Shown here piece after piece: positions 1 to 32,000 of a DNA stretch of 32,000 nucleotides. The notes under the pieces were generated by a model. That model was given only the letters and a program-made list of their open reading frames with translations, ran no database searches and had not been told where the DNA came from. Position numbers and translations under genes: made by a program. Origin of the DNA: an uncultured bacterium (GTDB lineage: Bacteria > Auribacterota > JACPWU01). Each line of letters begins with the position of its first letter. The first letter of the stretch is position 1. Location: the NCBI GenBank assembly GCA_964640155.1, contig CAZXEQ010000003.1, forward strand, positions 224,189 to 256,188, written 5' to 3'.

Positions 1-432
1 TATTCCGATGAAGAGTTTCTCACATGGAGTGACGTGATGGAGTTACGGAAAAAAAGTTGGACGATTGGATCGCATAGTGCTAAGCATATGGATATGACAA
101 AATTAGCTATAGAAGATTTAGAGCATCAAGTAACTGAGTCAAAAAAGGTTATTGAATCTAAGCTTGGTGTTCGTTGTAATCATTTCTGCTATCCATGGGG
201 ACTTTATAATGAGAGGACTCAACAGGTTTTGCATAAAGCAGGTTATCACAATGCGGTCTGCACCTATCATGCGCCTTTGTCAAAGCAACATAACCGCTTC
301 GCTTTGCCTAGACTTGATATAAGGAGTGAATACACTCTTAAGGATTTTACTTCTGTTGTTTGTGGGCATTGGGATTTTATTGGATGGGTACATGGATTTA
401 AAGGCAGATATAGTCGTGATTCTTCTTATTAA
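1..432 (+). CDS. Polysaccharide deacetylase (NodB-homology type), 5'-truncated by the window edge
   Basis: Frame 1 is open from nt 1 (YSDEEFLTWSDVMELRKK...), so the ORF-track Met at 34 is internal. It has an HSxxH motif (HSAKH) and a 'CYPWGLYN' segment typical of NodB-type deacetylases. Stop TAA at 430-432. Confidence 0.7.
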   Translation, partial: YSDEEFLTWSDVMELRKKSWTIGSHSAKHMDMTKLAIEDLEHQVTESKKVIESKLGVRCNHFCYPWGLYNERTQQVLHKAGYHNAVCTYHAPLSKQHNRFALPRLDIRSEYTLKDFTSVVCGHWDFIGWVHGFKGRYSRDSSY

Positions 433-1555
433 TGGAATATCTCTTAAGGAAGGCGGAGGTCTTCTCGTTTTTAAACGTCTGGTAGAAGGTTTTTGTGCTT
501 TATTCCCTGATGTTCATATTCACATTGTAGTTAATAGTCGAGTTTCTAATCATAGCGAGTTTAATTTAGATAAAGTGAAACGATGGGTATATCCATTCGC
601 TGAAAAATTTCCTTTTACCGTTCGTCTTTGGTATGAATTTTTGCTGCCCAGACTTGCAAAATGCATCAAGGCAGATATTTTATTTTCCTTAACCAATTAT
701 CTCCCAAGTCGTTTAAAGCTTCCATCTCTTCTCTTAGTTCAGAATGCAGGTCATTTTTCAGATATTTTTCAAAAGGCACAATATGAGGCCTTCCCTGATA
801 TATTAGATCGTCTAGCTTGGAGAACGAAAACATCTTGGGTTTACCAGTCCATTATGAAAGCCTCTATGGTGACAGTTCAAACAAAAAGCCTTTCAAATAG
901 TGTTAGTGAAAAACTCAATTTTTCGGAACAGAGATTGCGTGTTATTCCACATGGATCAGGCACATGTAATCATGTTGAAACGAGTAAATCTTTTCCAAGG
1001 AATGATTTTTGGAGAATAGGATACATTACGATGTATGGTGTACAAAAAAACTTCAATGTTCTTTTTCAGGCTATTGCAGAACTTCGTAGGCAGGGACGAA
1101 AAGTTGTTCTGGTTCTCTCTCTGAATCCAAATTCTAAAAAGAATGCAGAGGTTCTTAATGATGCATGCAAGCTTGGTATTGGGGATTTGATTGAAAATCA
1201 TGGAGATGTTCCTTTTGAAGAGGTGCAACGGATTTATCATTCTCTAGATCTTTTTGTTTATCCTTCTTTTTGTGAATCTTTCGGCTTTTCTATGGTAGAG
1301 GCAATGGCGTGTGCTATTCCTATATTGGTTGCTAATATTCCTGGGAATAGAGAAGTTACGGGGGTAGCAGGTATCCCCTTTTCCCCTTTTAATTATCTTA
1401 ATCTCACAGAGAAAATATGTAAATTAATGGAGGATGAAAAGGCTTATACAGAGGCTTCTAGAGCCAGTCTAAAGAAAGCAGGTGATTTTTCCTGGTCGAC
1501 TGCGGTCAAAGAAACGATGGCTCTCATTCAATGCATGGCAGACGGTACTTGTTAA
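392..1555 (+). CDS. Glycosyltransferase family 4 (GT-B, retaining type)
   Basis: The E-x7-E block 'ESFGFSMVEAMACAIPILVANIPGNREV' and the N-terminal 'IVVILLINGISLKEGGG' are typical of GT4. I moved the start to ATG 392 (MDLKADIVV...). The track start at 326 adds a hydrophobic out-of-context leader and a larger overlap with the deacetylase. The exact start is uncertain. Confidence 0.8.
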   Translation: MDLKADIVVILLINGISLKEGGGLLVFKRLVEGFCALFPDVHIHIVVNSRVSNHSEFNLDKVKRWVYPFAEKFPFTVRLWYEFLLPRLAKCIKADILFSLTNYLPSRLKLPSLLLVQNAGHFSDIFQKAQYEAFPDILDRLAWRTKTSWVYQSIMKASMVTVQTKSLSNSVSEKLNFSEQRLRVIPHGSGTCNHVETSKSFPRNDFWRIGYITMYGVQKNFNVLFQAIAELRRQGRKVVLVLSLNPNSKKNAEVLNDACKLGIGDLIENHGDVPFEEVQRIYHSLDLFVYPSFCESFGFSMVEAMACAIPILVANIPGNREVTGVAGIPFSPFNYLNLTEKICKLMEDEKAYTEASRASLKKAGDFSWSTAVKETMALIQCMADGTC

Positions 1556-1577
1556 TCTAAAAACGAGAGATGGGTTG

Positions 1578-3197
1578 ATGAAAATTTTAGTGGGTCATAA
1601 TTGGCAAGAAGGTTTTTTAGATTACTTTCGTAGCAATTTTGACTATCGTGTCCAAGTTCTAGCATTTAAGAATCTTGAAAAAATAAACGATCTTTATTTT
1701 GTTCGCCCCTATCGTCTTCATTTGATTTGGAACTATTTTCGTGAAGTCGGAATCATGCAACTTTTTCGAAAAGTTTTATCACGCACTCAGGAAAAATGGC
1801 GCAATGAGAAATATATATCTTGTGGAATAGGAAAAATCATTGAATCAGCTGATGAGTCTATTTTTCCCGTAAATCAGTTGGTTGTTTTCATTGCTCCATG
1901 CCATCCAGCTTGTGTAGAAAGAATTGTTCTTTCTGCTGCTTTTATGATGAAGATCAATTTTGAGATGCTACCACAGATTATTGATGAAAAAAGAATCTTA
2001 TATTGTAATTCGTCTGCTGGAGATGCTTTTGGTATTTCTTTTTGGAAAGTATGGGAAGGATGGAGTCCCTATGCTGGAAAATCAATAGAAGCGTTAAAGG
2101 AGTCAGATGGGAAAAAAATCGTAAATTATTTTATCGATAAGAGTAAAAATGATTTTAAACAGCTTTTAATAGATAAAAAAAGAACCGCCGTGTTTGAAGT
2201 AAATTCGTACGTGCGTCATAAACATTTGAATGGAAAAAAAAGAGCAGTTTTATTCGGTTATGGAAATTATGCAAAAACAATGATTTTGCCTCATATAAAA
2301 AATTTTTTATCCGTTGAATATATCCATGAAATAGATCCAACGCAAATTCCCAGAGGGGCCCTAGCTAAGTATCAATGGAATACTGCACCAGAGTTTAATG
2401 CCAATGAAGAATATGATGTATGCTTTATTGCTGGCTTTCACCATATGCATGCTTCACTTGCAATCTCAGCCTTGAAACAAGGTTCTAGTGCTGTGATTGA
2501 GAAACCTATTTTAGTAAATCGTGAGCAATTAGATTCTCTATTAGAGATAATGAAGGGATCAAAGGGACAATTATTTGTTTGTTTTCAAAAACGGTGGTCT
2601 ATTTTTAATGAAATGGCTTTAAATGATTTAAATGTGAAAAAAGGGGAACCTATTTCTTATTACTGTATTGTATACGAAGTCCCATTGCCTAAGCTACATT
2701 GGTATCGGTGGCCCAATTCAAAAAGTCGTATTATATCGAATGGGTGTCACTGGATAGATCACTTTTTATATTTGAATGATTTTTGTGATGTAAAATCTTT
2801 AAGTTTAGCACGAGCAAAGGATGGGACCTTGAATTGTTCTGTTGAATTGGCGAATGGAGCTTTTTTTACAATGGTATTGACCGATGCGGGAAGTGATAGA
2901 ATAGGTGTTCAAGATTATGTTGAATTGAGGGCCAATGGTGTGACCATTAAAATAGTGAATGGTTCGCAATATTTATCTGAGAATAGCACGAAAATTTTGC
3001 GGTCTAAGAAAATTAATAAAATAAAGAGTTATATAGAAATGTATCGGCAGATAGGACTTAAGATCTCAAGAGGTGAAGAGGGAGAATCGATACGATCTGT
3101 CCAGTCGTCAGCAGGTTTAATTTTGGATATGGAAGACATGCTTAAGCAGATAGAGCGAGATGAAACGAATAATCCTATAGCTCTAAATAAGAGTTGA
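1578..3197 (+). CDS. Gfo/Idh/MocA-like NAD(P)-dependent oxidoreductase with a ~210-aa N-terminal region of unknown function
   Basis: ATG 1578 (MKILVGHNW...) removes the 74-nt overlap produced by the track start at 1482. The Rossmann-like 'AVLFGYGNYAKTMILPHI' and the EKP motif 'AVIEKPIL' sit in the C-terminal two thirds. I recognise no motif in the N-terminal third. Confidence 0.6.
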   Translation: MKILVGHNWQEGFLDYFRSNFDYRVQVLAFKNLEKINDLYFVRPYRLHLIWNYFREVGIMQLFRKVLSRTQEKWRNEKYISCGIGKIIESADESIFPVNQLVVFIAPCHPACVERIVLSAAFMMKINFEMLPQIIDEKRILYCNSSAGDAFGISFWKVWEGWSPYAGKSIEALKESDGKKIVNYFIDKSKNDFKQLLIDKKRTAVFEVNSYVRHKHLNGKKRAVLFGYGNYAKTMILPHIKNFLSVEYIHEIDPTQIPRGALAKYQWNTAPEFNANEEYDVCFIAGFHHMHASLAISALKQGSSAVIEKPILVNREQLDSLLEIMKGSKGQLFVCFQKRWSIFNEMALNDLNVKKGEPISYYCIVYEVPLPKLHWYRWPNSKSRIISNGCHWIDHFLYLNDFCDVKSLSLARAKDGTLNCSVELANGAFFTMVLTDAGSDRIGVQDYVELRANGVTIKIVNGSQYLSENSTKILRSKKINKIKSYIEMYRQIGLKISRGEEGESIRSVQSSAGLILDMEDMLKQIERDETNNPIALNKS

Positions 3198-3208
3198 TAT
3201 GAAAGGGG

Positions 3209-5350
3209 TTGAGTAGAAAATTGAAACAGATCTTGCAGAACTTAAAAACAGGTCATACTGAGCTTTCTGATATCCCATGTCAGAAAGCAAAGGCAGGCCA
3301 TCTTCTGATACGTACACATGCAAGTCTAATTTCGGCTGGTACGGAGCGTATGCTCACAGAATTTGGCAAAGCAAACCTTGTTGAGAAGGCTCGTCAACAA
3401 CCAGATAAAGTACATCAAGTATTAAACAAAATTAAAACAGATGGCCTTATTTCAACTGTTAATGCGGTGCGAAGTAAATTGGATGTTTCGTTGGCGATGG
3501 GTTATTGCAATGTAGGTACAGTTATAGAAGTTGGTCCAGATATTTCTGATTTTGTCGTTGGTGATCGTGTTGTTTCCAATGGATCTCATGCCGAAGTCGT
3601 GTGTGTTCCTAAGAATCTTTGCGCTAAAATTCCTTACGGAATCAAAGATGACGAAGCTGTGTTTGCTGTCATAGGTGCAATTGCTCTGCAAGGAATTCGA
3701 CTTGCTCAACCTACCTTGGGTGAAATATTTGTTGTTACAGGTTTAGGTTTAATTGGATTAATGACTGTTCAGCTTTTGCAGGCAAATGGATGTAGAGTGC
3801 TTGGCATTGATTTTGATGAGCATAAGCTTAAATTAGCAAGACAGTTTGGTGCTGAAGTTGTTAATTTGTCAAAAGAGAAAGATCCTGTTGCAACTGCTTT
3901 GAGGCTCTCTTATGGACAGGGTGTAGATGGTGTACTCATTACAGCTTCGACCCATACGAGCGAGCCTGTGCATCAGGCAGCCCTGATGTGTCGTAAGAGA
4001 GGGCGTATTGTTTTAGTGGGTGTCACGGGACTAGACCTTTCGCGAGATGATTTTTATAAAAAAGAACTGAGTTTTCAGGTCTCATGTTCTTACGGACCTG
4101 GGCGATATGATTCTTCTTATGAAGAAAAGGGCCATGATTATCCCTTGGGCTATGTTCGATGGACAGAACAAAGAAACATTGAAGCTGTGCTCGAGATGAT
4201 TTCAAGCAAACGTATTGATGTAAAACCTCTTGTTTCACATCAATTTTCTCTAGAACAGGCACAAGAAGCGTATCAATTACTAAGCGATGATCATTTTGTT
4301 TTGGGTATTTTGCTGCGCTATGCTGATGAAGGAAGTAAATCAACAGATCAGCTTCTTAAAAAAAAGATATTTTTGGAAGATGGGCTGCAGTCTGGAAATT
4401 TAAAATTACCTATTATTGGATTTGTTGGAGCTGGAAATTATGCTGTTCGCGTATTAATTCCGGCCTTTAAGAAAACAGGGGTTAAATTAAAAATGATTGC
4501 TTCTGCCGGGGGAATGAGTAGTTTTTATGCTGCAAGAAAGTTTGGTTTTAATGAAGCAACCACAGACACAGAGAATCTTTTGAATGATTCTCAAATTAAC
4601 ACAGCTGTAATTGTTACAAGGCATGATACGCATTCAAAACTGATCATTCAGTCTTTAAGGTCGGGTAAACACGTGTTTGTGGAAAAACCTTTGGCCATAC
4701 ATCGTCAAGAATTAGAAGAGATTCAAGCAGTTTATACATCTCTTCAGCCACATCCTCTGCTAATGGTTGGTTTTAACCGGCGTTTTGCTCCCCAAGTTCA
4801 AAAAATAAAATCATTAATAGAGAACCTTAAAGAACCCAAAGTACTCATTATGACTGTTAATGCAGGTCCTATTGAATCTGATCATTGGGTGCAAGATCGT
4901 CAAATAGGGGGAGGGCGGATCATTGGTGAAGGATGCCATTTTATTGATCTGCTAAGATTTCTTGTAGACTCGCCGATTGTGTCGGTTCAAATGACAGCCC
5001 TTGGTAGGTTGCGTGAAAGTGATAAAATTAGTTTTTCTTTGCGATTTGAAGATGGCTCTATTGGGACTGTTCATTATTTAGCCAATGGTCATAAATCTTT
5101 TCCAAAAGAGCGTCTAGAAATTTTTTGTTCAGGCCGCATTTTGCAGCTCGACAACTTTCGAAAATTAAGAGGATATGGTTGGTTTGGATTTAAGAAGATG
5201 AATCTATGGTGTCAAGATAAAGGCAATGATGCTTGCGTGCAATCTTTTGTGAATTCCATCATACAAGGCAAGCCATCGCCAATTCCTTTTGAGCAATTGA
5301 TTGAAGTGGCGCGTGCGAGTTTTGATGTAGCAGAAGCTCTCCAGGACTAA
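3209..5350 (+). CDS. Bi-domain oxidoreductase: N-terminal MDR/zinc-ADH-like domain fused to a C-terminal Gfo/Idh/MocA domain
   Basis: First half has 'GYCNVGTV' and the Rossmann 'VTGLGLIGLMTVQ'. Second half has the Rossmann 'IGFVGAGNYAVRVLIPAF' and the EKP motif 'VFVEKPLA'. The start is non-ATG: TTG 3209, or TTG 3221 (MKQILQNLKTG) downstream of AAAGGGG at 3202-3208. Confidence 0.8.
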   Translation: MSRKLKQILQNLKTGHTELSDIPCQKAKAGHLLIRTHASLISAGTERMLTEFGKANLVEKARQQPDKVHQVLNKIKTDGLISTVNAVRSKLDVSLAMGYCNVGTVIEVGPDISDFVVGDRVVSNGSHAEVVCVPKNLCAKIPYGIKDDEAVFAVIGAIALQGIRLAQPTLGEIFVVTGLGLIGLMTVQLLQANGCRVLGIDFDEHKLKLARQFGAEVVNLSKEKDPVATALRLSYGQGVDGVLITASTHTSEPVHQAALMCRKRGRIVLVGVTGLDLSRDDFYKKELSFQVSCSYGPGRYDSSYEEKGHDYPLGYVRWTEQRNIEAVLEMISSKRIDVKPLVSHQFSLEQAQEAYQLLSDDHFVLGILLRYADEGSKSTDQLLKKKIFLEDGLQSGNLKLPIIGFVGAGNYAVRVLIPAFKKTGVKLKMIASAGGMSSFYAARKFGFNEATTDTENLLNDSQINTAVIVTRHDTHSKLIIQSLRSGKHVFVEKPLAIHRQELEEIQAVYTSLQPHPLLMVGFNRRFAPQVQKIKSLIENLKEPKVLIMTVNAGPIESDHWVQDRQIGGGRIIGEGCHFIDLLRFLVDSPIVSVQMTALGRLRESDKISFSLRFEDGSIGTVHYLANGHKSFPKERLEIFCSGRILQLDNFRKLRGYGWFGFKKMNLWCQDKGNDACVQSFVNSIIQGKPSPIPFEQLIEVARASFDVAEALQD

Positions 5351-5351
5351 A

Positions 5352-7010
5352 GTGGGTAAAATCTCAAATTATTTTTATACTCTTCGGTATCTGAAACCCA
5401 TACAAATTTATAGCAGAATCTGCTTTGGTTTCGTGAGACTTACTCCTGATTTTCGTCCCAGTCCACCGTTGAGAGCGTCAAAGGGGATTTGGTGTGATCC
5501 TGCGAGAAGAAAATCTAGTTTATTAGGTGCACATCGTTTTCGCTTTCTAAACGAGGAACACGAAATAGATTCTTCATTCTCATGGAATAATCCTGTTTAT
5601 GGAAAGCTTTGGCTTTATAATCTTCATTATTTTGATGATTTAAATGCTTATGATTTTGAAATTCGACGAGATTGGCATAAGACTCTTCTTCAGCGCTGGG
5701 TCAAAGAAAATCCATCACCTGATGGGAATGGTTGGGAACCCTATCCTATCTCTTTGCGAATTGTAAATTGGATTAAATGGGCCTTGGCTGGAAATGCCTT
5801 ATCACAAGAACTGCTTGATAGTCTTGCAGTTCAGACACGTTTCCTAAAGAGTCGGTTAGAAATCCATTTGCTTGGAAATCATTTGTTAGCCAATGCAAAA
5901 GCTTTGGTATTTGCAGGTCTTTTTTTTCAAGGATCTGAAGCTGAAGCATGGTTGAATAAAGGGCTAAAAATTTTGTTTCAACAATTGCCTGAGCAAATCT
6001 TAGCTGATGGAGGACATTTTGAACAAAGTCCCATGTATCACTGCATTATTTTGGAGGATATTTTGGATTTGATCAACTTATCCAATGTTTATAGGAATAA
6101 CTTTCCTCCTCAATGGTCATTTCTAAGAGAAAGCTGGTCTGATGATATTCAACGTATGCGTCATTGGCTAAAAGTGATGACTCATCCTGATGGAAATATT
6201 GCTTTATTCAATGATTCTGCATTGGGGATTTCATGTGATCCAAATGAGCTAGATAGTTATGCTCAAAGATTAGGCTTTGGTAAAATTGAGAACCTTCAAG
6301 ATGGAATAACTTCTCTACGTCAAAGTGGATATATTCGTATTCAATGCGAAGATGCGATTCTCATATTAGATGTGGGACAGATTGGTCCTGATTATCTTCC
6401 GGCGCATGCTCATGCAGATACTCTGTCTTTTGAACTTTCATTATATGGGCATCGCTTCATTGTTGATTCAGGCACTTCATGCTATACACCAGGTATTCAT
6501 AGGCAATACGAGAGATCTACAGCTGCACATAATACAGTTCAGATCAATGGAAAGGACTCGTCAGAGGTTTGGAGTAGTTTTCGCGTTGCACGCCGTGCAA
6601 AGCCTCGAGATTTGATGATCGAAGAAGGTATTAATACTTTCAGAGTTATATGCGCGCATAATGGATATCAGAGATTACCCGGTCAGCCTATACACTATCG
6701 CGAGTGGTTTCTTAAAAAAAATGAATTGATTGTAAAAGATGTTATAAGAGGTCCGTTTCAAGAAGCCGAGAGCAGATTTCATTTTTATCCAAGAGTTTCG
6801 ATGGAAAAATTAAAATCAACTCAGGAAGGAAGCGCTTTATTAGCCTCAGGAGAAAAGATAGAATGGAAAATTAAAAGTGGGATATCTGATTTTGAAAAAT
6901 CTACTTACCATCCTGAATTTGGATTAAGCCAGAAAAATAACTGTTTGAAGATTAAATTTCAGAGTCATGAATCACAAATTAATTTTGCTTGGAAATCTGT
7001 TGCTCAGTAG
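5352..7010 (+). CDS. Heparinase II/III-like (alginate-lyase fold) protein with no signal peptide
   Basis: The 'LPAHAHADTLSFELSLYGHRFIVDSGT' block is typical of the heparinase II/III C-terminal domain. The N-terminus 'MGKISNYFYTLRYLKPIQIYSR' is hydrophilic. GTG start at 5352 has AGGA at 5343-5346. Confidence 0.75.
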   Translation: MGKISNYFYTLRYLKPIQIYSRICFGFVRLTPDFRPSPPLRASKGIWCDPARRKSSLLGAHRFRFLNEEHEIDSSFSWNNPVYGKLWLYNLHYFDDLNAYDFEIRRDWHKTLLQRWVKENPSPDGNGWEPYPISLRIVNWIKWALAGNALSQELLDSLAVQTRFLKSRLEIHLLGNHLLANAKALVFAGLFFQGSEAEAWLNKGLKILFQQLPEQILADGGHFEQSPMYHCIILEDILDLINLSNVYRNNFPPQWSFLRESWSDDIQRMRHWLKVMTHPDGNIALFNDSALGISCDPNELDSYAQRLGFGKIENLQDGITSLRQSGYIRIQCEDAILILDVGQIGPDYLPAHAHADTLSFELSLYGHRFIVDSGTSCYTPGIHRQYERSTAAHNTVQINGKDSSEVWSSFRVARRAKPRDLMIEEGINTFRVICAHNGYQRLPGQPIHYREWFLKKNELIVKDVIRGPFQEAESRFHFYPRVSMEKLKSTQEGSALLASGEKIEWKIKSGISDFEKSTYHPEFGLSQKNNCLKIKFQSHESQINFAWKSVAQ

Positions 7011-7019
7011 GAAAATATT

Positions 7020-8327
7020 ATGAAAATACTGATTCTTTCATTCTATTATGAGCCGGATTTGTGTGCTTGCACATTCAGAGTAGTTCCTTTTGTTAAGGCC
7101 TTGAAGAAACAGATAACTTCTGAGGATTTAATCGAAGTAGTTACAACTTCACCTAATCGATATAACTCATTCAAAATAGAAACTCCTGAAATTGAGAAAA
7201 TAGATAATGTTTTAGTAAAGCGTATCAAGATTCCTACTCACCAGAGTGGTTTTTTTGATCAAGCAAGATCATTTCTGGTTTATTTCATTAAGACATTAAA
7301 ATTTGTGAGATCTAGAGAATATGATGTAATATTTTCTACATCGAGCCGATTGTTTACGGCTTTTCTCGGGGCTTTTCTCTCAAGACGCAAAGGGGTTTTG
7401 CTCTATCTAGATATTCGTGATATTTTTGTTGATACCCTGGGATCCGTTCTTAAAAAATCGAAACTGAAATGTTTTATTCCTGTCTTTCATTTGATAGAAA
7501 AATACACAATAAGTAGCACAAATAAAATTAATCTTGTATCAAGAGGTTTTAGTGATTATTTTCAAAAAAAATATCCAAAAAATTATTCATTTTTTACGAA
7601 TGGCATTGATGATGACTTCATCCAATATAACAATCATCAAAAGCGCTTCCTCCCTCATGGTAAAATTATATTTACCTATACAGGCAATATCGGTGATGGG
7701 CAGGGCCTGGAAAAGATTGTTCCCGAAATTGTTGAGAAATATCAAAATATTGAATTTTATATTATAGGTAGTGGTGGTCGCGAAAGCATTTTAAAAGAAC
7801 GCACATCTCATCTTAAAAATATAAAGATATTATCTCCTATAAACAGAAAAGAATTAATAGCTTTTTATAAGCAAAGCGATGTTCTTTTTCTTCAATTGAA
7901 TAATTACGAAGCTTTTAAAAAAGTGCTTCCTTCAAAAATATTTGAATATGCGGCGATGTGCAAACCTATTATTGCAGGGGTAGATGGGTATGCAAAAGAA
8001 TTTTTAGAGGAGCATCTGCCTGATAGTATGATTTTTCACCCCTGTGATATTGAGGATTTTTCAAGAAAATATAAAAAATTTAATGGTTTTGTAGATTTTG
8101 AAATAAGGAAAAAGTTTATATCAAAATTTTCTCGTCAGAATATTATGAATGATATGGCTAAAGATTTAATAGAATTTGTCAAGGGACGATCCAAAGAATC
8201 GACCTTCATTCGTGCGCTGAAGCCAAAGGTGAATACTGAGGGAAATGATACTCCTGACTCCAAAGAGGTTATAGCTCCAGGCGTTACGTTGGTATCTTGT
8301 ACTTCTGGCAAAGAAATAGGGCGGTAA
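7020..8327 (+). CDS. Glycosyltransferase family 4, WbuB-like
   Basis: The N-terminus 'MKILILSFYYEPDLCA' is characteristic of WbuB-type GT4 enzymes. A C-terminal GT-B half is present ('KIFEYAAMCKPIIAG'). AGGA lies 7 nt upstream of the ATG. The last ~40 aa form a non-conserved-looking tail. Confidence 0.75.
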   Translation: MKILILSFYYEPDLCACTFRVVPFVKALKKQITSEDLIEVVTTSPNRYNSFKIETPEIEKIDNVLVKRIKIPTHQSGFFDQARSFLVYFIKTLKFVRSREYDVIFSTSSRLFTAFLGAFLSRRKGVLLYLDIRDIFVDTLGSVLKKSKLKCFIPVFHLIEKYTISSTNKINLVSRGFSDYFQKKYPKNYSFFTNGIDDDFIQYNNHQKRFLPHGKIIFTYTGNIGDGQGLEKIVPEIVEKYQNIEFYIIGSGGRESILKERTSHLKNIKILSPINRKELIAFYKQSDVLFLQLNNYEAFKKVLPSKIFEYAAMCKPIIAGVDGYAKEFLEEHLPDSMIFHPCDIEDFSRKYKKFNGFVDFEIRKKFISKFSRQNIMNDMAKDLIEFVKGRSKESTFIRALKPKVNTEGNDTPDSKEVIAPGVTLVSCTSGKEIGR

Positions 8328-8337
8328 AAATAAATAA

Positions 8338-9306
8338 ATGAGATTGCTAATTACAGGCGCTAACGGTTTTATAGGAAGTGCATTATGCTCCAAATTGTTT
8401 GATGTGGGACATTTTGTTAGATCGGCAGTTCGTTCTAAAAAAAAAATAACCAATCTTAAAGCTGTTGAATCTGTTGAAGTAGGTGAAGTCAGTTTAACTA
8501 CGGACTGGTCTCAAGCATTAGAAGGTGTTGAAGTTATTATTCATCTTGTTTCCAGCGCAGATAGATTTTATGATAAAACTCGAGATTCCTTGTCAAAGTT
8601 TCGATCAGTAAATGTAGAAGGAACAAAGTGCTTAGCTAATGCCGCAGTTCAAGCTGGGATTAAAAGGTTTATTTATATTAGTTCTATCAAAGTAAATGGT
8701 GAAGAAACAGGGTCTCCTTATACTGAAAATTCCTTTTGTGCTCCTCAGGATTCCTATGGTTTGAGTAAATGGGAAGCTGAACAAGAGCTTAAGATGATTT
8801 CGGCTGGAACCGGAATGGAAATTGTGATACTGAGACCTCCCATGGTTTATGGAACTCCTGCTAAATCTAATTTCTTACGGTTGGTTTCATTGATAAAAAG
8901 TGGTGTGCCTCTACCGTTTGCTTGCATCAACAACAGAAGAAGCATGATATATCTTGGTAACCTCATTGATGCAATTGGGCTCTGCGTTAAAAAAAAAGAA
9001 GCGGCCAATCAAACCTTTTTAGTGAGTGATGGAGAAGATGTTTCCACACCCCAGCTTATCAGATTGATAGCAATGAAGATGAACATTAAACCCAGAGTAA
9101 TTCCTTTTCCACCAATACTCTTAAAGACTGCCGGAAAATTTTTTGGAAAATATGCTGAAGTACATCGGTTGATTAGTTCGCTTCAAATTGACAGCAGCAA
9201 AATTAGAAGTATGCTTAGATGGAAGCCACCTTTTTCTTTAGAAGAAGGAATAAAGGAGTCTGTACATAATTTTGTTGATATGAAACATAAGGAAAAGGAT
9301 CATTAA
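8338..9306 (+). CDS. NAD-dependent sugar-nucleotide epimerase/reductase (extended SDR)
   Basis: Has 'MRLLITGANGFIGSAL' (GxxGxxG) and the catalytic 'YGLSKWEAE' (YxxxK). It sits immediately upstream of the CapD-like dehydratase, as in WbpK/WbpV-type 4-reductase arrangements. Confidence 0.8.
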   Translation: MRLLITGANGFIGSALCSKLFDVGHFVRSAVRSKKKITNLKAVESVEVGEVSLTTDWSQALEGVEVIIHLVSSADRFYDKTRDSLSKFRSVNVEGTKCLANAAVQAGIKRFIYISSIKVNGEETGSPYTENSFCAPQDSYGLSKWEAEQELKMISAGTGMEIVILRPPMVYGTPAKSNFLRLVSLIKSGVPLPFACINNRRSMIYLGNLIDAIGLCVKKKEAANQTFLVSDGEDVSTPQLIRLIAMKMNIKPRVIPFPPILLKTAGKFFGKYAEVHRLISSLQIDSSKIRSMLRWKPPFSLEEGIKESVHNFVDMKHKEKDH

Positions 9307-9314
9307 GGAAACTA

Positions 9315-10508
9315 ATGGTGAATTTTATATTAAATCTTATTGGCAGAGAGGCAGAGCTGTTTGATGATGATATTAAAAAGTATGCGGATCAATTGGAGGA
9401 AATCATCAGGGGGTGTAGATTTCTAGTAGTAGGAGGTGCGGGATCTATCGGACAAGCTGTTGTCAGGGAGATATTCAGAAGACATCCTAAGGCACTGCAT
9501 GTCATAGATATAAGTGAAAATAATTTGGTTGAACTTGTTCGTGATGTTAGAAGTTCGCTTGGGTATATTGAAGGTGATTTTCAAGCTCTTCCTCTTGATT
9601 GTAATTCATTCGAGTATGATGCGTTTGTTGCCTCACAGAAGCCTTACGATTATATTCTCAATCTTTCTGCTCTGAAGCATGTTAGAAGCGAGAAAGATCC
9701 ATACACCCTGATGCGACTTATAGACGCAAACATTTTTAATTCGGATAGAATGGCGGCGCAGGCCATTCGTGATAAGAGCAAAAAGTATTTTTGTGTTTCA
9801 ACTGATAAGGCTGCAAATCCTGTTAATATGATGGGGGCATCTAAACGTATCATGGAGATGTTTTTAATGGGAAGAAGTTCTCAAATTCCTATTTCTATGT
9901 CGAGATTTGCCAATGTTGCTTTTTCAGATGGGAGTCTTTTACATGGATTTAATCTTCGCCTTCAAAAAAGACAACCTCTTGCAGCGCCCCAAAATATTAA
10001 ACGATATTTTGTAACACCTAAAGAATCTGGAGAGTTGTGCCTCATGTCCTGTCTATTAGGTGGCAATAGGGAAGTTTTTTTTCCTAAACTTAGTGAAAAA
10101 TTGCATCTGATTACTTTTTCTGAAATTGCGGTTAAATACCTTCATCATCTTGGGTTTGAACCTGTATTATGCTCTTCAGAGGATGAAGCAAGAGCTAGGG
10201 TAGAAGAATATGCTGAAAGAAAAAAGTGGCCTTGTTTCTTTTTTAACAGTGATACGACGGGAGAGAAAGATTTTGAAGAGTTCTACACTGGAAAAGAGAT
10301 TATTGATATGGATCGATTCCAGAGTATAGGAGTTATAAAAAACGATGTTTTGTATGATCAAGAAAAACTTAATTCTTTTGAGAAAGCAATCTTGGCGATG
10401 AAGACACGAGGACAGTGGACAAAAGTAGAGCTTGTTGATTTATTTTATAAGATGTTGCCAGAGTTTGATCATAAAGAGACGCATAAGTATCTTGATCAAA
10501 GGATGTGA
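9315..10508 (+). CDS. CapD/WbpM-type polysaccharide biosynthesis protein (likely UDP-HexNAc 4,6-dehydratase), soluble short form
   Basis: Has 'LVVGGAGSIGQAVVREI', 'VSTDKAANPVNMMGASKRIME' and 'RFANVAFSDGSLL', the hallmark blocks of the Polysacc_synt_2 family. No N-terminal TM region. AAGGAAA lies upstream of the ATG. Confidence 0.8.
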   Translation: MVNFILNLIGREAELFDDDIKKYADQLEEIIRGCRFLVVGGAGSIGQAVVREIFRRHPKALHVIDISENNLVELVRDVRSSLGYIEGDFQALPLDCNSFEYDAFVASQKPYDYILNLSALKHVRSEKDPYTLMRLIDANIFNSDRMAAQAIRDKSKKYFCVSTDKAANPVNMMGASKRIMEMFLMGRSSQIPISMSRFANVAFSDGSLLHGFNLRLQKRQPLAAPQNIKRYFVTPKESGELCLMSCLLGGNREVFFPKLSEKLHLITFSEIAVKYLHHLGFEPVLCSSEDEARARVEEYAERKKWPCFFFNSDTTGEKDFEEFYTGKEIIDMDRFQSIGVIKNDVLYDQEKLNSFEKAILAMKTRGQWTKVELVDLFYKMLPEFDHKETHKYLDQRM

Positions 10509-11185
10509 TGATGAAACGGCTTTTTGATATTTTCTTTTCCTTTGTAGCATTATTCTTATTTTTGCCTTTTGGTTTAACCATTGCTTTGATCCTTAAATTT
10601 ACGGGGGAGGGTGAGATTTTTTATACCCATGATAGAGTTGGTAAGGGAGGGAGAATTTTTGGCTTGATTAAATTTGCGACAATGCTGAAAAATAGTCCCA
10701 ATCTTGGAAGTGGTGATATTACAATTGGAAACGATCCAAGGGTATTACCTTTTGGGCATTTTTTGAGGAGAACAAAACTCAATGAAGTTCCTCAACTTAT
10801 TAATGTTTTGAAAGGCGATATCAGTATTGTAGGTCCAAGACCTTTGGCTGTCAGAAGTTTCAATTATTATTCAGAAAAAATTCAAAAAGAAATTATAAAG
10901 ATGATGCCTGGATTAACGGGAATAGGGTCAATTGTTTTTAGGAATGAAGAATCCATTATTGAACAATCAAAAAAAAAATATATGGATTGTTATAAAGAGG
11001 ACATTGCGCCTTATAAAGGAGCGCTTGAAATATGGTATTTGAATAATCAGTCTTTTTGGCTTGATCTAGAATTGGTTTTTTTGACAGTTTGGGTTGTGTT
11101 TTTTTCTACAAGTAGAATTTATATAAACGTTTTAAAAGGATTGCCAGAGCCAGATTGCTTCTTACCTAGAAATAAGAATTTTTAG
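10508..11185 (+). CDS. Small monotopic phosphoglycosyl transferase (bacterial sugar transferase, PglC/WbaP-C-like), with an atypical catalytic motif
   Basis: Has an N-terminal re-entrant helix 'KRLFDIFFSFVALFLFLPFGLTIALILKF' and the 'PQLINVLKGDISIVGPRPL' block. The usual D-E dyad reads N-E (AAT at 10781-10783) and the usual KFR(T/S)M reads KFATM. ATG 10508 overlaps the upstream stop (TGATG). GTG 10505 and ATG 10511 are alternative starts. Confidence 0.8.
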   Translation: MMKRLFDIFFSFVALFLFLPFGLTIALILKFTGEGEIFYTHDRVGKGGRIFGLIKFATMLKNSPNLGSGDITIGNDPRVLPFGHFLRRTKLNEVPQLINVLKGDISIVGPRPLAVRSFNYYSEKIQKEIIKMMPGLTGIGSIVFRNEESIIEQSKKKYMDCYKEDIAPYKGALEIWYLNNQSFWLDLELVFLTVWVVFFSTSRIYINVLKGLPEPDCFLPRNKNF

Positions 11186-11196
11186 CCCCGAAGTAC

Positions 11197-13284
11197 TTAA
11201 CGATATTTTTTTAAGATATTACAGGCTGAATGAATCTTTTTTTGGATTCCTAGTTTAGTAGGCGCAAGTATCTGGGCATTTCCGATAGACTTTAATGCAT
11301 TTTTAAAATAAATCTTAGCTTCCTCTTTTAGTCCTTTATTTTTGTAAACCCTTCCCAGTTCTAGACTGTTAAAACCCAGTTCCATATGGAGATTTGCATT
11401 TGTTGGGTTGAGCAGAATGGATTTCTCAAGATAAGCGCGAATTATTTCCAACGATTTTTCATCAGATATCCCTTTATGAACGTTCTCATAATAGAGTTGT
11501 TTTAGCAGTCGTGCATGGTAGAACCAGACTCTAGCATTTTTAGGGCAATAAGATTTAGCTTGCTCTAGAAGGTTTAATATTTCTCGTTTTGATTCGTCTG
11601 TGCTTTTCGCTTGTAGCTTGTTTTTAATATTTGTTAGCAGGAAGTCCCCTTTAACCATATGATATGAATTAACTATTCCCCAGAGAGACAAGCAAACCAG
11701 CCCTATGACTAACCAGGGTTTCTTGATAGCTTTGATGTTATAAAAAGGATCTTGATTTTCCGGTTTTACTTCTCTCTCACAAAAGCTTAACACAACTAGG
11801 AAAAGGAGAACATTGGCAGGGATATGCATGTTAAATTCAAAAAAAGAATGCGAAAGAAATCCTAAAACTGCAGAAAGAGAACAAACTCTGAGAAAGTAGT
11901 TGCAGTTTTGATATTTCATGATTCTTATTGTACGGAAAATGACTAATGTGATAGCAAATAGAAAGAAGGTAGTTCCAATGACGCCCACTTCTGAAAAGAG
12001 TTCTAAAAAATCGTTGTGCGCATGATCAATGATCATATCCGAACTCTCACTATCCCAATAGAGTTGTATCTGAGTTTGAAATTGTGGATAAACATCTTTA
12101 AAGGTTCCAAATCCAGTTCCTATGAATTGAAAACAAGTGGACATCGTTAGAGCATCTTTCCAGTTGGTCCATCGAAAGGATTCATCTCTTAAGGCTTCTT
12201 CAGTTGTTTTAGATACTTGAGAGATAATCCATGATTTTTCCTGAAATTGTATAAAAAGGATTCCTAGGGTAACCAGGATACAAAACAGAGTTAGTAAAAT
12301 CTTAAAATTAAACTTGTGCGTAAATAACATCAAGATGAGTAAACAGAAAAATCCGATAGATAAATTTAGAACTCCACCACGAGATCCAGTGAGTAAAATG
12401 ACAAGACCAATGCAAACAGGGATAAAACTCATCAGCAAAATTTTTGCTGTTTGTTCAGAACATAAGAATAATATTTTTTCTTTCCATGAATCAGATACAG
12501 ACCATGAGTAAGAGATTTTATCCAACAAATACCCAGTGATGATCCAGAAGCACAGGGCAAGGAAAGAGCAATAGTGATTGCGATTAATAAAGGTTCCTGT
12601 TAAGGAAGCTAAGTCAGTTCGATTTCCAGCATACGGATTTTTCCAAAAGAAAATCCTATGAGTGCCACCATAGTGTTCAATGATTCCATAGAGAGTTTCA
12701 AAAAAAGCAATACCAATGATGACATATACGAATTGCTTAAATCTCTTAGGAGTATTTAGCAGATTAAGGATAAGAAAGTACCATGCTGAATAGCCTAGAA
12801 TTTTTACGATTTGTAGAGAAGTTAGCAAGGGAGATAAACTTAAGGGATAATTTTGCGTGTGTGATGGCAGGAGTTTTAAAAGGGTTTCATATCTAAAAGG
12901 GGAAAGAACTTTATAAATAGAAATAGAAAACGGTATCAACTGAACTAATGTTAGTCCAGATATAATTATTAAGACATAAAGCATGGGTGAAATGATAAAA
13001 CTGCAACTGGAGGCCTTGTAAGATTTAACATTATCCAAACGATGAGTTTGGTTTTTTAAAGGGTTGGTGTAGATAGCGATACACCATGTAATAAGTGATG
13101 TAAAAATAAGAATAAGAATAATTCCTGTAGCCCAAACAGGAGTTCCTGCACATAGAAGAGGTGAAATAACCAAAATAATAAGGATTAAGAATATGGGAAC
13201 AAAGATTTTATAGTGGACGGGTGGTGTTAACGATTTTCTCGATCTCACTAACCCCTTTTTCAGGTTGAGCATTGTCTTTATCAT
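11197..13284 (-). CDS. O-antigen ligase/polymerase-like (Wzy_C) polytopic membrane protein with C-terminal TPR repeats
   Basis: Has many TM helices, the 'DHAHNDFLELFSEVGVIG' motif typical of the Wzy_C/O-antigen ligase family, and a TPR-like C-terminus (ARVWFYHARLL..., NANLHMELGFNSLELG...). The start is uncertain (ATG 13284, ATG 13272 or GTG 13248). All three overlap the upstream gene. Confidence 0.7.
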   Translation of the reverse strand: MIKTMLNLKKGLVRSRKSLTPPVHYKIFVPIFLILIILVISPLLCAGTPVWATGIILILIFTSLITWCIAIYTNPLKNQTHRLDNVKSYKASSCSFIISPMLYVLIIISGLTLVQLIPFSISIYKVLSPFRYETLLKLLPSHTQNYPLSLSPLLTSLQIVKILGYSAWYFLILNLLNTPKRFKQFVYVIIGIAFFETLYGIIEHYGGTHRIFFWKNPYAGNRTDLASLTGTFINRNHYCSFLALCFWIITGYLLDKISYSWSVSDSWKEKILFLCSEQTAKILLMSFIPVCIGLVILLTGSRGGVLNLSIGFFCLLILMLFTHKFNFKILLTLFCILVTLGILFIQFQEKSWIISQVSKTTEEALRDESFRWTNWKDALTMSTCFQFIGTGFGTFKDVYPQFQTQIQLYWDSESSDMIIDHAHNDFLELFSEVGVIGTTFFLFAITLVIFRTIRIMKYQNCNYFLRVCSLSAVLGFLSHSFFEFNMHIPANVLLFLVVLSFCEREVKPENQDPFYNIKAIKKPWLVIGLVCLSLWGIVNSYHMVKGDFLLTNIKNKLQAKSTDESKREILNLLEQAKSYCPKNARVWFYHARLLKQLYYENVHKGISDEKSLEIIRAYLEKSILLNPTNANLHMELGFNSLELGRVYKNKGLKEEAKIYFKNALKSIGNAQILAPTKLGIQKKIHSACNILKKYR

Positions 13285-15178
13285 GATAGTAAGATTTATA
13301 TTGGTATTTATATTGATAGTAATATCCAGACCCTGTTGGTGTTACTTGATTAAGGACAATACCAAGAATTTTTGCATGCGCTTCTTCTAAACGGGCGATA
13401 CATTGAATGGCGGCTTTATGACCAGTGGCATTCGCTTTAATAATATAAACAACCCCATCGGCGATTGTTGATAATGCAATAGAATCTGCTACAGCAATGA
13501 TGGGAGATGAATCAATAATTACTTTCTTAAACCTTTTCCTTGCCCATGATAAGAAACTTTTCATTTTTTCTGATTCTAAAATTTCAGATGGATTGGGTGG
13601 GATTAGACCACATCGAACAATCCATAAATTAGGAATTTCTGTAGGAGTTACAATGCTTTCTTCGGAAACATTTTCTAATAAAAAATTACTTAGGCCGATA
13701 TTTTTGTCTTTTTCAACGGGGAAAACCTTTTGAAGAGAAGGTTTTCTTAGATCGGCATCAATGAGAAGTACATTTTCTCCTTTTGACGCCATCGTTATAG
13801 CAAGGTTAGTTGCTTCTGTAGTTTTACCTTCGCTTGGGTAAGTGCTTGTTACAAGAAGCACGGGATAAGGTTTGTCGATCGCAGAAAACGCAATCCCGGT
13901 GCGAACATATCTATAAGCTTCAGCAAAATTTGATTTTGGGTGGTTGAAACTTGCTAATGCAATTTCTCGAGGAGTCATCTTTTTTCTAATAATGCTTGAG
14001 CGAGGGATATGCCCTAAGACAGGTAGACCCAAGAAGCGATCCACGTCTTCATCATTTTTAAACGAAGTGTCAAATTTTTCCAATACTAACGCTGCCCCGA
14101 TTCCGAGAATTAGAGAAAAAAAGATAGAAAGTAATATATTTTTTTTCTTGTTGGGCCAAACGGGCATGGTTGGAACTTCTGCTTCATCAATGACCGATAT
14201 ATTATCTGCTCTTAATCCTTGAAGAAGATCCATTTCCTTAACCTTGTCCAGTAAGGCATCAAAAAGTTTTTGATTAACATCAACCTCTCTTCGAAAAACA
14301 CGATATTGAATTTGTTTTCTCCTTAAATCCAATATATTTTTGTTTTCGATTTCCAATTTATCCAATATTGTTGCAAGCTCAGAAGTTAATTGTATAACTT
14401 GTGGGTGTTTGTCCTTGTAAGACTTCCTGAGCTGTGGGAGTTCAGTTTCAAGTCGTACTCTCTCATTTGTGAGATGTTGCAGTAGCTTAGATTGGTCTTC
14501 AGATATGTCTCCGGAAGGAAGACTGACTATTTTATTGTCTTCTACATACTTCAGAAGTGCATTCTCTGCCTCTTCAATTTTTTTCTGCATGACTTTAAGC
14601 TGATCAGTAAGCCAATTGACCATATACCGGGCAATATTTAGTTTGTGCTCAAGGCCGGCATCAATATACGTAGTTGCAATGGCATTTGCGATTAAAGCAG
14701 CTTTTTGAGGGTCTGAATGCTTTGCAATAATATTTACGATTCTTGTGTCACGAACCGGTTCAAGCCTATAAGCTCTCATGAATTTGTTAAGCCCTGTTCT
14801 TTCAACTAAAAATTCAGGGAATTGATTTGGGTCGAGTTTTTCAACGACTTTCCGAGCAATCTTTTTAGATGTTATAATCTTAAACTGAGTTGCTAGAGTT
14901 TCAGGATTCCAAATAGGGTAGGGGGACGCCTGTGGAGAGGTTAGGCCTTGAGACTTATCTTGATCAATAAGCAATTTACACGTAGCTTCGTAAAGAGGCG
15001 TTTCAGAATAATTTTTAATTGTAACTACAGTTGAAATAACAATGACTAGAAATAGAATTAACCATTTTCTTTTCCAAAGGATTTTTGCTTGGTCAAGGAA
15101 ATTAGCATTTTTAAAACTGAAATCAGATGACCGGGGAGCGATTACACTTGGATTAATTTCTTCATCTTGATAAGACAT
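13208..15178 (-). CDS. Polysaccharide co-polymerase / tyrosine autokinase (Wzc/BY-kinase type)
   Basis: Has an N-terminal Wzz-like region with two TM helices and a coiled-coil. The C-terminal P-loop kinase has Walker A 'PSEGKTT', A' 'VLLIDADLRKP' and B 'VIIDSSP'. The C-terminal tyrosine cluster is 'GSGYYYQYKYQYKSYYH'. Confidence 0.85.
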   Translation of the reverse strand: MSYQDEEINPSVIAPRSSDFSFKNANFLDQAKILWKRKWLILFLVIVISTVVTIKNYSETPLYEATCKLLIDQDKSQGLTSPQASPYPIWNPETLATQFKIITSKKIARKVVEKLDPNQFPEFLVERTGLNKFMRAYRLEPVRDTRIVNIIAKHSDPQKAALIANAIATTYIDAGLEHKLNIARYMVNWLTDQLKVMQKKIEEAENALLKYVEDNKIVSLPSGDISEDQSKLLQHLTNERVRLETELPQLRKSYKDKHPQVIQLTSELATILDKLEIENKNILDLRRKQIQYRVFRREVDVNQKLFDALLDKVKEMDLLQGLRADNISVIDEAEVPTMPVWPNKKKNILLSIFFSLILGIGAALVLEKFDTSFKNDEDVDRFLGLPVLGHIPRSSIIRKKMTPREIALASFNHPKSNFAEAYRYVRTGIAFSAIDKPYPVLLVTSTYPSEGKTTEATNLAITMASKGENVLLIDADLRKPSLQKVFPVEKDKNIGLSNFLLENVSEESIVTPTEIPNLWIVRCGLIPPNPSEILESEKMKSFLSWARKRFKKVIIDSSPIIAVADSIALSTIADGVVYIIKANATGHKAAIQCIARLEEAHAKILGIVLNQVTPTGSGYYYQYKYQYKSYYHDKDNAQPEKGVSEIEKIVNTTRPL

Positions 15179-15186
15179 ATCTCCCC

Positions 15187-15999
15187 CTATAAGAAGCTTT
15201 CCGGGACGATAATAACATCGTTAGGTTTTAGATAAAAATCTCTTTTTTTATCGCCTGATTTTAAAATGGAGTCCACAGGTACTTTGATAACTCTTTTAAT
15301 ATTGTTTTCTGTTCGAATGACTCGGGTTCTGTTGGGAGAAGCAATTTTTGTAAATCCACCAGCTAGCGTGATGGCATCTATGACTGTAAGTTTTTCCTTT
15401 AAAGGAAATTGTCCAGGACTATTAACTTCTCCCAAGATATTAACATTGGCCAGCTTGTTCACTCGAACGACATCTTTAGGTCTTAGTTCGAGATCGTCTT
15501 TTCCATTAAAATCTTCTTCGGAGTCTTGTGCAAGATTCACATGAAAAACATGCTTTAAATCGTCTTCTTTTCTGGTTATGACAATATTACTACGATCAGC
15601 TAATTCAGTAAGTCCTCCTGCTGCAGTAATGGCTTGCATGATTGTCGTCTTTGAGGATAACTTGTAAGTGCCTGGTTTAATCACTTCTCCCAGCATATAG
15701 ATACTGCTGTATTCCTTGACGTTAACAATTACCTGAGGATTAACCAAATAGTCTTTTCGCAAACGCCGGGTGATTAATTCTTTTGTTGCTTCGGCGGTTA
15801 GGCCTTCTACTTGAACCTTGCCCAACAAAGGATAATTGATAGAACCATCTCCAGCCACCCGTGTTGTCACAGTAAGATCAGATTCATTGTACACAACTAT
15901 TTCAATGAGATCATCTGAGGCAAGTACGTACTCCTCAGATGCACATAGAATAGGAGAAAAGAACAATAAATAGATAAGAGTAAAAAAATAAACTATCAT
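15187..15999 (-). CDS. Polysaccharide export protein (Wza/Poly_export with SLBB domains)
   Basis: Has a signal peptide. 'YVLASDDLIEIVVY...GDGSINYPLLGKVQVEGLTAEA...PQVIVNV' matches the Poly_export pattern. Two 'GEV..PG...L...T...AI..AGG' SLBB-like repeats are present. Confidence 0.8.
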   Translation of the reverse strand: MIVYFFTLIYLLFFSPILCASEEYVLASDDLIEIVVYNESDLTVTTRVAGDGSINYPLLGKVQVEGLTAEATKELITRRLRKDYLVNPQVIVNVKEYSSIYMLGEVIKPGTYKLSSKTTIMQAITAAGGLTELADRSNIVITRKEDDLKHVFHVNLAQDSEEDFNGKDDLELRPKDVVRVNKLANVNILGEVNSPGQFPLKEKLTVIDAITLAGGFTKIASPNRTRVIRTENNIKRVIKVPVDSILKSGDKKRDFYLKPNDVIIVPESFL

Positions 16000-16007
16000 T
16001 TAGACAA

Positions 16008-17192
16008 TTAAAAATTTGCCGAAGTTTTCCAAACTACTCTGTTATCTGTATACTCTAAAGATTCAAAATTAGAATCTCTTTGAAAGTAAAAGTAACTAAG
16101 TCCCGTATTCAGCCATTCTCGAATTTGATAGTTCAGTCCGGCTTGTACCCCAAAAAGATCATCATCACGTTCAGCGGCAATACCTTCTAAAACAACCATT
16201 TCATCGTACTCGTTGTTGGAATAGCTTAAACCAAGAACTCCATCTAAACCCCAAAAAAGTTTCTGATTTAACGTTCCCGAAACGGAGTTTGCAAAGTAAA
16301 AATTATTGTCTAAAAACGTAGATTCACGTGCCGCCCTTTGGTAGGCTAAACTCACAACAGTTTCAGTCGTGAAATATTTTGTAGCAGACAGATCAATTAC
16401 AGCATTAGAAAGGTCTTGCCCGTTATCATAATCACGGTTCTCATATCCTACTTTTGCTTCAAGGATCAGTCGTGTAAAAGGTTCGCCCTTTAGTCCTATG
16501 CTGACTCGATCAGCATCACCATCTCTAGCAGTAATGGCATCGGGATAGGAAATAAAAATGTGTTCGTATTCAAGCAAGGCCTTTGTTTTGGTGAAAAGGC
16601 GATAGAAACCTGTCCCTCGAAGTTTGTGCTGATAATAATCAATAACTTCTAGAGTATCGTCATCATAAAAAGTGGAGAAGAAGTTATACCCGACTTCAAA
16701 AGAAAGACGATTCCAATCAGAAGTACCAACCGCAAGATCATAAGTGTTCTCATAACGATCAATGCGTTCAGTAAACTCGGTATCAGCTCTTAAATCTGAT
16801 CTGCGAAAAATATCTGATGTATTGATATGAAATTTTGGAAAGTTTAAATCAAGGCTGCCTTTCAAGGTATGAGCGATGAAATTCTGATCGTCAAATTCAG
16901 CAAAGGCAATCAAATCAGCCTGATAATCAAGTGTAAAGGCATGCGTGTTTGCGTCAAAGGGCACAACAATAAAAATCCCTGGACTTGTGATAAAAGAAAA
17001 ATCATCTTGTTCATCGGTAGGTTCCAAAAAAACGTTATCATCGTAAGCCGCAGTAAAGTCTAATCGAGGATGAAACCAGCGAATAGCTTCCTTAGTCTTA
17101 GATGGCGTTTTAAGAAAGCCAACCTCAGCAATTGAACTGAACGAAAAAGCTAATAAAATTAAACCCAGAACCAAACGACCCAATCTATTCAT
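16008..17192 (-). CDS. Outer-membrane beta-barrel protein associated with polysaccharide export (EpsL-like, tentative)
   Basis: Has the signal peptide 'MNRLGRLVLGLILLAFSFSSIA', alternating amphipathic beta-strand pattern rich in Y/F/D/N, and a C-terminal Phe ('WKTSANF'). A strong SD, AGGGGGAG, precedes the ATG. Confidence 0.6.
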   Translation of the reverse strand: MNRLGRLVLGLILLAFSFSSIAEVGFLKTPSKTKEAIRWFHPRLDFTAAYDDNVFLEPTDEQDDFSFITSPGIFIVVPFDANTHAFTLDYQADLIAFAEFDDQNFIAHTLKGSLDLNFPKFHINTSDIFRRSDLRADTEFTERIDRYENTYDLAVGTSDWNRLSFEVGYNFFSTFYDDDTLEVIDYYQHKLRGTGFYRLFTKTKALLEYEHIFISYPDAITARDGDADRVSIGLKGEPFTRLILEAKVGYENRDYDNGQDLSNAVIDLSATKYFTTETVVSLAYQRAARESTFLDNNFYFANSVSGTLNQKLFWGLDGVLGLSYSNNEYDEMVVLEGIAAERDDDLFGVQAGLNYQIREWLNTGLSYFYFQRDSNFESLEYTDNRVVWKTSANF

Positions 17193-17234
17193 TTTTCTCC
17201 CCCTATTTAAATAAAATTAAAGTTTGGCAGAAAA

Positions 17235-17729
17235 TTAACTTGGACTCACAGATGTTTCTTCTTCCTCTTCTTCTGTCGTGGAAGGAGCAATAGTTGGCGT
17301 TTCAGCCTCTTGAACAATTTCCGACTCTGTCTGCTCTTGTCCAGGAGAGCTTAAATTGGTTTGAGAAGATTGTGATCCTTGAAAGGTGAGAGAATTAGCT
17401 GTTGCGGCAACCCAATTGCCTTTGGCTTCTCCAATCCGTACAGCCTGTCCAGCCGCGTATTCTTGCACTGAGACTTGACCTTTGTCGTTGGTTGTTTCCA
17501 GAGACAGCTTTCCTTCAAGAACTCGTAGGATGGTTCCTGATTCTAAAGCAGGAGGCTTTTCTCCAGTTTTAATGATAACGCTAGGACTATTAGGATAAAC
17601 AATTTCAATTCTTCCAATGAAATAAAGAATGGCAGGTGGTTTAGATAAATTTTGATTTTCTGCTTGAGTTTGAAAAACCATAAAAGCAGCGAAAAAAGAA
17701 AACAAGAAAAAACGCATCATCATTTTCAT
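17235..17729 (-). CDS. Secreted hypothetical protein with an acidic low-complexity tail; first gene of the export operon
   Basis: Has a signal peptide (MKMMMRFFLFSFFAAFMVFQTQA). A small beta-rich core is followed by an S/T/Q/E-rich tail ending in 'TTEEEEEETSVSPS'. SD GGGGGAG precedes the ATG. I recognise no family motif. Confidence 0.5.
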   Translation of the reverse strand: MKMMMRFFLFSFFAAFMVFQTQAENQNLSKPPAILYFIGRIEIVYPNSPSVIIKTGEKPPALESGTILRVLEGKLSLETTNDKGQVSVQEYAAGQAVRIGEAKGNWVAATANSLTFQGSQSSQTNLSSPGQEQTESEIVQEAETPTIAPSTTEEEEEETSVSPS

Positions 17730-18044
17730 TGAACTCCCCCTTTACACGTGATGGTTAGCTTTTGTGCAACAACAAAAACTCTCTAGACGATATTTCATTT
17801 ATATATATGATATGGGAAATGCTAGTTAATTGATAATTTAATGTCAATAAATATTTTGTATGGTTTGAGTTTCGAAATATTTGTACACATTAGCTTAGTG
17901 TTGTATTATTACATTCTAGCTATTGCCTATAAATTTTACTGGCATATTTATAGTTTATATTGAAATGGTGTTCTATGCTGATAAATAGTTTGAGATTACA
18001 GAATTTCTGAGAATGTGTTATTGGGGAAAGAATAAGCCATTATT
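17730..18044. promoter_or_regulatory. AT-rich divergent intergenic region that presumably carries promoters for the export operon (-) and wecB (+)
   Basis: This 315-bp non-coding gap between divergently oriented operons is very AT-rich and has many -10-like hexamers. I could not assign a specific -35/-10 pair, and no ops/JUMPstart GGCGGTAG was seen. Confidence 0.3.
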
Positions 18045-19175
18045 ATGAAAATTCTTTTGGTTGCTGGTGCAAGACCTAATTTTATGAAGATTGCTCCTCT
18101 TGTTCATGAACTTAGAAACAGAAGTGAGGTGCATTGGAGAGTAGTTCACACGGGACAACACTATGATGATGAAATGTCAAAGGTCTTTTTTAAAGATTTT
18201 GATTTAAACGAACCCGATTATTTTTTGAACGTGGGTTCTGGAACTCATGCTGAACAAACGGCAAAAGTTATGATTGAGTTTGAAAAGGTTTGCATGAGCG
18301 AGAATCCAGATGTTGTCGTAGTTGTTGGGGATGTTAATTCTACTCTTGCTTGTTCAATCACGGCTAAAAAGTTAATGATTCGTGTAGCACATGTAGAAGC
18401 TGGACTTAGAAGTGACGATATATCTATGCCTGAAGAAGTCAATCGAATTGTTACAGATTCGATCTCTGACTATCTTTTTGTGACAGAGAGAAGTGCTATT
18501 AAGAATTTAAAGAAGGAAGGTAAAAAAGATAAAAGTATTTTTTTTGTAGGAAATATAATGATCGATACTCTTCATTACGGACTTAGAAGATTAGTTCCTA
18601 GAATAAGAGAAGATTTTCCTAATCGTTATGGAGTTCTTACTTTGCATAGACCTTCTAATGTAGACGACCATAGGAAGCTTGAGGATATTATGAGCGCTAT
18701 TAAACAAATATCACAGGATATGAAAATATATTTTCCTATTCATCCGCGCACAAAAAAAAATATAGAAAAATTTAAAATCAATACGTTGAATGATTGCTCA
18801 AATATCGAACTCATGTCTCCCTTGTCCTATTTTGATTTTCTTAATTTATGGAAAGATGCTGCACTAGTACTTACGGATAGTGGAGGAATTCAGGAAGAAA
18901 CAACTGCTTTAGGAATTCCATGTTTTACCATCAGGGATAACACCGAACGGCCTGTGACTTTCAAAGAAGGAACAAATCGACTTGTTGGAACAACACGAGA
19001 TAATATTATGAAGGCCTATTACGAATTCAAAAAAAATGGTACGGTGACCGGAAAATTACCCGACTGTTGGGATGGAAAGACATCAGAGAGAATCATAAAC
19101 ATTTTAGTGAATGAATTGCGTCAAGAAGATCAACTTGGTAATTCTCGACTAGGCGACTACTTTTCTAGAGTATGA
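18045..19175 (+). CDS. wecB: UDP-N-acetylglucosamine 2-epimerase (non-hydrolysing)
   Basis: Has 'MKILLVAGARPNFMKIAPL', 'HVEAGLRS' and 'LTDSGGIQEETTALGIPCFTIRDNTERP', the hallmark blocks of the WecB/MnaA family. Confidence 0.85.
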   Translation: MKILLVAGARPNFMKIAPLVHELRNRSEVHWRVVHTGQHYDDEMSKVFFKDFDLNEPDYFLNVGSGTHAEQTAKVMIEFEKVCMSENPDVVVVVGDVNSTLACSITAKKLMIRVAHVEAGLRSDDISMPEEVNRIVTDSISDYLFVTERSAIKNLKKEGKKDKSIFFVGNIMIDTLHYGLRRLVPRIREDFPNRYGVLTLHRPSNVDDHRKLEDIMSAIKQISQDMKIYFPIHPRTKKNIEKFKINTLNDCSNIELMSPLSYFDFLNLWKDAALVLTDSGGIQEETTALGIPCFTIRDNTERPVTFKEGTNRLVGTTRDNIMKAYYEFKKNGTVTGKLPDCWDGKTSERIINILVNELRQEDQLGNSRLGDYFSRV

Positions 19176-19327
19176 ACTTAGGATTTTAAAGGGTTGTGTA
19201 TATCTTGAAAGTGTTAAAAAATAACCCCAGACTTATGACCGTGTTATTTGGCTTTGGTGATAAGTTCATTATTTCTGCCGGATACTCGGCACCTTAAATG
19301 TTATATAAGCTTTGATAAAGCATTGAA

Positions 19328-20875
19328 ATGGGGGAATCGGTGAAGACCTATTTAGTTGCGTTTATTATTGCATTTACTGCTTCGCTTCTCTTAGTTCCGC
19401 TGGTTAAAAGAGTTGCCATCCATTTAAAGGTTTTTGGGAGTAATTCTGAAAATTTAGTACCCCGGCTGGGGGGTGTGGCTGTTTATTTTTCATTTCTTAT
19501 TCCTCTTGTAGGGTTGTTTTTCTACGACAATTCTGTTTCGATGCTATTTTTGCATGACGCTCGATTGATGTCCGGTCTTTTTATTGGGGGAACTCTGACC
19601 ATTCTTCTAGGAGCATGGGATGATTTTAGAAATCTTTCTCCTTTGAAGAAATTAATATTTGAGTTTTTTATCGGTACTTATCTTTATTGGGTTGGATTTC
19701 GAATCACTGATATCTCTACCCCACTTAACCTAACTGTTTCATTAGGTTTTTGGGAATATCCACTGACGCTCTTATGGATTATTGGAATTATGAATGCAAT
19801 GAATCTTATCGATGGTATTGATGGGTTGGCTACAGGAATCTCCTTTTTCTCTGTGATAACTCTTGGCATTATTTCTATTTCTGAGAATGTTGTGCTAAGC
19901 ATCTTATTATGTTCTGCTTTGGCAGGTTCATTGCTGGGATTTATCCGCTATAATTTTAATCCGGCACAAATTTATTTAGGAGACTCAGGAAGTCTTTTTT
20001 TAGGTTATATACTTGCTGTTATGTCCATCTGGGGATCACAGAAAGCAGGTACAGTGGTAGGTCTTCTTACGCCTATTATTGCTTTTGGACTTCCAATACT
20101 CGATATGGTTGTGAGTATCTTGAGGCGCTATTTCAGAGGGCTTCCTGTTTTTCAAAGGGATAGGGAGCATATTCATCATCGATTAAGATCTTTAGGTTTT
20201 TCTCAAAGGAAAGTGGTTCTGATCCTATATGCGTTTTGTATAATTTTGAATATGGTTGCCGTAGTCACTTTCATTTCTAATAATCCAACGATTATTTTGG
20301 TGGCGCTTGTCATTGGTGCGATCTTTGGACTTAAATATTTAGGTTATATTAATAAAAAGATTGTTAAGGACAGATTGGAAGAGTTTTTCAAAATAAGGAA
20401 GGAGCGATATTGTCGATATGTGTTGCGGGAATTGCTTAAAAACTTAGAGCATCAATCGCTAAGAAATAAAATCTGGATTATAACAAAGGGTTTTGCCGAA
20501 AAGCTTCATTATGAATTTGTAAGGCTGGAAATTATAAAGGATAGAAATGGATTAAAGAAAGTAGATGCGATTGAATGGTCATCTGGAAATGATAAGTCGG
20601 AGCAACCGACAACAAGAATTTTACTGCCTTTGGTTGTTAGGAATGAACAAATTGGTTCTGTGGAAGTTAGAATGAATTATTTCCTTTCTAAAAAAGGCCC
20701 CAGCATTTTTTCTGGAACGGAGCTTTTTGCTGAAGAGATATCCCGTATATTGGCTTTTGAGATGAAAGACGATAACAATATTGAGTTGTCTAGAGCCCTT
20801 AGAGAGTCGAACGATCGTAGTCTGGATGAAACAAGTTTGCAGGATTTAGTTCCAGAGGTCGTAGGCGAGAAATGA
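19328..20875 (+). CDS. Polyprenyl-phosphate HexNAc-1-phosphate transferase (WecA/MraY family) with a ~170-aa cytoplasmic C-terminal extension
   Basis: A multi-TM core carries 'GAWDDFRNLSP' and 'NAMNLIDGIDGLA' motifs. Residues ~343-515 are soluble and not part of the usual family. The start may instead be GTG 19340, with GGGGGA at 19330-19335. Confidence 0.75.
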   Translation: MGESVKTYLVAFIIAFTASLLLVPLVKRVAIHLKVFGSNSENLVPRLGGVAVYFSFLIPLVGLFFYDNSVSMLFLHDARLMSGLFIGGTLTILLGAWDDFRNLSPLKKLIFEFFIGTYLYWVGFRITDISTPLNLTVSLGFWEYPLTLLWIIGIMNAMNLIDGIDGLATGISFFSVITLGIISISENVVLSILLCSALAGSLLGFIRYNFNPAQIYLGDSGSLFLGYILAVMSIWGSQKAGTVVGLLTPIIAFGLPILDMVVSILRRYFRGLPVFQRDREHIHHRLRSLGFSQRKVVLILYAFCIILNMVAVVTFISNNPTIILVALVIGAIFGLKYLGYINKKIVKDRLEEFFKIRKERYCRYVLRELLKNLEHQSLRNKIWIITKGFAEKLHYEFVRLEIIKDRNGLKKVDAIEWSSGNDKSEQPTTRILLPLVVRNEQIGSVEVRMNYFLSKKGPSIFSGTELFAEEISRILAFEMKDDNNIELSRALRESNDRSLDETSLQDLVPEVVGEK

Positions 20876-20912
20876 ATTAGAATGGGGCGAGGGGGCTTGG
20901 TAAGTAAATTTT

Positions 20913-20985
20913 TGGACCTGATCGGAGTCGAACCGACGACCCCCACAATGCCATTGTGGTGCTCTACCAATTGAGCTACAGGCCC
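20913..20985 (-). tRNA. tRNA-Ala (anticodon GGC)
   Basis: The reverse complement folds as a 73-nt cloverleaf. Acceptor is GGGCCUG/CAGGUCC with the Ala identity pair G3:U70 and discriminator A. D arm is GCUC-AAUUGGUA-GAGC. Anticodon arm is CCACA-AUGGCAU-UGUGG. Variable loop is GGGUC. T arm is GUCGG-UUCGACU-CCGAU. No CCA is encoded. Confidence 0.9.
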
Positions 20986-21176
20986 ATTTAAACAAATAAT
21001 TCTAAGTTCTTTAACTTTAGTGGCGACTAATATACAAAAACTTTCTTATTTGTGCTACTGAGATTTTTAAGATGGGTAGAGAATTTTATCGTTGAGTAAG
21101 CAAGATCATCTATCAAAAATAATATTGACCACGACAAGAAGAGATAATTCTGAACCTATTCAATGTTGATAACTTT

Positions 21177-21354
21177 GCCCCGTTTCTTAAAGCCTACCTG
21201 AGACTTTGCATGGGATAAAGTAAGGGTCACCCCGATTGCTCCTATTCTAAGATGATGTCCTTGTCCCGCGCTTCTTAAAGGCTACGCGAGACTATGCGTA
21301 GGATAAAGACGAGAGCACCCTATCAATAGCTTCTATTCGATGATGATGTCCTTG
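21177..21354. repeat. Imperfect tandem direct duplication (~87 + ~91 bp) of the ilvB 3' end plus its downstream sequence
   Basis: Copy 2 (about 21264-21354) contains the last ilvB codons and the stop (...gatgatgatgtccttg). Copy 1 (about 21177-21263) repeats it. That includes a relic 'cctattctaagatgatgtccttg', matching 20 of 23 nt of the gene end, and the block 'ttcttaaag.ctac..gagact.tgc.t.ggataaag'. Confidence 0.7.
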
Positions 21355-23051
21355 ACTGTTTTCCCGCTAGGGATCATGGGAAGCACATGCTCTTGATAGG
21401 GGACAATAATATCTAGAAGATAAGGTCCGTCATGGGCCAACATCTTTTCAAGAGCGCCTTTAAGATCTTTTTTGTGTATGACTTTTTGGGCGGGAATCTT
21501 GAAAGATTCAGCCATTTTGACAAAATCTGGATAACTATGCTTAGGATCAGCAGGATCTGCAAGACTTGGGTCACCAATAAATGTATGCCCACGATTGCCT
21601 TTGTAAAAACGATCTTCCCATTGAACAACCATTCCAAGATGCTGATTATTTAAAATGACAATCTTAACTCCAATTTTTTCAATATAAGCAGTAGCAAGCT
21701 CCTGCACGTTCATCACAAAACTTCCATCGCCATCGATGTCGATAACGGTTTTGTTAGGGCAAGCCAGTTTTGCTCCAATAGCTGCAGGGAGTCCAAAACC
21801 CATGGCGCCTAAACCTGCAGAAGTGATAAAACTTCGAGGATGTGTATATTTAAAAAATTGACCGGCCCACATTTGATGCTGTCCTACGCCAGTAGTCACA
21901 ATCGCATCTCCACCTGTAATTTCATAGAGTTGAGAAATGACATGCTGAGGTAAGATTTTATCTTTATCATCTTTATAGCTGAATGGATGTTTAGTCATCC
22001 AACCGGATATTTTTTCTTGCCATTCTTTGTATTCACGACGTTTCACATGCTTGGTTAATTCTTTTAAAAGAAATTTGATATCGCTTACCACTGGGATATG
22101 GACTACTTTATTTTTATTAAGCTCTGAAGGATCAATGTCTGCATGAACAATAATTCCATGCTTGGCAAATTCTTCGACTTTGCCGGTTACACGATCATCA
22201 AAGCGAACTCCAAAGGCAAGTAGGAGATCGGCTTCGTCGACTGCATAGTTTCCGGCAACAGTTCCATGCATTCCAAACCATCGCATGGAAAGAGGATGAG
22301 TTTCTGGAAAAGCACCGATGCCCATGAGTGTCGTTGTGATTGGGATATTAGATTTTTCGACAAATGCTGTGAGTTCATCGGCAGCATCAGAAGAAATAAT
22401 TCCACCGCCTGCATATAGAACTGGCTTTTCACATTCTTCAATGGCGCGCAAAATTTGTTGGATTTGTTGCTCTGAAGCATATTTTTCAGGATGATACCCT
22501 TTCATCTCAATTTTTTCTGGAAATTTAGGTATGCATTGAGCTTGTTGAAGATTTTTAGGAATATCCACGAGCACTGGTCCAGGTCTGCCTGTAGAAGCAA
22601 CATAAAAGGCTTCCTTAATAACATGAGGGATTTCTTCAATGGATTGAACCAAATAATTATGCTTCACAATGGGACGGGTGACACCCACCACATCGGTTTC
22701 CTGAAACGCATTTTTACCAATAAAATGTTGAGGAACTTGACCTGTAATGCAAACCAGAGGAATAGAATCCATGTAAGCATCCGCAATTCCTGTTATGAGG
22801 TTTGTTGCACCAGGACCAGAGGTGGCCATGCAAACGCCCACTTTACCAGAAGCTCGGGCATAGCCTTCAGCTTCAAATACGCCACCTTGTTCATGACGAG
22901 GGAGAATAACACGAATTTTCTTAGAACGGGTTAGAGCTTGATGAAGTTCCATACTCGCTCCACCAGGATAGGCAAAAACATGTTTCACACCTTCTCGCTC
23001 AAGACAAGCAACAACGATGTCTGAGCCCATCATTTTCTGGGATTCGCTCAT
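21333..23051 (-). CDS. ilvB: Acetolactate synthase (acetohydroxyacid synthase) large subunit, biosynthetic type
   Basis: Has 'LPRHEQGGVFEAEGYARASGKVGVCMATSGPGATNLITG' and the ThDP motif 'GLGAMGFGLPAAIGAK...DGDGSFVMNVQELAT'. I prefer ATG 23051 (MSESQK...), which has GAAAGG 7 nt upstream, over the track's TTG at 23066. Confidence 0.85.
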   Translation of the reverse strand: MSESQKMMGSDIVVACLEREGVKHVFAYPGGASMELHQALTRSKKIRVILPRHEQGGVFEAEGYARASGKVGVCMATSGPGATNLITGIADAYMDSIPLVCITGQVPQHFIGKNAFQETDVVGVTRPIVKHNYLVQSIEEIPHVIKEAFYVASTGRPGPVLVDIPKNLQQAQCIPKFPEKIEMKGYHPEKYASEQQIQQILRAIEECEKPVLYAGGGIISSDAADELTAFVEKSNIPITTTLMGIGAFPETHPLSMRWFGMHGTVAGNYAVDEADLLLAFGVRFDDRVTGKVEEFAKHGIIVHADIDPSELNKNKVVHIPVVSDIKFLLKELTKHVKRREYKEWQEKISGWMTKHPFSYKDDKDKILPQHVISQLYEITGGDAIVTTGVGQHQMWAGQFFKYTHPRSFITSAGLGAMGFGLPAAIGAKLACPNKTVIDIDGDGSFVMNVQELATAYIEKIGVKIVILNNQHLGMVVQWEDRFYKGNRGHTFIGDPSLADPADPKHSYPDFVKMAESFKIPAQKVIHKKDLKGALEKMLAHDGPYLLDIIVPYQEHVLPMIPSGKTVKDIIIE

Positions 23052-23079
23052 GAATAAACCTTTCAAAATTTGTGGAAAG

Positions 23080-23088
23080 ATTATAACA
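23080..23088 (-). promoter_or_regulatory. Candidate extended -10 promoter (TGTTATAAT) for ilvB
   Basis: The minus strand reads TTGACAaaagttttttgTTATAAT. A consensus TATAAT with an upstream TG lies ~30 nt before ATG 23051. The TTGACA is only 12 nt away, so it is not a canonical -35. Confidence 0.35.
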
Positions 23089-23122
23089 AAAAACTTTTGT
23101 CAAAGGAAGGAGAAAACAGGCA

Positions 23123-24004
23123 TCATTCTATTTCATGCTCAGGGTCTTCGTGAATAGTAACATCCGCATATTCAAATTTAGCTTTTATTTTTTCAATAAG
23201 AGACTCAGCAATTTCATGGGCGTCTTCAAGATTTTGATCTGATTTAAAAACTAAGTGAAAGTCTATAAAACGCTTGTGCCCTGCTTTGCGTGTACGAAGT
23301 TCATGATAACCCTTAATATGAGAATGGTGATTTTTGATGAGCAGGTCCAATTCATCTAAAGCTCCTTGGGGAAGAGAGCGGTCTACTAGTTCATTACCAG
23401 CTTGTAGTAAAATATGCCCCGCTAAAAATGCAATGTAACCCGCAAGGAAAATCCCGCCTAAGCCATCCCAACCACTCCAGCCTGTTAACTTTACAAGGAA
23501 AATAGAGACGAAGATAATGATGTAAGAGAGAATATCCATCAGATAATGAGATTTTTCTGCTTTTAGAATAAGGGATTCGGTTTTCTTTTCAGTGCGACTT
23601 AAAATGGTTGTGATAATGATATTGATGATGACAGATAGAATGATGACGATGAAAGCTGTCTCAACGTGTTGTATCGGTGCTTTGATGGCAAGATGATGAA
23701 TTGATTTTCCTAAAATCCAAAGGGAAAGAAGAGCAAAAAGAATGCCTTGTGTGTAAGAAGTGAGGCTTTCAATTTTTTCATGACCATAGGCATGATCTTT
23801 ATCAGGAGGTTGCGCGGCTCTTTTAATGGAAAAATAATTAATACCAGATACGCATATATCCATTAAGGAATCTAAGGCTGATGCAAGAAGAGCGGTAGAA
23901 CCCGTGATAAAACTGGCAATGGCTTTGATGAGCGTGAGAATCCCTGAAAGGCCAATGGCCCATCTAACGCTTACTTTCTTTTGATGCAGATTCTGTTCTG
24001 ACAT
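23123..24004 (-). CDS. Cation diffusion facilitator (CDF) family metal efflux transporter
   Basis: Has six TM helices with 'LDSLMD' in TM2 and 'HYLMD' in TM5, the metal site A signature. A C-terminal cytoplasmic domain is present ('HIKGYHELRTRKAGHKRFIDFHL'). Confidence 0.8.
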   Translation of the reverse strand: MSEQNLHQKKVSVRWAIGLSGILTLIKAIASFITGSTALLASALDSLMDICVSGINYFSIKRAAQPPDKDHAYGHEKIESLTSYTQGILFALLSLWILGKSIHHLAIKAPIQHVETAFIVIILSVIINIIITTILSRTEKKTESLILKAEKSHYLMDILSYIIIFVSIFLVKLTGWSGWDGLGGIFLAGYIAFLAGHILLQAGNELVDRSLPQGALDELDLLIKNHHSHIKGYHELRTRKAGHKRFIDFHLVFKSDQNLEDAHEIAESLIEKIKAKFEYADVTIHEDPEHEIE

Positions 24005-24039
24005 GACGTCATTCTAGCATTTTAAACATAAAAATCACG

Positions 24040-25422
24040 TCATTCTCTAATGCGGTAAATAGTAATAGGGGTAGGAATGCCTTTAAATTCAATGGTTTCA
24101 TTGTGAGATTGAACCGGATTTTTTATTTTTTCGTAAGACGAGTGACTTAAAACAGTTTCCCCTTTTTGAGCGATGGAAACAAGTCGAGACGCTAAATTAA
24201 CATCTTGTCCAATGACAGTGTAAGTCATTCTTTTTTCAGAACCAATATTGCCGGCGATGGCAAAACCTGTATTAATACCAATTCCAATTTCTATTTTTTC
24301 AAAACCTTCTTTTTCTAAATCTTTATTTAGATCTTTAAGGGCTTGATGCATTTCTAAGGCCGTTTTTAAAGCGCGTTCAGGGTCATCTGAGTGAGCAATA
24401 GGGGCCCCAAAAACAACCATCATTTCATCCCCAGTGAATTTATCGATCAGCCCTTCATTTTGCATGGCAATTTCTGTCATCACAGTGAAGTATCGGTTTA
24501 GAATCTCTACAATCTGTTCGGGTTTAAGTTTAGACGCCATGGACGTGAACATTCTAATGTCAGAAAATAAAACGGTTACTTCTTTTAGCTCTCCTGTAAG
24601 CGTTGGACGAACTTTTCCTTCAAGGATCTTTTCTACAACTTGATCTGTAGCATAACGCCTGAAAATATCTTTGATCATTTCGCGTTCGCGAAGACCCGCA
24701 ATCATTTCATTGAAAGAATCTGAGAGCGTTTCGAGTTCATCATGGGTTTTGATTTGTGTGGATGTTTGAAAATCACCTTTTGCAACACGTTGAAATCCCT
24801 GAATAAGAATGAAAAGAGGGGCGGTGATTTTATTTGAAATCCAAATGGCTGTAAGAATTCCAATAAGGATTAGTACAAATCCAATTGCAAAATGTTCAAC
24901 CAAGGCTTCAATGATTTCGCCTTCTAAAATTTTGAGAGAGAATCCAATATAAAGACCTCCAAGACTTCCCATTTCAATTTTGACATTGCGAATATCTTTG
25001 TGAAAGGGGAAATGGCCTTCCAAAATTTGCTTTCCTAAAAAAACTGCATCTTGAGAAGATGTTTGAATTTTATTCCAATTAAAAACGGAATCTTCAAGTC
25101 CTCCTGTTGCATCCAGGGTAAGGATATAAATAATAGAAATCGAATAACCTCGTTTGGCAATGGCAGTGTGTATAGTTTTCTCAAGATATTCATGAATAAG
25201 GGATGAAGAAATGGGTTCGCTTAAACCCTGCATTAGGGCAATTTGTTTGCCAAGATTGATCATGAGCTTTGAAGCTTCGTCTTTCTTGAATTCAATTTCA
25301 CGCCATGAAGAAATAAAAAGGGTAATGCTCAGTGTGATGAGAATAAGAATGGTTGTGAGCAAACTTAGCTTTGTTCGAATGCCTAATTTTAAGAAGCGAT
25401 TCTTAAGAGATGTGTCTGGCAT
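24040..25422 (-). CDS. Membrane sensor with HAMP domain and class III adenylate/guanylate cyclase domain
   Basis: Two TM helices flank a ~140-aa periplasmic region. HAMP is present ('PLFILIQGFQRVAKGDFQT...DELETLSDSFNEM'). Cyclase blocks are 'VTVLFSDIRMFTSM', 'KFTGDEMMVVFGAP', 'GINTGFAIAGNIGS' and 'YTVIGQDVNLASRL'. Confidence 0.85.
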   Translation of the reverse strand: MPDTSLKNRFLKLGIRTKLSLLTTILILITLSITLFISSWREIEFKKDEASKLMINLGKQIALMQGLSEPISSSLIHEYLEKTIHTAIAKRGYSISIIYILTLDATGGLEDSVFNWNKIQTSSQDAVFLGKQILEGHFPFHKDIRNVKIEMGSLGGLYIGFSLKILEGEIIEALVEHFAIGFVLILIGILTAIWISNKITAPLFILIQGFQRVAKGDFQTSTQIKTHDELETLSDSFNEMIAGLREREMIKDIFRRYATDQVVEKILEGKVRPTLTGELKEVTVLFSDIRMFTSMASKLKPEQIVEILNRYFTVMTEIAMQNEGLIDKFTGDEMMVVFGAPIAHSDDPERALKTALEMHQALKDLNKDLEKEGFEKIEIGIGINTGFAIAGNIGSEKRMTYTVIGQDVNLASRLVSIAQKGETVLSHSSYEKIKNPVQSHNETIEFKGIPTPITIYRIRE

Positions 25423-25430
25423 TGATAAAG

Positions 25431-25559
25431 TTACTCTCGAGTAGAATTTTTCAAATCTTTAATTATTTTCAAAAGTTTTTTTTGTTGTTGATGTAACTTG
25501 AAAATATAAATGAATAAGGCTGTCCAAACAATTGTATAGGCTAAAAATAAATGGTCCAT
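25431..25559 (-). CDS. ccmD: Haem exporter protein D (CcmD family), 42 aa; absent from the ORF track
   Basis: The hand translation is MDHLFLAYTIVWTALFIYIFKLHQQQKKLLKIIKDLKNSTRE*. This is a single TM helix with the A-Y-x3-W pattern and a basic tail, like CcmD. An AGGAG SD overlaps the ccmC stop, 5 nt before the ATG. It sits between ccmC and the next gene with 8-nt gaps on both sides. Confidence 0.75.
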   Translation of the reverse strand: MDHLFLAYTIVWTALFIYIFKLHQQQKKLLKIIKDLKNSTRE

Positions 25560-25567
25560 GTGCTCTC

Positions 25568-26257
25568 CTAGGATTCTAAGTGATTTTGAATTTTCTGAAT
25601 GTCTTCTTCAGCTTTTAAAAGGGAAACCCTCAGTTTTATTACAACAATATACAAAACAAGAAAGGCCAAGCAGGAGATCATCAATGTTTGAAACATGAGA
25701 GGATCAAGGCCAGAGCCTTCACCTCCGCCAATGACAGGACTCGGATGCTGTGTTCTCCACCATCGAATAGAAAGATAGACAATGGGAACATCCACAAAGC
25801 CAAGAATGCCTAAAACTGCAGATAGAATTTGTTTTTTATGTTCGGGATGAACAAAAGATCTAAGCATAAGATATGAAATATAAATAAGCCAAAGGACAAA
25901 AGACGAAGTGAGTCTTGCATCCCAAGTCCACCAAATGCCCCAAACAGGTTTAGCCCAAAGGGGTCCTGTGATGAGAACGAGCGTAGAAAAAAGAACGCCT
26001 AGTTCAGCTGAAGCAAGGGCAACTCTGTCGAAAATGTTTTTTCTTGTGAAGAGGAAAAGGGTGCTTGCGATAAAAACTACAAAAAATGCAAGAAATGAAA
26101 TCCAACCTGAGGCAACATGAAAATAAAAAATTCTTTGAATATTGCCCATTGTAGATTCAGTGGGTGCAACAAGGAAAATCATCCATAAAGAAACAAGCAT
26201 TGTAAAAAAAAGTAGACTTAAACTAAACAGTGAGTAAACAGAGTTCTTCAAGTTCAT
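25568..26257 (-). CDS. ccmC: Haem exporter/haem-handling protein CcmC
   Basis: Has the WWD motif 'WAKPVWGIWWTWDARLTSS' and conserved flanking His residues ('YFHVASGW', 'WWRTQHP'). About six TM helices. Located after ccmA and ccmB. Confidence 0.85.
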   Translation of the reverse strand: MNLKNSVYSLFSLSLLFFTMLVSLWMIFLVAPTESTMGNIQRIFYFHVASGWISFLAFFVVFIASTLFLFTRKNIFDRVALASAELGVLFSTLVLITGPLWAKPVWGIWWTWDARLTSSFVLWLIYISYLMLRSFVHPEHKKQILSAVLGILGFVDVPIVYLSIRWWRTQHPSPVIGGGEGSGLDPLMFQTLMISCLAFLVLYIVVIKLRVSLLKAEEDIQKIQNHLES

Positions 26258-26287
26258 TTCACAAATCCCAATATATAATTCACAGGT

Positions 26288-26965
26288 TTATTCTTCTATA
26301 ACATATTGAAAAAGCATCAAACTAATTACGAGAAAAATAATGTCATAAGCGACAAGTAGTTTAAACCATGCCGATGTAAAATGAAATTCGCTTTTTAAAA
26401 TCAAATTCGTGCATTCGACACAACTCATAAATAAGGGAGCAATAATCGGAAATAATAAAATAGGAAGTAAAATATCTCTCAAGCGTGTATATAGAGCCAT
26501 GGTAGAAAGAAGAGTGCCTACAGCACAAAATCCACAAGCTCCCAGAAAGAGAATCAAAAGAATTTTATCAATTTGAAAAAAAGAAAAATTAAAAAAGATA
26601 GAAAAAATAGGGAGGATGAGTATTTGACTTAAAAGCATGATGAAAAGATTGGTCAAGCATTTTGCCAAAAAAATACTTTCCGAGGAGACGGGGGATAACG
26701 AAAGAGACTCAAGTCCTGCATTTTCTTTTTCTAAGGTTGCGGTGCGGTTCAAACCTAAAATTCCAGCAAAAGCAAAAGTGATCCATAAAAAACCAGATGC
26801 TAGACGAAGCGTTTCTTCAGAATTAGCTTCAAAAGAAAAATTAAAAAGAAGAAGTTCTAAAACAGCAAAAATAAACATGGAGAAGAAAACTTCTTTTGTT
26901 CTGAGCTCCGTGAGGATATCTTTCTTGAAAATAAGCCCAATTTGGCTCAAAAAATGTTTATTCAT
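26288..26965 (-). CDS. ccmB: Haem exporter membrane protein CcmB
   Basis: A six-TM ABC-2-like protein with the N-terminal 'FKKDILTELRTKE' pattern typical of CcmB. Its ATGA start overlaps the ccmA stop. Confidence 0.75.
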   Translation of the reverse strand: MNKHFLSQIGLIFKKDILTELRTKEVFFSMFIFAVLELLLFNFSFEANSEETLRLASGFLWITFAFAGILGLNRTATLEKENAGLESLSLSPVSSESIFLAKCLTNLFIMLLSQILILPIFSIFFNFSFFQIDKILLILFLGACGFCAVGTLLSTMALYTRLRDILLPILLFPIIAPLFMSCVECTNLILKSEFHFTSAWFKLLVAYDIIFLVISLMLFQYVIEE

Positions 26966-27636
26966 ATTTGTCCATCGCGTAAGTTTTTGTCAGATACTTT
27001 TTCCCCATTTTCAAATGTTATCCATCGTGTGCCTAATGTTTCACTAATCGAAGACTGATGGGTTGAAAGTATGAAAGATTTTCCTTCAGACACATGGTCG
27101 TTTAGTTTTTGATTCAAAAGAGCGCTTGCCGCTTGATCTAAATGTGCATGAGGTTCATCTAACAGTAGAAGACAGGGATAATGAAGAAAAGCCCTTGCAA
27201 GATCAGCTCTTTGTTGTAATCCCCTGGATAAAGTACGTACACGTTTGTTGAAATGGGGTTCAAGATTGAATTCTTGAATCATTTCCTGAGTTCTTTTTTT
27301 TCTGTTTTGAATTTGATAAAGACTTGCAAAAAAAAGAAGGTTTTCTTCAATGGTCAAATCTTGATAGAGATGGATGTTGTGTCCTGCAAATCCGATATTC
27401 CTTTTATAATCAATTTTCTGATGGGAAATTTTCTTGTTTTGATAAAGAATTTCTCCTTGGCTGGGTTCTGTTAAAAGGGCAAGAACTCTCAAAAAAGTTG
27501 TTTTCCCTGCACCATTTTTACCAAGCAAAATAATCGCTTCACTTTTATGAATATTAAATTCGATGTTTTTGAGGGCTTGAACAAAGCCAAAATACTTGGT
27601 GAGTTTGTGAACAGATATTTCAAGGGAAGGGTTCAT
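26962..27636 (-). CDS. ccmA: Haem exporter ATP-binding protein CcmA
   Basis: Has Walker A 'GKNGAGKTT', signature 'LSRGLQQR' and Walker B 'LLLLDEP'. It is short, with no TM, and lies directly upstream of ccmB and ccmC. Confidence 0.8.
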   Translation of the reverse strand: MNPSLEISVHKLTKYFGFVQALKNIEFNIHKSEAIILLGKNGAGKTTFLRVLALLTEPSQGEILYQNKKISHQKIDYKRNIGFAGHNIHLYQDLTIEENLLFFASLYQIQNRKKRTQEMIQEFNLEPHFNKRVRTLSRGLQQRADLARAFLHYPCLLLLDEPHAHLDQAASALLNQKLNDHVSEGKSFILSTHQSSISETLGTRWITFENGEKVSDKNLRDGQI

Positions 27637-28766
27637 TTTTTAAAAAAATAAGCAAGTTGGCTTTTAATTACATCTTTTTGCGTTTGATATTCTTTCGAAG
27701 AAATTTTTCCTTTTTGAAAATACTCGTTTAAGTGAAGAAGAGCTTTTAGGAGATTTTCTTTTTGATCTATATTTTGATTAGATTTGGGCTTCAGAAAAGC
27801 GACCCAACTTCCAAAAATTAATATTAATAATATCCCGCTCGATAAAGGCAAAAGTAAAGATTGAGTTTTGTTAGGGATTCCGATGATTTGAGGTTCGATA
27901 GGCTCTGCTCCTCCTGAAAGTGCTAAAGTGATTGTTTCGTCTTTTTGAAAGGGTCCTCCTTGATAAAGAGCTAAACCTGCTTTTTCGTTACTATCTATCT
28001 TTTTGAAGCTATTGGAATCTAGGATCATGTCTGTGGGATATAACCCTAGATTTAGGAGGGCAACACTGTATGGAAGTATTTCAGTTAAAAGCATAGAAGG
28101 ATTTTGTGATTTAAGCTCATACCTAACTGTGATTTCTGTTTCTCCAGGTTTAATGGGATGTTGAATTGAAAAGAAGCTAGAGTTCGCAATAGGCTTTATT
28201 GTTTGTGGAATGGGCATCATCCCTGTAGAAACAGAAACATGAACTGATTCTTTTGCTTCTGCAGGAAGAAAAAAACGAAATGTTTCTTTGGGCTCAGTAA
28301 ATGTGTGAGGATTTTCAGAATTATTTTTAAGAATAAATATCTTTTGAATTTTAAAAATATTTTTTTCTTTAGCAATAATCCAATAAACTTTATCAAGGGT
28401 TATATTTTCTGAAGAAGAAGTAGTTTCATAAACTGTCGATCTAAGATTTTCAGAAAGAGCGTGTGAGGGTAGGGGTGTGTTGTAATTAACTCCCTGGAAA
28501 TTGACTTGAATAAGATAAGGGATGTTCTCTTCTCGTTCCACTCTTTCAAAGTGATATGTTCCATTATCAACTTTTTTTGTTTGAATTATTTTCATCCCAT
28601 CTTTTAACTCAATCAATCGAACTTCACATTCTTTTGCTGGCTGATGGGTGGTGCCGTTGATGATTTCACCTGTAATCGAAGAGGTTTTGGTGTTAGCTTG
28701 TGCTGGGGAAGTTAGGATGGTGACCAGGAGAATGGTCAGAAAACTAAAACTTGTTTTCTGTTTCAT
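27633..28766 (-). CDS. Uncharacterised ccm-operon protein: signal peptide, periplasmic beta-sandwich-like domains, C-terminal TM anchor and short cytoplasmic tail
   Basis: Has the signal peptide 'FSFLTILLVTILTSPAQA'. 'ITGEIINGTTHQPAKECEVRLIELKDG...DNGTYHFERV' resembles a carboxypeptidase-regulatory-like fold. The TM helix is 'LLLPLSSGILLILIFGSWVAFL'. The tail is 'LLKALLHLNEYFQKGKISSKEYQTQKDVIKSQL'. ATGA overlaps occur at both ends. Confidence 0.5.
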   Translation of the reverse strand: MKQKTSFSFLTILLVTILTSPAQANTKTSSITGEIINGTTHQPAKECEVRLIELKDGMKIIQTKKVDNGTYHFERVEREENIPYLIQVNFQGVNYNTPLPSHALSENLRSTVYETTSSSENITLDKVYWIIAKEKNIFKIQKIFILKNNSENPHTFTEPKETFRFFLPAEAKESVHVSVSTGMMPIPQTIKPIANSSFFSIQHPIKPGETEITVRYELKSQNPSMLLTEILPYSVALLNLGLYPTDMILDSNSFKKIDSNEKAGLALYQGGPFQKDETITLALSGGAEPIEPQIIGIPNKTQSLLLPLSSGILLILIFGSWVAFLKPKSNQNIDQKENLLKALLHLNEYFQKGKISSKEYQTQKDVIKSQLAYFFKK

Positions 28767-29170
28767 GCTTCACCTTTTTTTATCATTTTTTGTCCACATT
28801 GCGGACAGAATTTGGCATCTTCTGGAGGCAGACTTTGACATGAAGGACATGAAATTTTGATTTTTAACACAGAGAGTTCTTTTTCAATTTCCTGATCAAG
28901 TTTGTCCATTTCGCAGAGCACATAAGCTGCTTCTTGTTTGAATTCTCTGCGAATTCTTTCATAGTCCCCTTGGGAAACTTTCCCGATGGAATAATCCAAA
29001 TCAAGGTCTTGAAGATTTCTATAAGAAGTCAATTTTTTTTCCTGAAGATAGGTATAATTGGGATCTTCAAGAATCAGCGTTTGAACATTTTGTCGAGCTG
29101 TATAAAGAGGGAGTAAAATATAAATAATTGCACAAATAAGTGCGATGGCAAAAATAAATTCACTGATCAT
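28763..29170 (-). CDS. Uncharacterised ccm-operon protein: CcmI-N-terminal-like TM segment plus C-terminal zinc ribbon
   Basis: The N-terminal TM 'FIFAIALICAIIYILLPLY' and 'LQDLDLDYSIGKVSQGDYERIRREF' resemble the N-terminal module of CcmI. The C-terminal 'CPSC-x12-CPQC' is a zinc ribbon. No TPR domain is present. Confidence 0.5.
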   Translation of the reverse strand: MISEFIFAIALICAIIYILLPLYTARQNVQTLILEDPNYTYLQEKKLTSYRNLQDLDLDYSIGKVSQGDYERIRREFKQEAAYVLCEMDKLDQEIEKELSVLKIKISCPSCQSLPPEDAKFCPQCGQKMIKKGEA

Positions 29171-29672
29171 TTTTAAATTCCTTTAATTCTTTTTCAATCT
29201 GACAATCAAGTTCTTGATTAAGAGCGGGGGAGTGAGTTTGTAAAACATTTTTCTTGCGAAAGGATTTTAACAGAATGATTACAGTGGCCAGTCCAACGAT
29301 AAGGATAAGGCCTGGTATTATCCAGGCTGTTAAATGAAAACCTTGGACTGGAGGAGCTGAAAGAACTTTTAGGCCATGGGTTTTAACAAATCCATTGATA
29401 ATCATGTTGATGTCTTGACCTTGTTCAATTTTTTCTTCAATTTCTTTTCTCATGGGAGTGGCCGAAGGACAGTTTTCGTGATTGCAAACGGAAAGGATCA
29501 TCAAACAGCTACATTGGCAGACGAGTTTATCTGAAACCTGGTTGAATATTTTAATTTGATCTGTATTTAATTTAGCAGATTGAGTAAACCCATTTGAAAT
29601 AAGAAATAAGAAACATGAAACATGAAACATGAAACTCAAAGAGAGGGTGCTTCTTTTTTTATCTTGCTTCAT
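29160..29672 (-). CDS. ccmH: CcmH/NrfF-like cytochrome c biogenesis protein with a non-canonical Cys motif
   Basis: Has a signal peptide. 'MRKEIEEKIEQGQDINMIINGFVKTHGLKVLSAPP' plus a C-terminal TM helix follow the CcmH pattern. The LRCxxC site is replaced by 'LVCQCSCLMILSVCNHENC'. Confidence 0.65.
   Translation of the reverse strand: MKQDKKRSTLSLSFMFHVSCFLFLISNGFTQSAKLNTDQIKIFNQVSDKLVCQCSCLMILSVCNHENCPSATPMRKEIEEKIEQGQDINMIINGFVKTHGLKVLSAPPVQGFHLTAWIIPGLILIVGLATVIILLKSFRKKNVLQTHSPALNQELDCQIEKELKEFKNDQ
29593..29634. repeat. Heptanucleotide tandem array inside the ccmH signal-peptide region
   Basis: The + strand reads tttgaaa taagaaa taagaaa catgaaa catgaaa catgaaa. These are six consecutive 7-mers, with three perfect copies (29614-29634) and two perfect copies (29600-29613). 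They encode FMFHVSCFLFLIS on the minus strand. Confidence 0.85.
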
Positions 29673-31650
29673 GCTTTATGCCTCCTGCTTCTTTCATGGG
29701 TATTAATAGAATAAAAACACCAAACATAATTACTATTCCGCCAATCCACACCCATTGAACCAATGGATTTACATAGACTTGAATAATTGCTTTTTTCTCA
29801 TCTTCTGAAAATCCTGCAAACACAACATATACATCTTCTAAAACATTAGAATAAATAGCTACTTCAGAAGTAGGTTGTTCACTTGCTTTGTAAAAACGTT
29901 TTTCAGCTTCAAGTTTTTTAATGAATTTGTGATTATAAAATAGATCTAGACCCACGATAGCTGAGGTATAATTTTTATTATCTTCTTGAGTGATACCCTG
30001 ACTTATAAGCTCATATTTTTTAATTGAAAGTTTTTCTCCTGTGCTGATTTCACTTTTAATTTCTTGATTAAAAGCATTTCCTCCCACTCCCACAAATATC
30101 ATGACAATGCCTAAATGAACGACATAGCCTCCATAGCGACGAGCATTTTTGCGTGTGAGGTTGATGAGGGCAATCAATACATTCTCTCTTGTAGAGCGTA
30201 TTCTTGCCAAAGTTCCTCTATAAAACTCAAGAAAAACAGTGAGTATGACAAAAAATGAAAGAGTGAAACAAGTCCACGCATATAAGTGGTGAATACCCAT
30301 AAACCAAATGCTTGCACCCAAAATCATCGAAAGAATAATGGGTAAAGAAAAATTCTTTTTAAGGCTGGCCCAAGATGTTTTGCGCCAGGCTAAGAGAGGA
30401 CCTACCCCTGTTAAAAAAAGTAGAATGATGCCAATGGGAATGTTTACTTTATTAAAGAACGGGGCCCCCACTGTTATTTTTTGACCCTGAACCGCTTCAG
30501 AAATAATGGGAAATACAGTTCCCCAAAGAACGGCAAAGCAGGCTGTGAGTAATATCCAATTATTAAGTAAAAAACCTGCTTCTCGAGATAGAACAGATTC
30601 AAGCGTGTTCTCAGATTTTAGAAAAGAGATTCTTCTAAAAATAACAACAAAACAAAAGACTATAGCGATCATAAGAAAAACAATAAAATAGGAACCAATG
30701 GCGGAACGAGCAAAAGAATGTACAGAGCTTACAATGCCACTTCGTGTCAGAAATGTCCCAAAAATAGACAGAATAAATGTTAGTGCGACAAGAATCATAT
30801 TCCAAATTTTAAGCATGCCTTTTTTTTCTTGAATGAGGCAAGAGTGCAAGAAAGCTGTGGCTGTGAGCCAGGGCATGAGGGATGCATTTTCGACAGGATC
30901 CCAGGCCCAATATCCACCCCAACCGAGTTCTACATAAGCCCATTTGGCGCCCAAGAGAATTCCTGTCCCCAATAAGGCCCAGCTTACAATAGCCCATTTA
31001 CGAGTGGTGCGAATCCATTCTGTACTTTTATTTCGAGTGATGAGTGCTGCCATGGCAAATGCAAAAGGAGCAATCGTTCCAATGTATCCTAAGTAAAGAA
31101 TGGGGGGATGAATCAGCATGGCAAAATATTGCAAGAGCGGATTAAGGCCTTTCCCATCCTCGGGTTGATAGGGATAAATATGACCCTGGCCGTGATCAAC
31201 AACCAGTTCTTTAAAAGGATTGGCTACTACTGTGTTAAGAAGCAGAAAGAAAAAAGAAGTACTCATTAAGATGATGATGATCCAGGGGATTAAACCGATA
31301 TGACGGTGTTTATTTTGGAAAACAATCAGAGCGCTAAAACCCGTAAGAATCCAAGACCAAAAAAGAAGAGACCCTTCTTGTCCTCCCCAAAGGGCGGCCA
31401 GTTTATAAAAAGGGGACATGCTCGAGTTTGAAAATTGGGAGACATATTGAATATGAAAGTTATCGTTTAAAAGCTCTGTCCAAAGAGCAATGATAGCGAG
31501 AGTTACAAAAATCCAAACCATAAAAACAGAATGTCTGGCGCTTTGTATAAGTGAAAATCTTGTTTGTCGAGTTCCCATCCATGCAGCGATGATTGCATAG
31601 GCTGAAAAGGCGAAAGCACAGATGAGAGAGAGATTACCTAGGCTGGACAT
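29659..31650 (-). CDS. ccmF: Cytochrome c haem lyase subunit CcmF
   Basis: A large polytopic protein with the WWD motif 'WGGYWAWDPVENASLMPWL'. Its length and N-terminus 'LGNLSLICAFAFSAYAI' are typical of CcmF. Confidence 0.9.
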   Translation of the reverse strand: MSSLGNLSLICAFAFSAYAIIAAWMGTRQTRFSLIQSARHSVFMVWIFVTLAIIALWTELLNDNFHIQYVSQFSNSSMSPFYKLAALWGGQEGSLLFWSWILTGFSALIVFQNKHRHIGLIPWIIIILMSTSFFFLLLNTVVANPFKELVVDHGQGHIYPYQPEDGKGLNPLLQYFAMLIHPPILYLGYIGTIAPFAFAMAALITRNKSTEWIRTTRKWAIVSWALLGTGILLGAKWAYVELGWGGYWAWDPVENASLMPWLTATAFLHSCLIQEKKGMLKIWNMILVALTFILSIFGTFLTRSGIVSSVHSFARSAIGSYFIVFLMIAIVFCFVVIFRRISFLKSENTLESVLSREAGFLLNNWILLTACFAVLWGTVFPIISEAVQGQKITVGAPFFNKVNIPIGIILLFLTGVGPLLAWRKTSWASLKKNFSLPIILSMILGASIWFMGIHHLYAWTCFTLSFFVILTVFLEFYRGTLARIRSTRENVLIALINLTRKNARRYGGYVVHLGIVMIFVGVGGNAFNQEIKSEISTGEKLSIKKYELISQGITQEDNKNYTSAIVGLDLFYNHKFIKKLEAEKRFYKASEQPTSEVAIYSNVLEDVYVVFAGFSEDEKKAIIQVYVNPLVQWVWIGGIVIMFGVFILLIPMKEAGGIKHEAR

Positions 31651-32000
31651 AGGGCTCGGTAGCTATGGAACTCTTTTTTGTTTTTTGTTCCGCTTCATAT
31701 TTCGATGCACATTTGGCTTGGATTTTTTGTGCTAAGAAGATGCCATTATTATCCAAAGTTCCTTCAACCACAGCTTGACCTCCTTCTTTAAAAGTATCTG
31801 GAACAGGATCTCGGCCAATATAATGGACAGGTAGACTTAAAATTTCCTGCCCCCTGTCGGGGACTGCAGCAGCCTGCCCCCTAGCGGGGACTACAGAAGA
31901 TTGATGTATTGTGAAATAAAGGTCTGTCCCTTTTCTTTGGATAGAACCGTTTGTCACTTCACCTGCAACCCGAACACGTGTGCTTTTACCTTCAGCTTTC
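31634..32000 (-). CDS. ccmE: Haem chaperone CcmE, CxxxY variant; 5' end lies beyond the window
   Basis: The frame stays open upstream of the track's GTG (…KAEGKSTRVRVAGEVTNGSIQRKG…), so the gene continues past nt 32000. The OB-fold pattern 'RV.G.V..GS', 'VPDTFKEGGQAVVEG' and a C-terminal 'AKCASKY' are present where canonical CcmE has AKH..KY. Confidence 0.8.
   Translation of the reverse strand, partial: KAEGKSTRVRVAGEVTNGSIQRKGTDLYFTIHQSSVVPARGQAAAVPDRGQEILSLPVHYIGRDPVPDTFKEGGQAVVEGTLDNNGIFLAQKIQAKCASKYEAEQKTKKSSIATEPYVQPR
31846..31899. repeat. GC-rich 27-nt tandem repeat (2 copies) lying in-frame inside ccmE, each copy forming a hairpin
   Basis: The copies are cctgccccctgtcggggactgcagcag and cctgccccctagcggggactacagaag, matching at 23 of 27 nt. 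On the mRNA strand each contains GUCCCC-NNNN-GGGGGC, a 6-bp stem including one G-U with a tetraloop. They encode VVPARGQAA/AVPDRGQE. Confidence 0.85.

What the first reader, a model, noticed from the sequence alone, without database searches (positions are those of the whole stretch)
25431..32000. Non-canonical System I cytochrome c maturation operon: ccmE(Cys)-F-H(5-Cys)-X-Y-A-B-C-D with two embedded unknown genes
The gene order on the minus strand is ccmE, ccmF, ccmH-like, a 135-aa TM+zinc-ribbon protein (X), a 377-aa periplasmic/TM protein (Y), ccmA, ccmB, ccmC and ccmD. From ccmE through ccmB every junction overlaps (17, 14, 11, 4, 4 and 4 nt). X and Y are therefore translationally coupled inside the operon, not passengers. 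No thioredoxin-like CcmG/DsbE and no TPR-containing CcmI are visible in the window; either could lie upstream of nt 32000. Together with the Cys-type CcmE and the atypical CcmH, this looks like a distinct architecture of the haem-attachment machinery in which X and Y may replace or supplement CcmI/CcmG functions.
Basis: partly seen in the sequence, partly recalled or inferred. Interest (0 to 1): 0.7.

Follow-up and report, generated by a model that had tools for sequence, protein, structure and literature searches.

The report
Cytochrome c maturation operon with split CcmI-like pair
This is a real haem-attachment (cytochrome c maturation) operon of the known cysteine-CcmE "System I*" type, whose two embedded "unknown" genes are a conserved, widespread, unannotated pair that seems to stand in for the usual helper protein CcmI.

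Summary
On the minus strand lie ccmE(Cys)-ccmF-ccmH-like-X-Y-ccmA-B-C-D, with the stated 17/14/11/4/4/4-nt overlaps. A longer copy of the contig shows no ccmG or ccmI in the 6.6 kb upstream of ccmE.

The operon is not unique. The same order occurs in about 86 of 88 related loci, mostly Acidobacteriota (Bryobacterales/Terriglobia) plus Auribacterota- and Chlamydiae-labelled MAGs. The X-Y junction is a 4-nt overlap in 79 of 84 loci.

Cys-type CcmE, with or without CcmH, is the published System I*.

- **X:** a remote relative of the CcmI N-terminal membrane and cytoplasmic module (71 of 72 family members hit TIGR03142, all below its cut-off). It has a zinc ribbon where CcmI has its second helix and TPR domain.
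- **Y:** signal peptide, three periplasmic β-sandwich domains, one membrane helix and a cytoplasmic helix. That helix is homologous to X's module (hhalign 97%, E 1.5e-11). The Y family has at least 1,328 50%-identity clusters at E≤1e-30 and no Pfam or NCBIfam model.
- **Split operons:** X-Y stays with ccmEFH, not with ccmABCD.

Best reading: X and Y are a bipartite CcmI substitute in the haem-ligation complex. This is inferred, not shown. There is no evidence that they replace CcmG.

The parts
31634..32000 (-). ccmE, 3' part. The gene continues past the window end and is 164 aa in L001. It is the Cys-type haem chaperone with motif QAKCASKYE (Cys codon 31709-31711).
   Evidence: PF03100 3.2e-18. 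The full gene is seen in L001. AKC[AP]SKY is present in 75 of 76 related loci.
29659..31650 (-). ccmF, the haem lyase / holocytochrome c synthase subunit (663 aa). It overlaps ccmE by 17 nt.
   Evidence: PF16327 1.1e-64, PF01578 9e-40 and TIGR00353 5e-131 (the last below its curated cut-off).
29160..29672 (-). CcmH-family protein (170 aa): signal or anchor peptide, periplasmic domain, TM helix and a cytoplasmic tail ending in the conserved IEKEL. A multi-Cys motif replaces LRCxxC.
   Evidence: PF03918 6.7e-14, above the gathering score. Weak match to P. aeruginosa CcmH 2HL7. The motif family LxCxCx(1-2)Cx(5-6)Cx(4-6)C recurs across loci.
29469..29519 (-). Cys cluster of the CcmH-like protein (Cys52, 54, 56, 63, 68). 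By motif alignment (L-x-C), the position of the canonical second active-site Cys is Ser55.
   Evidence: Read directly from the sequence and from the alignment with L007's canonical LICPVC.
28763..29170 (-). X (135 aa): N-terminal TM helix, a cytoplasmic CcmI-N-like helical module and a C-terminal zinc ribbon. It overlaps ccmH by 11 nt and Y by 4 nt.
   Evidence: TIGR03142 at E 0.011 for the window protein. 71 of 72 family members hit it, best 7e-7, all below the cut-off. Zinc-ribbon Pfam hits. Two CxxC motifs in 85 of 88 homologues.
28913..29053 (-). X residues 40-86: the cytoplasmic 'eKK..Y.nL.DLd.dY..GK.S..DY' module shared with the tail of Y and with the CcmI loop.
   Evidence: hhalign of the X module against Y tails gives probability 97.4%, E 1.5e-11 over 47 columns. 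TIGR03142 profile positions 5-72 are matched.
28793..28849 (-). X zinc ribbon (C108-x2-C111 ... C122-x2-C125).
   Evidence: PF12773 7e-6 and PF13248 9e-6, both just below Pfam's gathering score. Conserved in 85 of 88 homologues.
27633..28766 (-). Y (377 aa): signal peptide (1-24), three periplasmic β-sandwich domains (about 28-284), TM helix (300-324) and a cytoplasmic helical hairpin (330-376). It overlaps ccmA by 4 nt.
   Evidence: AF2 model with pLDDT 84.9. No Pfam or NCBIfam family. Family size: 6,871 50%-identity clusters at E≤1e-3 and 1,328 at E≤1e-30.
27636..27869 (-). Y residues 300-377: TM helix plus a cytoplasmic CcmI-N-like / SHOCT-like tail.
   Evidence: The X HMM hits Y tails with E down to 2e-9. 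hhalign gives 97.4%. 11 of 24 Y tails hit TIGR03142, the most-hit family by far. The window's own tail does not reach E≤1. One tail (P0014) hits SHOCT at 7.7e-4, and GvpG-like hits also occur.
26962..27636 (-). ccmA, the ATPase of the haem-export / holo-CcmE-release module.
   Evidence: TIGR01189 9.7e-42, 142.9 bits against a cut-off of 131.6.
26288..26965 (-). ccmB, the ABC permease.
   Evidence: PF03379 9.6e-30.
25568..26257 (-). ccmC, the haem-handling WWD protein.
   Evidence: PF01578 9.2e-31 and TIGR01191 9e-43.
25431..25559 (-). ccmD (42 aa), of the alternative CcmD family.
   Evidence: TIGR04391 CcmD_alt_fam 1.9e-11, 43.8 bits against a cut-off of 24.
24040..25422 (-). HAMP plus class III nucleotidyl cyclase gene that starts 8 nt after the ccmD stop. 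It is possibly co-transcribed; whether it belongs to the system is uncertain.
   Evidence: PF00211 and PF00672. Its orthologue overlaps ccmD by 4 nt in L003.

Best explanation
This is a complete System I* (Cys-CcmE) cytochrome c maturation operon. It comes from a low-GC bacterium of the PVC group; the closest relatives are labelled Candidatus Auribacterota and Chlamydiae.

The slot between ccmF/ccmH and ccmA is filled by a conserved two-gene module. From memory, that is where Desulfovibrio's System I* carries ccmI.

- **X** is a single-pass membrane protein with its N terminus outside. Its TM helix and juxtamembrane cytoplasmic helix are remotely homologous to the N-terminal module of CcmI. 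A cytoplasmic zinc ribbon takes the place of CcmI's second TM helix and periplasmic TPR domain.
- **Y** is exported through a signal peptide and displays three β-sandwich domains in the periplasm. It is anchored by one TM helix, followed by a second copy of the same CcmI-like cytoplasmic helix.

Inferred mechanism: X and Y dock through their TM helices and paired cytoplasmic helices onto CcmF and the multi-Cys CcmH, forming the haem-ligation complex. The periplasmic β-sandwich arm of Y then does the job of the CcmI TPR domain. It holds the unfolded apocytochrome c near the CcmF WWD site while haem arrives from Cys-CcmE.

Shown here: gene content, conservation, translational coupling, domain architecture, and the remote homology of the X module and the Y tail to CcmI-N.

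Inferred only: complex formation, apocytochrome binding by Y, and any role for the zinc ribbon.
For: - **Ccm identities:**
- **Synteny:** E-F-H-X-Y(-A-B-C-D) is conserved in about 86 of 88 loci drawn from up to 80 species genomes plus metagenomic contigs.
- **Junctions:** the X/Y junction allows a 4-nt start/stop overlap in 79 of 84 loci. H/X overlaps in 62 of 77 and Y/ccmA in 50 of 70.
- **Split operons:** X-Y stays with ccmE-F-H and not with ccmABCD, as in L006, L008, L018, L029 and L085. L007 reads ccmH-ccmF-X-Y-thioredoxin.
- **X is CcmI-N-like:** TIGR03142 is the family hit by 71 of 72 X homologues, best 7.1e-7, always over profile positions of about 4-88, which cover TM1 and the loop.
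- **Y's tail matches X's module:** hhalign 97.4%, E 1.5e-11. The X HMM hits Y tails down to 2e-9. The Y HMM tail region hits an X protein at 1e-5. 11 of 24 Y tails hit TIGR03142.
- **Y model:** pLDDT 84.9, with signal peptide, three β-sandwiches, TM helix and a cytoplasmic hairpin.
- **Fusion:** one Y relative (P0013) is fused to c-type cytochrome domains.
- **No alternative CcmI nearby:** no TPR gene appears in the Pfam-annotated flanks of six relatives, and no thioredoxin gene except in L007. Neither appears in the window or upstream of it.
- **Literature:** CcmI is an apocytochrome chaperone with two TM helices, a cytoplasmic loop and a periplasmic TPR domain (PMC3884852). In System I*, CcmI enhances cytochrome production but is not essential (PMC3601427).
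Against: - Every TIGR03142 hit is below the curated cut-off (window X: 16.1 bits against 29.3). Part of the score comes from a TM helix plus a SHOCT/GvpG-like helix that also occurs in unrelated proteins.
- The window's own Y tail does not hit TIGR03142 at E≤1.
- No direct evidence shows that X, Y, CcmF and CcmH interact, or that Y binds apocytochromes. Y has no conserved Cys or His, and its fold matches are generic β-sandwich proteins with TM-score about 0.3.
- The genome sample was retrieved with motifs taken from the family. It is dominated by one order of Acidobacteriota, so '86 of 88' counts relatives rather than independent events.
- A TPR-type CcmI, CcmG or CcdA may be encoded elsewhere in these genomes. 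Whole genomes could not be examined.
- Leptospira carries a stand-alone Y-like paralogue without ccm neighbours.
Confidence: 0.55

Rival explanations
1. X, Y and the multi-Cys CcmH are adaptations to the thioether chemistry of Cys-CcmE. On this view they dock holo-CcmE and help break the haem-Cys bond or hand haem to CcmF, rather than chaperoning the apocytochrome.
For: The Cys-type motif AKC[AP]SKY is present in 75 of 76 CcmE proteins of X-Y loci. The review notes that release of haem from a CcmE thioether is chemically unexplained (PMC3601427). The atypical CcmH motif co-varies with the module.
Against: The association is measured within a phylogenetically narrow sample. L007 combines X-like and Y-like genes with a canonical CPVC CcmH and a thioredoxin; its CcmE type is unknown. 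Desulfovibrio and archaeal System I* work without a reported X-Y. Y has no conserved Cys or His to take part in the chemistry.
Confidence: 0.15
2. X is a cytoplasmic sensor or adaptor. Its zinc ribbon and helices would couple the haem-ligation complex to a cytoplasmic partner such as the ribosome or Sec translocon, the haem supply, or a redox or metal signal. Y would be mainly a structural scaffold, so the pair regulates or localises maturation rather than binding substrate.
For: The zinc ribbon is conserved in 85 of 88 X homologues, although CcmI has nothing similar. Y's best PDB fold matches are ribophorin I / Ost1. From my own knowledge, these are type I membrane subunits of oligosaccharyltransferase whose cytosolic helices contact the ribosome. 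A HAMP-cyclase gene is coupled to ccmD in two PVC genomes.
Against: The fold match is weak (TM-score about 0.3, rmsd about 30 Å over the whole chain). L007's X-like protein lacks the zinc ribbon. No partner has been identified.
Confidence: 0.1
3. X/Y replace the missing thiol-reduction branch (CcmG/CcdA), which was part of the first reader's suggestion.
For: No thioredoxin-like gene lies in the window or in the 6.6 kb upstream. Cys-rich proteins (the CcmH-like protein and the X zinc ribbon) flank the module.
Against: Y has no conserved cysteine and an all-β, non-thioredoxin fold. X's four Cys form a classical zinc ribbon on the predicted cytoplasmic side, with no membrane-embedded Cys to relay electrons. 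L007 has X-Y plus an adjacent thioredoxin gene. System I* is reported to work without CcmG.
Confidence: 0.05
4. X and Y belong to the CcmABCD haem-export module, or are unrelated envelope proteins that merely sit in the operon.
For: Y is translationally coupled to ccmA by a 4-nt overlap in the window, and 37 of 70 loci allow the same overlap. A Y-like paralogue in Leptospira is not linked to ccm.
Against: In at least six loci with adequate flanks the operon is split, and X-Y remains with ccmEFH while ccmABCD is absent from the locus. X and the Y tail resemble CcmI, a ligation-complex subunit. Conservation of order and coupling across phyla argues against hitch-hiking.
Confidence: 0.05

Closest known systems
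System I* (variant Ccm system with Cys-CcmE; Allen et al. 2006, Goddard et al. 2010, reviewed in PMC3601427)
   Same: Both have CcmE with Cys in place of the haem-binding His (CxxxY), the ccmE-ccmF...ccmABCD gene set, and no ccmG in the operon. The review states that about one third of Cys-CcmE bacteria keep CcmH, and that CcmI enhances maturation without being essential.
   Different: The motif here is CASKY, whereas CPSKY is the reported majority. The CcmH has a 5-Cys CxCxC...C...C cluster instead of LRCxxC. In place of a TPR CcmI there are two genes, X and Y, which are not mentioned in any paper I could search.
CcmI / CycH (Rhodobacter capsulatus, Pseudomonas aeruginosa; TIGR03142 N-terminal domain plus TPR domain)
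   Same: X and the Y tail share the TM helix and the cytoplasmic helical motif of the CcmI N-terminal module. The genes lie next to ccmF/ccmH. The predicted topology of X (N terminus outside, loop in the cytoplasm) matches CcmI TM1.
   Different: The module is split over two proteins and duplicated. X has no second TM helix. Neither protein has a TPR domain. The periplasmic part is an all-β triple sandwich placed N-terminal to the anchor, which inverts the CcmI order. X also adds a zinc ribbon. All scores are below the family cut-off.
NrfF/NrfG of the NrfEFG haem lyase (E. coli)
   Same: It is a specialised CcmH-like (NrfF) plus CcmI-like (NrfG) accessory pair attached to a CcmF paralogue. The window's CcmH-like protein gives a weak NrfF hit (TIGR03147, 2.2e-6) and its CcmF scores highest on NrfE-type models.
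   Different: Scores are far below the NrfE and NrfF cut-offs. NrfG is a TPR protein. No nrfA or CXXCK cytochrome lies nearby. The operon also carries ccmE and ccmABCD, so it is the general maturation system.
Ribophorin I / Ost1 subunit of oligosaccharyltransferase
   Same: It is the best structural match to the Y model (Foldseek E 2.5e-7 to 6e-6). From my own knowledge, the layout is the same: β-sandwich domains on the non-cytoplasmic side, one TM helix and a cytosolic helical tail. It is an accessory subunit of a membrane enzyme that modifies unfolded secreted polypeptides at a short motif.
   Different: TM-score is only about 0.3 with roughly 10% identity, and there is no sequence relationship. 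This is an analogy and not a family assignment.

Membership tests
System I* (Cys-CcmE Ccm variant) | CcmE with Cys replacing the haem-binding His in the [H/C]xxxY motif | tested here: met
   QAKCASKYE in the window. The motif is invariant in the 6-sequence alignment and present in 75 of 76 related loci.
System I* (Cys-CcmE Ccm variant) | Presence of the CcmA, B, C, (D), E and F core | tested here: met
   Pfam and NCBIfam hits for all six proteins.
System I* (Cys-CcmE Ccm variant) | Absence of CcmH. This was the original 2006 description, but the 2011 review says it is not characteristic because about one third keep CcmH. | tested here: not met
   PF03918 CcmH at 6.7e-14, 51.8 bits against a cut-off of 25. 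Literature caveat from PMC3601427.
System I* (Cys-CcmE Ccm variant) | No CcmG required or encoded with the system | tested here: inconclusive
   No thioredoxin-fold gene lies in the 32-kb window or in the 6.6 kb upstream. The rest of the genome could not be examined.
Canonical System I (CcmABCDEFGH(I)) | CcmE HxxxY histidine | tested here: not met
   Cys occupies that position.
Canonical System I (CcmABCDEFGH(I)) | CcmH with a redox-active LRCxxC motif | tested here: not met
   The window has LVC52-Q-C54-S55-C56. Aligned by the L-x-C motif, the +3 position is Ser. Relatives show CxCxC or CxCxxC followed by two or three more Cys. The single-sequence AF2 model was too poor (pLDDT 54) to show the geometry.
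CcmI / CycH | N-terminal membrane module (TIGR03142: TM1, cytoplasmic loop, TM2) | tested here: inconclusive
   X scores 16.1 bits, E 0.011, against a cut-off of 29.3. 71 of 72 X homologues hit it, best 7.1e-7, over profile positions of about 4-88 only, so TM2 is not covered. 11 of 24 Y tails hit it, best 2e-4. hhalign against E. coli CcmH was uninformative.
CcmI / CycH | Periplasmic TPR domain that binds apocytochrome c | tested here: not met
   No TPR hit in X or Y. Y's periplasmic part is all-β in the AF2 model. hhalign of Y against E. coli CcmH, including its TPR region, gives probability 0.2%.
CcmG / DsbE thioredoxin-like reductase | Periplasmic thioredoxin fold with a CxxC motif | tested here: not met
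   Y has no conserved Cys and a β-sandwich fold. X's CxxC pairs form a zinc ribbon.
Ribophorin I / Ost1 | Sequence or strong structural homology over the luminal domains | tested here: not met
   Foldseek probability is high, but TM-score is about 0.3 and identity about 10%. There is no sequence hit in the PDB.

The most novel reading that the evidence does not exclude
X-Y would be a previously unrecognised class of apocytochrome c handling machinery. Y would be a β-sandwich, Ost1/ribophorin-like periplasmic substrate holder, mechanistically unrelated to TPR chaperones. X's cytoplasmic zinc ribbon and helices would tether the CcmF/H haem lyase to the translocating ribosome or Sec machinery, making haem attachment co-translocational in these bacteria. 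The multi-Cys CcmH would provide a self-contained thiol relay that makes CcmG unnecessary.
Probability: 0.1. Interest if true: 0.85.

Novelty: new variant of a known kind. Interest (0 to 1): 0.58.

Why it matters
System I* raised a question that is still open: how can cytochromes c be matured with a thioether-linked CcmE and without the usual CcmH, CcmG and CcmI helpers?

This locus, together with about 86 related loci fetched here and 188 species genomes that encode a Y relative, shows two things for a large group of soil Acidobacteriota and some PVC bacteria:

- The 'missing' CcmI function is probably supplied by a conserved, translationally coupled pair of proteins that no database model recognises.
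- CcmH is present, but with a different cysteine arrangement.

This gives concrete genes to delete, co-purify and model. It would also improve annotation of a protein family with thousands of members that are currently labelled 'hypothetical' or 'carboxypeptidase regulatory-like'.

Tried and rejected
- **Direct homologue search for X:** only 3 proteins were found. X homologues had to be collected from the loci instead.
- **The search for related loci with broad Y alignments:** A narrower alignment worked for genomes. The single metagenome scan returned only one locus, L091, which reads ccmF-X-Y-ccmA-ccmB with no CcmH hit.
- **hhalign against E. coli CcmH:** neither the X family nor the Y family gave anything. 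E. coli's fused CcmH is a single sequence, and I expected it to lack the loop motif, so this is uninformative rather than negative.
- **PDB sequence searches:** no related solved structure for X or Y.
- **Promoter and terminator scan of 22800-32000:** no more sites than in shuffled sequence.
- **CXXCH scan:** no c-type cytochrome gene in the window or in L001.
- **Primary System I* papers:** Goddard 2010 and Aramini 2012 are not held. The statement that Desulfovibrio's operon carries ccmI between ccmF and ccmA therefore rests on my memory and on the review's remark about CcmI.
- **Haem-binding CcmH rejected:** the Cys cluster contains no conserved CXXCH or CXnCH motif across relatives.

Full report
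**1. The observation**

The junction overlaps are exactly 17, 14, 11, 4, 4 and 4 nt from ccmE to ccmB. A 30-nt gap precedes ccmC, and 8-nt gaps precede ccmD and the next gene.

Pfam and NCBIfam identify the proteins as follows:
- CcmE: PF03100, 3e-18.
- CcmF: PF16327, 1e-64.
- A CcmH-family protein: PF03918, 6.7e-14, above the gathering score.
- CcmA: TIGR01189, above its cut-off.
- CcmB and CcmC.
- An 'alternative' CcmD: TIGR04391, above its cut-off.

ccmE runs off the window. A longer assembly of the same sequence (L001) gives a 164-aa CcmE. Upstream of it are a short intergenic region and two large divergent ORFs without Pfam hits. There is no ccmG or ccmI within 6.6 kb.

CcmE has QAKCASKYE, with Cys where His is expected. 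The mature CcmH-like protein carries Cys52, 54, 56, 63 and 68. Aligned by the shared L-x-C motif, Ser55 sits where the canonical LRCxxC motif has its second Cys.

The rest of the window holds an exopolysaccharide-type cluster, acetolactate synthase, a CDF transporter and a HAMP-cyclase. It holds no thioredoxin, TPR or CXXCH gene.

**2. Conservation of X and Y**

A direct search with Y found only 14 relatives. The closest come from MAGs. In every case with enough context, the homologue sat inside a ccm cluster:
- L003, a MAG labelled 'Chlamydiae bacterium', has E-F-H-X-Y-A-(small insert)-B-C-D.
- L005 has E-F-H-X-Y-A-B.
- L006 and L008 have E-F-H-X-Y only.
- L009 has the full nine-gene order.
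- L007 reads ccmH(CPVC)-ccmF-X-like-Y-like-thioredoxin, next to alternative complex III genes.

A profile of the 14 sequences retrieved 293 proteins in the indexed database. In the exhaustive 50%-identity library it retrieved 6,871 representatives at E≤1e-3 and 1,328 at E≤1e-30. Y therefore belongs to a large family that has no Pfam or NCBIfam model.

A scan of one genome per species found 188 genomes with a confirmed relative. The best match (73% identity) is a Candidatus Auribacterota MAG. Nearly all the others are Bryobacterales, Bryobacteraceae, Solibacteraceae or Terriglobia. Two are Leptospira.

I built HMMs from the loci and tabulated gene order offline.
- About 86 of 88 loci show ccmE-F-H-X-Y, followed by ccmA-B-C-D where the contig allows.
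- The two Leptospira loci carry a stand-alone Y-like paralogue without ccm neighbours.
- CcmE is of the Cys type (AKC[AP]SKY) in 75 of 76 loci.
- The CcmH-like proteins share LxCxCx(1-2)Cx(5-6)Cx(4-6)C.
- X has two CxxC pairs in 85 of 88 loci.
- The X/Y junction allows a 4-nt start/stop overlap in 79 of 84 loci, the most conserved junction in the operon.

Caveat: the search motifs and the HMMs come from this same family, and the sample is dominated by one acidobacterial order. These numbers show conservation within a clade plus a few distant lineages. They are not independent replicates.

**3. What X is**

X has an N-terminal TM helix, a basic helical region and a C-terminal zinc ribbon (PF12773 and PF13248).
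- The window protein gives a sub-threshold hit to TIGR03142, the N-terminal domain of CcmI (E 0.011; residues 6-80 against profile positions 5-72 of 118).
- All five other X homologues tested individually gave the same sub-threshold hit.
- In an alignment of 72 X proteins, 71 hit TIGR03142 at E≤0.1 (best 7.1e-7). No other family apart from generic zinc-ribbon and GvpG-like models comes close.
- The matched part of the profile corresponds to TM1 plus the cytoplasmic loop. The last 30 positions, which I take to be the second TM helix, are not matched.

X is therefore best described as a CcmI N-terminal-like protein in which the second helix and the periplasmic TPR domain are replaced by a zinc ribbon that I predict to be cytoplasmic. 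It fails the curated threshold, so I do not call it a CcmI orthologue.

**4. What Y is**

The AlphaFold2 model built from the 14-sequence alignment has mean pLDDT 84.9. It shows:
- a signal peptide (my reading of the sequence places cleavage after AQA24);
- three β-sandwich domains (about 28-112, 122-220 and 224-284);
- a TM helix (300-324);
- two cytoplasmic helices (330-376).

Some relatives carry a weak CarboxypepD_reg hit for the first domain. Foldseek against the PDB returns ribophorin I / Ost1 first, followed by the N-terminal β-domain of M1 aminopeptidases. TM-scores are only about 0.3, so this is a fold-level analogy and not a family assignment. No Cys or His is conserved in the family.

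The cytoplasmic tail of Y is homologous to the cytoplasmic module of X.
- The X HMM hits the TM-plus-tail region of many long-form Y proteins, with E down to 2e-9.
- The Y HMM tail region hits an X protein at 1e-5.
- hhalign of the X N-module against 78 Y tails gives probability 97.4%, E 1.5e-11 over 47 columns.
- Eleven of 24 Y tails hit TIGR03142 (best 2e-4). That is by far the most frequent family, although the window's own tail does not reach E≤1.
- One tail (P0014) also resembles the SHOCT motif, and several give GvpG-like hits.

The short acidobacterial Y proteins lack the tail and always have X beside them. The window's Y has both.

**5. Mechanism**

The literature describes CcmI as two TM helices joined by a cytoplasmic loop (a leucine zipper in R. 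capsulatus) plus a periplasmic TPR domain. That domain chaperones apocytochrome c to CcmF/H (PMC3884852).

Here the same kind of membrane and cytoplasmic module is present twice. One copy is attached to a zinc ribbon (X). The other is attached, in inverted order, to a periplasmic β-sandwich arm (Y).

Three observations place the pair in the ligation module rather than the export module:
- tight translational coupling of H-X-Y-A;
- segregation of X-Y with ccmEFH when the operon is split, as in L006, L008, L018, L029 and L085, and in L007;
- a Y relative fused to cytochrome c domains (P0013).

I therefore propose a CcmF-CcmH*-X-Y complex in which Y's periplasmic arm replaces the TPR domain as the apocytochrome holder. 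X and the Y tail would provide the CcmI-1-type anchoring.

This step is inference. I put it at roughly 0.4-0.5 on its own. I put the weaker claim, that X and Y are integral CcmI-related subunits of this Ccm system, at about 0.85.

The role of the zinc ribbon and the chemistry of the multi-Cys CcmH remain unexplained. The single-sequence model of CcmH was too poor to help.

**6. Comparison with what is known**

Cys-CcmE systems are the published System I* (Allen 2006; Goddard 2010). The 2011 review makes three relevant statements (PMC3601427):
- about one third of bacteria with Cys-CcmE retain CcmH;
- CPSKY is the commonest motif;
- CcmI enhances cytochrome production in System I* but is not strictly required.

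Four things appear not to be described in the papers I could search:
- the X/Y pair;
- its relationship to CcmI;
- the size of the Y family;
- the CxCxC-type CcmH.

The primary System I* papers were not available to me. I could not check whether Desulfovibrio clusters contain X/Y-like genes, and my recollection that ccmI sits between ccmF and ccmA there is unverified.

**7. Verdict**

Novelty: a new variant of a known kind. Interest is moderate to high for the cytochrome-biogenesis field, because the finding supplies concrete candidate genes for an open question and exposes a large unannotated family. The function remains inferred from genomic context and remote homology.

Noticed in passing
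window 31840-31895 (minus strand, inside ccmE): The window's CcmE carries an in-frame insertion of about 54 nt, giving 'VVPARGQAAAVPDRGQE'. The five other aligned CcmE proteins lack it. The insertion consists of two copies, 27 nt apart, of a GC-rich palindromic 19-mer GTCCCCG-NY-AGGGGGCAGG (2 matches, 0 expected by chance). The surrounding genome is about 36% GC. It looks like a small hairpin repeat that inserted and duplicated within a surface loop.
   Followed up: partly
window 24040-25422 (-); L003 14039-15439: A membrane HAMP plus class III adenylate/guanylate cyclase gene starts 8 nt after the ccmD stop. In the Chlamydiae-labelled MAG its orthologue overlaps ccmD by 4 nt. It may be co-transcribed with the ccm operon in these PVC bacteria. 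The acidobacterial loci lack it.
   Followed up: partly
L001 1-6412 (upstream of ccmE, beyond window nt 32000): Two very large ORFs transcribed divergently from ccmE (1108 aa and at least 976 aa) have no Pfam hit at E≤1e-5.
   Followed up: no
L083 7923-8951; L088 7992-9005: Leptospira genomes, including L. weilii, encode a stand-alone Y-like protein (about 340 aa, with the NGT motif). None of my ccm HMMs hits the 8-kb flanks. The β-sandwich family therefore also has members not linked to ccm.
   Followed up: partly
L091 1355-1404; L044, L071, L078, L079: In a few relatives no CcmH-like ORF is detected between ccmF and X, so ccmF is followed directly by X-Y. The multi-Cys CcmH is therefore not obligatory for the X-Y module.
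   Followed up: partly
L006 3377-4439; L008 4355-5402; L009 4606-5476: In the three acidobacterial loci with gene calls, ccmE is preceded by an ECF sigma factor gene. After it comes a small ORF with a single CXXCH motif, possibly a haem-binding anti-sigma factor that regulates the ccm operon.
   Followed up: no
window 29160-29260 (CcmH-like C-terminal tail) and 28870-28900 (X): The cytoplasmic tail of the CcmH-like protein ends in a conserved 'QIEKELxE' motif; its Glu162 column is invariant in the 6-sequence alignment. X contains a similar 'QEIEKELS' stretch just before its zinc ribbon. This could be a coincidence or a shared interaction motif.
   Followed up: no
window 1-20900: The first two thirds of the window form an exopolysaccharide / O-antigen-type cluster. 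It includes glycosyltransferases, a heparinase II/III-like protein, a Wzy-type ligase, a Wzz/tyrosine-kinase, a Poly_export/SLBB protein, a BBP2 β-barrel porin and a UDP-GlcNAc 2-epimerase. It is unrelated to the finding.
   Followed up: yes
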